The notes below the pieces were generated by a model. That model worked only from the letters and a program-made list of their open reading frames with translations. It did not search any database and had not been told where the DNA came from. Positions 1-61,951 of a stretch of 61,951 bases of DNA are shown here, in pieces. The position numbers and the translations under genes were made by a program. The DNA is from a virus (Duplodnaviria > Caudoviricetes). Location: positions 1-61,951 of the IMG/VR virus record IMGVR_UViG_3300017971_000301, one strand, 5' to 3'. Position 1 is the first letter of the stretch, and every line of letters begins with the position of its first letter.

Positions 1-1416
1 ATTCTCGGACCGCCCGGCACTGGAAAGACCACCCGATTGCTCGAGATTCTGTCGCAGGAGATATCCGACGGGACTCCTGCCAATCAGATTGCTTTTGTGT
101 CGTTTACCAGAAAGGGTGCATACGAGGCCAGAGACAGAGTTGTGGATCAGTTCGATTACTCCCCACGGGAACTCCCTTTCTTCAAGACTCTACATAGTAT
201 TGCTTTCAAAGCGACTGGCGCTCAAACCGATCAGGTTCTCCAGAGAGACAATTACAAGGAGCTGGGGGAGATAACCGGATTTCCTTTCAAAGGATTTATT
301 CGCGAGGATGATCCATATAGCAGCGCTCTTGGGGATACACTAATGTTTGTAATTGGGTATGCCCGAAACACAAGGCAAACACTAGAGAAAACCTGGAAAC
401 AGATAGGGCGAGACTTGGATTGGATGAAGCTAAGATACATGGCCGAAACCTTGGATAAGTACAAGGACATAAACCATCTGATTGATTTCACTGATATGAT
501 CGAACGGTTTATCGATCAGGAGAAATCTGTGCCCGTTAAAGTGGCCATGATAGACGAGGCGCAGGATTTATCCAGATTACAATGGGAAATGGCTCAGATC
601 GCCTTTCAAGACGTAGATCGACTGTATATTGCCGGCGACGATGATCAGGCTATATATCAATGGTCTGGTGCGGATATTAAGCAGTTCCTTTCCATTCAAG
701 CTGACCGAGAAGTTCTGGATCAATCTCACAGGATACCTCGCTCGATATTTCCTGTGGGGAACAATATTGCCGATCGAATTAAAACCAGATACGACAAGAA
801 ATTTCGTCCTAAGAAACAAATGGGAATTGTGAATCAAATTCCTTATCTGGATCTGATCAAACTGAACTCAGATCAAACATGGCTTTTGTTAGCAAGAAAT
901 AGATATCTCCTCAGTGAATATGAACAATTGGTAGAACAACAGGGATTCGCCTATTCCACAAAGAAAGGTAGCAGTGTCAACGAGAACCATAGAACTGCCA
1001 TTTATGCCTACGAACGACTTCGCAGAGGAGGGGATATAACAGAAGACGATGAAAGAGTGTTGGGGAAGTTTATGCCCCGTCGATTGGTTCCTGATATTGA
1101 CGAGGACTCCCCTCCCTGGTTTGATGCTCTCCAAAGAATTCCCGTGAGTCGTCGGGTTTACTATCAGACCGTTTTGAAACAAGGCGGGAGGGGTGCTTTA
1201 CGGGTCGAACCAAATATTCACATTGATACAATTCATGGGGTGAAAGGAGGGGAAGCCGATAATGTAGTTCTAATGTCTGATATATCCTACAGAACGTGGG
1301 AGGGAATGGAGCACGATCCAGATCAGGAGCACCGAGTCTTCTATGTTGGAACGACCCGCGCCAAACAAAACCTGTTTCTTGTCCTTCCGCAGACCGATCT
1401 ATATTATCGGTTCTAA
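1..1416 (+). CDS. UvrD/Rep-family (SF1) DNA helicase, 5' end truncated
   Basis: Frame 1 from base 1 reads ILGPPGTGKTTRL (Walker A); also FTRKGA, IDEAQD, AGDDDQAIY, QSHR, TIHGVKGGE and YVGTTRAK. The true start lies before the window. Confidence 0.93.
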   Translation: MLGPPGTGKTTRLLEILSQEISDGTPANQIAFVSFTRKGAYEARDRVVDQFDYSPRELPFFKTLHSIAFKATGAQTDQVLQRDNYKELGEITGFPFKGFIREDDPYSSALGDTLMFVIGYARNTRQTLEKTWKQIGRDLDWMKLRYMAETLDKYKDINHLIDFTDMIERFIDQEKSVPVKVAMIDEAQDLSRLQWEMAQIAFQDVDRLYIAGDDDQAIYQWSGADIKQFLSIQADREVLDQSHRIPRSIFPVGNNIADRIKTRYDKKFRPKKQMGIVNQIPYLDLIKLNSDQTWLLLARNRYLLSEYEQLVEQQGFAYSTKKGSSVNENHRTAIYAYERLRRGGDITEDDERVLGKFMPRRLVPDIDEDSPPWFDALQRIPVSRRVYYQTVLKQGGRGALRVEPNIHIDTIHGVKGGEADNVVLMSDISYRTWEGMEHDPDQEHRVFYVGTTRAKQNLFLVLPQTDLYYRF

Positions 1417-1417
1417 T

Positions 1418-1621
1418 ATGACACAGAAAGGTAGAGTGAAAGGAAAAGATATCAAAACCAGTATTGTTAACTGTCCACGATGTAAGGGGAACCATAGCCC
1501 ACAACTATTCAAATTGCTAAAGAATCCATCAAAAGATTATACGCACTGGACAATGTGCCCAAAGACAAAGGAACCTATTCTTCTAATCCCAGAATTCCTG
1601 GAGGAACAAAATGAAGTGTAA
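1418..1621 (+). CDS. small hypothetical protein with CxxC
   Basis: ATG just after the helicase stop; CPRC...H and a later C; overlaps the next gene. Confidence 0.55.
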   Translation: MTQKGRVKGKDIKTSIVNCPRCKGNHSPQLFKLLKNPSKDYTHWTMCPKTKEPILLIPEFLEEQNEV

Positions 1622-1775
1622 ACAGTGTGGATCAAAGAACTTAATCATAGTGCCTTCAGGTCCGCATCAGAAATTAGTGTGTGCCGATTGTTTAGCTTAT
1701 CAAAAATTCCTGAGCAAACAGGATGCGAAAACCTTCAAACAGATCCAGGAGATAAAAAATGGTAACATTAAATAA
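1611..1775 (+). CDS. small zinc-ribbon protein (54 aa, below the ORF-track cutoff)
   Basis: GGAGG RBS; MKCKQCGSKN...CADC; translated by hand. Confidence 0.6.
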   Translation: MKCKQCGSKNLIIVPSGPHQKLVCADCLAYQKFLSKQDAKTFKQIQEIKNGNIK

Positions 1776-2034
1776 CACGAAGATAGAGGATTCCATTCAT
1801 GGGATGAATGCCCTGGACAACCTTATAGAAGAAATCGAAATAGCCATTAGCAAGGCACTCAATCAAACTATTCGTCAAATCGTTCTTCCAAAACAACTAA
1901 CCCTGGAGGGTGTGTCAATTCAGTTCATTGACACAACTACCATGGACATGAAAGGAAAGGCATATATAGTGGGCCCGGTTCAGGTTCACTGTGTCTATGT
2001 CCGCCCGGAAAGAAGACCTAATGGAACTAGTTGA
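1759..2034 (+). CDS. hypothetical protein
   Basis: AGGAG RBS; tightly packed in the operon. Confidence 0.55.
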   Translation: MVTLNNTKIEDSIHGMNALDNLIEEIEIAISKALNQTIRQIVLPKQLTLEGVSIQFIDTTTMDMKGKAYIVGPVQVHCVYVRPERRPNGTS

Positions 2035-2203
2035 CCCGATCTGCGACAATTGTGGAAAGCCCTGTGGCTGGCATATGGAAGACTTTGGGATCGGATCCTA
2101 TGAATATGGCAACGCGACAGGAGTCGATAAGAACGAGCATCCTGTATCTAATTGCTGTGGAGTTCCAATTTCTGAGGAGGAAAGTGATGCTAATTCAGGT
2201 TGA
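2021..2203 (+). CDS. small Cys-rich hypothetical protein
   Basis: CDNCGKPC...SNCC; overlaps both neighbours. Confidence 0.5.
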   Translation: MELVDPICDNCGKPCGWHMEDFGIGSYEYGNATGVDKNEHPVSNCCGVPISEEESDANSG

Positions 2204-2453
2204 TTTCTACAAAGAAACCGGTAAATGGTATGCCGGGGGAAGAATGGAAGTTGACGCGAAAGCCTATGATACTCAGGGCGTCATGAGGAACATTAGGGAT
2301 GGCCAGAAGTTCCTGGTTCCTGGTGTATTCGATCCCCCAGTTGAATTCTATGTTGTGGTTTCTGATATCCCAGAATCAATGGCTGATCCGAACTATAGAA
2401 TGACCTATTCCCGGTTGTATACTCCAGATCAGATTGAAACCATGACCCAATAA
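2187..2453 (+). CDS. hypothetical protein
   Basis: GAGGAGG RBS before ATG 2187 (MLIQVDFYKETGKWY); last gene before a terminator. Confidence 0.6.
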   Translation: MLIQVDFYKETGKWYAGGRMEVDAKAYDTQGVMRNIRDGQKFLVPGVFDPPVEFYVVVSDIPESMADPNYRMTYSRLYTPDQIETMTQ

Positions 2454-2454
2454 A

Positions 2455-2484
2455 AAAGGCCGCCCTCTACTGAGAGCGGCCTTT
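2455..2484 (-). terminator. Rho-independent terminator between convergent genes
   Basis: AAAGGCCGC(C)CTC-TACT-GAG(A)GCGGCCTTT stem; followed by a U-run on the - strand. Confidence 0.7.
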
Positions 2485-2500
2485 CCAGGGGGAACCGGGA

Positions 2501-3118
2501 TCAGTCTTTTTCTACCAAGCTGTAGGTCTTGGAAGCCCGATCGTATGAGACAACCAGAAGATCCTTGGTTCGGCTCGGGTTTCTGAGGATGGCGAGGGCG
2601 ACTGACAGGTTCTTCTTATCGAATCCGGTGTAAACTGTCAAATCATCCTGCGTCCACTCAGTCTTGGCTGAGAAAGCCAGCCTGATCTTGTCGGCCTTGT
2701 TAACCTTCTTCCCCTCGGGATCTTTAACGACCGCGGGAGCCGGAGCCGGAGTCGGAGCGGTATTGATCTTCTCCCAGACTGCGGTAACCAGATCAGCCTT
2801 GGTCATTTTTGACATGCTGCCGTCGGCCTTGGTCTGTTTCTTCATCTCTCTGAGCTGCGGGACTGTCATTGCCTGAAGTTCTTTCTTAGTCATTTTCCTG
2901 TTCTCCTTTCTAATAGGTGTCGGGTTATCCCCATATTCTTTGACTGTGTAGCTGAAGGATCCGAATGAAGGACCCTCGTTCATCGTCCGGTTTAATCTGG
3001 CGGCCTCAGTATCAGCCTCTTCCTTATTATCTGTTTCGTAAATCCCATCCTTGGTCTTTAGCCATGCCTCTCTGTATCCCATTGTGCCGTTGCTGGTTGC
3101 CCAAATTCTGTAAGTCAT
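2501..3118 (-). CDS. DNA-binding protein (HeH/Rho-N-like plus winged-helix-like), with an internal in-frame start at 2893
   Basis: RBS+ATG at 3118 (MTYRIW) and AAAGGAG+ATG at 2893 (MTKKELQAMTVPQLRE). The C-terminal half is paralogous to 8461-8940. Confidence 0.6.
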   Translation of the reverse strand: MTYRIWATSNGTMGYREAWLKTKDGIYETDNKEEADTEAARLNRTMNEGPSFGSFSYTVKEYGDNPTPIRKENRKMTKKELQAMTVPQLREMKKQTKADGSMSKMTKADLVTAVWEKINTAPTPAPAPAVVKDPEGKKVNKADKIRLAFSAKTEWTQDDLTVYTGFDKKNLSVALAILRNPSRTKDLLVVSYDRASKTYSLVEKD

Positions 3119-3163
3119 TCTGTTTTCCCCTTTGTATGTTTTGTTGTGTGCCATGCCTATTTC

Positions 3164-3184
3164 TAATGCGGTATCTGTGCCAAA
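3164..3184 (-). promoter_or_regulatory. sigma54-like (-24/-12) promoter, leftward copy
   Basis: TTTGGCACAGATACCGCATTA on the - strand, i.e. GG-N10-GC; identical to 3637-3657. Confidence 0.55.
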
Positions 3185-3636
3185 CATTAGAAACTGAGAA
3201 AAATATATTAGGAAGAGAAAAGTGTAATGATTATAGAGATTTATGTAGAGAGGGAAAAATCCCTCTACGCGCGAGCAATAGAATAAGGGGGAAAACCGTC
3301 TCATTGTCGCAGACCGTCTCGAATAAAAACTCGATACGTCTCGAATGATATTTTGCAACAATTATAGAGATTTATAAAAACCCGAAACGATCGTCTTAAG
3401 TTTTGTATCGAGTAGAGAATTTGATTAATAACGATCAATTGTGATAAGCCCCCTTTTTATTAATGATTTCAACTAGTTATAGATGGATCGTTTTGTGATC
3501 AGATCGACCAATCCGTAATAAAACTTGGTTTTTTTCAGCTTCCTTTCTATTTTTGCCTGAAAAAAACTCGAACTTTTTTATAAACCCCGGTAAACATTAA
3601 GAATTTTCACTCTTCAAAAAATACAGAACTCTTCAC

Positions 3637-3657
3637 TTTGGCACAGATACCGCATTA
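3637..3657 (+). promoter_or_regulatory. sigma54-like (-24/-12) promoter, rightward copy
   Basis: TTTGGCACAGATACCGCATTA; perfect 21-bp inverted repeat of 3164-3184; followed by a similar leader and RBS. Confidence 0.55.
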
Positions 3658-3702
3658 CCTATTAGTATGACACGGAAAAAACAAAACACAGGGGGAAACA
3701 AG

Positions 3703-3828
3703 ATGAGTGGAACAGTAACCAAAAGACATTTCTTCCTGATTTGGAGGGAGTTCGGTCTGAAAACAGCCCTTCATGTTCTGGTATCCAGGGAATCGGTCGC
3801 TCTTCTGGTTCTAATGGGGGAAATATAA
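3703..3828 (+). CDS. small protein (41 aa, below the ORF-track cutoff)
   Basis: GGGGG RBS; MSGTVTKRHFFLIWREFG...; first ORF after the promoter; stop abuts the next RBS. Confidence 0.5.
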   Translation: MSGTVTKRHFFLIWREFGLKTALHVLVSRESVALLVLMGEI

Positions 3829-3838
3829 GGAGGTCCGT

Positions 3839-4705
3839 ATGTCTACCATTCATAATCCAGTCAATTTCAATCCGCAAGACTACCGGGTCGTGGGATACTT
3901 CGACAACCATCCCCCGATGTATTACTTTGGGATGGCCGAATCTGCCTATCAGGCTATGCTAAGAGATTGGGAATTGGGTTTGACCCAAGTTTATGGTCCT
4001 GACTTCAGATCTAAGATTCATTCCTGTGTTCACTGTGGGAACGGCACAGTTCGCTACATTTCTGCCTGTGAACATATCCCCTCAGGCGAGATCGTAACAT
4101 TCGGTAGTTCTTGCGTTCATAGACTGGATCTGCCGAACGCTGACGCCTTCAAGGCCAAGTATATCAGGGATCAGGCTGCTATAGAAAGGAAGAAAAAGGA
4201 AATAGCTGAGGCCATGGAAAAGGTCCTGAATGATAATCCAGATTTCAAGGCCGCTGTCGCCTGTTTCGATGAACATGCAGATACCGTCCATATGAGGAAC
4301 AGTTTCGCCAGAGACATCCTTCACAAGTTCAGGAAGTACGGGAACCTGTCCGATCGGCAGAGAGACTGCTTCACAGAGTCCATTTCCAGAGACCATGAAT
4401 ATCAAGCCCGCAAAGAGGCTGAGGCAAACGAGCCGAAAGGACCGGCTCCCACTGGTCGGCAGGAAGTCACAGGCACCGTCTTATCTATAAAGGAACAGGA
4501 TACCCCGTTTGGATTCACCCTGAAAATGCTGGTCAAGCTGGAGAACAATTCTAAAGTCTGGTGCACAGTCCCCTCGGCCGCCCTGGATGAACTTGATCGC
4601 AGAGACGAAATCACCTTCAAGGCAACTTTCACTCCCAGCGACGATGATCCCCATTTCGCTTTCGGTTCCAGACCCACACTAATCAGTATAAACGGAGAGA
4701 GGTAA
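3839..4705 (+). CDS. hypothetical early protein (CxxC, possible C-terminal OB-like domain)
   Basis: AAGGAGG RBS; CVHCG...GSSC; beta-rich C-terminus. Confidence 0.7.
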   Translation: MSTIHNPVNFNPQDYRVVGYFDNHPPMYYFGMAESAYQAMLRDWELGLTQVYGPDFRSKIHSCVHCGNGTVRYISACEHIPSGEIVTFGSSCVHRLDLPNADAFKAKYIRDQAAIERKKKEIAEAMEKVLNDNPDFKAAVACFDEHADTVHMRNSFARDILHKFRKYGNLSDRQRDCFTESISRDHEYQARKEAEANEPKGPAPTGRQEVTGTVLSIKEQDTPFGFTLKMLVKLENNSKVWCTVPSAALDELDRRDEITFKATFTPSDDDPHFAFGSRPTLISINGER

Positions 4706-4707
4706 AC

Positions 4708-4959
4708 ATGACAGAACATCAATTAGAAAGATTCCTAAAGTTGAGAATCCAGGAGAAAGAATCAGAACTAATTCGCACCAGAACCTTAGCCGCTGTCATT
4801 GGTCTGCATGTCTCTGATTCCGATTTCATCGAGGTTAGAACTCAGACCCGAGAAGATGAGGGGAATATCGACACGATTGACGATCGGATCTGGCTTGGGC
4901 TTTTGGTAAAACTGGAAGAAAAAGTTGGAGAAATATCAACAAAAGGGGTTTACAAATAA
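4708..4959 (+). CDS. hypothetical protein
   Basis: GAGG RBS; operon position. Confidence 0.55.
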   Translation: MTEHQLERFLKLRIQEKESELIRTRTLAAVIGLHVSDSDFIEVRTQTREDEGNIDTIDDRIWLGLLVKLEEKVGEISTKGVYK

Positions 4960-4977
4960 CTTAATCAGTGATACAAT
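4949..4977 (+). promoter_or_regulatory. sigma70-type promoter
   Basis: TTTACA-N17-TACAAT with TG extension. Confidence 0.75.
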
Positions 4978-5006
4978 GAAGTTAAATAATCAACAAGGAG
5001 GAAACC

Positions 5007-5216
5007 ATGTCACTCATCATTTGCCCCACCTGTTACAAAATGAAGAACATGAACGACGAGTGGATCGATATGGATATCGATCCTGATGAAGTTAGCGATC
5101 AGGCAGAGTTCGAACGTTGCCCGGATCATCGACACGAAATTCGCATTGCAAGCGTCGAGCGTGCCGATAAATCCATGATCGGTGATGATCACACTGTTTG
5201 GTCGGAGATAATCTAA
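5007..5216 (+). CDS. small Cys-containing hypothetical protein
   Basis: AAGGAGG RBS; CPTC...CPDH. Confidence 0.6.
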   Translation: MSLIICPTCYKMKNMNDEWIDMDIDPDEVSDQAEFERCPDHRHEIRIASVERADKSMIGDDHTVWSEII

Positions 5217-5561
5217 ATGGCGACAAAAACAGATATTCAATTACAAACCCAAATGCTGGCCGATAACCTTGCAACAATGTTTCTTCCGCAACCGGACGAC
5301 GATTGTTACATACTGATCAAGGGATCTGGGATAGCACAGTATGATCCCAAAACAAACATCGTCCAAATATCGATTGGGCGGGTTTGCATTGATACTATAT
5401 GCCATGAACTAGCTCATTGGATTCACTACCGATTGAATGGCGATTCTGATTGCGGCAATGGCAACGTATTAAGCAAAGCGCATTCAGAGTGGTCTCTAAC
5501 AATCCGCGAATATGCGGATTCAATCGGTTATACCAAATGGCTTCAAAATACACTAAGATAG
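5217..5561 (+). CDS. small zincin-like metallopeptidase (HEXXH)
   Basis: TICHELAHWIH plus a downstream His (AHSEW). Confidence 0.6.
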   Translation: MATKTDIQLQTQMLADNLATMFLPQPDDDCYILIKGSGIAQYDPKTNIVQISIGRVCIDTICHELAHWIHYRLNGDSDCGNGNVLSKAHSEWSLTIREYADSIGYTKWLQNTLR

Positions 5562-5572
5562 GAAAGGAGAAT

Positions 5573-5845
5573 ATGAAAAAAGAAAAACGAGACGGTCGCC
5601 AATTGGCAATGGATTTTTTCCTTGACCTTGGCTTCAGGCCCGATCGATACGGGAACCTGAAGAAGACCACGGGGAAAGGGAAAGTGTATCGGGTCAAGTT
5701 CAATCCTAACAAACTCAGATACGAGATTAAAATCGTCCATGGGTCTGGCGATAGTTCGTGGGTCCGCATCGCCAGTGGTTACTATAGCAAACTGTCTATC
5801 GATTCTAAGACCGGCAAACTGTTAGGTCTTAGTCGAAGATACTAA
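5573..5845 (+). CDS. basic hypothetical protein
   Basis: AAGGAG RBS before ATG 5573; Lys/Arg-rich. Confidence 0.6.
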   Translation: MKKEKRDGRQLAMDFFLDLGFRPDRYGNLKKTTGKGKVYRVKFNPNKLRYEIKIVHGSGDSSWVRIASGYYSKLSIDSKTGKLLGLSRRY

Positions 5846-5890
5846 AGAATATTAATCCGGAAAAATAACTCATCAGAATGAAAAAAGATG

Positions 5891-5919
5891 TTTACAAATC
5901 GATTCTCCTACGATACAAT
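5891..5919 (+). promoter_or_regulatory. sigma70-type promoter
   Basis: TTTACA-N17-TACAAT. Confidence 0.75.
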
Positions 5920-5951
5920 AGAATTATAACAATCAACAAGGGGGAAATACC

Positions 5952-6665
5952 ATGGAGAAAAGATCAGAAGAATCAGTCGTCAGAGCCGTTGCGGAACCTG
6001 AGTTCACGGAAACCTGGCACCCGGTTTCACACGCCCGCGTTCTTGACAGCCTTGAGGCTGCGACAGCGGAAGCCGGTCTGTCAATCACCGATCGAAGCTA
6101 CTCCCTAACAGATTCCGGTGGGAATATGTTTGGAACGTGGGGACTTCTGGATGGGGACACCGACAAGGAAATTGGTTGGCAATTGGGTTTCCGCAACTCT
6201 ATCACAGGGAAGTTCGCAGTCGGCCTTACGGCCGGAACAACTGTCTTCGTTTGTTCCAATATGATGTTCTCGGGGGAATTCCTGACTTTCCGTCGACACA
6301 CCAAGGGAATGGATGATGCGGAACTTCTTCGCTTATCCACTGAGGCGATCGGGATGCTCATCACTAAGATCGAGGGGGAAGTCAAGTGGCACGCGGGTCT
6401 TCGGGAAGTTCCTGTCGATCCTGTTGACTTCAAAGTTCTAACCTATGATGCCATGGCAAAAGGGGTATTCCCCTCGAGCAAGTTCTCCAGTTTCCTACAG
6501 TGCCACGATGAAGAACTGGAAATCGCCAATGGAACCCAAAACCTCTACACCTTCCACGGTGCCGCCACCCGCCTTATGAGAAACGAGAGTTTATTCCAGA
6601 TTGCCAACCGTTCTGTCGCCCTGAAGAACGTGGCTGATGATTACATGATGCGGGTCACCGCCTAA
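5952..6665 (+). CDS. DUF932-like protein
   Basis: WHPVSH, LGFRNS, G..VFVCSNMMFSG, RRHT pattern typical of DUF932 phage proteins. Confidence 0.7.
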   Translation: MEKRSEESVVRAVAEPEFTETWHPVSHARVLDSLEAATAEAGLSITDRSYSLTDSGGNMFGTWGLLDGDTDKEIGWQLGFRNSITGKFAVGLTAGTTVFVCSNMMFSGEFLTFRRHTKGMDDAELLRLSTEAIGMLITKIEGEVKWHAGLREVPVDPVDFKVLTYDAMAKGVFPSSKFSSFLQCHDEELEIANGTQNLYTFHGAATRLMRNESLFQIANRSVALKNVADDYMMRVTA

Positions 6666-6682
6666 CCTGGAACCTTCAAACG

Positions 6683-6704
6683 GGCCCTCCCTTCGGGGAG
6701 GGCC
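6683..6704 (+). other. cUUCGg-capped RNA hairpin directly before an RBS
   Basis: GGCCCTCCC-TTCG-GGGAGGGCC then AAGGAGAAC; no U-tract. Confidence 0.7.
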
Positions 6705-6716
6705 AAGGAGAACTCT

Positions 6717-7043
6717 ATGAGAGAAATAAGAGCTCGTTCCGTGACCCTGATAAAGGGTCTTCCTGTTCTGGATCAGCCCGAACTGATCCGAGTTCTGACA
6801 ATCAAGAAAAAGCATGTGGACGAAATGTCCTATTACAACAACCGGATGAATGGGGAGTTCTCGAAGATGGATAAGAAGTTCCTCGGCCGGTATGGACAAA
6901 CCATCATCTTCGCTGCGGTAGAGGAAGGGCGACTATATAAGATGGAGGTAATCGATTTCATTCGGGCGTGCAGAGAAGAGGAAATCCCGGCGGCAAAGGC
7001 AAACGAAATGGCTTATTCGTTGCCGGAATTGTTCACCACATAA
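6717..7043 (+). CDS. hypothetical protein
   Basis: AAGGAG RBS. Confidence 0.65.
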   Translation: MREIRARSVTLIKGLPVLDQPELIRVLTIKKKHVDEMSYYNNRMNGEFSKMDKKFLGRYGQTIIFAAVEEGRLYKMEVIDFIRACREEEIPAAKANEMAYSLPELFTT

Positions 7044-7052
7044 TCTGAAACC

Positions 7053-7080
7053 GGGGACGCTGTCTTCGGATGGCGTCCCC
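7053..7080 (+). other. cUUCGg-capped RNA hairpin directly before an RBS
   Basis: GGGGACGCTGTC-TTCG-GATGGCGTCCCC then AAGGAGAAC; no U-tract. Confidence 0.7.
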
Positions 7081-7094
7081 AAGGAGAACCAACC

Positions 7095-7631
7095 ATGGAT
7101 TCTAAACTACAGCAAAAGTTAGAAAAGATATACAATCTGGCTACCAGGGGAATCGCCGGGGAACAGGAATCCGCTAGAAAAATGCTCGAGGATCTACTGA
7201 AGAAGAATGACTTAACCGTAGAGGATCTGATCCAAGAAATCGAGCAGGAACAGTGGTATGAATTCACCTATTACAACGAGGCTGAGGCTCAATTGTTGGT
7301 CAATATCTACGGCCGAGAACTGAACACAAACAAGATGAAGTTCACAAAGAAGAGAGACCGGAAACGCCGAATGAAGATTAAACTGACACCCTCCCAGCAC
7401 GCGCGAATCCTGAAAAGGTATAACCTCCTAAAGAAAGTGATGAAGGTGGAATTGGCCAGAATACTAGATGCCGCTCAAACCGCCTTTATGGATAAGAACA
7501 ATTTGCTGGGTGATCCTGATCCAGACAAACCAAACGAAGACCCTGGATTCGACCTAGAAGTATTTGCACGGTTGGCTCAGATAATGCCAAGTGTGGCTGA
7601 TCCAGATGTAAGGAGAATATCTCATGAATAG
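7095..7631 (+). CDS. DUF2786-like protein
   Basis: N-terminal KLEKIYNLATRG..GEQESARKMLEDLLKK helix pattern. Confidence 0.55.
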   Translation: MDSKLQQKLEKIYNLATRGIAGEQESARKMLEDLLKKNDLTVEDLIQEIEQEQWYEFTYYNEAEAQLLVNIYGRELNTNKMKFTKKRDRKRRMKIKLTPSQHARILKRYNLLKKVMKVELARILDAAQTAFMDKNNLLGDPDPDKPNEDPGFDLEVFARLAQIMPSVADPDVRRISHE

Positions 7632-7893
7632 AATATCCATGGGTTACTTCAGCAATCGTCAACGATACACGAAGACCCATTTAGTTAGAAACGGGAAGCC
7701 CATTTGCAATAGCCAAATTGGACTTAATATGACTTACCAATTCTGTGCGACGAGTATCTGTCTAGACTTTGATCCTGAGTGTCTTGATCAATTAGAATGT
7801 GAATCCTGCAAGGCATTATTCAGGTTATGGCGAGCCGCTTATTCAACAAAACGATTTACAAACAGTCGAGAGTGTGGTACAATGGGCTTGTAA
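7624..7893 (+). CDS. Cys-rich hypothetical protein
   Basis: AAGGAG RBS; H...PIC...CESC. Confidence 0.55.
   Translation: MNRISMGYFSNRQRYTKTHLVRNGKPICNSQIGLNMTYQFCATSICLDFDPECLDQLECESCKALFRLWRAAYSTKRFTNSRECGTMGL
7855..7883 (+). promoter_or_regulatory. sigma70-type promoter
   Basis: TTTACA-N17-TACAAT with TGTG extension. Confidence 0.75.
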
Positions 7894-7914
7894 CAATCGG
7901 TAAGGGAGAACAGA

Positions 7915-16587: not shown

Positions 16588-17015
16588 GCAGCGAATCAGG
16601 CTTATGGAAGACCCTTAGTAAAAGAATGAAAAAGGAATGGGTAGCCGATCGAATCGAATGTGTTTCTCTGGCCGGCGTTCCAGATGTTTACTTCACAACT
16701 AACAGTGGGATTATGGGATGGCTAGAATTGAAATACGCCCATGAATGGCCAAAGAGACAGAACACAGTTCTACGACTTAACCATTTCACCACTGAGCAAC
16801 GAAACTGGATTCGAAAACATGGGAAACAAGGTGCCCGAGTTTTTCTATTATTACAGGTTGATCGGGATTATCTTCTTTTCAGCCATTCCGAATGCAATGT
16901 GGTTGGAAAAACAAGCAAGAGAATCCTATTTAGGAATAGTATTGGTCATTGGTATAACTCCATGAATATTAATGATTTGTTACACATACTGGAGAACCAT
17001 TATGAGAATTTGTAG
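16584..17015 (+). CDS. VRR-NUC / Holliday-junction-resolvase-like PD-(D/E)xK nuclease
   Basis: SESGLW...RIE...GVPD...WLELK...Q..W. Confidence 0.75.
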   Translation: MSSESGLWKTLSKRMKKEWVADRIECVSLAGVPDVYFTTNSGIMGWLELKYAHEWPKRQNTVLRLNHFTTEQRNWIRKHGKQGARVFLLLQVDRDYLLFSHSECNVVGKTSKRILFRNSIGHWYNSMNINDLLHILENHYENL

Positions 17016-17304
17016 CTTGTGCAACAAAGAGAGTCATTGTATTCAATTATCATCAGGAATCTGGATCTGTCCAACATGTAAAGTGATAAAGGATGCTGTG
17101 ACCCAATCCATATCTGATGATCAAGAACAACAGCATCCTCGATATCTATTATTTAGATGTAAACACTGTAACGATGAGCTGGTTTTCCCTGTAAACCCTG
17201 CTTGGGAATTCCAGTTCATTGGATTAGTCCAAGCCCGTCACAAGTGTGGACGAGTTCTAACTATTGGTTACTATCCTGGCATATGGACGCAGAAAAAAGG
17301 CTAA
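17002..17304 (+). CDS. Zn-finger hypothetical protein
   Basis: GGAG RBS; CSLC, CPTC, CKHC, HKC. Confidence 0.55.
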   Translation: MRICSLCNKESHCIQLSSGIWICPTCKVIKDAVTQSISDDQEQQHPRYLLFRCKHCNDELVFPVNPAWEFQFIGLVQARHKCGRVLTIGYYPGIWTQKKG

Positions 17305-17308
17305 CGAA

Positions 17309-17824
17309 CTATTTTGTTAGTTTCGGCGGCGCCAGAGCCCTATCACCAAACCACCAGGTCGTCGCAGTAGATGCACAGAAAAATACTGTATAAACCATAT
17401 ATCGAACTAATTGGATAACCTGCTCAGGTTCTAGTATTTCATCTGGGTTTCTAACAAGTGATCTGAAAACGATCAAAGCTAAGATCCAGAGAGCAATAGT
17501 AAGAAAAGGCCTAAAACAGGCTTTGAAATCATTGACCCACATATGAACCGGCCCGATCGCAGTATCAGCCTTAATTGACTCCAGCATTCCTTCTTGCGAT
17601 CCCTGTAAGGTCACCAGTTCCCGTTCGTCCTCTGTTTCCTGAGCCCTGGATTCCATCTGTAGTTTATGTAGATTCTCCTCATGAGACCATTTCTTTTCTT
17701 CGAACTCCCGATCAGCCTTTTGTTGTTTGCCTTTGAAGAACCCACTGACTAAGCTGCCAAGGACTCCAAGGACTCCACCCGAACCGGCTGCGACCAAGCC
17801 TTCAAGAAGCGTTCCCCAATCCAT
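17309..17824 (-). CDS. holin-like membrane protein
   Basis: Gly-rich N-terminal hydrophobic helix; FRPFLT..; two C-terminal TM helices ending WWFGDR; adjacent to the endolysin. Confidence 0.65.
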   Translation of the reverse strand: MDWGTLLEGLVAAGSGGVLGVLGSLVSGFFKGKQQKADREFEEKKWSHEENLHKLQMESRAQETEDERELVTLQGSQEGMLESIKADTAIGPVHMWVNDFKACFRPFLTIALWILALIVFRSLVRNPDEILEPEQVIQLVRYMVYTVFFCASTATTWWFGDRALAPPKLTK

Positions 17825-18222
17825 AATACCTTTGCTCCTTTCGCATACCAAACTCTTCCGGGTCTGGTATCCACATGTAGAAAAGTTCTATAAAAACCAA
17901 ACGAACGAAACCCACCTTTTCTTGCTGCAAGTAACAGATCGAATCGATTATGAGACCCGATATGTATATCAAATGCAATTAGTTTATGTTCGGATCTTGG
18001 TGCACCCCCAATCAAATAATTGTGTAGCCAACACCTATGCCCACTATTCAGCTTTATAGGACGATTCAGAATATACCTTGTTCGCTGTAGACAATCCATT
18101 GCATATTCATTCAGATAGAATTCTCCACAATGAGGACAAGCTAAGTTTGGATCGCTTCTAAAATTGAAATTCGGCCAACGCCAAATCTTCTCAGGAACTT
18201 GACTATAGTGTTCAAATATCAT
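17749..18222 (-). CDS. endolysin, peptidase M15A family
   Basis: CPHCG, SGHRC..HN..IGGAPRSEH, AFDI, FLHVDTR. Confidence 0.85.
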   Translation of the reverse strand: MIFEHYSQVPEKIWRWPNFNFRSDPNLACPHCGEFYLNEYAMDCLQRTRYILNRPIKLNSGHRCWLHNYLIGGAPRSEHKLIAFDIHIGSHNRFDLLLAARKGGFRSFGFYRTFLHVDTRPGRVWYAKGAKVLWIGERFLKAWSQPVRVESLESLAA

Positions 18223-18563
18223 TTTTCTAATATGAACCTTTCCAGTTTATCGGACAACATTTTATAATAATCTAATGCCCGTTCTGTCTCCTTGGTTAAG
18301 TTCTCTTTCAAATTACCAATATCTCTCGTCTGTTCCGCAGCACATTTATCCAGTTTATGAACTATCTCGAGAATCGTGTCTAACTTCTCAGTGAACGTTA
18401 TTTGAACAGATTTGAGCTCCTCCTTTTTAGCATACATTGAGTTAGCGTTCCAAGCAAATCCAAGTAGACCAAGAATAAGTGTAGCAGCAACAGTAGTAGC
18501 AACTCCTTTTAACCAGGCGTATCGGTCCGATTTACGATTTCTTGGTAACGTAGACATATCCAT
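18219..18563 (-). CDS. single-TM coiled-coil lysis-module protein
   Basis: One TM helix then a coiled coil; directly upstream of the endolysin. Confidence 0.55.
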   Translation of the reverse strand: MDMSTLPRNRKSDRYAWLKGVATTVAATLILGLLGFAWNANSMYAKKEELKSVQITFTEKLDTILEIVHKLDKCAAEQTRDIGNLKENLTKETERALDYYKMLSDKLERFILEK

Positions 18564-18600
18564 CCTTTTAAAGACATCCTTGTCGTTTGTTCAGACCATC

Positions 18601-19134
18601 CTAGTCTGTTTTGGGGTTCTTCTTCGGATTCTCGATTTCCCTAATCTCTTTTGCGGTTTGTCGCCAATCGAAAATCCATGCTGAACCAGAAAAGTCCGCT
18701 TCACTACAACCCTCAAAATCATCCATTGGCAATAATGGTTTAGTGACAACAATACCAGAATTCTGTTCAGTCAATTCCATCAATTCTTCATATGCCTCAG
18801 GATTGTTCTTTCGATTGATAACCTTCTGATATTGGACTTTTTCAGCATCATCAGGATCAGATGGAACTTCTCCCTCTCGATCAAACAGATCTTTCTTTGT
18901 TTCAGCATAAGCTTTAGCTTCAGGTGAATCAGACAAAAGCAATGTGACCTGAAAGATCTTGTGCTTGTTAGCTGCCGATGGAGATTTGGAATTTCGAATG
19001 TTTGAAATGGCCGTGGATGCGAAATAATTTTCTAACATCTGATTCGTAATCTCCACATCATTCGGATTTCCAGCAACCTTATTTCGAATTTCGATCTTTT
19101 CCTCTTCCTTTACTTCTGGTGTGTCTTCTGGCAT
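18601..19134 (-). CDS. acidic hypothetical protein
   Basis: AAGGAGG RBS; 177 aa. Confidence 0.65.
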   Translation of the reverse strand: MPEDTPEVKEEEKIEIRNKVAGNPNDVEITNQMLENYFASTAISNIRNSKSPSAANKHKIFQVTLLLSDSPEAKAYAETKKDLFDREGEVPSDPDDAEKVQYQKVINRKNNPEAYEELMELTEQNSGIVVTKPLLPMDDFEGCSEADFSGSAWIFDWRQTAKEIREIENPKKNPKTD

Positions 19135-19145
19135 GATTAGCCTCC

Positions 19146-19808
19146 TTAATAAAGTTTATACTTCATATGTTTGACTCGAATATCCGGGTCAACCCAAATA
19201 TCGAATCCTTTGTTTTGTATGTCAACACAGAAAGAAGCGTCTTCATAAGCGAACTCGGAAATGTTTGGCCCTAGATCCAGCGTTGCATGACGAAACCAGG
19301 GATATGGCAAGGATTCCATAACCCCTTCCTTCATCGCGCAAAATCCCAAACCTGTCCATGGCGCATTGATTAGTTTTTCGCGTCGAGACACCTCTGGAAT
19401 AGTCATATGTTTCAGAGTACCATATTTCTCAAAGTAGCTTATGTCCCATTCTTTTCCAACAGACGTTCGCTCCCGTGCCTCAAAAGCATACCACCCAGAG
19501 ATAATATCCAGATCATGCTTGAATAGGCGTGTAACCTGATTGGGAATATAGACTGAGTCTGAATCGATCCAGAGAATCCAATCATAGGATATTCTCCCTT
19601 GAAAAGGTTTCTGATCCCTTCCACGATTCGATCTGCCACCCAAGCACAAATTCCTGGCATAGGCTATGCTGTCATTGTTGTATTTTCGTCTGTCAATCCA
19701 TTCGTACTCATCATCATGTCGATAAAGATACCGAACCAATCGGGTGAAACAATCTGTTGGTATCCCGAGAAAATGATTACCAGGACGACAGATCATGATT
19801 CTCTTCAT
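19146..19808 (-). CDS. glycosyltransferase (GT-A fold, GT2-like)
   Basis: IAYARN, WILWIDSD (DxD), TGLGFC, EDASFC, IWVDPDIRVKH. Confidence 0.8.
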   Translation of the reverse strand: MKRIMICRPGNHFLGIPTDCFTRLVRYLYRHDDEYEWIDRRKYNNDSIAYARNLCLGGRSNRGRDQKPFQGRISYDWILWIDSDSVYIPNQVTRLFKHDLDIISGWYAFEARERTSVGKEWDISYFEKYGTLKHMTIPEVSRREKLINAPWTGLGFCAMKEGVMESLPYPWFRHATLDLGPNISEFAYEDASFCVDIQNKGFDIWVDPDIRVKHMKYKLY

Positions 19809-20086
19809 TATGGTTGAACCGTAGCTTCTAGTGCATTCTCCAGAGTCAAGTCGTAGAGATCACAAGCAGCAATCCTTTCAAGTATTTCGTCGCGGCGTAA
19901 CTCCAGATCAGCCTTTCGCGCTGCAATCGTTTCCCGAGTTATTTCCTCCACAACCTCCTCTTGATTGCTTTGACCAACGTTTTTGGTGTAAATCTGATAA
20001 TATCTTCCACGATATTTCTCAACAACGACACCAGGGTTGCTTTCCTCCAACAATTCCTTGAATGTCAACTCATCCATCATCTTCAT
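19808..20086 (-). CDS. hypothetical protein after the tail fibre
   Basis: AAGGAGG RBS; 92 aa. Confidence 0.6.
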   Translation of the reverse strand: MKMMDELTFKELLEESNPGVVVEKYRGRYYQIYTKNVGQSNQEEVVEEITRETIAARKADLELRRDEILERIAACDLYDLTLENALEATVQP

Positions 20087-20099
20087 TTTAGGCCTCCTT

Positions 20100-23000
20100 T
20101 CAAGTTTGAACGGACTGCGTCATTAGATCTATTTGAGCCTGCAACGCAGCAATTCTCGCAAGAGCATCATTGTATCGATCCAATGAATCTACTTCATTGG
20201 TTTTTTCCTGCTCCAGTCTTTGAATTTCCACAAGCATTGGTGTAATCAGTCCTTTGTAGTTTATTCCAATTGGTTTCGGAATCAAATTGCTACCATCGTG
20301 GCTATAATCAAAGTAAATTATCTCGGGTCGAATCAGAGCAACTTCATCAGCGAATAAACCGATTTCTTTTTCGCCATTACTGTAATCTAGATATTCAATA
20401 GTTCCATCGGCATATTCCAGTTTGGCCCGACGTTCATATTCATAGGGCTTTAATTGGTGTATCCAGGAAACGGACCCAAGTAAAACCTCATTCATTTTTG
20501 ATTCTCGAAGAGATGAGTCATATCCAAGTTCTCCTGAGTTGTTGATCTGAAGATCCCGCATCGTTTCCCCGCCCATATCATGACTATAAACGGCTGGCAT
20601 GGTAACATAGCCTGTTGAATCCGCCACAGATATTCTATGATTACCAGAATTGTCTCGAACATGAAAATCATCGTCACTAAATTTTCCAAGCAACCAGGAT
20701 TTCGCATGTCCTTTAATTGCCAAATAAACCCATGGATTAGCGTCTGCATCTGGTCCTTGAATTCTAATGTTTGCAGCTACTCCAGACGAAACAGTCGTTT
20801 CCACAAGAAGCTGAGTAGAAAATGTTCCATCATCCCTAACTGTTAACATATCCGTAGGAGTTTCATCCCCAATTCCAACAGCGCCATTGTATAGAGTCAT
20901 TAATATCTTCGCAGCGCCATAATCATAAATCTTCAGTGGATTACTGGAAGCATCTCCATCCATAAAGATTTTCCAACGATTGTTTCCCCCTTCATTGAAG
21001 AACAATTGTCCATCATAGCCGGTCAATGAATCAATAATAAATGAAGTAGTCGATGCAGCCAATGGTCCCGCAATGGTAAAACTTTGTGTAGCACAAACTA
21101 TATTTTGTGAGCTGTCGATATCAACGGCGCTCGATCCAGCAGTATACAATTGCAAAGAATCATCTGAGTTTAATCTAAGGATAGGACTTCCAGCTCCATA
21201 GTAAGCTGAGATATAGGCTAGAACATCGTCAGAATCAGATCCAAAGTATATACTTCCCCAATTCGCATCAGGAGTATAAATCGATATTCCACCCGGTCCA
21301 TTAGCCTCAATGACTAATTCATCAGCATTTGCAGAAGGAGAGATCGTCCCCGCAGACCCAGAATAGATATGAAGTAAATCGACCGGATTATTTGTGCCAA
21401 TGCCAACAAAACCAGAACCATCGATTCGAACTGCCTCCGCCCCAGCTCCAGTGAGTAATGCAAGTTCAAATGTTGCCACATTTGTTCCAATGGACAATAA
21501 TCCTCCGTCATAACTATACTGGATTCTTGCACCATCGTTATCGGTCGGCGATCCAAAGAAAATACTAGCTGTGTAAGCATCTGGTGTTAGTATACTCATG
21601 CCACCGTCCTGATTTCTTTCAACAACAAAATCATCAGCATCGGCGTGAGCAGTAACAGTTCCGGCAGAACCATTCATTACATGAAGTTTTCCATCCGGTG
21701 TAGTTGTTCCAATTCCAACATTCATTCCAGAAATATTAAAACCATCAAACGTGTCAAAATACAATTTATCATCATCCAAATCCATATAAATTCGGCCAAC
21801 ACTCGTATCCCCACTATCCCAAAACTCAACAAACATTTCGTTGTGCAAGTCGGCCGCACTTGTTTGAAATATGATTTTTGGATCTTGTCCACCATAAATA
21901 TGCAAAATACCTTGTGGACTAGCTGTTCCAATCCCCATATTGCCGCCTAATTCAAAATAAGCTCTAATAACTCCCCCTTGACCAATTTGAATATCATCAC
22001 CGCGACAACCAATATAAGGCGGATCAGGTTCTCCTAAACTTGTATCTTTGAATTCTATAAGAGAATCTTCATCAGAAGACTCAACACGAACTGGTGAATT
22101 AGAAGAACTTGATTGGTATATGTGAAGTTTCTTTACCGGCGTTGCTGTTCCGATCCCTACATCGGCTTCCAAATTAATATCCTGATCGAATGATGCAATT
22201 GTACCATTCCATTGAAAAGTGGCGTTTCCCCCGGTCGTTCTGCCAAGGATTAACTGCACGTTCGAATCATCCAAATCAGAGTTTATAGTAAAAGTATCTG
22301 ATGTGGTTCCTGTAGTAACAGAAGTCCCTGTTATAGTTCCATCAACGGTAAGGTCTCCGCTAAAGTGTCCATCCCCATAAACATCAAATGTATACGCGGG
22401 TGTTGTACCAATTCCTACTTGCTGAGAAGAATCAATATATATCGCCAATGATGTTGCTGTAGTTATTGATATACTATTGTCAGAATTAAGATGAACCTGA
22501 GGACTACCGCTATCATAGTAAGCTGCAAGATACCCAATGTTATCGTCAGAAGCACACCCAAAATATATGTTTCCCCAATAAGCATCTGGTGTGTAAATGG
22601 ACATTCCTCCATGTCCACTTGCCTCTAAAATCAGCTCATCTGCTAATGCCGAAGGAGATATTGATCCCGCAGATCCAGATTGAACGTGAAGATTACCCAA
22701 AGGAGCTATTAATCCCCCCATACCAATAAGTCCTGTGGCAGCTTCAATGAAAAACCAATCTTTGCTCCCAGCGTCATAATCTCTGACTCTAAAGTCGGTA
22801 CTCCCATGCATTCCCCAAGACCACCCTTGACCTCCGCCTCGAAGAGATAAATGAACCCATGGTTGTGGGTCAGTTAAAGGACCTTCAATCAACATTGCCG
22901 CTGCATAAGTAGTGAAATGCGGTTGATATATATGAATCTGAAACTCTGATCCATCTAAATCCCAAACATGAAGACAGGAATCAGGCGCAGTGGTACCAAT

Positions 23001-25853
23001 CCCAATATAACCATCCACATAAAGATCACCAGCGAACCAGCCGTCTTTCCAACGCAAAGATGTAGTACCTAAGTCTAGTATGTTCGTAGTTCCAGGGTAA
23101 AATGCTGCCTCACTTCCATTAAGATATAAATCCACTGTTGAACCTATACCATCTGATGAGTACAAATAAGCCACATATTTCTCTGAAGAAACCGTTGCTC
23201 CAACCCAGCTCATTTTTGTATTACTATCTGTAGCGTACAAAGCGGCCCTGGAATATGCAAGAACCTCAAAGACTCCAAACTCATAGTTATCTGTACCTAT
23301 GTAATAATCATTAGTATTTTGACTTTCTGGAATGACATAAAAATCTCCAGCGGTTTTGTTGTACATTTCAATTCTATTTGTTCCGCTAAAGCACAATTTG
23401 GCAGGATTAGAATCGTCGCCAGTTAATAATATATCACCACCACCAAGGATATGTAAAGCCTGAGTTGCCCCGCTTGTAATCTTGATAGTTCCATCGCCCT
23501 CATCGTACACGAAACTAGAAGTGGCCCCACCGACTCTAAAATCCCCCGTACCATCAGCAAACATACCTGGATAAGTGGCATAATTAGCAATGGTCATTGA
23601 GTCCGCAGTGCCCAAGCCTATAGCTATTTTAGGCGTTGTGTCCAAATCACCAATAACCGCTTTAACTGCAGCATTACCTAAAGTAGCATGACCACCCCAG
23701 AAATCGATATCTGTTGCGTAGAATCCACCAATTTTGTTCATGGCGTTATGGTCAGTATGAAAAATCACCTTGTTGTCTGAGGAAAAAATCTTGATTCCAT
23801 GTTCATCAGATCCAGTTAAGTCTCCAATGATAATCCTATCTTGGCCACCCTCAACCAACTTAACAATAGGATCACTTGGATCAAGCAAAATATAGTTACC
23901 TGTCGCGCCAACTCGCAATCTTCCAGGTAACACGTTTGGAATTTCCCCGGATGAGGGAGGTCCATCCGGTCCAGCCGTAATGAATTTGTATTGAGTAGTT
24001 GTGTCGCCTGTATGATCTGCAAATTCAACCACAGGAAAGGCCATGTCGTCGTAATCATCCAAGGCTTCAGTAGTTGTATAGGCCTTAACCTTCATTGTCA
24101 AATCCAAATCAATATCAATGGATTCAACGAACATAGTGAACGTCCCATACTGCGTATCATCTACAGTAATGACATCATCTGGCATTATCTTCAAATGATT
24201 TGGAAACATACTAAATGTGGCAACACCATCTTTTAAGAAGATTCGCTGAATGGATAATGATCGTAAATTTTGAGCATGCTGAGTATCATCAATCAGATAA
24301 TAATGAGCCTGTGCATTTGAAGGATTAGAGTATGAAGCCTTGGCCGGAACCTGGATCGGATACAACTTATCAAACGGCTCTCCAGACTTCGGCAAATAAA
24401 CATAAGCACTATCTGTCTCTTTTATCTGAAGTGGTTGCCATTTGAAACTGTTCTCTTCGATTGAATCCTTATCCAGAGTCACTTGAGATGTTTTTGACAG
24501 GATTCGAAGAGCGATCTTTTCTCCAGTTTCAAAATATCCATGGCACATATTCAAAAGGTCTGCGATAACCTTCATTCGTTCCTGTTGAAAATACCAACCG
24601 CCATTCCAAACAAGTCCTGTGTTATTATCAGTATTCCACTCACTGAACACCAATTCAGCAGACCCAAAAGCGGTATCATCAATATCATCGGAATCAAACC
24701 CCATCCCTTCCGTTGAGTCGGTCATGACAAATCGAATAACAGAAGCAGGACCACCAATTGTGTATGCGTCTGAAGCATCCCAATCGTTATCTGTCCCTCC
24801 TTCCAGAGTGGCTGTTATCTGAGTAGCTGTGTTCGCTGTAATCCTTCCATAAGATTGATCGGTTCGATTTACAACGTAGGCTCCAACAAGCCCATTGACA
24901 GGCCAACTCGCAGTGGAATCATCTAACGTGGCAGATCCCCCAGCACCATCGTGTGTTCCTGTTTCAGATCCATTTATGAATTTGGTTCTATTCCTCCGGT
25001 AAAGAACCGGAATATCGAGGAAATGATCCCCCTGGAACCATAAGCCATTTGCATCAGGAACATCATCCGAATCAGAATCAGATATAATTGGTTGAAAAAC
25101 CCGATAGTTTACTCCGCCACTGGCCTTCGTAGCCTGATTGAAAGCAAATCCTGCACTTTCGAAATCATCGGAAACCCATGTCGACGATAAGGTTTGGTGT
25201 CTGGGTGAACGAACTTCTTCTATTTCATAGGTTTCCCCATCAGCAAGACCAAGCACATAATATCGAGCCATATCAGCAGACACATAAACAGACCGAAGGG
25301 GTATATAAGCATCCCCAATAATGACAGGCACACACATGTTGTCCATTATCGGAGTTGGTGCATCATCAGAAGGAAACAAATCTTTGATTTTCGGTGTGTT
25401 CGGCCACATTCCATCCAACTTATCAGAAACAAAATCGATACAGCTAAACACAATCGTCTCATACTGATCTCTCGGCGGTGCATTTACCTTATATTTTGCA
25501 GAAGCTAGTACTTCTTCCAAGGAACCAGCGCCAACAATCAATTCGACTAAAACAGTAGCTCCTTCATAATCAGATGCAGTGAGAGACCCATCGGAATTAT
25601 CCAACGTGAATTCCATTCGATCTGGCACATGAATATTGTATCCAGATTTCCCGCGCTTCAGTTTGAACCCTTTGAATTTCCCATCATCCAGAACCCTTTC
25701 TTCATAACTATCCCCATCATAGCTATAGTCCTTCAGAGAATAGTACTCTGTTGTCTCAGCCGAGTTGTTCTGAGTGATAGTAAACGCCCACGTTTGATCC
25801 ATATCAGTTGCCGCGGCAACGGCAATCTGATTCGCATCATAGAATCTAGCCAT
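20100..25853 (-). CDS. large tail tip/fibre protein with a C-terminal peptidase S74-like intramolecular chaperone
   Basis: 1917 aa; repeated VGIGTTxP..LH modules; C-terminal SSLRESK...LKPYEY...IGLFADEV...INYKGLITPMLVEIQRL. Confidence 0.85.
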   Translation of the reverse strand: MARFYDANQIAVAAATDMDQTWAFTITQNNSAETTEYYSLKDYSYDGDSYEERVLDDGKFKGFKLKRGKSGYNIHVPDRMEFTLDNSDGSLTASDYEGATVLVELIVGAGSLEEVLASAKYKVNAPPRDQYETIVFSCIDFVSDKLDGMWPNTPKIKDLFPSDDAPTPIMDNMCVPVIIGDAYIPLRSVYVSADMARYYVLGLADGETYEIEEVRSPRHQTLSSTWVSDDFESAGFAFNQATKASGGVNYRVFQPIISDSDSDDVPDANGLWFQGDHFLDIPVLYRRNRTKFINGSETGTHDGAGGSATLDDSTASWPVNGLVGAYVVNRTDQSYGRITANTATQITATLEGGTDNDWDASDAYTIGGPASVIRFVMTDSTEGMGFDSDDIDDTAFGSAELVFSEWNTDNNTGLVWNGGWYFQQERMKVIADLLNMCHGYFETGEKIALRILSKTSQVTLDKDSIEENSFKWQPLQIKETDSAYVYLPKSGEPFDKLYPIQVPAKASYSNPSNAQAHYYLIDDTQHAQNLRSLSIQRIFLKDGVATFSMFPNHLKIMPDDVITVDDTQYGTFTMFVESIDIDLDLTMKVKAYTTTEALDDYDDMAFPVVEFADHTGDTTTQYKFITAGPDGPPSSGEIPNVLPGRLRVGATGNYILLDPSDPIVKLVEGGQDRIIIGDLTGSDEHGIKIFSSDNKVIFHTDHNAMNKIGGFYATDIDFWGGHATLGNAAVKAVIGDLDTTPKIAIGLGTADSMTIANYATYPGMFADGTGDFRVGGATSSFVYDEGDGTIKITSGATQALHILGGGDILLTGDDSNPAKLCFSGTNRIEMYNKTAGDFYVIPESQNTNDYYIGTDNYEFGVFEVLAYSRAALYATDSNTKMSWVGATVSSEKYVAYLYSSDGIGSTVDLYLNGSEAAFYPGTTNILDLGTTSLRWKDGWFAGDLYVDGYIGIGTTAPDSCLHVWDLDGSEFQIHIYQPHFTTYAAAMLIEGPLTDPQPWVHLSLRGGGQGWSWGMHGSTDFRVRDYDAGSKDWFFIEAATGLIGMGGLIAPLGNLHVQSGSAGSISPSALADELILEASGHGGMSIYTPDAYWGNIYFGCASDDNIGYLAAYYDSGSPQVHLNSDNSISITTATSLAIYIDSSQQVGIGTTPAYTFDVYGDGHFSGDLTVDGTITGTSVTTGTTSDTFTINSDLDDSNVQLILGRTTGGNATFQWNGTIASFDQDINLEADVGIGTATPVKKLHIYQSSSSNSPVRVESSDEDSLIEFKDTSLGEPDPPYIGCRGDDIQIGQGGVIRAYFELGGNMGIGTASPQGILHIYGGQDPKIIFQTSAADLHNEMFVEFWDSGDTSVGRIYMDLDDDKLYFDTFDGFNISGMNVGIGTTTPDGKLHVMNGSAGTVTAHADADDFVVERNQDGGMSILTPDAYTASIFFGSPTDNDGARIQYSYDGGLLSIGTNVATFELALLTGAGAEAVRIDGSGFVGIGTNNPVDLLHIYSGSAGTISPSANADELVIEANGPGGISIYTPDANWGSIYFGSDSDDVLAYISAYYGAGSPILRLNSDDSLQLYTAGSSAVDIDSSQNIVCATQSFTIAGPLAASTTSFIIDSLTGYDGQLFFNEGGNNRWKIFMDGDASSNPLKIYDYGAAKILMTLYNGAVGIGDETPTDMLTVRDDGTFSTQLLVETTVSSGVAANIRIQGPDADANPWVYLAIKGHAKSWLLGKFSDDDFHVRDNSGNHRISVADSTGYVTMPAVYSHDMGGETMRDLQINNSGELGYDSSLRESKMNEVLLGSVSWIHQLKPYEYERRAKLEYADGTIEYLDYSNGEKEIGLFADEVALIRPEIIYFDYSHDGSNLIPKPIGINYKGLITPMLVEIQRLEQEKTNEVDSLDRYNDALARIAALQAQIDLMTQSVQT

Positions 25854-25865
25854 TAGTATTCCTCA

Positions 25866-26288
25866 TCACGGATCATTTACCCTATCAACAACAACCAAGC
25901 GAAGTCTGGCAAATCCATGGTCGAAGTTTCTGATTAATCGTTCCATATCCTGCATATCGAACTTTACAATGTAAGTATGCTCGTCCGTCGGATGATCCCA
26001 ATAAAAAGATCTAGCTAACCCTTTCCCCTTAGCAGTGTCATAGTAGAAATCAATTATCGTACCGGCATCTGACTCTGTTATAGAGTTGAAGATCAAAACA
26101 ACATAAAATCTAGGTGTTGTGTTTCGGGTCGTTGTCAAATAACCATCGCCATCTGACTTGTGTCTCTTCTGTCCTGGAAAGCGGCCCGGCTCTCGTAACA
26201 CTTGCTGAGGAGAAACAGAAAAAGTTGTCGCAACATAATCCGCCGAAGCTGTTCCCGGCAAATAATCATACATCTCTTTTGCTGCCAT
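25866..26288 (-). CDS. distal tail (Dit)-like protein
   Basis: Between tape measure and tail tip; FY...G..RSFYWDHP...VKF pattern. Confidence 0.6.
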   Translation of the reverse strand: MAAKEMYDYLPGTASADYVATTFSVSPQQVLREPGRFPGQKRHKSDGDGYLTTTRNTTPRFYVVLIFNSITESDAGTIIDFYYDTAKGKGLARSFYWDHPTDEHTYIVKFDMQDMERLIRNFDHGFARLRLVVVDRVNDP

Positions 26289-26298
26289 AACCTATCCT

Positions 26299-29200
26299 CT
26301 ATGGAATATAGCTCCCTGTTGAACCACCTGGGAAATATCCCGGATTAGTGATTGCTCGAATTCGTTCAATAATTTCTTCGTTTGTAAGGATGTTTTCCAT
26401 ATCAGCACTGGTCACTTCACCCGTGATAGTAACATTAACCTCACTGGTCGTTCCACCATCACCAAGGCCTTCCACAAAGGCTTCTGTCATACTGGTCAAT
26501 TGTTCTGTCGTTTGATCTATTGCTTCAGTCAAGTTCGTAAAGGATTCCGCCAACAAATCGCTTTTTTCAACAATAATGGTTTCACGAATTCCTTCCAGTG
26601 TTGTTTTAACATCATCCACCAATAAGGACATGTCCCCACCAAATGCCTGTTGAAATGCAATATAGTCTGGAAGAAATGTTGCAAACTGCGAAGCCGCAGC
26701 AGCTTGCTGTTCAAATGTTCCAGTAGTCAAAGTAGCAATGAATTCGTTAAAGGACATTTGCATAGCTGCTTGGCTTGTAACATCCCCTCCACTCATCACT
26801 GTCAAATCATGAATCATCTTATCGATGATTCCAATTGCAGAATCCGCTTGAGATAACTGATCATCGGTTAATCGTTTGATTTCCTCCTGAATGTTGGCTT
26901 GTTCAGAAAGAATCATTAGCGCATCCGTATAGAAAGACTCAGAGTTTTCATCCAATCGTTCAAGGGCAAATGTTAGATTTTCAAAGGTGGCTTTTAGTTC
27001 AGAAATCTCAGGTGGCTTTCCTGTCACTCGCTCTCGCAATGCTTCCAGAGGCGCCAATTGTTGTTCCAGCAACATTTGGGCTTGCAGTCTTTTGACCGGG
27101 AGTTCCAGAAATCTGTTCGATTCCTCGACAAGTCTATTGTGCCAATCCTTCAAATTACGTTTCAAGTTTTCCTGAAAGATATCAGGATACTCTTTCAATC
27201 CAAGTTCCAGGTTCAGTCGATTTAGTGTATCCTCAAGGAAGTTTGGCGGGATATCCTCAATATCAATAACACCCTCTTTGATAAGAAGATTCAAATTCGA
27301 GGATATAGCTTCCAGTGTTACTCCGATTGTGTCTTGCAATGTCTGATTAATTTGATCCTGCAATTGGGTTTGTTGCTGATCTTGAAACGACAAATATGTT
27401 TGAAAGCCAATAGTTGGGTCTGTTAAGATATCAAACTCTTTGCCGGGCGTAACTCCATAACCACCCCTAAAGGTAGCAGGATCATTGAACCTGTCCCCGA
27501 TCCATTCCCCCAGATTCGAAGCCAGATCATCCAAGCCGATCAAATCGCCAAGCGACATCAAAGCCGCGATCGGTTGCATACCTGGAATAGCCCACATGGC
27601 TGCGTTAACGCCCTGATAAACAGCTCGCCCATAATCCTCAGCCTGAAATGATTGATAAGCATTATATCCAGAGACACCAGCACCAAGCAAATTAAAACCC
27701 GTGACAGGGGATGGTGCACCTGGAGCCGGAGGACCAACAAAACCGGCCGCGGGACCTCCATACAAAGGAGCATTCAAAAGATCGGAAATCTTCCCTATTC
27801 CACCGGCGAGACCCAATTTATCCAAACCAACTCCGGCCGCGCCGCCACCTAATCCTAACGTCTCAAGTGCTTGCCCGAGAATCGGGACTCCGCCAAGTCC
27901 TCCTCCTACTCCTGGCATTCCTGGAATCTGGAACCCGAGAGCGCTAGCGGCTTGTTGGAACATAGGAATAAAGATCGGTTTTGCAATAGCCTGTGTGGCC
28001 ATTTCAGCAAGCATGCTGGTGAATATCCTGATGGAATCCCGTTTTAGATTCTCGAACGCATCCCCAGCATTTTCGAACAGATCCATGAAGAAGTTGTTGA
28101 ATATCCCGCCCACATCGTTCTGCCAATCTTCATATTGCTTCTTCATCTTTTCCAGAGCCTTGGCATTCTCATCGGGGATCATATTTAAAGTATCAACAGT
28201 CGCATTCCCTGCCTCCTCAACAGTCTTAATCGCTTTTTCCAACGCAGCCTTTTCTTCAATATTGGTTAATTCGTCCTTTATCGCTACAAGCAGTTTTTTG
28301 GCTTTTTGCAGGTTTGTCTCCTGAGAAGCCAGCGCCGTCAATGTGTCTTTCGCCTCCTCTTTTATCCCACTCCAGAAATATCGATTGTCTTTCAACTGTT
28401 TCGTTATTCCAGACATAGAGATTCGGGTTTTTGCAACGAAGTCATGAGATTTTCTGAATTGGTCTGCAAAAGTATCCAAACCCGCTGCTTCGAAATCCTT
28501 TCGTAAACCACCAAGAATCCTCTGGAATGTTCGTAACAGAGCATCGATTTTCTCCATAATCCAGACAAGGCTTTTATTGACAAATTCCGCAAACGAAGCG
28601 TAAGCGATTTTCAGGATTTGCCAAACTTCCTTTAGACCTAACCACGCATCAGAAACCGCAGCAATAGCAAGAACAGTGAATTCCAATGCCCCACCGATCT
28701 TCTCTCGAATTTCTCGACCAAGGTCCGCAGCAGCTCCAGACTTCTGTAATGCTTCCAACTTATTCTCTAACACAGTGAAAGTTGCATTCAAAATGTTGCC
28801 GAAATCTTCGATCAGCTTAATCATTCCACCTGTTGCGGCAGTACTATCATTGACCCGTTTTATGATATTATCGACAATATTTCCGAGGACAGTCCACGCT
28901 TGACCAACCGTCTTCGGCATTTTCGAATATTCCCGTTCTATAACATCCTTCTGAGAAAGGAGAGCACCAATAACCCTCTCCGCTGTTAATTCCCCCTCTG
29001 TTCCAAGTTCCCGAAGCTGCCCAATCGTTACCCCAAGACCATCTGCAATTGCCCTTGCCAATCTTGGCGTTTGTTCCAAAACAGAACGAAGTTCGTCCCC
29101 GCGCAATGTTCCAGATGCTAAGCCCTGTGACAATTGGATTAAGGCAGCATTTGCTTCCGTAGCCGCAGCTCCAGAAACAATTAGGGCTTGATTTATTGTT

Positions 29201-29610
29201 TTAGTCGTCTGAAGAAGATCCTTTTGGCTAACATCTAGATCCCGTGTTACTCGACCAACCCTGGCGTAAAGGTCCGCAGTTCCCTGATAAGCCATTCGCG
29301 TATCATTGGCTATCTTCAATAGTTCTTTCTGAACCGTTGCAAGTTCTTCGGCAGAGTTTGTCACCAGTTTCAAACGACCTTCCACAAGGGATAGGGCATC
29401 AGCAGTTTTCACAAATTGTCGAACAACCAGCGCACCACCAAGACCAACAAAGGCGCTTCGAAGACTGAAGACAGAACTAGTAACCCGTCGCAACGAAGCT
29501 TTGGTTCTTTGCTCATAGTCCTCGAAAGCCCGATTGGCCCGCCGGAACCCACTTCTCAATGGTCCGAGATCTGCGCCCAGCTTAGCAACCAATTCGCCCA
29601 AAACAGCCAT
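26299..29610 (-). CDS. tape measure protein
   Basis: 1103 aa, helical; QLSQGLASGTLRGDELRSVLEQTPRLARAIADGLG tape-measure motif. Confidence 0.92.
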   Translation of the reverse strand: MAVLGELVAKLGADLGPLRSGFRRANRAFEDYEQRTKASLRRVTSSVFSLRSAFVGLGGALVVRQFVKTADALSLVEGRLKLVTNSAEELATVQKELLKIANDTRMAYQGTADLYARVGRVTRDLDVSQKDLLQTTKTINQALIVSGAAATEANAALIQLSQGLASGTLRGDELRSVLEQTPRLARAIADGLGVTIGQLRELGTEGELTAERVIGALLSQKDVIEREYSKMPKTVGQAWTVLGNIVDNIIKRVNDSTAATGGMIKLIEDFGNILNATFTVLENKLEALQKSGAAADLGREIREKIGGALEFTVLAIAAVSDAWLGLKEVWQILKIAYASFAEFVNKSLVWIMEKIDALLRTFQRILGGLRKDFEAAGLDTFADQFRKSHDFVAKTRISMSGITKQLKDNRYFWSGIKEEAKDTLTALASQETNLQKAKKLLVAIKDELTNIEEKAALEKAIKTVEEAGNATVDTLNMIPDENAKALEKMKKQYEDWQNDVGGIFNNFFMDLFENAGDAFENLKRDSIRIFTSMLAEMATQAIAKPIFIPMFQQAASALGFQIPGMPGVGGGLGGVPILGQALETLGLGGGAAGVGLDKLGLAGGIGKISDLLNAPLYGGPAAGFVGPPAPGAPSPVTGFNLLGAGVSGYNAYQSFQAEDYGRAVYQGVNAAMWAIPGMQPIAALMSLGDLIGLDDLASNLGEWIGDRFNDPATFRGGYGVTPGKEFDILTDPTIGFQTYLSFQDQQQTQLQDQINQTLQDTIGVTLEAISSNLNLLIKEGVIDIEDIPPNFLEDTLNRLNLELGLKEYPDIFQENLKRNLKDWHNRLVEESNRFLELPVKRLQAQMLLEQQLAPLEALRERVTGKPPEISELKATFENLTFALERLDENSESFYTDALMILSEQANIQEEIKRLTDDQLSQADSAIGIIDKMIHDLTVMSGGDVTSQAAMQMSFNEFIATLTTGTFEQQAAAASQFATFLPDYIAFQQAFGGDMSLLVDDVKTTLEGIRETIIVEKSDLLAESFTNLTEAIDQTTEQLTSMTEAFVEGLGDGGTTSEVNVTITGEVTSADMENILTNEEIIERIRAITNPGYFPGGSTGSYIP

Positions 29611-30020
29611 TATTTTTTCTTCCTTAATCTATGAGGCGGTCGTTTGGTAATATCTACTTTCCCATGTCGTTGGTTAGCCACACGAGCAATTGACTTAAGA
29701 ACCTCTTTCATTTCTTCCACAGTTTGTTTCTTAGGTCCAGGATCATCCCACACGGGAAGAAAGTCTTTGGGTTTTGTTTGTTTGAACTGTCCCTTCTTTC
29801 CATAAACACTACCAGCTAAGTTTGTTATGACAGAGCAAAGCCTGGCCAACATGAACTCTATTCTTTCCTCTGGACTAATCGGGTTAATCTGATGAATAGC
29901 TTGCCATTCACTGATTTGTCGAGACGTCAGTTTTTCAAGCAGTTCATCAGGATGCGAATACCCTAGCTCTCGGCAAAGTCGGAAATAGAATTGGCGGTTT
30001 CCCCGCCTTCGGAGTTTTTT
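29610..30020 (-). CDS. tail assembly chaperone, -1 frameshift extension (gpGT-like)
   Basis: The -1 frame after A AAA AAC reads LRRRGNRQFYFRLCRELGYSHPDELL...EWQA...EERIEFMLARL and joins ORF 29610-29852. Confidence 0.8.
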   Translation of the reverse strand, partial: KKLRRRGNRQFYFRLCRELGYSHPDELLEKLTSRQISEWQAIHQINPISPEERIEFMLARLCSVITNLAGSVYGKKGQFKQTKPKDFLPVWDDPGPKKQTVEEMKEVLKSIARVANQRHGKVDITKRPPHRLRKKK

Positions 30021-30400
30021 ACTAACTTCTCCTTATCCTTCTCGCTGATTGCATTGATATCCTGAGCCTTGTTGACGATCCTTTCCAACCTTGTTGCGCC
30101 CATGTTCTCACTCAATGGCCCAAAGTCAGTAGGCTTGAACAAGAGTTTTCCCTCACTATCACAAACGGTAAAACAAGCCAGCTTGGCCCGAAAATCTTCC
30201 ATGGATCTTTCATAATCCGTGACTTTTCCATTATCGTCTGTGATTTCCCGCATCAGGGAACGTTCCCACCTGTCTCTAGCCCGACCGGTCATTTCCTTAA
30301 CAAAGGTATATGTCCCATCTTCGAACTCAACTTTCTCAATTGCCAAATCCTGCTTTGCTAACAAATCTTCTCTTGTCAATTCTTTCTGTTCTATGGTCAT
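29963..30400 (-). CDS. tail assembly chaperone (gpG-like)
   Basis: Between tail tube and tape measure; VKEMTG..RD..E, C D..GK.LF, ends LVKNS. Confidence 0.85.
   Translation of the reverse strand: MTIEQKELTREDLLAKQDLAIEKVEFEDGTYTFVKEMTGRARDRWERSLMREITDDNGKVTDYERSMEDFRAKLACFTVCDSEGKLLFKPTDFGPLSENMGATRLERIVNKAQDINAISEKDKEKLVKNSEGGETANSISDFAES
30014..30020 (-). promoter_or_regulatory. programmed -1 frameshift slippery site
   Basis: A AAA AAC (X XXY YYZ) in the correct frame at the end of the chaperone gene. Confidence 0.8.
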
Positions 30401-30446
30401 GATTACCCTCCTAAAAGTGTAAATCCATGATTAGGATTCATTGTTA

Positions 30447-30950
30447 TTACGCACCGACGCTGGGTCCGCTTCCAGATTCCAGAGTCACTTCACCAGAGAC
30501 CTTGAGAGTTACATCAGCCGATATCTTGTCGTTAGTAGGAATGTTCAACGGCAATTCCGTAACCAACCCTTGAAACTCAAGAGTCGTGGTATCAGCATCA
30601 GGAAGAACGATCTCATAATCCTGTAAATCATCGTCTTCGAAATCGGTCTTCATGGTTTCATAGGTATCCCGAGTAAAGTTCATACTCAACGTAACACCAC
30701 CCGGGTCTCGTAATGCCCCGATGAATGTCATATACCCTCCGGAAGTATCCAAAGTAGTCGTGTCAATCGTGGTTCTTGACATTGTAGGACCGCTAATGGA
30801 CATGATCTCTGCGATCAATTCCCAACTAGCTGTTCCGGAGTCCCATCGCCGAAATTCTGTTCCCTGGCTACCTACCGCGCCACGCTGATTGAAAAGCAAT
30901 TTGGAACAGAAGACAACCAGGGAAACAAACCAAAGCTTAATTCGGTTCAT
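30447..30950 (-). CDS. major tail tube protein with an unusual 24-aa leader
   Basis: GTEF...IAEIMSISGP...IDTTTLD...GALRDPG...LKVSG tail-tube pattern; strong AGGAGGTG RBS. Confidence 0.88.
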   Translation of the reverse strand: MNRIKLWFVSLVVFCSKLLFNQRGAVGSQGTEFRRWDSGTASWELIAEIMSISGPTMSRTTIDTTTLDTSGGYMTFIGALRDPGGVTLSMNFTRDTYETMKTDFEDDDLQDYEIVLPDADTTTLEFQGLVTELPLNIPTNDKISADVTLKVSGEVTLESGSGPSVGA

Positions 30951-30959
30951 ATTCGTCTC

Positions 30960-31355
30960 TCACCTCCTTTGCATTGCGAAGTTAATAAAAAATCGTGGTC
31001 GATCATTGTTGTCCCAATCCAGCAAGGCAGGATCACCAGTTGAAACAATCGAGCTATATAAAGTTCCGTTCCATGTTTCCGGTCCTTTTCCATGGAGCAG
31101 ATCCCTTATACCATCAATAAGAGCCCATCCTGTGTCATAGTCCAGATTTCGAACTCGAATCTGAATGAACGGGCGTTGATACACACTATCATTATTCAAA
31201 GTCACATCATCCAAGCCACCTGGAGTATCAAACACTGTCACACAATTTGCCGGCGTAGTTGGTTCCTTCCCAACAAACAGGTTAGTAGCAAATATCAAAC
31301 CTAAAGAAGACTCATTCTCCAGCATATCTTTCACATCTATTGACGCAGGATTCAT
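30960..31355 (-). CDS. tail terminator-like protein
   Basis: LFVG.EP..P..CVTVFDTPG...IQIRVR...D.N.R..F.INF; position. Confidence 0.75.
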   Translation of the reverse strand: MNPASIDVKDMLENESSLGLIFATNLFVGKEPTTPANCVTVFDTPGGLDDVTLNNDSVYQRPFIQIRVRNLDYDTGWALIDGIRDLLHGKGPETWNGTLYSSIVSTGDPALLDWDNNDRPRFFINFAMQRR

Positions 31356-31855
31356 TTGATTCTAGCCTCTTCCTTTATCACATTGAAAACTGCCTTTTGT
31401 TCCCTGTTCAACGCAGCTTGAAAGAATTTTGCTCCAGCCGCAGCCTTCATTGCCCCTTCTTTTGGTTGTTTGAAATTTGCTCCAACCATCTCATGAACAT
31501 ACGTGGCATAATACGCTGAAAACCCCATAATCAGTAACGGATCACGACTACTCATAGCATCTGCCTTATTCTTACTCACTACAGTTCCATGATCAGAAGA
31601 TACTTGTGCAACAGATGCTCCCGTTCCTTTGAACTGAGGGGATTGTCCCGTTGGCGTTTTTCCATCTGAAGTAACAGTAAACCAACTAGCTCGCAGGTTC
31701 CCCAGATCAATGGGAATGGACGGCGCATTATCTTCCATACTCCGCCGAATAATAATCGCGCCACGAATCAGACCTTTCATGGTCAAATTCTCGATCGTCT
31801 TCAGCTCCTTATTCAAGTTTCTGATTACGCGCCCAATTCCTTCAACGACTGCCAT
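31352..31855 (-). CDS. HK97 gp10-like tail completion protein
   Basis: PIDLGNLRAS, YATYVHE, AKFFQAA. Confidence 0.8.
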   Translation of the reverse strand: MAVVEGIGRVIRNLNKELKTIENLTMKGLIRGAIIIRRSMEDNAPSIPIDLGNLRASWFTVTSDGKTPTGQSPQFKGTGASVAQVSSDHGTVVSKNKADAMSSRDPLLIMGFSAYYATYVHEMVGANFKQPKEGAMKAAAGAKFFQAALNREQKAVFNVIKEEARIK

Positions 31856-32217
31856 TACAAATACGCCTTTCTAAAGTATCGCTGCACAGATCCAACCTGC
31901 ATTGTGGGAGTCTTATCGAATTTGCGAATCGTAAACGCATCCTCGATTGTTATGGGATCAGACTCCTCATCGGAATCCAAATCATCCAGAGTGCCCAGAT
32001 ATAACTTCCCCTGTTCATCAACATTCTGACTAACCTGAACCTGAGCATTGGAAACAATCTCATCCCCATTTTGATCAGTAATTACTTCTCGTTTCTCAAC
32101 CCATCGGCAGGATATTTCCACCGGCGCTGCATAAGTGAATCCACCAATTCCGTTCGATGTGGGTGTCCCCCAATAAACGGCAGTTTGATTTAGATTTCGA
32201 TCTGGAAACCGTGTCAT
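31855..32217 (-). CDS. head closure protein
   Basis: QTAVYW...G.....PVEISCRW...GDEIVS.A; position. Confidence 0.7.
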   Translation of the reverse strand: MTRFPDRNLNQTAVYWGTPTSNGIGGFTYAAPVEISCRWVEKREVITDQNGDEIVSNAQVQVSQNVDEQGKLYLGTLDDLDSDEESDPITIEDAFTIRKFDKTPTMQVGSVQRYFRKAYL

Positions 32218-32224
32218 ATCCCAC

Positions 32225-32599
32225 CTATTCAAAACTGGTTATTGCCTTGAATTTGACTCCTTTCTTTCCAACCTTCGCAGCCATTTTGCCGGTTGTGTCC
32301 AGAATCTTGACCTGTTGCCCGTAAAACGAAGCATCCAGGGACATTCCTGTTCTCCCCTGATACTTAATTCGCGCATCCTGTGCCGCTTCCTCTGTAGGCT
32401 TCTGGTCACGCGTAAGGGCAAGAAAATGGGCTGTCAACCATTTCTCTATTGACTCTTTTTGAGCCGCCGACAACGTGGTATCAGTCCCAAGGATCTCTGT
32501 CACAACCAGATTAGCATCGTCGATAAAGGCTTCAACGACTACATCAGTCAAATCAGTATCGAAGATAACTTTTACATCTGTCGCAGTTGTTCTAGCCAT
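32225..32599 (-). CDS. head-tail adaptor protein
   Basis: GGAGG RBS; TDVK...FIDDA...IEKWLTAHF...YGQQ..LD.TG. Confidence 0.75.
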   Translation of the reverse strand: MARTTATDVKVIFDTDLTDVVVEAFIDDANLVVTEILGTDTTLSAAQKESIEKWLTAHFLALTRDQKPTEEAAQDARIKYQGRTGMSLDASFYGQQVKILDTTGKMAAKVGKKGVKFKAITSFE

Positions 32600-32825
32600 G
32601 AAAATGCCTCCCAAACCGAACATCAACATTACCATACAAGCGTTCTTTGACAATGGCAGTTCGGTCTGCGTTTAGAACAAAATTTTCACAGATCCTCATA
32701 TGTTTCTCAACATACCCCTGTTCCTGATCTGCGATAATACAAGAATCGACAGGTTCCCCATTTAGAAATGGCTGACAATGACGAAGTAGTCGATGTGTTC
32801 TCATCTGATCGACTGTAGCTCTCAT
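32592..32825 (-). CDS. small hypothetical protein
   Basis: ATGA-coupled to the sulfotransferase; overlaps the adaptor start. Confidence 0.5.
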   Translation of the reverse strand: MRATVDQMRTHRLLRHCQPFLNGEPVDSCIIADQEQGYVEKHMRICENFVLNADRTAIVKERLYGNVDVRFGRHFHG

Positions 32826-33520
32826 CGATTTTTCCTCGCTTTCCAAAGTTTCGGATCAATGAAGGACAGAACTTCGCTTTTCCACTCCAGCCCAAGCCAT
32901 TCAATTGTATCCATCATTTGTCGATAATCACCACTGACCATTCTTTCTGGCCAAACGATCTTCACGTTTAGTCCTTCTATTATCATTTCAACGAATCGTT
33001 TTTCATGTTGACGCACCCACCAAATCCAGCCATCTCGTTCATTGTCGACTCCAATGGCTTTCTGAACATGTGTCTTTTGGTAAGCCCGCATGAAACTGGT
33101 CTTGAAACAAGAAGAGACTATATCTCCTGTTCTTCGTCGAACGATAATCCACTTTGCATTAGGAAAAGCATGATTCCAGATCGGCCACATCAAACACATC
33201 TTTGCTCCCTTGTACATCCAGGGACCATTCTCATAGCCTTCCTTTTTTATAACAAATTCAATCCGCCTTTTCCAATTGTTCGGGATCGATAGTTTATCGA
33301 TATTTGGTAATGGAAACTGTCCTAATGGATCCATCCCGATCCCCCGAAGATAAGATTTCACAATAGAATTCCTGATTACAACATTCTCAAACATTCCCTT
33401 GGCGTTGTTTTTGTTTGGTCCAGACATATTTCCACCAAACGCGCCACAAAGATTGATAACACCAGCGACCATACTGGTTCCAGATCTAGCACAACCCGTG
33501 ATTAGGATTGGGTCTTTCAT
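32822..33520 (-). CDS. sulfotransferase-family protein
   Basis: 5'-PSB loop ILITGCARSGTS; FPNAKWIIVRR...IVSS (3'-PB-like). Confidence 0.8.
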   Translation of the reverse strand: MKDPILITGCARSGTSMVAGVINLCGAFGGNMSGPNKNNAKGMFENVVIRNSIVKSYLRGIGMDPLGQFPLPNIDKLSIPNNWKRRIEFVIKKEGYENGPWMYKGAKMCLMWPIWNHAFPNAKWIIVRRRTGDIVSSCFKTSFMRAYQKTHVQKAIGVDNERDGWIWWVRQHEKRFVEMIIEGLNVKIVWPERMVSGDYRQMMDTIEWLGLEWKSEVLSFIDPKLWKARKNR

Positions 33521-34248
33521 CTCCAGTACTCCTTTATCCAGCTATCTTTGATTTCGTGAGGACGAGGTTTCCCATGAAAGGAAACAATACTTGTAGTCTT
33601 CGGAATCCCGCCTCTCCTTTTCCGAATATGTCGTTTGTAACTTAGTATTTCTCCAGGTTTCCAACGATCAGCAAACCGTCCTGCTACATGCCTTACCCAA
33701 TATCGTTCCCTTCCCTGAGTAAACTTAACCACCGCAGAAACGTTGTTAATAAATGGTATCCAAAAAAGTCTTTCGGTTTCTGCATTAGCCCGAAAGCTCA
33801 TAATATCACCATCTAGTTTGTGTTCATGCCCCCGTTTGAATTTCGATCTGGCACAGAATAGTCCTGTATAAGACATCAGTCTTTCCAAAGAACCAACAAC
33901 AACAACATCAATATCTATACAAAGAACCTGCCCGGATAACCCTGCCTTCTTACTAAACATATAAATTCTCGGCAATACGCCCGCGTGCGCGGGAATATCA
34001 AAGGAACGAACTTCGATATCAGAATCAAGGTCCAATTTCTCGTTCGTGAAACAAACAAACTGAAAAGATCGATCAGCAAACCGCTTAACACCATGATACA
34101 AATTGTTAATATATTTGGCAGGAAGATCATCAGATATTTTTCCGATTCTCTTCAAGTGGTGTTCTTGAAGATTTACATGGCCCACCGGCGCTTTGTACCC
34201 GTCTTGTTGCCAGCGATCCCCCTGCCAATAAAAACAAATCACATACAT
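33517..34248 (-). CDS. glycosyltransferase (GT-A, GT8-like phage family)
   Basis: VICFYW.G, YINNL..GVKR, FVCFT, CIDIDVV (DxD), IVSFHGKPRPHE. Confidence 0.8.
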   Translation of the reverse strand: MYVICFYWQGDRWQQDGYKAPVGHVNLQEHHLKRIGKISDDLPAKYINNLYHGVKRFADRSFQFVCFTNEKLDLDSDIEVRSFDIPAHAGVLPRIYMFSKKAGLSGQVLCIDIDVVVVGSLERLMSYTGLFCARSKFKRGHEHKLDGDIMSFRANAETERLFWIPFINNVSAVVKFTQGRERYWVRHVAGRFADRWKPGEILSYKRHIRKRRGGIPKTTSIVSFHGKPRPHEIKDSWIKEYWR

Positions 34249-34898
34249 TAGCGCGCAATCCTTTCCAACCAGTCAACTTTCCTAAAGTTCATGGTTTTTG
34301 GTTGCCCTGTCACAATGATCGTTTCCTTTAAGTTTCTCCTTTGTTTCAATTGACCCATTTTCATCAGCCACTTGTTAGGAAAAGTAGGCTGTTTAGGAAT
34401 CCACTCCCCCATAAGATCCTGGTCACTTCGATATTTTAGCATATAGTATTCAGGATCTTTCAAGAATCTGTCATATATAAAAGAAGTAGATCCAGGATCA
34501 AACAACATAACTGCCGCTTGATATCTGGTCACAATTTTCCAACATTCCTCATTTTTTCTAACCCTATAAAACCGAGTATTGAACATAACCAAATTTCCTG
34601 GATAATCCAGAATTGGGCCGAGATTACTAACAACATGTGAATCCAGATCCAGGTAAAGTGTTCTCCCTTCAATCAGACTAGGTCGATGCAATTCAACTTT
34701 CGACCACCATCCTGGCCAATTGTGTTTCAGAGAAATAGTCTTCATCCCATCGAAACTGGTCGGGCAATTGGTTAGAACATAAAAGTCATAGGGTCGATCG
34801 ATCCATTTGTCGACTGTTCTCTTCAATCGATCTACATCACGTGGGGAGAAATCTCGCCCACGAAAATTGCCTTTCCAATATAAACAAATAATATTCAC
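34248..34898 (-). CDS. glycosyltransferase (GT-A, GT8-like phage family)
   Basis: IICLYWKG, FYVLTN, GWWSKVELH, LYLDLD, SDQD; probable GTG start overlapping the upstream stop. Confidence 0.8.
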   Translation of the reverse strand: MNIICLYWKGNFRGRDFSPRDVDRLKRTVDKWIDRPYDFYVLTNCPTSFDGMKTISLKHNWPGWWSKVELHRPSLIEGRTLYLDLDSHVVSNLGPILDYPGNLVMFNTRFYRVRKNEECWKIVTRYQAAVMLFDPGSTSFIYDRFLKDPEYYMLKYRSDQDLMGEWIPKQPTFPNKWLMKMGQLKQRRNLKETIIVTGQPKTMNFRKVDWLERIAR

Positions 34899-35539
34899 TG
34901 CATTTTTCCAGGTTCTATCCACTGTTCGATTACATCCCAATTCGGGACAATTCCAACAAAGTCAAACAACTTTGCAATCTCTGATTCATTTCCTTTCGAT
35001 ATTTCTTTCACATCGACTGAAAGGCTATGTTTAACCTTTAGAAAAACTTGACGTTGCCGTTCTTTCAGAGCCTTGACAAACTGTTTCTTCATATGCTGGG
35101 GACGTCGTCTCATTCCTGGGTGTCTATTCATACTATCCAGAATTGCGAAATCTGGTCGCATTGTTAAAACCCAGCGAGCCTTAGGATAAACCGACTTCCA
35201 AAACGAATTGAAAGTTAGTGTCCAGGATGTTTTCACAAGCCATGGAATCTTATCAGGTACAAAGGATTCGATTTCACGTTTCAGGCTTGCATAGTTTGTT
35301 GTCAAATGCAGATCCGTAGGAAGCGGAATGCACCAATTCTTATATGATACCTTCCTTGCTTCCCGTTTCATTAAATCCTTGATATCCATGTTTTCAACAC
35401 CAAGATTAGAATTGCTTTCAGGAAAAAAAGTCGTTCTGGCTCTGCCAATCCAAACACCGTGATGAAATAGCAACCCGGCTGTCATGGTCGTTCCTGATCT
35501 GGGCGGTCCTGCAATAAATATCGGTTCCTGATCAATCAT
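34895..35539 (-). CDS. sulfotransferase-family protein
   Basis: IFIAGPPRSGTT; YPKARWVLTMR...ILDS. Confidence 0.78.
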   Translation of the reverse strand: MIDQEPIFIAGPPRSGTTMTAGLLFHHGVWIGRARTTFFPESNSNLGVENMDIKDLMKREARKVSYKNWCIPLPTDLHLTTNYASLKREIESFVPDKIPWLVKTSWTLTFNSFWKSVYPKARWVLTMRPDFAILDSMNRHPGMRRRPQHMKKQFVKALKERQRQVFLKVKHSLSVDVKEISKGNESEIAKLFDFVGIVPNWDVIEQWIEPGKMQ

Positions 35540-36219
35540 CCCCACAGCTCTCTCAGTTCTGGGTATATTTGAATTGCCCTATCATTCTTAACAGGCATTG
35601 ATAACAAAATCTTCATGTCCTTTGGAAAAACAACTTTATCACCATCCAAACAATGAATCAGTTTACGAACCCATTTTTCTGGATATTTGTGAAGATATGG
35701 AAAGTTAGCAATGATGAAATCCTGATCACTACGGAACTTCTTCAAATGAAATCTTGTATTCTGCTGAAACTTTCGCCAAATGTCTCGAGTTGTTTCTGAC
35801 TTATAAAAACTCATTACAGAAGAGTTATATCCTCTCGGATTCAATTTCTTTTGTTTCCCGAACGCAGGACAAATCATCATCGAATATTCATCAGTGACAA
35901 AAGGCATAATATTGTCAACGAGAATCATATCCAAATCCAGATATAGAACCAAATTACTAACAGGAAGATCAGGTCGAAACAGTTCCATTTTGGCCCACCA
36001 ACCTTGCCACGGATACTGAAGAGGGATTCTTCTTATTCCAGAAATATCAAATTTATCGTTTGTTAAACAAACAAACTCATAATCAACATTCTCTGGTATA
36101 TTTCGTCGCACCATTTTGGCAAGTTTCTTAACCCACTTCTTGGTGTACGAAGTATGATTATATTTCCTGGCTCTAAAGGTTCCTTTCCAGAGCACAGATG
36201 CGACTGTTAACTTTTCCAT
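35536..36219 (-). CDS. glycosyltransferase (GT-A, GT8-like phage family)
   Basis: VLWKG, FVCLTN, GWWAKMELF, LYLDLD, YNSSVM, SDQDFI. Confidence 0.82.
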   Translation of the reverse strand: MEKLTVASVLWKGTFRARKYNHTSYTKKWVKKLAKMVRRNIPENVDYEFVCLTNDKFDISGIRRIPLQYPWQGWWAKMELFRPDLPVSNLVLYLDLDMILVDNIMPFVTDEYSMMICPAFGKQKKLNPRGYNSSVMSFYKSETTRDIWRKFQQNTRFHLKKFRSDQDFIIANFPYLHKYPEKWVRKLIHCLDGDKVVFPKDMKILLSMPVKNDRAIQIYPELRELWG

Positions 36220-36740
36220 AGATACCAAAACCTATCCTGTTTCAACTGTATGTTTTCCCTACCAAAGACTTCATTCACAGCTCGAACAACACCAGGAAAC
36301 CTGCGAACGTGATAATCATGTCCACACATTAGTCCACCTGAACGAACTTTTGGAAACCAGATCTTGCAATCCTGCAAACAATGTTCATAACTATGATCAG
36401 CATCGATGAAGGCAAAATCAAGAGACCCCTCCTTTATCTTTTTTGCAGCATTGATACTAGATGAAGGAATAATTCGAACCTGCTTCCTAAACCGATGAAT
36501 TCTTTTTTGCCATAACGATTTTGCCCTTCCAGATGTGCAATAGTAATAATCATTTTTCGGCAAAATCGAAGGGCCCGGATAATACGCTACTTCGATCAAA
36601 ATTAACTCTGGATTCTTTTTTAGAAGCTCGAGAGCTGTCTTTCCGTTACCTGTTCCTACCTCCGCACCAATGAATAAGCCATGTTCAGCGATGAATTGAT
36701 TAAGAATGTCGAACCGTTTTGTCAATCGTCGCTTACTCAT
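36207..36740 (-). CDS. class I SAM-dependent methyltransferase (Methyltransf_24-like)
   Basis: GAEVG..G, LDFAFIDADHSYE, GGLMCGHDY, GV..AV.E. Confidence 0.85.
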   Translation of the reverse strand: MSKRRLTKRFDILNQFIAEHGLFIGAEVGTGNGKTALELLKKNPELILIEVAYYPGPSILPKNDYYYCTSGRAKSLWQKRIHRFRKQVRIIPSSSINAAKKIKEGSLDFAFIDADHSYEHCLQDCKIWFPKVRSGGLMCGHDYHVRRFPGVVRAVNEVFGRENIQLKQDRFWYLWKS

Positions 36741-37921
36741 TTCGATTTTCCCTTTTCCTTCCAGTATTTCAACTGCTCAGAACTCAGTCCATTAGGAACG
36801 AAGATAATATTCCGATTGTTCCATTTGCTCCAGTTGTAGGTTACAACCCTTCCAAACGTTTCTCGATTACGCCAAAAATAAGATCCTGGAAAAGGTATCG
36901 CATATCCAAAAAAAGGATTGTCGTCAGTCCCAATTTCTTGGGACAGTTCATATGTTGCTTTCAGGGATTCTTCAGTTTCCTCTATATTTCCAATCATCCA
37001 CAAACAGTGAAGGAGAATTTTGTCTCGATGTGGATATACCAGATTGTGAGTTCTAATATAATCCTCAATCGTTGTTTTCTTATTTATAGCCCTTAGGATC
37101 CTATTATCACCAGACTCAGCCCCAAGGGATAACTGGTTAACTCCGATCTCTAGGAACAAATCAAGAAGGGTTTCGTCAAGAGTATTTCCATGAATGAAAA
37201 CCCTGAAGTTTGTCTTCACATTCCTTTCTCGTAAACCCTTGTTAAAGTACACTAGCCAATCGTAGTTCATTCCAAAGATATCATCATAGATGAATATCTG
37301 CTTCCAACCGAAATAGTTCTCTAAATCAGATATATGCGCAGCAGCTTGATCTGGAGAAACCCGAATAACTTCTCTAGACTCAGAACAGAAATAACAATTA
37401 AACGGACACCCTCTTGAAAACAGAACAGCCGGTTGTTTCTTCTCTGGTCGTGCCATCATATACTTCGAAATAAACCATGGTTCTGGAATACAAATCTTAT
37501 CGAAATACTCTTGGGGAAGAAGAAGACCCTCTATTATCTGATCTTCAGCATATCCATCCAGAATACTATGAAGTGCATACTCTCCTTCACCAATAACAAT
37601 ATGATCTGCAATATCCAACAACCATTTTTCACTTTCCATTTCCAAAACATCCTTATGGAAATGGCGACCCCCCAAAACAATCTTTGTTCGTGGCCACAAG
37701 TCCCGAACCATTAAAAGAACTTCCTTTAGCCGATATCGATTGGCAGTGTTACAGGTAACTCCGACAACATCAGGTTTATTCTTAACAGTTCTAAGATTCT
37801 GAATGTTGCCATACAGATGAATAAAATCAACAACATGTCCCTTGTGCTTTAGGAAGTAATATATAGATTGCAACCCAATTGGATTTGTTGTTACGCCAAA
37901 TGCGATTAGCAAAGTTCTCAT
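36737..37921 (-). CDS. cobalamin-dependent radical SAM enzyme
   Basis: B12-binding-type N-terminus (PDVVGVT, IVLGGRH, VIGEGE); SRGCPFNCYFC; GAESG...L..INK; PFPGS. Confidence 0.9.
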   Translation of the reverse strand: MRTLLIAFGVTTNPIGLQSIYYFLKHKGHVVDFIHLYGNIQNLRTVKNKPDVVGVTCNTANRYRLKEVLLMVRDLWPRTKIVLGGRHFHKDVLEMESEKWLLDIADHIVIGEGEYALHSILDGYAEDQIIEGLLLPQEYFDKICIPEPWFISKYMMARPEKKQPAVLFSRGCPFNCYFCSESREVIRVSPDQAAAHISDLENYFGWKQIFIYDDIFGMNYDWLVYFNKGLRERNVKTNFRVFIHGNTLDETLLDLFLEIGVNQLSLGAESGDNRILRAINKKTTIEDYIRTHNLVYPHRDKILLHCLWMIGNIEETEESLKATYELSQEIGTDDNPFFGYAIPFPGSYFWRNRETFGRVVTYNWSKWNNRNIIFVPNGLSSEQLKYWKEKGKSK

Positions 37922-38616
37922 AGTATATCCGATAAATTCGCTTTCTTCAAATCCTTGATTGCACTTTTAGGACTAAGGTTTAATATCTCAATTCCCCGTG
38001 TCTTAGCGTCCTTAGCAATTGCGGGAAACCCTATCAGGTGTCTTTGAAACGGCGGATTTCTTTTCTTCTCATATGGTTTCCCATGTGATCCATGCCAATG
38101 GCTAACCTTATTTTTATCCAATGACATATCGAATCCCAATAACAAAATCTGCCTAACACCTAAGTGAGCTGCTAAACTGATTGCAGCCGCCCCGCTGTTA
38201 TTATTCCAGGAAACCTTAGTTTGATTAAGACTGATCCCTTTCCTATGGTCATGATCTTTCTGAAGATACTTAATGCCTTCTGACTCTTCAGACTTTTTCT
38301 TCTTGAATCGATTACAACAAGTTGTCTTCAGTCCTGGCCACTTGGCCAAATTTCTTCGGTGCAACAAATACCAAGAACAGTCCCCAAAAAACAAAACATC
38401 AATCCAGGTTCCAATCTTATATACATTATTCACCCCAATCACATGTTCCCTGTGTATAGGGGACATATAATCAGAATAGGAAGACGGCGGTAGTTCGTGA
38501 ACCAGTACCTTTTGAATAATATTCTCAGGAACTTCGAACTGACGCGGAACAGACGGACCACCACCAATGATCCAACATCTTCCATCTTTCCACATAGGTG
38601 GAACGCGCCAAGCCAT
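37918..38616 (-). CDS. Maf/DUF115-like (sialyltransferase-related fold) putative sugar transferase
   Basis: CWIIGGGPS, VIGVNN, FFGD, NSGAAAISLAAHLG...ILLLGFDM, HWH. Confidence 0.65.
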   Translation of the reverse strand: MAWRVPPMWKDGRCWIIGGGPSVPRQFEVPENIIQKVLVHELPPSSYSDYMSPIHREHVIGVNNVYKIGTWIDVLFFGDCSWYLLHRRNLAKWPGLKTTCCNRFKKKKSEESEGIKYLQKDHDHRKGISLNQTKVSWNNNSGAAAISLAAHLGVRQILLLGFDMSLDKNKVSHWHGSHGKPYEKKRNPPFQRHLIGFPAIAKDAKTRGIEILNLSPKSAIKDLKKANLSDIL

Positions 38617-39125
38617 TAACTATTTAGCCTGGAAACCAATTCTTCGGCTTCTCCGATACGAAGAGCCATTTCGTTCATCGACTTGCCAGTGACGGAATTC
38701 ACGACATCATACCAACCCTGCGATCGATCCTTTATCTTGTATTCAACCTCCGTGTTCTCATCGGCAAGCGTTTGTTCAATTGGTGAACCTTCCCCCTCCT
38801 CTTCTTCCGCTTCCCCTTCCCCTGGCTCAACGTTCAGTTCTGCCAAAGCCTCTTTCTGATCTTCGGTCAATTCATCAATTTTACGTTTCTTAACTTCAAA
38901 CTGCGAAGACGATTGCAGAAAAGGTTCTTTGGATTTCCTCAATTCCTCCTCGTTGACGGGGACAATAACATCTCGAAAGGCCTCGGGGATCTCATCAGGG
39001 TATGCCTTGAAAATCTCATTCTTTTTGATTCGTTTCTTTTGACCATCCCGTCTTCGCAAAACATGAGAACCACCACCAATCTTTCTCCAGCGAACTCGTT
39101 CTTCTTTTTTTTCTTCGTCATTCAT
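38616..39125 (-). CDS. hypothetical protein downstream of the major capsid gene
   Basis: Acidic linker and a C-terminal GWYDVVN domain. Confidence 0.6.
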   Translation of the reverse strand: MNDEEKKEERVRWRKIGGGSHVLRRRDGQKKRIKKNEIFKAYPDEIPEAFRDVIVPVNEEELRKSKEPFLQSSSQFEVKKRKIDELTEDQKEALAELNVEPGEGEAEEEEGEGSPIEQTLADENTEVEYKIKDRSQGWYDVVNSVTGKSMNEMALRIGEAEELVSRLNS

Positions 39126-39198
39126 TTGATTATTCCCCCAAAAACAGTGCATGATTAGCCCTGTGTGTTTACGACGAACTGGAATCGATCACTAAATA

Positions 39199-40284
39199 TT
39201 AACTATAGTGAACGACGCCGGAGTTCCCTTCTTGGTCTGATCGAACCTGAGGCACCTGAATCGTCATGACCTTATACTTCGTTACCAGGTTACCTTCCCG
39301 GGTCCATTGCACATTTTGCAAACCCATACCACGAACCAACCGAACCACATCACTGGTCATTTGCACCAGCAAGACGTTGTTAGCTGTCAAGGTATCAATA
39401 ACCTTGACTCCGTCAATTCCGGATATCTTCAGAATTCGTTCCCTGATTGTTGTCCCCGGAGTGGTCGAATCGTAATCCTCGTCCAGCACGGTTTCATATG
39501 CAGTCGGGATATACAACATATACGGCCCGTAGTGATAAGCATCGATAGCGTCCTGTTTCATACTCAACACATCCGCAATGATCCCGGCTCCAGTCGCGGC
39601 CGATGCATCCCAATTAGCAGTCAACGAACCTGTGTTCCGATCAGGATGATTCAAGTAGCTGTATATGGTTCCACTGGCATAAGCATACGTTGTGTTCGTA
39701 AACAGCATTTGCTCTCGCCGTTCCAGAACCTTACGCGCGGCCCGCTCAGCACTTGTAGTATCCAAGGGATTCCCGAGATTTCTAGACGCAGATAGTACCC
39801 TTGCGTTTATCTCGTAATCGACATGGATAATCGGCAACGGAAGATATACTGACTCGAATTTTGGACGATCCCCCTGACTTCTGGTGATACCGTCCATGGT
39901 CAAATCGGCTTCCATTGCATCAGACACATCGTGATACTCGAGAACAGTGCTACCCATACCATTCCCAAGATCATATGTCAGTCCTTTGTCGATTAGGTCC
40001 TGAACGCCAGTGATTCGCTGCTCGGAAATCATCAACAAAGCTTCGTCCAGCCGAATCCACTCATCTCGACGCAACACCGCATTCGTTTGAATCGGTGTAT
40101 TCACGTAATTGTCGACCTTCGTGGGATCGCCGCCTCTATACATGGAAATATAGGAGCGACCATCGTCTCCAATGAACGGTCGCATTCGATTAGGGTCAAT
40201 GCGTCCATTCTGAAGAATCATTCCGGCTAAAACACCTTGCGCGGATCCTCTACTTAGAAAGTCCATATTTACATTCAGTTCCAT
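39199..40284 (-). CDS. major capsid protein (HK97 fold, linocin-M18/encapsulin-like clade)
   Basis: LRRDEWIRLDEA, PLPIIH.DY.I..R.L..SR..G.PLD, GPYMLYI, LVQMTSDVV; position after scaffold and decoration genes. Confidence 0.88.
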   Translation of the reverse strand: MELNVNMDFLSRGSAQGVLAGMILQNGRIDPNRMRPFIGDDGRSYISMYRGGDPTKVDNYVNTPIQTNAVLRRDEWIRLDEALLMISEQRITGVQDLIDKGLTYDLGNGMGSTVLEYHDVSDAMEADLTMDGITRSQGDRPKFESVYLPLPIIHVDYEINARVLSASRNLGNPLDTTSAERAARKVLERREQMLFTNTTYAYASGTIYSYLNHPDRNTGSLTANWDASAATGAGIIADVLSMKQDAIDAYHYGPYMLYIPTAYETVLDEDYDSTTPGTTIRERILKISGIDGVKVIDTLTANNVLLVQMTSDVVRLVRGMGLQNVQWTREGNLVTKYKVMTIQVPQVRSDQEGNSGVVHYS

Positions 40285-40302
40285 TCTTGTCTCACCTCCT
40301 TT

Positions 40303-40806
40303 CTATACCGTCATAATCTCAATGCGCTTGTTATAGCCAAGTGTGCCACTAGATTCAGCCCCGGACGAATCCGACAGATCGACCGCCTCAAGAGCAATCC
40401 CGACAATCTGCTCAGGATATACTGTAATGGATCCGGGTTCCGCGGACTCAAAAGACTCGACATCCGCTACATGTTTCTTCAGATATCCATTACCGTTCGA
40501 TTCCAACGCATCGCCTATCGAAACATTTTCGCCATCGGCAAGAATGGCATAGACCTGTTCACCAGGCTGAGTGATCCAGCAAGCAACCTGATCATCGGCC
40601 GAGTAGTTATCGTCTATTCCATTGCCCTGGAGCTCATCTTCCAAGGCAAAGGCACGCGGTAGACAGTTCCCACCGGCGGTTGAATGGGCTTGTACCTTGC
40701 TGGCCGACGTATACTCCAGCAACATGCCGGGAGTGATAGTACCCGCCGCAACCCGCTCCATTTGAACATCAAGATACTTCACAATCTTAATGGTGTTTTT
40801 CGCCAT
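40303..40806 (-). CDS. capsid decoration/cement protein
   Basis: AAGTITPGMLL, ALED..QG.GIDD.Y, L.SNG.G.LK, IALEAVD; immediately upstream of the MCP. Confidence 0.7.
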   Translation of the reverse strand: MAKNTIKIVKYLDVQMERVAAGTITPGMLLEYTSASKVQAHSTAGGNCLPRAFALEDELQGNGIDDNYSADDQVACWITQPGEQVYAILADGENVSIGDALESNGNGYLKKHVADVESFESAEPGSITVYPEQIVGIALEAVDLSDSSGAESSGTLGYNKRIEIMTV

Positions 40807-42800
40807 TACTTATCACCTCCTTCCGATACCGCGAACGGGAGAAGAACACCGCCCGCACTCTTGTTGGCCAAAGGAACATTGTCGGTTCCTCGTCGACCTT
40901 CACTTTGCAAGGAATAATCGCCATTCGGAGTCAGCGCCTTGGCCAGTTTTTCCAAAGCCTCAACGTTGATATCCTTCAGATCTTCCTTCTTGTACACTTC
41001 ATTGGAGTTGGCCACGATCTGATCAATCAACTCTATCTTTCGATCCTGATGAAGTTTCATACCATACTTCATCTGCTCCCGCATCTCAGCAGGGAACAGC
41101 GCCATGGCCTTCTCGGGATCTGCCAATTGGTTAGCCAAAACCGCCTTCGCCTGTTCCTCAGTAACAACGAAATCGTTGCTACCATTATTATTTCCCGTAG
41201 GAATTTCCGGAGCCTTGATGGCAAGAATCTCGTCGATTCGTTCTTCCTTCAAGGTCAACAGATATTCCCGATCTGCCTCGTTGAACTGGAGATGATCTGT
41301 CTGAATGATCATTTCCACTTTCTCCGGGCAACACGGAGTCGTTTTGTCTGCCATAGTCTTCAAATCTCCTTTTTTGTTTTGTACTGAAACGAATTCTACT
41401 TTACGTTGAACCTCAACCGGTTCCCCGGTGAATTCAACAGTCTCGTCGTTCATATCATAGGTTCGCTGGTAGAATGAACTGCCTCCACCATCATTCCGGC
41501 GAACTTCATAGATAAAACGATCCTCGAACACTTCGACAAGGAAATGAACTTTGACATTGTCGTCCATCCCATCAAGCTTTTCCTGGATCTTCTGAACAAT
41601 GTCACGATATCCTTGTTCATTGGTTATGGGCACAACTGAGTACCCACTGTCAATCAATGCCTTGAAAAGATTTCCGTACTCTTTCAAACTGGTCGGGATT
41701 TCCAGCTCAGCATCGAATTCACTATTTAATAGCCGATAAGCTCTTCGCCTAGCAGCCGCCCTAACCTCTGCCGAGACTCCTCGAACCTGTGCGCCTCGTC
41801 CCCCGATAACAGCTCGTAGTGCATTCTCGTTTAGATTATTTGTTCTGGGATTGACGACCGGAAACTTCAAATCCCCAAACGTATCAACACTACCACTGCC
41901 AATCAGATAATGAGATGCAACTTCCGAACGATCTGATGCGGAGATATTTGACCAATTTCCATCCACACCAAAATCTCCCAAAGTCGGCGCTGACCATGGA
42001 GTCGATTCGGTTCCCGAAAATCTCAGAGCATTTACGATGAATCCCTCATCCAAATCACCACCTCCTTTATTGACTCTTATCCCACAGCCATCCGCCCAAG
42101 AACAAGCGCCCTGTTCGCCGGGTAAAAGAGCCAAGTGATCAGGTCTATGATTTCTGGCAATGGCTAAATATTCCTCACCATTCCATTCTCCCGAAGTTGG
42201 TTCATCTTCGGTAAACACGCCAATACTAACATCCAAGGGTCTAGCCTGCCTTATGTACCCTAGAACCTCAGGAGAGAACTGGCGTACCCTATTCTCATCC
42301 AGCCAAGCTTCGGCTTTCAGTTTATTATCTTCAAATTTCGTGTTGAATACACGACCAACACGAAATCGTTCTATTGCGTGTGGTGTATTAGCCGACGAAG
42401 GACTGCCATTCACTTCTGGATGTGGAACTGTAACAGGAATTCCATTCCATGATCCAGGAAATCGGCCCAAATCTTCTGCCAAATGAAGAAGCGGCCCTGC
42501 GCTCCCGTTATGAACTCCCTCAACCATCATGACAACAGGAACAACAAGATGTTTCTTGCCTTCATGCATTTCTTCCCTGATCCGATAATTGTTGGCCGAG
42601 AACGAATAGTTTTCCATTGCCTCGTTTCTCCCCACAGTTCCATTTGCCTGTCTTATGGCTGACGTCTCACAGGAACTTTGTCGACCGCCCTCCCGCAAAC
42701 AACTCCTAAGAGCAGAGTTTGCAATATTGACCCACTGCCTTTTCTCTCCGGCGGAAAGCCCTTTTTTGAATCTATCAACATCAGCGACTGTCCACGGCAT
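40806..42800 (-). CDS. DUF2213-like prohead protease/scaffold with a ChaB-like N-terminus
   Basis: VPVV...EGV, WNGIPVT..HP, DVSIG, PDHLALLP...GACS..DGCG; coiled-coil C-terminus. Confidence 0.8.
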   Translation of the reverse strand: MPWTVADVDRFKKGLSAGEKRQWVNIANSALRSCLREGGRQSSCETSAIRQANGTVGRNEAMENYSFSANNYRIREEMHEGKKHLVVPVVMMVEGVHNGSAGPLLHLAEDLGRFPGSWNGIPVTVPHPEVNGSPSSANTPHAIERFRVGRVFNTKFEDNKLKAEAWLDENRVRQFSPEVLGYIRQARPLDVSIGVFTEDEPTSGEWNGEEYLAIARNHRPDHLALLPGEQGACSWADGCGIRVNKGGGDLDEGFIVNALRFSGTESTPWSAPTLGDFGVDGNWSNISASDRSEVASHYLIGSGSVDTFGDLKFPVVNPRTNNLNENALRAVIGGRGAQVRGVSAEVRAAARRRAYRLLNSEFDAELEIPTSLKEYGNLFKALIDSGYSVVPITNEQGYRDIVQKIQEKLDGMDDNVKVHFLVEVFEDRFIYEVRRNDGGGSSFYQRTYDMNDETVEFTGEPVEVQRKVEFVSVQNKKGDLKTMADKTTPCCPEKVEMIIQTDHLQFNEADREYLLTLKEERIDEILAIKAPEIPTGNNNGSNDFVVTEEQAKAVLANQLADPEKAMALFPAEMREQMKYGMKLHQDRKIELIDQIVANSNEVYKKEDLKDINVEALEKLAKALTPNGDYSLQSEGRRGTDNVPLANKSAGGVLLPFAVSEGGDK

Positions 42801-43429
42801 TAGTCAATCCTCACTGTATTCCAGTCAAGCCCGCCCTTGTATATGAAAAAGGCACAAGCGCAATCGTTGCCCCAATCCTGCATCATTTCGAAATACGCAG
42901 AATATCTCTTTACAAATCGCACAGAAACTTTAGCGTTCTTCTTCTTTTGTTCAGTCGGCCGACCTCTCCACCAATGGTAATCTAAGAGTCCCCATATCGC
43001 TCCTGGAACAAAGGATGGGCCCAATTGACGAACAGCGTGTTCAAAGACCGGGTTTTGTTTTGGCGCATCAAATATGCAAATCTCAATCGGTATCCCTTTC
43101 CATCGTAGTGTTTTCGAAATGTTCCCTTTGTGAATAACAATCTCTATACCATTCATTGCATTCTCTAAAAAGAATGGAAGTAGATCCTGATCTTCCTTAA
43201 TTCGCACTCCCTGTTCCTTAGCCTTTCGAACCTGCTCCATGTTGGCTTTCCAGCGATCATAAGCATAGAACTTTCTATCATATCCCGCTATCTGCAAACC
43301 CCTTAATAATGGAACAGCCGTTGCCCCAAACCACGATCCTAATTCAATGGCCACTCCTTCATTTTTCCAAGCGCAACCAATCTGATAAAGATAATTGTGA
43401 ACAAACTCTGGTGTCATTGCAGGGATCAT
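42800..43429 (-). CDS. putative SAM-dependent methyltransferase
   Basis: AIELGSWFGAT, YAYDRW, ICIFDA.K, LLDY. Confidence 0.65.
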   Translation of the reverse strand: MIPAMTPEFVHNYLYQIGCAWKNEGVAIELGSWFGATAVPLLRGLQIAGYDRKFYAYDRWKANMEQVRKAKEQGVRIKEDQDLLPFFLENAMNGIEIVIHKGNISKTLRWKGIPIEICIFDAPKQNPVFEHAVRQLGPSFVPGAIWGLLDYHWWRGRPTEQKKKNAKVSVRFVKRYSAYFEMMQDWGNDCACAFFIYKGGLDWNTVRID

Positions 43430-44439
43430 AATGACACTTTCATCCTTTCTAAAATTCCCTCATAATCTGGAATCCTGGTTCCTTTCCAGATTATATGATC
43501 AAGGATGGCTTGTCTAATATCTCGAGTAGGTTCCCAATTGAACCATTTCCTTATCTTCGTAATATCAGCATAAGCCCCGGCAATATCCCCTTCTCGTACA
43601 TCCTCAACAATCATTCCAACAGGAATCGGAACAGTTTCATTGAACAAATCGATGATCTGGCGAACTGTATAACCCCTACCGATTCCAACATTAAAAGTTT
43701 CATATCCCCAAATCTGATGGTCAAATTCTTCCAGAATCTTCACATGTGCCTGAGCAACATCCCAAACATGGATAAAATCCCTAAGTGGGGTTCCATCCTC
43801 AGTGGCCCAATTGGTTCCATATAGTCGGATAGGACGACTCTTGAAATATCCATCAACCAGATTGTCTAGCAATCGGTCTTCTTTCTGATAAGGACCGCTA
43901 CGCATTTCAGGGTCAGCCCCAATTGGATTGAAATACCTGAGCGATACCCCTCGAAGATCATAGCTATGACAGAAATCCTCGAGCATGGTTTCAGCCACTC
44001 TTTTTGAATGGGCGTACGGGCTCATCGGTCTGGGAACCATCGATTCGTATACTTGTGGTTCTAGTCCCTGATATCCATAAACGGATCCAGAAGAACTATA
44101 GATAATCCGATCCGAGATTGTTCTGCAAAACTGAAAGAATCGGAGTGTATTGACAACATTGTTTTCATAATACATCAGCGGATTACTCACTGACTCGGCC
44201 ACGTTGCAAAAGGCCGCGCAGTGAATAACAGCATATATGTTCGGATGATCCTTTTTGATCTGGTGAATGATCTGTATATCGGCAATATTGCCTTCGTAAA
44301 AACGCTCGTCATTCACGAACTCTTCCAGACCCTTAACCAGGGAATCCAACACGATCGGGAAATACCCGGCGTCTTCCAGCGCGGAACAGATTGTGCTTCC
44401 GATGTAACCTGCTCCACCTGTTACTAGAATCTTCTTCAT
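43426..44439 (-). CDS. galE: UDP-glucose 4-epimerase
   Basis: LVTGGAGYIGS, HCAA...V.ESV..PL.YY.NN, SSS..VYG, YxxxK (PYAHSK), LRYFNPIGA, DGT..RDFIHV.D.A.AH. Confidence 0.93.
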   Translation of the reverse strand: MKKILVTGGAGYIGSTICSALEDAGYFPIVLDSLVKGLEEFVNDERFYEGNIADIQIIHQIKKDHPNIYAVIHCAAFCNVAESVSNPLMYYENNVVNTLRFFQFCRTISDRIIYSSSGSVYGYQGLEPQVYESMVPRPMSPYAHSKRVAETMLEDFCHSYDLRGVSLRYFNPIGADPEMRSGPYQKEDRLLDNLVDGYFKSRPIRLYGTNWATEDGTPLRDFIHVWDVAQAHVKILEEFDHQIWGYETFNVGIGRGYTVRQIIDLFNETVPIPVGMIVEDVREGDIAGAYADITKIRKWFNWEPTRDIRQAILDHIIWKGTRIPDYEGILERMKVSL

Positions 44440-44705
44440 TCCCAATTCACCCAAACGTCAGTATTGGCCCATAAGGTACTCAGAGCCAGATTCATATGTG
44501 TTGTACTATCAATCCCTCTGGCCGTTTCCTCGCGGAAATCATCAAGCTCCTGACTTTCAGGAATGCGAAATACACGAGGAGTCGTCAAGTGCTCCTCGAT
44601 ATCCTCAATAACATCTTCATCAGGAAAATCAATTGAAAGCGACTTTCCAGTAGGGTTATACGAAATGTGTCCCTTCAAATCCCCAAGCGAAATTCCTACC
44701 CTCAT
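44436..44705 (-). CDS. small acidic protein; candidate MuF immunity protein
   Basis: ATGA overlap with the MuF stop codon; 89 aa. Confidence 0.55.
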   Translation of the reverse strand: MRVGISLGDLKGHISYNPTGKSLSIDFPDEDVIEDIEEHLTTPRVFRIPESQELDDFREETARGIDSTTHMNLALSTLWANTDVWVNWE

Positions 44706-47197
44706 GTAAGTATCCCCTCTGAGAATTTCCGATCGAATCCAAACATATTTTCGAAATATGCAGACAACTCAGGATATCGCTGTCGTGCCTTTTCCCATTT
44801 GGAAGTTCGAGACGCCCATGCTTCTCGTCCCTCATCCAAAAGTTTGTTTAATTCTCGTTCTCTCAGTTCTATAAATCGTGCGAAATTCTCCTTCGGCGTT
44901 TTACTTCTGGCTTCGGCAATGTCCCTCTCCAGGTTTGTTATCTTCTTATCAAACCTCAATCTGTTATCCTGATACCTATAGTATCGCTGACCGTTCATGG
45001 CCCACCATTCGTCCCCAGCGCCAAGACCCGAGTAAATGCGACCTTCGTAATCATCGAGCCAATTGTCTTTCCAATATCGTCCATCCCCGTTTGCGTAAAC
45101 TCCTGTCTTCCCTGAACTGGTTGCTCGGAAAAGTCGACGAAAGTCTTGTCCCATATCCTCAGTCGTATAGACATTATCCATCCACAAGAATCCCGTGTTC
45201 TTATGACGATATCCCCCTGTATCTGTCATTCCAAAAATCATATCATCAAGAGCATGACTGAATTCGTGAGCAACAACTTCTGCTCTATCCATCGTATACA
45301 AATGAACTTCACTAGCGCTAGGCCTATAAAAAGCTCGCATACTTTTCGAATGAAACTTGACTTTGAGCCATCGATCAGCTAGTTTTTTCATCATATCGAA
45401 GGGTATCCAGCGAGTGCCATTGTATACCTTACGAATCTCAGTCTTTTTTGGTCTTTTACCCAACATCGTCTTTACAAGGTTTTCTCGTTCCGCTATATAA
45501 GCATCCTCAGACAAGGTGTTTACATAACGATAATAAGCCTGTTCCTCTGCCAATCGAGCTTTTTCTTTCAGCTTAAGGCCTTCTGTATCAAATCGATCTG
45601 CTAGTTCCACAGACTTTGCTTTCGCTGCATTCCATTCTGCAAGAGCTTTTTCCGTCGTCAAAACAGGTGTCGCCACTTTCTCAGCAATCTCTTCCCCCGC
45701 TTCCACAACTGCCCTGACTTGTCCAGGACGACCCAAACGAACTAAGGCCGCATCGATCTGATCCAGTGTCAATTCAACGATCTGATTATCCCCAACATCG
45801 AATCCTAGTCGCTTGTAGAAAGCAACCGCTTCATCTGAGGACTGAAACGCCAATCCTGTTTCTTTCTTTCTCGCGCGAGCAAGCGCCCGTCGCATCAGTT
45901 CCGCCCCAGATCCAGGAACGTTCCCCAGCGTACCCAAGTGTTCAATCACCAAAGTCTTACCGGCCTCATCAAACGTCATTGCTAACGCACCTTCGATGCT
46001 CCTATCGGCCTTAGTCAATAAAACCTTGTAATCTGTTCCCTGTTGCAGAATAGCTGCCTCCATTTCAGCAAAGCGAGCTGACGTCTGACGACCACCCGTT
46101 TGTGCGACCAAGTTATCCAAAACATTTTGAGCGGGCTTGAATCCCTTTCGAACTTGAGTAACATATAATCGCTCCAAGGGAGCAGCCACACTACCAAACT
46201 TCGGAATCTTTAACTTTGCAGGAGGTTCCGGTTCATCCTTTGTTGGATCTACTGGAAGCCAAGAACATCGACACTGAGGATGAACAGGAATAACTCCCCT
46301 CGCCTGTTCAATTGTGAATGTTCGACCGTCAATTGGAGCACAGAGTGGGCAAACCCGAGAATCCCCCGCAGTTCTAAATTCAACCTCTGGTGTTATTCCA
46401 ACGACGCCCCAATTTTCGAACTCCTGTAATTGAGCCTCAGCATGCGATCTAATAATCTCTGTTCTGGCTAAAATAACGGCCCTTCGCTCTGCCGGAATGA
46501 ATCGCCCTAAGGTATCTGTAAGACCAAGATCACCAACTGGTCCAGAAATCGTTCTAGTAAGATTTTTGGCTAATGCCCGCGGACCTAACCCATCTGCCAT
46601 TCCCTGCGAGAGAACCCGAGAGATCTGGGAATCCATTGCATCGGTGATTCCTTTCAGATCCCTAAAGGTTCGAGTAAACAAGAGACCAACCCGATCAGCG
46701 TGAAATGGCATATTGAAGACAGCATCGATTCCACCTGTTTCTTCAATCCCTGGCACATTATAACCGGTTCCAACCAATGATGTTCGAGCACTCCTAATCC
46801 CTCGTTGATAAGCCGATTGAATATACATATTCGTCCATGGTTGTTGAATCGCAGTTCCTAGCTGATCAAACCGAGTTACTTCAAGAACATTAGCCTTTAC
46901 CTGTTCATCCAACCAATCCATGAACTGATTTACCTTTTGTGCATCAGTTCCAAACGCAAAAGCTCTCCGCCCTGGGGTTTGCATTTGCTGAATGGTAACT
47001 AGAGCCAGCTCAGGATTACGTAAACCAAAAACATCCTCAATTATAATCGCCCGGCGAATTACACCCCGTAGCTCATTGAATCTCTTTTTTAGAGCCCTGG
47101 CAAAGGCATTCCGAAGAGTAAGAGTCCGCGTCGGATCCGTCCTAGCAGATCTCTGATAAATATGAAAATGTTTATGTAATAGTGCGTGTGTTGGCAT
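44702..47197 (-). CDS. MuF (SPP1 gp7-like) minor head protein with GNAT and HEXXH-peptidase extensions
   Basis: RA..LARTEIIR.H...TAGD.RVC..C...P.HPQCRC; then G.GAELM...AVAFYKRLGF; then AHEFSHALD...GDEWWA. Confidence 0.88.
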   Translation of the reverse strand: MPTHALLHKHFHIYQRSARTDPTRTLTLRNAFARALKKRFNELRGVIRRAIIIEDVFGLRNPELALVTIQQMQTPGRRAFAFGTDAQKVNQFMDWLDEQVKANVLEVTRFDQLGTAIQQPWTNMYIQSAYQRGIRSARTSLVGTGYNVPGIEETGGIDAVFNMPFHADRVGLLFTRTFRDLKGITDAMDSQISRVLSQGMADGLGPRALAKNLTRTISGPVGDLGLTDTLGRFIPAERRAVILARTEIIRSHAEAQLQEFENWGVVGITPEVEFRTAGDSRVCPLCAPIDGRTFTIEQARGVIPVHPQCRCSWLPVDPTKDEPEPPAKLKIPKFGSVAAPLERLYVTQVRKGFKPAQNVLDNLVAQTGGRQTSARFAEMEAAILQQGTDYKVLLTKADRSIEGALAMTFDEAGKTLVIEHLGTLGNVPGSGAELMRRALARARKKETGLAFQSSDEAVAFYKRLGFDVGDNQIVELTLDQIDAALVRLGRPGQVRAVVEAGEEIAEKVATPVLTTEKALAEWNAAKAKSVELADRFDTEGLKLKEKARLAEEQAYYRYVNTLSEDAYIAERENLVKTMLGKRPKKTEIRKVYNGTRWIPFDMMKKLADRWLKVKFHSKSMRAFYRPSASEVHLYTMDRAEVVAHEFSHALDDMIFGMTDTGGYRHKNTGFLWMDNVYTTEDMGQDFRRLFRATSSGKTGVYANGDGRYWKDNWLDDYEGRIYSGLGAGDEWWAMNGQRYYRYQDNRLRFDKKITNLERDIAEARSKTPKENFARFIELRERELNKLLDEGREAWASRTSKWEKARQRYPELSAYFENMFGFDRKFSEGILT

Positions 47198-47237
47198 TAT
47201 TACTAATCTTCGTCAGAGTCGTCTATTCTTCGCCAAA

Positions 47238-47567
47238 CTATGGTCTTTTCAAGTCTGGCACGCTTGGATCTCCAGGAAGTTCTCTGACGAATTCGAAAGG
47301 GACAGTGTTAGATTCTCCCCAGACATTTCGTGCCTTAACGGTTACCTGATGCTGGCCATCTGCCACGCTTTCCAGATCCAATAAGACCGCGGCCTCTTCG
47401 CCATCAAAAATCGCAGTAGTATATGGCACGATCGTTTCCACACCATCCAGAACAACCACATATTCCTCGACATTTTCCTGAGGATCACAAACAAGAAACG
47501 GTGCCCCATATGCTATTGCCGGAACCAACCAAAACATAACGATAAAAATCACGATAATCTTTTTCAT
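47238..47567 (-). CDS. secreted FN3/Ig-like small protein
   Basis: Sec signal MKKIIVIFIVMFWLVPAIAYG-A; beta-strands ending VTVKARNVWGES. Confidence 0.65.
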   Translation of the reverse strand: MKKIIVIFIVMFWLVPAIAYGAPFLVCDPQENVEEYVVVLDGVETIVPYTTAIFDGEEAAVLLDLESVADGQHQVTVKARNVWGESNTVPFEFVRELPGDPSVPDLKRP

Positions 47568-47576
47568 GGTTTCCTC

Positions 47577-49001
47577 CTATTCGTCTTCTAAGTCTCCTAA
47601 ATTCTCTTCCTCAAAATCCGCGTCTTCTTCTGCTTGTGCAGCCTCCATTTCTTCGGTAATGGCCGCAATCTGATCTTCAGACAAACCTAAGAAATAATGC
47701 AAAAAAGCGTTGGGAGGCACAACTGACTGAGCCAAAGGATCCTTGGAATAGTTTGATAATGACTCAGATCGGGTCTTCCCGACTTCAGCTCTTTCCTTAT
47801 CCGATTCCGACCATAGATCAGACCACTCAATAACGTAATCGCCTTCCTCTTCCTTCAATGACGAAAGCACCCCAAATTCCAAACAGCGATTAATTGTTTC
47901 CCGAATAATCTCTGGTTCTGCAAAGCTGGTTCTTCGTTCCTGTAACTTTTCAAACCACGCATCCCGATCGGAAGTGCTAGCCAACTCCCCACGTTCTGAT
48001 CCCGTAAGAATCCTTTTCGGTATCCCATAAGCAGCGGACAACATTTCGATCTGAACATCGACATGTCCTTTCGGATCAGAAATCTGCATCGCCAGTTCTT
48101 TTATGTCCACACCGGCAACAGTGAGAATTCGACGCAGATTATTTTCGTACTCATCCATTTGATCCTGAAGAGTATCGTCCGTCTCATCGGTAACCTCGTA
48201 ATCCTCATCAACCTTTGCCTGATATCCTGGTCGTGCGCCCCGCCAGAACATCTCGGCAGATCCACCAACAAGCTTCTCTAAATCGAACAATCGGTTTAAT
48301 CCCACTTCTAACTGAGGAGTCCCAATAACTTCAGATTCCATTTTATCCTGAGCAATATGAATAATCCTAGTCCAGTGAACCTCCACGGTTTGAGTTCGTG
48401 TTGTAGATCCAGTCTGATCAAGTTCGGCGACGCTTAAAACAGTGATCTCATAAATACGAGGTAAGCTGTATCTAGGATTTGTCGTGTCGTTTTCCCAAGT
48501 CTTCACCTTTGCATTTGACTCACTAAGGGGTTTCACATACAAAAGCTTTCTGTCGTCCCCACGTTCAACTGGTTTTTTGAAATCAGTGGAATTCTTTACA
48601 TCATCAAAACCCAGAAACAAAACACCATATTTACCAAGAGATGTTAGCTTATCAACCCGTTTGAACATGGTCGTTAGCTTCAGATCAATTTCAAGCTCTT
48701 TCCAATCCTTCTCGAATTCCGTTGGCTCGTCCTTCTCTTTTTCTGGCTCAATTACCAGAAAACCACCCCTCCAGGTTCCATCAATAGGTCGATTAACCAG
48801 AGCCTTTGCTATATCCTGCCGAGTATATCGAGACGAGTAATCATTATAGTCGGGATTATCCTTATATCCCAAGGCCTGATAAACGTCCCTATCGCCACCA
48901 TATTGTTGCCCAAGCTTGGAGGCCAATTGAGCACGAGAAAGGATCGTACTCATTATCTTAACAAGCTCTGGACTCATCTTTACATTTTCTTCAACAGCCA
49001 T
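47577..49001 (-). CDS. portal protein (DUF1073 family)
   Basis: VHWTRIIH, GGSAEMFWRGA, IPKRIL.GSERGELAS..D; position after the terminase. Confidence 0.88.
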   Translation of the reverse strand: MAVEENVKMSPELVKIMSTILSRAQLASKLGQQYGGDRDVYQALGYKDNPDYNDYSSRYTRQDIAKALVNRPIDGTWRGGFLVIEPEKEKDEPTEFEKDWKELEIDLKLTTMFKRVDKLTSLGKYGVLFLGFDDVKNSTDFKKPVERGDDRKLLYVKPLSESNAKVKTWENDTTNPRYSLPRIYEITVLSVAELDQTGSTTRTQTVEVHWTRIIHIAQDKMESEVIGTPQLEVGLNRLFDLEKLVGGSAEMFWRGARPGYQAKVDEDYEVTDETDDTLQDQMDEYENNLRRILTVAGVDIKELAMQISDPKGHVDVQIEMLSAAYGIPKRILTGSERGELASTSDRDAWFEKLQERRTSFAEPEIIRETINRCLEFGVLSSLKEEEGDYVIEWSDLWSESDKERAEVGKTRSESLSNYSKDPLAQSVVPPNAFLHYFLGLSEDQIAAITEEMEAAQAEEDADFEEENLGDLEDE

Positions 49002-49678
49002 GCCAGATCCTCTTTCGTATTAACCTCAGGACCACATTCCGTTGTAGTCAACATCACCCCAATCGGAAAATGATAATATATGGCCCGCAATTGTTCTAGC
49101 TTTTCCTTTTTTTCCAACTCGGGCTGAATAACTGAATAAAACGACCTAAGAGCACGATACCGAAAGCCATACATGCCAATATGATAAATCGGCCTTTCCA
49201 CAGTTTCAAATGGTTGTCGACTAAACAGAATTGCCCTCTGATCTGATCCCAGAAGAATGTGAACCATCCCCAACATCACTTTATGAGTGATTAACCCTAG
49301 TGTTGTTATAGGAAAGTAATCATTAATTATGGTGAATTTAATCAAATCACTACATAGTCGCGGTGGAACAAAGGGCATATCACCCTGTAAGTTAATCACA
49401 ATATCATCATCATCCAAACCAAGCTTTGCGGCAGCCGCCGCGCAACGATCAGATCCAGATAAACAGGAATCATCCGTCATGATAACCGATCCCATTCCTT
49501 CAACAACGTCTGCAATTCGGTGATCATCTGTCGCAACATACAACTCATCGAAACAAGGAACCTGTAGAGCCTGTTCTAAGACCCTCTGTATCATTGGCTT
49601 GCCATGTATATCCACTAATGGCTTTCCGGGCAATCTTTGACTGTTATAACGCGCAGGAATAATGATTATGATTCTCAT
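48980..49678 (-). CDS. kdsB: CMP-Kdo synthetase (3-deoxy-manno-octulosonate cytidylyltransferase)-like
   Basis: IIPARYNSQRLPGKPL, VATDD, SGSDR, INLQGDMP, FSR, HIGMYGF, LEK.EKLEQLRA, VNT.EDL. Confidence 0.9.
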   Translation of the reverse strand: MRIIIIIPARYNSQRLPGKPLVDIHGKPMIQRVLEQALQVPCFDELYVATDDHRIADVVEGMGSVIMTDDSCLSGSDRCAAAAAKLGLDDDDIVINLQGDMPFVPPRLCSDLIKFTIINDYFPITTLGLITHKVMLGMVHILLGSDQRAILFSRQPFETVERPIYHIGMYGFRYRALRSFYSVIQPELEKKEKLEQLRAIYYHFPIGVMLTTTECGPEVNTKEDLAWLLKKM

Positions 49679-51234
49679 CTACGTTTTCCAACACCCCGTG
49701 CGGTTTTCTTCTTAACGATTTTCGCAAAGCCACCTGATCCAGCATCCACTTGATCAGAATATGTGCCAAACGGGAAGAACCTATGTTCCTCGATAAAATC
49801 ATGATTCCAATCGCCCCTTAATAACAGCACATTCCCATTATTGACTTGAACTGAATACGGATCAGCCCTATATTCCTTACTTCCTTGCCCACTAACTACA
49901 TCTTTATGAGCACTGAACCCCGCAAGATTTCTAATAGTGCCTTCAGCCGATTCCTTTCCCCCACTTCCAGGTTCCTGTTCAACCCAGATTGCACATTTGC
50001 GACCATCAGCTTCGGCTCTTGATTTAATTATATCCTCTCGATTCTCAGAGGACCACTGGCCACGCTTTACATCTGAAATCAAGAATTTCTTGTTATTTAG
50101 TGCATGCCATTTCACCCCTGCCGTATATTTGCCGCCACCCTGTGTTCCTGCTTTATCCCAATAGCGCAAAGTCTTCAGAATAGCAGCATCAGAAGGCATT
50201 TGATCGATGATTTCGAATCGATCCACTTTGAACATTCCACCACCAGGAGGCGTGGGTTTCTGTCCTATCTGACCGGCATAACCATATTGACCTAGATCAT
50301 CCTCCATCTCTCTCAATACCTCTCGACCCATTCGAACAGGATCGAGCATCCCATCCTTATAGTACTTAACCAATTCTGGAGGATTGATCTGTTCTCCATA
50401 ATTCCAAGATTCCCCTGGAAGACAGATATGTTTGATCTTATCTTTCTTCGAAGCTATCATATGGCCAGCCGGATCGTTCTGATGAAGCCGTTGCATAATC
50501 AAAACCGTGGGAACAATCGTTTTATCAACCTTTCTGGTCGACAACGTTTGGCCCATAAACCTGTTCGCTTTTTCCAGCTCAACCTCACTAACTGCCTTCT
50601 CGGGATTCAACGGATCATCAACAATCAGAATATGTCCATGGAAACCTGTTAATGATCCACCAACCGAAGTGGAGAATCGATTTCCACCCCGTTTTACTTC
50701 CTTGACTGTTCCATCGTCATTAAAAATGGTCTCTTGAATTGTGAAGTTACCCTTTTGATCCTTGTCAGCCTTTATCTGGAGTTCAGGAAAGACCCGTTGA
50801 AACTTATCAGATCTAACCAGTTCCCTTGAATATTCAGCATGTTCTAGAGAAAGAGGGCCCGAATAACTGGTTGCTATAAATTTCATCCACGGCCAACGAA
50901 TCCAACACCAAACAGGAAACATGATCGTGCATGTAATTGACTTAGTTGTTCCAGGAGGAACGTTGATGATCAAATCATATTCTTTAGGTAGGCCAAAAGC
51001 CACCCGTTCAGCGACTTTTGTTAATTCTTTGCAGATATACTCAATATGCCAATTCCACTTTGGTTCTTCCGCCGACACCTCGTACCAAAACCTCTGCATG
51101 AAATCATAAAAGGACCTACGACAGATTTCCGCAGTGATAGCGTCCGGATAATAGAGGGCACGGATCATCAACTCCTGCTTACTCATCAAATCAAAATTAT
51201 CCGGTTTGATCGCTATTGCTTCCGCTGTTCCCAT
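49675..51234 (-). CDS. terL: terminase large subunit
   Basis: INVPPGTTKS, LTGFHG, IVDDP, MQRLH..D, QIGQ.P.P.GG, WDKAG, EQEPGSGG, DQVDA. Confidence 0.95.
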   Translation of the reverse strand: MGTAEAIAIKPDNFDLMSKQELMIRALYYPDAITAEICRRSFYDFMQRFWYEVSAEEPKWNWHIEYICKELTKVAERVAFGLPKEYDLIINVPPGTTKSITCTIMFPVWCWIRWPWMKFIATSYSGPLSLEHAEYSRELVRSDKFQRVFPELQIKADKDQKGNFTIQETIFNDDGTVKEVKRGGNRFSTSVGGSLTGFHGHILIVDDPLNPEKAVSEVELEKANRFMGQTLSTRKVDKTIVPTVLIMQRLHQNDPAGHMIASKKDKIKHICLPGESWNYGEQINPPELVKYYKDGMLDPVRMGREVLREMEDDLGQYGYAGQIGQKPTPPGGGMFKVDRFEIIDQMPSDAAILKTLRYWDKAGTQGGGKYTAGVKWHALNNKKFLISDVKRGQWSSENREDIIKSRAEADGRKCAIWVEQEPGSGGKESAEGTIRNLAGFSAHKDVVSGQGSKEYRADPYSVQVNNGNVLLLRGDWNHDFIEEHRFFPFGTYSDQVDAGSGGFAKIVKKKTARGVGKRR

Positions 51235-51724
51235 TACTCGCTTTCACCGCAAGGTGTTCTAACATAACAAGATCTTGTCTCGATAATCTAGAGAAATCAA
51301 GAGTAAAATCGGGAATCAGTCTCTCCCCACCTTTGCCTGTCACCTCAGTTCGATTAGGTACTTTCCCTTCGAGCCGATCCAGTAGAACAGAAGCCGCAGC
51401 CGGATTAGGAGCATACTTCTTAACAATATTCGTTAAGATAACATCCCCTTGATGTTGAGACACGTGAACTGCGTCGTGTTCATATCCTATTGCCGCCTGT
51501 TCCATCGCATCATAGACCCTAAGTCTGGATCTGGTCATTCGTCGCTTTCTAATCTCGAATGCCTCAGCCTCGATGTCAGTGAATTCATCTGGAGTGAAGT
51601 GTCGATATAATCCTCTCCTTTGAATCCCGCAGACCTCAGCAAATTGAGATCTATTAACGAACTCATTCTCAGGATTTGACAAGAAACTAATCAACTTTGC
51701 TTTGTGTTTTTCTTTAGCTGTCAT
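51197..51724 (-). CDS. terS: terminase small subunit
   Basis: N-terminal HTH; A.GYE...K.YAPNPAAA; EVTGKGG; directly upstream of terL. Confidence 0.75.
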   Translation of the reverse strand: MTAKEKHKAKLISFLSNPENEFVNRSQFAEVCGIQRRGLYRHFTPDEFTDIEAEAFEIRKRRMTRSRLRVYDAMEQAAIGYEHDAVHVSQHQGDVILTNIVKKYAPNPAAASVLLDRLEGKVPNRTEVTGKGGERLIPDFTLDFSRLSRQDLVMLEHLAVKASNGNSGSNSDQTG

Positions 51725-51829
51725 TTAGATCTATGAGTCTAAACTGTGACTTCGTTAATTGGTTAACCTTTTCAAATTCAAGAAAAAATCATCTAATCAA
51801 AAAAGCCTCATTCGCAATCTTCAAACGCA

Positions 51830-51890
51830 GTTGTGGGAGGGAAACAGACTAATCTTACAACAACATAAAGATTCGATTCCCTCCCACAAC
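51830..51890 (-). other. long hairpin in the late-operon leader
   Basis: 14-bp perfect inverted repeat GTTGTGGGAGGGAA...TTCCCTCCCACAAC enclosing an inner AATCTT/AAGATT stem. Confidence 0.6.
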
Positions 51891-52139
51891 AAATAATTAA
51901 CCGCCTACGTATGATAGTTTCTAATCAATAAATCCGCAGCCCTCTTTCTCCGGTGAACCCGGTGTCCAGGGCGCATTTTAATCACATCCCTTCTAATCCG
52001 AGGTCTACGTTTCTCGATAACAAACGAAACATTTTGACGAAGTTACAAATCCTTGAACTGAGTAGGATTCCGGTCTACATAATCAATGTCTATTCCTGTG
52101 CTATAACACAGAGGACTCATAACCCGCCTTTCAGTTATT

Positions 52140-52168
52140 ATGATATCACACACAGAACTAATTGTAAA
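52140..52168 (-). promoter_or_regulatory. leftward sigma70-type promoter (packaging/structural operon)
   Basis: - strand TTTACA-N17-TATCAT with TG extension. Confidence 0.65.
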
Positions 52169-52299
52169 CCTTTTTCCGAGGAAATAGTTGGTGCAATCCC
52201 CTCAACATCTGCGAAATAACAACGAAGTTAAGTCCCTATAAATACGCGTAGAATCTAGAAATAGGAACCAAGTTCTCAATTCTGAAACCCAATTGATCT

Positions 52300-52630
52300 C
52301 GATGTTACACTATGTAACACAACTAAACTACTGTAATCATTACAAATAATTCATTAGTGTTACAGTATAGAGAATTGCAAGTGTAACACCCAAGTACTTG
52401 TAATCATTACAAATAACTTTCGTAGATACCTAATGTTACACCGTTACACCTGTTTTCCAGATCAGAAAAAACATTTTTCCGTCTCGCGCGCACGAATATG
52501 GTGTAACGGTGTAACATTCCTCCGTAACCATTTGAATTTATTTTATATTTTGGTGTTACCGCAGTGTTACAGTTTCGATGGGGTAGTGTAACAATGTAAT
52601 AATATCAGTAGGTTGGATGTTACACCCAAT
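52300..52630. repeat. iteron-like GTTAC/GTAAC repeat cluster (candidate origin or packaging site)
   Basis: About 13 copies of (GT)GT(T/A)AC(A) in both orientations, plus two copies of TGTAATCATTACAAATAA, in a non-coding AT-rich region. Confidence 0.7.
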
Positions 52631-52786
52631 CGGCCATGGCTGCCCGACCATGACCGATTGAGGTTTATAGGAGGAAAATATGAAATGCGATGATCCCATA
52701 TTCTGTATATACCACATGAAATCATCCTGCGTATACCTTTATTTTCCCTGCAAGAATTATTTTTTCACAAAAATATTATTTTATGG

Positions 52787-52815
52787 TTTACATTAGGATT
52801 ATCCTGTGGTATACT
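52787..52815 (+). promoter_or_regulatory. sigma70-type promoter with a palindromic operator in the spacer
   Basis: TTTACA-N17-TATACT; spacer contains AGGAT-T-ATCCT. Confidence 0.72.
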
Positions 52816-52844
52816 CAGGAGAACAACCAAGGAAAGGAGAGCAT

Positions 52845-53093
52845 ATGGAGAATATTGCTGATAGTTGGTTTACTACTGATCAAGCCGCCGAACACCTTAA
52901 TATCACTCGCCCGCGCGTGAACCAATTGATACGCGAGGGCAAGTTACCGGCAGAAAGGATTGGCAGGGATTACTTCATCAGGAAAGAGGTTGTCCAAACC
53001 CATACTCTTTCTAGGCCGACTGGCCGACCCAAGAAGAGTCTGGAACCTGTCTTACCGAAACCAGAGGAACTTCGAAAGGATCCGCCAATATAG
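52845..53093 (+). CDS. excisionase-like (MerR-type) helix-turn-helix DNA-binding protein
   Basis: FTTDQAAEHLNITRPRVNQLIREGKLPAERIGRDYFI; GRPKK tail. Confidence 0.85.
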   Translation: MENIADSWFTTDQAAEHLNITRPRVNQLIREGKLPAERIGRDYFIRKEVVQTHTLSRPTGRPKKSLEPVLPKPEELRKDPPI

Positions 53094-53094
53094 G

Positions 53095-53313
53095 ATGCCG
53101 GCTAATCCTGACAAAATAGCCAGGATGTCTCACAAGGATGTGATGAAGGCTGCTACAAAGGAATTAGTCATGGAAGACTACAACGCAGCCATAGAAGCGG
53201 TTAAACAAAAACTGCGGCAGATCAGGGGAACCAAGAGAAAGAAGAAACGGCTAAAGTTAGAAGCTCAGTTACAGGAACTATTAACCACACCAATAGAAGG
53301 AGCCAGCCAATGA
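53095..53313 (+). CDS. small coiled-coil protein (paralog of 53310-53498)
   Basis: Pattern ED..AI..VK...R.IR...LE...E.L..P.EGAS shared with the next ORF. Confidence 0.55.
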   Translation: MPANPDKIARMSHKDVMKAATKELVMEDYNAAIEAVKQKLRQIRGTKRKKKRLKLEAQLQELLTTPIEGASQ

Positions 53314-53498
53314 ATTACAATGATCTAGTAAAAGACGCCGAAGAGGCCTTGGCAGCGGAAGACCGGGAAGTCGCCATTGCTCAGGTAAAGGAAAGAATCA
53401 GGGAAATCAGAGTGGCCAGAAAAACCCTTAGCCGTCTCGAGCGGGAAATGGAAGAATTCCTTTCGAAACCGGTCGAGGGAGCCAGCGACGGCATATAG
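53310..53498 (+). CDS. small coiled-coil protein (paralog of 53095-53313)
   Basis: AAGGAG RBS; ATGA coupling. Confidence 0.6.
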   Translation: MNYNDLVKDAEEALAAEDREVAIAQVKERIREIRVARKTLSRLEREMEEFLSKPVEGASDGI

Positions 53499-53507
53499 GA
53501 GAGTTAG

Positions 53508-53843
53508 ATGAATTTGGATCTTATGGAGCCCACCATTATCTCTGATGGAGAAACCATGACTCTGAGGTTGCCGGATGGAGCCACCTTTTCCTTCAAATTC
53601 ATCTTGCAACAAATGGATCTGAGGTCTTCTCCGGAAATACCCATAATGATGGATGATCCGAGTGGTTGGAAATCCACAGTTCTTGCTCCTCACCGATCAG
53701 CGGCCCTGTCAATTGAGATAGTCCCTACTGGACCGATTCTATATTCAGAGGGTGATGAAGATCCCACACCGATCGATCAGTTTGAAGGTGTTTCGGTTCT
53801 GGATCTGTTCAAAGCAATCAATCGAAAACTGGATAAAAGATGA
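53508..53843 (+). CDS. hypothetical protein
   Basis: AGGAG RBS; ATGA-coupled to the helicase. Confidence 0.6.
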   Translation: MNLDLMEPTIISDGETMTLRLPDGATFSFKFILQQMDLRSSPEIPIMMDDPSGWKSTVLAPHRSAALSIEIVPTGPILYSEGDEDPTPIDQFEGVSVLDLFKAINRKLDKR

Positions 53844-55564
53844 AATACGAATTCAAGACTGAGCCCTATACCTTTCAACGTGAAGCCCTGAGACGAGGAT
53901 GGAACAAACCATTCTTCGGATATCTGATGGACCGGGGAACCGGGAAAACCAAAGTCACAATCGACAATGCCGGTATCCTCTTCACCCAAGACGCTGCCAT
54001 TCAGGGAATGTTGATAATTGCTCCAAACGAAGTTCATAATCGCTGGGTTACTGAACAAATCCCATTGCATTTGCCTGATTATATAAAAAGGAATGCCCAT
54101 GTCTGGGATAACAACAAAGCCAAGACCAAAAAGGGTAAGGCAGCATTGGAAACCCTGTTCGAACCATTCAATCCTGAGGATCCTATCTTACAGATCCTCT
54201 CAATGAATGTAGAAGCCTTCCAGACAGGCAATGCCAAAAACTTGGCTTATAACTTCTGCCGAGCACACCATGTCTTCTTAGTTGTGGATGAATCCACCAG
54301 AATCAAAACACCCAGCACGAAGAGAACTAAAGCTATTTTGAAGTTGACCAACATGGTTCCATATCGCCGAATTCTAACCGGGAATGATGTGACCCGGTCT
54401 CCGTTCGATGTGTTTTCTCAGTATCAGTTTCTTCATCACGACTTCTGGGGGAGTAAAAACTATTATTGGTTTCAGCAACGATATGCAGAATACGAGAAAC
54501 AGTACGCTTCAGTAAAGAAAACCAAGAACAGAATCAAGTGTCCCGAATGCAATAAGATTATTAATCTGGCGGTTGGTAGGTATTATAACAAAGCCCGAGC
54601 AATTTGGCAACATTTTTACAAGTGTCCTGAATGCCAGATTCAACTCACCTGGACACCGATCAAAAATCGAAAGGCCGGCCGAATGCACTATTTTTTACAC
54701 TTGGTTGGTAGTGATCGAAAGAGGGAGGTTTCAGATATAGCATTCATTCGAGAGCTTCGAGAAATCAACGAGAATCAAGGATTGCGGGAATACCCAAAGC
54801 TTCTATATTACAAGAATCTGGAAGAACTAAGAGCGAAGATTGCTCCCCACGTGTTTCGAATCCTGAAGAAAGATTGTATGGACTTGCCGGAGAAAATCTA
54901 TGCTCCTATTTATTGCGAAATGAATCAGGAACAAAGAACAGCCTACGAGGAGCTGAGGGATAACTTGTACACAGAGTATGAAGGGGAAGAATTGACAGTC
55001 GCCAATAAGATATCTCTAATGGTTAGGTTCCGGCAGATAGTGGGTGGTTTCTTTCCCGATACAGATCCCCCAAAACTTCTCGGAAACTCAAACCCCAAAA
55101 TGGATCGTCTGTTGTACGATCTGGAAGACATAGACGAGGAGGCCATTATTATTTGGTCTGTATTCACGGCCGAACTAAAATTCATCAGTAAAACTTTAAG
55201 GAAGAAATATCCCGATGAAACAACAGCCTTGTATTACGGAAATACTAAAAAGTCTGATCGTAAACAGATCATCGATGCTTTCCAGAAAGGACAGATTCGT
55301 TTTCTTGTTGCGAATCCTGCCACGGCTGGTACTGGACTTAATCTACAACGGTCTACTTTGCACTATTATTTTTCTGACTCCTTCCGACTCGAAGATAGAT
55401 GGCAATCAGAAGATCGATCACATCGTCGAGGCCAAGTTAACCATGTTGTTTATAAGGACATTATTATCAAAGGAACCATTGACGATACGATCAGGAAGTC
55501 TCGAGAAACAAAAACAGAAATAGCGGACTTCTTCAGGGAATACAAGATTGAGGATTTGGTATAA
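53840..55564 (+). CDS. SNF2-like (SF2) helicase with an inserted zinc-ribbon domain
   Basis: MDRGTGKT, VVDEST.IK, RRILTG, DLPEK, IIWSVF, GTGLNLQ, QSEDRSHR.GQ. Confidence 0.92.
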   Translation: MKYEFKTEPYTFQREALRRGWNKPFFGYLMDRGTGKTKVTIDNAGILFTQDAAIQGMLIIAPNEVHNRWVTEQIPLHLPDYIKRNAHVWDNNKAKTKKGKAALETLFEPFNPEDPILQILSMNVEAFQTGNAKNLAYNFCRAHHVFLVVDESTRIKTPSTKRTKAILKLTNMVPYRRILTGNDVTRSPFDVFSQYQFLHHDFWGSKNYYWFQQRYAEYEKQYASVKKTKNRIKCPECNKIINLAVGRYYNKARAIWQHFYKCPECQIQLTWTPIKNRKAGRMHYFLHLVGSDRKREVSDIAFIRELREINENQGLREYPKLLYYKNLEELRAKIAPHVFRILKKDCMDLPEKIYAPIYCEMNQEQRTAYEELRDNLYTEYEGEELTVANKISLMVRFRQIVGGFFPDTDPPKLLGNSNPKMDRLLYDLEDIDEEAIIIWSVFTAELKFISKTLRKKYPDETTALYYGNTKKSDRKQIIDAFQKGQIRFLVANPATAGTGLNLQRSTLHYYFSDSFRLEDRWQSEDRSHRRGQVNHVVYKDIIIKGTIDDTIRKSRETKTEIADFFREYKIEDLV

Positions 55565-55765
55565 GTGGATTATTCTGATTGTTCTGTTTGTGTGTTTGAC
55601 CAAGCAGAGGAACAACTCAAACTCACCAAGAACATATGGAAGGAGGAATTAATCAAAACAGATCCAAACAACGAATACCTCGCCATGGCCATTACTATCG
55701 ACGAAGGCAAAAGAGCAGTTATAATCAAACGCTACAAACTCTTCAACAAAAGGAGATCACTTTGA
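55565..55765 (+). CDS. hypothetical protein (3' part lies in the A/C-rich patch)
   Basis: GTG start; codons ending in C/A dominate from about 55600. Confidence 0.45.
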   Translation: MDYSDCSVCVFDQAEEQLKLTKNIWKEELIKTDPNNEYLAMAITIDEGKRAVIIKRYKLFNKRRSL

Positions 55766-55911
55766 AACCAGAACAATTCCTCAAACTCATCAAAGTCTTG
55801 TGGACAATCTTATATCCAACCATCGAGAAACACGTCACCGACAGCAAAAACCCTTATGACAACCTCATACTAGACATCCTCGACAAAATCATCATGAAGG
55901 GCAACATCTAA
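55762..55911 (+). CDS. small hypothetical protein (49 aa)
   Basis: AAGGAG RBS + TTG; TAATG-coupled to the next ORF. Confidence 0.55.
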   Translation: MKPEQFLKLIKVLWTILYPTIEKHVTDSKNPYDNLILDILDKIIMKGNI

Positions 55912-56075
55912 TGAAAACCAACAAATTCAGTCTATCCCACTACAAACTACTCATCGGCAACATGGGCAGGCTCATCCCGATCGCCTGCATCGAAGTACTC
56001 CCAGGCGACATCTTTCAACACCGAACCAACATTACGATCAGAATAGATTGCGATTGGAAATTACCATGGAAATAA
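55911..56075 (+). pseudogene. truncated Microviridae major capsid protein (VP1/F)-like N-terminal fragment, 54 aa
   Basis: Hand translation MKTNKFSLSHYKLLIGNMGRLIPIACIEVLPGDIFQHRTNITIRIDCDWKLPWK*; matches the F.LSH...G.L.P....EVLPGD.F....IR VP1 N-terminal motif as I recall it. Confidence 0.72.
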
Positions 56076-56174
56076 TCAAACTAGAACTGATCATATTAAT
56101 TATGGTCTGGATATTGATTGGAGTTTATCTAGTATGGTATTTCCATTATATTTTACTTAGAAAGGAGACAAGTA

Positions 56175-56960
56175 ATGAACGGCAGAAAAACGAAACAGCT
56201 CAGACATCAGATGAACATATCGCATCCTATACATGCACCTTGGCAATGGCGATTGAAGAAGAAACAAGCGACGAAGGAAAACAAACCATCGACAGTTCCT
56301 CAGACTGCGGCCAGAATTAGCAAGAAAAGGCATTCATGGGAGAGTCGACAAGATTTCAAAAAGCGACGAACAGTTTCGAACGATCGCCGACGAACCAGAG
56401 AAAAGGCTATTAGAATATTCGGGACTTTGATCGCTGCTATATTTTTGTTCATACTTGCAGGATGCGCCGGTTGGTCTATCAACGGGATTACCCTCCAGGA
56501 AATAGATGAAAGTTCTACTTCCAACCGACTGGTTATGCTTGCTGGAGTGGCCACTTCTTTCGGGACCCATTTCGCAGGTCACGCAGTCTATTATGAATTG
56601 AATAATATTGACTGGCGATTGGAAGGATTCTCTGAAATGATCCTGAACGAGGGTGAACTATCAGAATCTCAAAGAGAAAACTGCGGGCGGGCCGGCTTCA
56701 TATCCCAATTGGCAATTGGGGTTCTCCTAAAGACATTTGCAAAAGATAACCCGTTTACTACTGGATATCTAGTGGGAACTACGATTGAGATCTGGGGATA
56801 TCCCCTTACTGTGCGAACTGAGGGCGCCATAGATTGGATGAACAGTGAGAGTGAATGGGTAATATACAGCACTATTGCTGGTTTCTTACTAATCGACAAG
56901 GAGGCAAACGATGCCACTTGGTGCCCGCTAGAGGATGCAGACGATGGCGAAGATACTTAA
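56175..56960 (+). CDS. membrane/lipoprotein-like protein with a basic N-terminal extension
   Basis: Arg/Lys-rich N-terminus, internal IAAIFLFILAGC lipobox-like segment, several hydrophobic helices. Confidence 0.55.
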   Translation: MNGRKTKQLRHQMNISHPIHAPWQWRLKKKQATKENKPSTVPQTAARISKKRHSWESRQDFKKRRTVSNDRRRTREKAIRIFGTLIAAIFLFILAGCAGWSINGITLQEIDESSTSNRLVMLAGVATSFGTHFAGHAVYYELNNIDWRLEGFSEMILNEGELSESQRENCGRAGFISQLAIGVLLKTFAKDNPFTTGYLVGTTIEIWGYPLTVRTEGAIDWMNSESEWVIYSTIAGFLLIDKEANDATWCPLEDADDGEDT

Positions 56961-57204
56961 AATTGACCGATGTGTTGATTGTTCGTACTATTTCTCTGGC
57001 AAGGCTAATATCGATAATGTTTGGATTACCCTTACACGATTATGGCAATGCCACCATCCCGCCATCGGCAATAGAGACACCGTCGAACCGCATAGGATGA
57101 TACAAGAATGGTGTCCGCTAGAGGATGCCCCGGAGGAAATGGAAGAAGAGAAACAGAACCCTACGAAAATTCGAGATAAAAATGAAATCAACAATCCTTT
57201 GTGA
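56944..57204 (+). CDS. small Cys-rich protein
   Basis: CVDCSY...CHHP...WCPLEDA. Confidence 0.55.
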   Translation: MAKILKIDRCVDCSYYFSGKANIDNVWITLTRLWQCHHPAIGNRDTVEPHRMIQEWCPLEDAPEEMEEEKQNPTKIRDKNEINNPL

Positions 57205-57565
57205 AGCCGGCGAAGACCTTGAAAAAAGGGATGGTATTATGGAAGAGGTTGTACAATCGCATATGTTCAGTAAGGTAGTTCGTTGTAGGGAGAAAAGGGC
57301 CGAGGGAAGAAAACCTCGATCGGGTCGATTTTATGGTTTAGTTCGAATTGGGGATCTGGATTGGGCTATTGTCAAATGGAACAAAGACCAAGCTCCTTCT
57401 CTCCAGGTTTCCGATCAAATCAGAATCGAGGTTCAGCGCTGGGAAGACCCGCCGATCGTTATTCCCGAGAATACAGACCGGTTCGCCAGTGTAGAAGATG
57501 TAGACCTAACCATGGGGGATGTTCAGGAAGAATTTGTGCCGGGCGTTCCTTGTGAATCGGCTTAA
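57182..57565 (+). CDS. hypothetical protein
   Basis: Overlaps the upstream gene; 127 aa. Confidence 0.5.
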   Translation: MKSTILCEAGEDLEKRDGIMEEVVQSHMFSKVVRCREKRAEGRKPRSGRFYGLVRIGDLDWAIVKWNKDQAPSLQVSDQIRIEVQRWEDPPIVIPENTDRFASVEDVDLTMGDVQEEFVPGVPCESA

Positions 57566-57615
57566 GGGGGAACCATTTATATTGGTAGAAATTAGCTTAG
57601 ATTAAGGAGGGAATT

Positions 57616-58314
57616 ATGAGAATCGTACATCCTGATTTTGAAATCCTTGCGATTTATGGAGGTCCCAAAACAATTGAGGCTGCGGGAAGAACCTGCTATA
57701 AATCTGAGGACAAAATCACCAGCGACTCTGCCAAGAAATTCGTTGCGATGATCAGGGATCGGGGACACCACTCAGTTCTCGAACATTCTTTGTTGTCTGT
57801 TAAGATCATATGCGACCGAGGAGTTACCCATGAAATTGTTAGACATAGATTGGCTGCGTATTCTCAGGAATCGACCCGATATGTCAACTATAAAGGAGGC
57901 TGCACATTTGTTGCACCGCCCTGGACTGGGTTTCTACAAGGAGAATATCGATTAGAATCAGGACTAACTTATCGACGAGAAGAAGGTGCTAAAATACATA
58001 TGGACATAAGAGATAGTCCGGCTGATGTTTGGCTATGGCATATGTTTGTCTGCGAGAACAATTACAAATTACTGATCGAACAGGGGTGGTCTCCTCAGGA
58101 AGCAAGGTCGGTTCTTCCAAATTCCACCAAAACAGAAATTGTTGTAACAGCGAACTTCAGGGAATGGCGACATATATTCACTCTGCGTTGTAGTTCTGAC
58201 GCTCATCCCCAAATGCGAGAGGTTATGTATCCCATCCTCACTGAGGTACAACGAAAAGTACCCGTGATCTTCGACGATTTGATCTGGTTTCGTGAAAAAA
58301 GGTTTACAGGATAA
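57616..58314 (+). CDS. thyX: flavin-dependent thymidylate synthase
   Basis: GHHSVLEH, RGVTHEIVRHRLAAYSQESTRY (RHRx7SxR), ARSVLP, NFREWRH..LRC...AH.QMR. Confidence 0.95.
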   Translation: MRIVHPDFEILAIYGGPKTIEAAGRTCYKSEDKITSDSAKKFVAMIRDRGHHSVLEHSLLSVKIICDRGVTHEIVRHRLAAYSQESTRYVNYKGGCTFVAPPWTGFLQGEYRLESGLTYRREEGAKIHMDIRDSPADVWLWHMFVCENNYKLLIEQGWSPQEARSVLPNSTKTEIVVTANFREWRHIFTLRCSSDAHPQMREVMYPILTEVQRKVPVIFDDLIWFREKRFTG

Positions 58315-58331
58315 TCTTTTTGTGATATACT
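58303..58331 (+). promoter_or_regulatory. sigma70-type promoter with an operator-like spacer
   Basis: TTTACA-N17-TATACT; overlaps AGGATAATCTT, a near-match to the 52795 palindrome. Confidence 0.7.
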
Positions 58332-58359
58332 AAAATGATGCTGAAAAAGGAGACCGCCA

Positions 58360-58992
58360 GTGCCAAAGAAAAAGAAACCTACCGAAGATATTTTTGCCGA
58401 GATGGAAGACGAGCAGAAGAAGTCTGTTACCGAGGCCGATCTAGCCACACTTTCTGATCTGGCAAAACAACAAAAAACCCTGGAAGAAGAGGCTGATGAA
58501 TCCCAAGCAAGAAAGATCTATGATATGTTGGTCAAGCGGGGGATATCTTTAGCGACAATCGATCAAGCCCGCTCCTTACTGAATACTGATTACCAGAACA
58601 TTCGGAATAACCAGTTGCCAGAGAAGATGGAAGAACTGGGATTCGCCAGTTTCGAATTGAAAGACGGTGGATCGATCCGTGTAAAAGAAGGAATCTCTGT
58701 TAGCGTTTTGGACAAACCCAAACTGATCAACACAATAATTCAACGGGGATATCAGGACGCAGTGAAGAACCAGGTCGTTGTGAAATTCCCAATGGAAGGC
58801 AGAAAGTCAGCCCGGAACTTTGTTAAATATGTAACCAGATACTATAAGGACAGGGATAAATGTGAAATGGTTGAATCTGAAGATATCCATTCCGCAACCC
58901 TGAAGAAATTGATGAAGACATTCAAGGAAGAGGGTAAAAGTTACCCTGATTCTGTGAGTGTGTTCGAATACAAGTTCACCAAAATCACATAA
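58360..58992 (+). CDS. hypothetical protein of the replication module
   Basis: AAGGAG+GTG; LPE.M.E.G...F.L.DG, IH..TLK pattern often seen before phage SSB genes. Confidence 0.7.
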   Translation: MPKKKKPTEDIFAEMEDEQKKSVTEADLATLSDLAKQQKTLEEEADESQARKIYDMLVKRGISLATIDQARSLLNTDYQNIRNNQLPEKMEELGFASFELKDGGSIRVKEGISVSVLDKPKLINTIIQRGYQDAVKNQVVVKFPMEGRKSARNFVKYVTRYYKDRDKCEMVESEDIHSATLKKLMKTFKEEGKSYPDSVSVFEYKFTKIT

Positions 58993-59004
58993 GGAGGGAA
59001 ACTA

Positions 59005-59808
59005 ATGACAAAAAAAGCAACATCTGGCAAGAGCGTAGTAAAATCAAACAAAGATGAAATTGCTCTGTTGGAACAGATGAACGGGTATGGTCAAACGGGT
59101 TTCGAGGATACGTCCAGTGACTCGTTTGCTATTCCGTTCATTCGAATACTTCAGGCAAACTCGCCGCAACTCCTGGAAGACGATGATTCTTACATCGAGA
59201 AAGCAAAGCCGGGGATGTTCTTCAATACCCTCACAGGGGATCTATATGGAAAGACCCTGAGTGTGATCAACATTCACTTTACAAGAGATTTCATCGAATG
59301 GCGACCGAACCGCGGCGGATTCGTTATGTCCCACGGCGATGATGAATCGATTAGGCGGCGGGTTGTTGAGGTCGAAGACAACGGGAATCAGGTTCTTGAC
59401 AATGGCAATATTCTTCAGGAATCCCGTAACCATTTTCTTTTACTTCCCGATCACATGGAAGATGGGCCCATGATATTCGCCCTTACGAGCACCGGAATTC
59501 GTCACTCAAAACGTTGGATGTCGATGATGAGACGAATCAAGAATCCTCAGGGAAAAGTCAATAACCCAATCTTCATGGGAGTCTGGGAAATAACGACTGC
59601 CCTGAACGAGAATGAGGAGGGTAAGTGGTATCAGATCGGAACAAGATCCGCTGGCAAATACGAATTTGATAGAATCATCAATGCAGAAGAATTCGAGGTC
59701 GTAAAAATGGCTCGGGATCTGATTCTATCCGGCCGTGCCAAGGTCGATTATGAATCAGGAATGGAGGGAGGAAAAGCCGAAGGTAGCGAAGACGACGTCC
59801 CGTTCTAA
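59005..59808 (+). CDS. single-stranded DNA-binding/annealing protein
   Basis: IPFIRILQ..SPQ, G...NT.T, EWRP..GG; acidic DDVPF C-terminal tail. Confidence 0.7.
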   Translation: MTKKATSGKSVVKSNKDEIALLEQMNGYGQTGFEDTSSDSFAIPFIRILQANSPQLLEDDDSYIEKAKPGMFFNTLTGDLYGKTLSVINIHFTRDFIEWRPNRGGFVMSHGDDESIRRRVVEVEDNGNQVLDNGNILQESRNHFLLLPDHMEDGPMIFALTSTGIRHSKRWMSMMRRIKNPQGKVNNPIFMGVWEITTALNENEEGKWYQIGTRSAGKYEFDRIINAEEFEVVKMARDLILSGRAKVDYESGMEGGKAEGSEDDVPF

Positions 59809-59837
59809 TGCTGAATCTGATTTGATCTTCAATTAAA

Positions 59838-61337
59838 TTGAGCGGGATTGTTATGAAGTTTTCTTCGCTATTCAAAGGCAGGGATGACGCCTATGGTGTT
59901 TACCTGATTGAGAAAGGGTCGAAGAAGAAGGTTCAGGGACGAGCCTTTACAAAAACCGAGCCCTTGACCGAACAGCATTATAAGGATCACTTATCAGGGA
60001 AAACAGGTCTAGGCGTCATCCCTATCATGTCTGATAATACATGTTTGTGGGGAGCAATAGATGTAGACGATTACAAAGCTCCCCTGGAAACTCTCAGTAA
60101 ACAAGTGGAGGGGATGGAACTTCCGCTTGTTTTGTGTCGCAGCAAATCCGGAGGAGCACACCTTTATTTGTTCCTGAAAAACCCAATTCCCGCTGTTTTA
60201 CTTAGAGATAAACTGTTTGAGTTTGCCGCGGCAATTGGGTATCCCAATTCTGAATTGTTCCCGAAACAGGTTGAGTTTGAATCAGATGATGAAGTTGGCA
60301 ATTGGATTAATCTGCCATACTTCGATGAGGAACGAACAACTCGTTATGCTTTGAAAGATGGAAAACCTTTAGATCTAAAACAGTTTTTGAAGTATGCCGG
60401 GCAAAAGGTAGTCACTGAAGAAGATTTGAAGAACTTTGAATTAAAGCTGGTTGATGGATTAGAAGATGCTCCTCCGTGTTTACAATACTTGGCAACGATT
60501 GGGATTACGGCAGGGCAAAAGGATTCTTGCCTATTCAATTTCGCTGTATATTGCAAGCTGAAGGACAAAGATAATTGGGAAAAGAATCTTGAAACAATCA
60601 ACCAGACTTATGTTAAGCCGCCGGCGAGGGCTGAGACAATATTAAAGGTTGTCAAGCCACACAGGAAGAAATCTTATTTCTATACGTGTGAACAGTCCCC
60701 GCTTAAGGATTATTGTAATCGAGAGTTGTGTTTAGCACGTCTATTTGGGATTGGTCAATCTGACAAAGAACCAAAGATAAAGTTAGGGCTCCTACGGAAA
60801 GTGGAAACCGAACCGCCGGTTTGGTATTTGGAAGTTGAAGGAACTGAATTGGAATTCCAGACAAAGGATTTGCTGGATCAGTTTAGATTTCGAAGGATTT
60901 GTTTTGAACGGATTCACCTTATTCCACCGACCCTGAAACCGGTCACATGGGATCGAATGCTTCAAGAACGATTAGATAAAGTGGAACGAATCGAGGCTCC
61001 AGAGGATGCTGGTCCTGAGGGACAGTTTAGGTTTCATTTGCAAAATTTTTGTACGATTGGGGTATCTGATGAAAAGGACGGATTACTTCGTGGACGACCC
61101 TGGACTGATGAAGAGAACAACTTAACTCATTTCGTTTCTGGTGATTTAATTAGATATTTGAACAGTAAGAAATTTTATCAATTTCCTGTTCACGAGGTCT
61201 ATGCTAACATCAGAAAACTAGAAGGTAAGAATAAAGTCCTGCGGATTAAAGGGAAAACGATTCGAGTCTGGTCGGTCCCGATATTCGAAAAACAAACCGA
61301 GGAGTTTGACTTGCCAGATATGGAGGACCCATTCTAA
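59838..61337 (+). CDS. AEP-superfamily DNA primase
   Basis: HL.G..GLGVIP, WGAIDVD, RSKSGGAHLYLF, FPKQ...GNWINLPY, PPC, C-terminal Cys cluster; start may be ATG 59853. Confidence 0.85.
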   Translation: MSGIVMKFSSLFKGRDDAYGVYLIEKGSKKKVQGRAFTKTEPLTEQHYKDHLSGKTGLGVIPIMSDNTCLWGAIDVDDYKAPLETLSKQVEGMELPLVLCRSKSGGAHLYLFLKNPIPAVLLRDKLFEFAAAIGYPNSELFPKQVEFESDDEVGNWINLPYFDEERTTRYALKDGKPLDLKQFLKYAGQKVVTEEDLKNFELKLVDGLEDAPPCLQYLATIGITAGQKDSCLFNFAVYCKLKDKDNWEKNLETINQTYVKPPARAETILKVVKPHRKKSYFYTCEQSPLKDYCNRELCLARLFGIGQSDKEPKIKLGLLRKVETEPPVWYLEVEGTELEFQTKDLLDQFRFRRICFERIHLIPPTLKPVTWDRMLQERLDKVERIEAPEDAGPEGQFRFHLQNFCTIGVSDEKDGLLRGRPWTDEENNLTHFVSGDLIRYLNSKKFYQFPVHEVYANIRKLEGKNKVLRIKGKTIRVWSVPIFEKQTEEFDLPDMEDPF

Positions 61338-61783
61338 TGGAATATGTCGTTGGATTTGCGTTCAGTAAGAATCGAAAGAATGTTCTTTTGATATGTAAGA
61401 ATCGTCCTGAATGGCAGAAGGGTTGCTTGAATGGGATTGGTGGAAAAGTCGAAGACGACCCAACTTTTCTTGCAGCAATGAACCGGGAGTGTTTGGAAGA
61501 AACAGGATTAATTCTGAATTGGCAACAAAAGGGAATAATGAAAGGTCGGAATGATGATGGAAAACATTTTGTCTGTCATATCTTCTATGCCTATTCAGAT
61601 GATATTTACAAATATCAACAAAAGGAAGACGAAGAATTAGAAATATGGTCGGTTCATGATTTTCTTGAATCAGTTGCTCAACGTGTAACTAATTTGAACT
61701 GGCTTATTCCCTTTGGGATACACGAAGAGAACCGGGTATTCATGGAACTGGATTATGGGCTCTCGAATCGTTACTACGAATGA
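61337..61783 (+). CDS. NUDIX hydrolase
   Basis: NGIGGKVE......AAMNRECLEETGL Nudix box. Confidence 0.88.
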   Translation: MEYVVGFAFSKNRKNVLLICKNRPEWQKGCLNGIGGKVEDDPTFLAAMNRECLEETGLILNWQQKGIMKGRNDDGKHFVCHIFYAYSDDIYKYQQKEDEELEIWSVHDFLESVAQRVTNLNWLIPFGIHEENRVFMELDYGLSNRYYE

Positions 61784-61951
61784 TTGTCCCGTCAACTGTC
61801 CCCATCTGTATATAGCAAACGGGGCTAACTATTCGGGCTGTGAACTAACCATCCGACCCATGGGAGTTCTAATTGAGGAAATAGGAGGGATAGTAAAAAT
61901 GAACGATTACGATCCATTTCACAGTGGCAACCAGGAATGGGTAGAACTGGA
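61755..61951 (+). CDS. hypothetical protein, truncated at the window end
   Basis: Open frame MGSRIVTTNDCPVNCPH... with no stop before the end of the sequence. Confidence 0.4.
   Translation, partial: MGSRIVTTNDCPVNCPHLYIANGANYSGCELTIRPMGVLIEEIGGIVKMNDYDPFHSGNQEWVEL

Follow-up and report, generated by a model that had tools for sequence, protein, structure and literature searches.

The stretch of DNA analysed here, called the window throughout, is a linear IMG/VR virus record of 61,951 bp with a CheckV completeness of ~85%. Its genes include those for a tape measure protein, a tail fibre, a portal, a large terminase and a head-morphogenesis protein, together with a family-A-like DNA polymerase and a methyltransferase, and no tRNA genes were found in the window. 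The tape measure, portal, terminase and tail-fibre genes identify the window as a tailed dsDNA phage, ~62 kb in size. The closest terminases are from phages of Cellulophaga, Croceibacter and Riemerella (Flavobacteriia), with 36–41% identity; a marine host among the Flavobacteriia is weakly hinted at.

The locus of interest lies in the replication and nucleotide-metabolism module of this phage, on the + strand. In gene order, an SNF2 helicase gene (53840–55564) is followed by three short ORFs, then by a small one that has a membrane helix (ATG at 56066), an ORF of 261 codons, two small ORFs, ThyX, two genes resembling Pam3 gp33 and gp34, and a primase of the AEP type. The three short ORFs hold a block of foreign sequence, ~448 bp long (~55598–56045), with junctions that are placed to within a few bases. 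The features in and around the block are as follows.

53840–55564, + strand: SNF2-family helicase gene, native, directly 5' of the block (Pfam SNF2-rel_dom, E 4.9e-15; Helicase_C, E 2e-10)
55565–55597, + strand: native 5' part of a chimeric 66-codon ORF, with an in-frame GTG directly after the helicase TAA; 11 codons, 8 of them T-ending
55598–55765, + strand: foreign block part 1, putative 3' end of VP4, ~55 codons and stop (VP4-tail model, codon usage)
55762–55911, + strand: foreign block part 2, 49-codon ORF, family unassigned (codon usage)
55911–56045, + strand: foreign block part 3, codons 1–45 of VP1/F (Pfam, PHROG, tblastn, N-terminal model)
56046–56075, + strand: native 3' tail of the stub ORF, DCDWKLPWK and TAA, where VP1 homology is over and the sequence is T-rich and C-poor again
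56066–56320, + strand: next downstream ORF, with a predicted N-terminal membrane helix (weak match to phrog_14464, 'membrane protein', E 9e-4)

The helicase also matches the DNA helicase family phrog_62 (E 6e-96). From the helicase onwards, the chain of ORFs is unbroken across the insertion. The helicase TAA is followed by the GTG of the 66-codon ORF, whose stop overlaps the TTG of the 49-codon ORF (55762) as TTGA. The 49-codon ORF, which is the inner part of a listed ORF (55636–55911), ends in the TAATG that starts the 54-codon stub, and the ATG of the next ORF overlaps the last codons of the stub by 10 nt. This downstream ORF also overlaps the 261-codon ORF (56175–56960), and its true extent is therefore uncertain. 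The original prediction, made from the letters of the DNA, had described the stub at 55911–56075 (+), quoted its sequence, and stated that it was TAATG-coupled to a 49-codon ORF with a good ribosome-binding site (RBS). Direct reading finds the stub as claimed and likewise the coupling and the RBS, an AAGGAG 6 nt before the TTG. All three block ORFs are intact, carry RBS-like sequences and are coupled by overlapping stops and starts. No terminator-like site was found at 55500–56200, and promoter-like matches in the same interval were weak and close in number to the shuffled expectation. Since no terminator lies between the block and its neighbours, the three ORFs are probably co-transcribed with the operon.

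Foreign composition and limits of the block

By eye, the locus had appeared as an A/C-rich, G-poor patch with C-ending codons, an impression that base counts and third positions bear out. The base content of 55603–56045 is A.39, C.275, G.147 and T.185. The GC skew of the block is about -0.3, with z = -4.3 against the + strand gene regions of the window; in absolute terms this skew is not extreme for the window, where minus-strand genes look similar on the + strand, and it is extreme only for + strand coding sequence. At the third codon positions of the three block ORFs, pooled, C reaches.48 and T.07, whereas 45 ORFs of the phage have C.18 and T.33, a contrast with p 2e-24 (chi-square 113). The full pooled composition of the 45 ORFs at these positions is A.26, C.18, G.24 and T.33, and their C fractions (C3) range from.10 to.34 when ORFs are taken singly. 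Phage ORFs yield 986 windows of 147 codons, none of which reaches the C3 of.48 of the block; the highest value is.38.

The bias is seen in each part of the block. C3 and T3 are.38 and.09 in the 66-codon ORF from codon 14 on,.53 and.06 in the 49-codon ORF, and.56 and.07 in the VP1 head. The first 13 codons of the 66-codon ORF have T at 69% of third positions, and the likelihood change-point on the left falls after codon 11 of this ORF, which makes 55598 the first foreign base. The right end, 56045, is set by the end of VP1 homology. Foreign codon usage thus extends over the whole block. The bias is confined to third positions in three different frames, which argues that those frames were coding in the donor and that the three pieces came from one source.

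The start of a microvirus capsid gene

The stub consists of residues 1–45 of the major capsid protein (VP1/F) of Microviridae followed by nine unrelated residues. A likeness to the VP1 N-terminus was at the centre of the original prediction, and it was recovered by Pfam, PHROG, tblastn and a clade-specific N-terminal model. In a protein search, residues 4–45 of the stub match positions 11–52 of the 501 in the Pfam profile Phage_F with E 5.7e-6 and 25.8 bits, marginally above the cut-off of 25; in a six-frame search of the whole record the match scores 22.1 bits, under the cut-off, and no second Phage_F match was found in the record. The PHROG family of major head proteins, phrog_514, matches with E 4.3e-11. 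A tblastn search among 50,697 phage records gave 559 records at E<=0.01, and the best 30 of these are all microviruses, matched at the start of the capsid gene with 55.6–64.3% identity over 42–46 residues. When the threshold was relaxed to E<=10, 2,331 records were found, and an even sample of 60 rows from across the ranking consists solely of microviruses (1.6–6.3 kb). All 90 inspected rows are thus microvirus capsid genes only, at their N-termini.

On a model of 20 VP1 N-termini, the stub scores 78 bits with an alignment that extends from Met1 to residue 45, and the strongly conserved N-terminal positions L8, G19, P23 and LPGD30–33 are retained. The best single relative of the VP1 head has 65.9% identity over 44 residues (L092). 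Among solved structures, residues 7–37 align with residues 13–43 of both phiX174 F and SpV4 VP1 (E ~0.2). By these similarities the stub is a genuine microvirus VP1 head, including the true start of the gene. It is a gene fragment and not a capsid protein, and it cannot build a shell. Microvirus capsid proteins are single jelly-rolls of ~430–570 aa that form a T=1 shell, whereas the stub has 54 aa; they are encoded in small circular ssDNA genomes with VP4 and VP2 beside them, whereas the stub lies in a tailed-phage contig of 61,951 bp with only a VP4-like tail upstream. The 45 residues are a small part of the jelly roll and would be unlikely to fold alone.

A putative VP4 tail in the 66-codon ORF

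The 66-codon ORF (55565–55765) is a fusion of ~11 native and ~55 foreign codons. Its C-terminus, ...DEGKRAVIIKRYKLFNKRRSL-stop, resembles the C-terminus of the microvirus replication initiator VP4. The resemblance was first noticed while regions upstream of VP1 were compared in fetched microviruses, and was then tested. With a model of 14 VP4 tails, the 66-codon ORF came out on top among 1,840 six-frame segments, with 10.8 bits and E 0.047, and none of 3,000 residue shuffles equalled its score. A further 80 microvirus loci were fetched by VP4 similarity, which led to a model of 82 distinct C-terminal tails. The ORF again ranked first of 1,840, now with 15.3 bits and E 0.0019, and the runner-up segment scored 6.3 bits. 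In this alignment, residues 46–66 correspond to model positions 40–60 and the two C-termini coincide. Of 3,000 shuffles, none reached 15.3 bits (maximum 8.6), and four tailed-phage control loci scored at most 7.4 bits on the VP4-tail model.

VP4 homology covers the last 21 codons only, and the remainder of the ~55 codons is assigned to the block by codon usage. The ORF has the C-terminal tail of VP4, ending at the start of the next gene; it lacks the VP4 core, with its N-terminal zinc-binding cysteines and catalytic columns (e.g. GEYG and HYH). These columns are invariant in the VP4 proteins of ~300 aa in our alignment (A2), to which the 66-aa ORF aligns in the tail alone. The ORF has no Pfam or PHROG match, replication families included, and tblastn against phages returned only matches at E=4, to a Lactobacillus phage tail gene. 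No longer proteins containing the 66-aa ORF were found, and the ESM Atlas gave nothing useful. That the 66-codon ORF carries a VP4 C-terminal tail is moderately supported, given that only 21 residues match, with 15 bits, and that the test came after the resemblance had been seen. The assignment gains support from a score that rose with more data, from the anchoring of the match at the end of the protein, and from its position where synteny predicts a VP4 gene.

The circular order VP1-VP2-VP4, with VP4 upstream of VP1, is described as the rule in most microvirus families (PMC9239249). In our own set of 80 fetched IMG/VR loci, 72 contain both genes, and in 70 of these the stop of VP4 and the ATG of VP1 overlap, by 4 nt in 67 and by 1 nt in 3; since the loci were picked by similarity to VP4 of this arrangement, these counts describe that clade, not all microviruses. 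Among 18 annotated microvirus records, VP4 abuts VP1 in 11, another gene lies there in six (from Ciona), and in one (L018) a hypothetical ORF of 73 codons lies between the two.

The 49-codon ORF

The original prediction took the small genes upstream of the VP1 start for microviral ones. When the 49-aa peptide was compared with microviruses, no match was obtained, either by tblastn at E<=10, where phages as a whole gave nothing, or in 101 microvirus loci, with a best E of 0.61. The ORF has no Pfam or PHROG match, and scans with its alignment (A1) found no relatives in IMG/VR or GTDB genomes. The sole relative, from an exhaustive HMMER search of 1.84 billion representatives, is a protein of 49 aa with 48% identity (P0001, E 7.7e-4) that is known from one 524-bp contig. 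The ESM Atlas places the ORF near hypothetical proteins of ~50 aa, with one cluster assigned to Uroviricota on a single record, which serves as a lead only.

Codon usage is the evidence that would make the 49-codon ORF part of the microviral block. The ORF could be of a different source than the VP4 and VP1 pieces, given that it has no microviral relative and that its Atlas neighbours are hypothetical proteins of ~50 aa. A donor with a small gene between VP4 and VP1 is favoured, on the grounds of the donor-like codon usage and the precedent of the annotated record L018. Taken together, the three pieces appear to form a single collinear segment of a microvirus, made up of the 3' end of VP4, the 49-codon ORF and the 5' end of VP1. 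The idea that a piece of a microvirus genome, with small upstream genes and the VP1 start, lies in a phage thus holds for the VP1 start and for the tailed phage, which is real. It needs refinement for the upstream part, which is not simply a set of small microviral genes and comprises a fusion with a VP4 tail and a 49-codon ORF without a microviral relative.

The sequences MKPEQF and MKTNKF, the TTGA overlap and blast alignments that run upstream of the ATG had brought up the idea of a duplication. As a degenerate duplicate, with a VP1-like start and a VP4-like tail, the 49-codon ORF was rejected: it scores -2.1 bits on the VP4-tail model and is absent on the VP1-head model.

Relatives, donor and insertion site

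Exact 8-residue words of the stub led to two microvirus loci in IMG/VR, with 53–56% identity, and to one locus in metagenome contigs, with 56%. The GTDB set, with a single genome per species for 185,579 species, yielded no close VP1 head by the exact-word method, which detects close relatives only. The nearest VP1 heads are 53–66% identical, and no near-identical donor is present in any collection searched. The nearest microviruses examined have 36–63% GC and third-position usage mostly unlike that of the block, and a few microviruses, marine or high in GC, are C3-rich (e.g. L021 with.41 and L025 with.50). A word-based protein search gave no stub-bearing proteins of 29–95 aa, no second phage with the stub and no longer protein relatives. 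Nor was the stub found in another phage in IMG/VR, metagenome contigs or GTDB genomes. No other microviral fragment was found in the window: with 2,344 translated six-frame microvirus segments of at least 60 aa, 114 of 124 tblastn matches (E<=0.01) fall on the stub, and the other 10 are scattered and weak.

Four relatives of the helicase were found, with 37–45% identity and unrelated genes downstream. In one of them (L004), the helicase aligns end to end with that of the window and is followed, after ~290 bp, by a homologue of the window gene at 58360–58992. The window has 2.8 kb of small genes in place of these ~290 bp, which marks the insertion site, by this one comparison, as a variable stretch of accessory genes. 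An empty site was not found among the helicase relatives, and the 261-aa neighbour gave no loci. The presence/absence comparison with related genomes, suggested along with the original prediction, thus yielded neither a relative with an empty site nor a second carrier.

Origin of the block

We favour the view, with a probability of roughly 70%, that the block is a recent and functionless, probably neutral, relic of illegitimate recombination that carries the VP4/VP1 junction segment of a microvirus. The process would start with the tailed phage and a microvirus, or a microviral remnant borne by the host, in one cell. Illegitimate recombination would then have placed the ~448-bp fragment, with the VP4/VP1 junction inside it, just 3' of the helicase gene. 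The closely spaced ORFs that are observed as an unbroken chain may have been kept so by chance or by selection. The resulting products would be a native start with a VP4 tail (66 aa), the 49-aa ORF, and the VP1 head with nine native codons (54 aa). The relic appears to be tolerated, as the chain of overlapping starts and stops stays intact, and the insertion would be fixed in the phage as sampled. The capture appears to be recent, because donor codon usage is uneroded and three frames are intact. It is reasonable to assume that the microvirus and the tailed phage shared a host. We infer the single event, the recombination mechanism, the recency and the lack of function from the sequence; as no related phage with an empty site was found, the junctions are approximate and the single event is putative. 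Intact frames and kept coupling would be equally expected under selection for function.

Two alternatives would deny the block a biological origin in a microvirus. The window is a metagenome-assembled viral record, and microvirus reads could have been joined into a phage contig. The original prediction had proposed a check of both junctions against misassembly. Every word sampled from 55000–56700 is present in three public runs, which belong to three studies of sediment and seawater metagenomes, and in each run one Logan contig, the product of a second assembler, spans both junctions and covers 54800–56900 with 0 differences, no joints and no loose ends. These contigs have 62,465, 57,050 and 57,050 bases and depths of 16–79; the comparison is one of contigs and not of raw reads, so minor variants are invisible at this level, any of the three runs may be the source sample, and the two runs with contigs of equal length may be duplicate deposits of a single data set. 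A protein identical to the 66-aa ORF is known from 7 contigs, the longest of ~62.5 kb. The block is thus present in independent assemblies. In addition, an internal insert of 448 bp needs two false joins, reading frames are open and coupled at both junctions, and no run with the block alone was seen among the runs searched, a weak point given that many runs lie outside the search. An assembly chimera is therefore unlikely, and we give it very little credence. Chance or convergence was considered for the VP1 motif, for instance through a resemblance of stub residues 25–42 to a leucine-rich-repeat unit. Toll ectodomains are the top solved-structure matches of the stub, with a whole-sequence E of 2.4e-5, but this value is a sum over leucine-rich repeats and no individual stretch passes. 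The tblastn rows, 90 of 90 at microvirus capsid N-termini, and the 78-bit N-terminal match from Met1 to residue 45 effectively refute this reading, and the VP4-like tail adjoins the stub in the canonical order.

Two further alternatives accept a microviral source. Capture of host DNA is common in tailed phages and integrated microviruses are known in Bacteroidota, and the block could have come from a decayed integrated microvirus in a host chromosome rather than from a co-infecting one. The proximity of the terminase to Flavobacteriia phages adds to this indirect route, which is not exclusive of a relic and is compatible with it. We regard it as rather unlikely, considering that the 185,579 GTDB species hold no VP1 head close enough for exact words to find and that three donor frames that are all still open agree no less with a live donor, or with a capture in the very recent past. 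Alternatively, the phage could have domesticated the VP1 head for interference, possibly along with the VP4 tail peptide. Such decoys would bind to the partners (capsid, scaffold or replication) of a microvirus that competes for the shared host, and would poison the assembly or the replication of this microvirus. Such a role would agree with three intact ORFs that have RBS-like sequences and overlapping stops and starts within a replication and nucleotide-metabolism operon, with the conserved VP1 residues that the stub retains, and with a block that is identical in all three runs. Against it, the failure to find a second phage or a short protein with the stub leaves no sign of a maintained family, the part of the profile that is covered would hardly fold alone, and unameliorated codon usage fits recency without selection. 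Interference is accordingly improbable in our judgement. Its fullest form, in which both VP1 head and VP4 tail are expressed as decoys against a rival microvirus during co-infection, is speculation with a slim chance of being correct; if true, it would be a phage-against-phage weapon that reaches across viral realms and is made out of hallmark genes of the competitor itself.

As a relic of recombination, the block would be direct sequence evidence that a siphovirus-like marine phage and a microvirus were once in the same cell, and that DNA can flow from Monodnaviria into Duplodnaviria. It would also be evidence that such microviral fragments survive in a fixed phage genome, and it offers rare physical grounds for linking two uncultivated viruses with a host that they share. 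A screen of tailed-phage genomes for Phage_F and VP4 fragments would gauge the frequency of recombination across realms. The present evidence amounts to one small relic without known function.

Comparison with known systems

The stub is like VP1/F of Microviridae (PF02305, Phage_F; PHROG 514; phiX174 F, SpV4 VP1 and PDB 8des) in that it aligns from the initiator Met, with 55–66% identity to metagenomic microviruses. Unlike these proteins, it has ~9% of the full length, continues into nine unrelated residues and is encoded in a tailed dsDNA phage. The 66-codon ORF shares with microvirus VP4 the tail motif (consensus ...negk.lq.eaRekifkkrgsL-stop) and a stop that overlaps the next start. It differs from VP4 in having the last ~55 codons only, fused to 11 native codons and without the N-terminal and catalytic parts, and the start that follows is the TTG of an unrelated 49-codon ORF rather than the ATG of VP1.

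In tailed phages, mosaicism and insertions of the moron type arise by illegitimate recombination. The block resembles a moron in being short, foreign in composition (p 2e-24) and located between conserved genes at a variable site. Unlike morons, it lacks a promoter-terminator pair of its own and contains gene fragments in place of a complete gene, and unlike the usual mosaicism it has a donor from another viral realm, the ssDNA Microviridae. Full-text searches of the literature, judged mainly from abstracts, returned no account of a tailed phage that carries fragments of microviral capsid or replication genes. According to PMC9239249, microviruses rarely take up genes (peptidases, methyltransferases) and, on the whole, exchange little. 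The gene flow reported there and the block are both cases of exchange between microviruses and other genomes; here, the flow is outward, into a tailed phage, and involves hallmark genes. The process is that of known phage mosaicism by illegitimate recombination, and what is unusual is the donor from across realms and the cargo of hallmark genes.

Boundaries of the foreign block

An imperfect inverted repeat flanks the foreign, probably microviral block, with arms at 55571-55591 and 56025-56045 that are complementary at 17 of 21 positions and contain a perfect 9-mer (TATTCTGAT / ATCAGAATA). The left arm is native sequence lying directly ahead of the left junction, and the last base with homology to VP1 is also the final base of the right arm. 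An equally good match, anywhere within 900 bases, was obtained in 5 of 200 segment-wise shuffles.

At 55562-55567 the TAA of the helicase gene is immediately followed, in the same frame, by the GTG start of the 66-codon ORF that probably holds the 3′ end of VP4, the microvirus replication initiator. Judging from the reading frame, read-through of this single stop would yield the helicase extended by 66 residues. We conjecture that excision of 55598-56045, with junctions placed to within a few bases, would join 11 native codons to 9 native tail codons in a 20-codon, Cys-containing mini-ORF.

Two ORFs are predicted downstream of the VP1 stub, which share ∼145 nt in different frames of the same strand.

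Predicted ORFs downstream of the VP1 stub
56048-56320, + strand: ORF with a predicted N-terminal membrane helix; weak match to phrog_14464
56175-56960, + strand: ORF preceded by a strong ribosome-binding-site-like GGAG, 7 nt 5′ of the ATG

Neighboring replication-type genes

The SNF2 helicase (53840-55564) carries an additional segment of ∼90 residues (residues ∼214-313) with two CPEC motifs, for which matches of zinc-ribbon type were weak. Among relatives retrieved by helicase similarity, the segment is present in L004 and missing from L005-L007, whose alignments cover only residues 1-222 and 314-562. Further along, at 59838-61337, a primase-like protein matches Pfam AEP-TOTE (E = 1.6e-18), a domain of archaeo-eukaryotic primases that takes its name from the TOTE conflict system; its gene adjoins Pam3 gp33/gp34-like genes and ThyX.

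Irregular genes in microvirus contigs

The IMG/VR microvirus contig L091 (4,935 bases) contains a 76-codon ORF (2364-2591) immediately 5′ of the real VP1 gene, in which a VP1-like N-terminus, later VP1 residues and the VP4 tail, here in its second copy, are fused. Either the VP4/VP1 junction was duplicated here or the assembly of a circular genome overlaps itself, and L091 shows that the junction is able to rearrange. In the metagenome contig L010 (∼2x coverage by its name) the VP4 gene is divided over two frames, probably through sequencing error in a low-coverage contig. The L010 protein was excluded from the VP4 protein alignment, and its 60-residue C-terminal tail was included in both VP4-tail profile models.

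Resemblance of the VP1 motif to leucine-rich repeats

The VP1 motif (I/L)E.LPGD.F.H.T.IT (residues 25-42 of the stub, 55911-56072) is similar to a leucine-rich-repeat unit, and because of this resemblance Toll ectodomains ranked at the top of a PDB sequence search with the stub, by way of summed repeats. Likeness to leucine-rich repeats is a pitfall for the automated annotation of short VP1 fragments.
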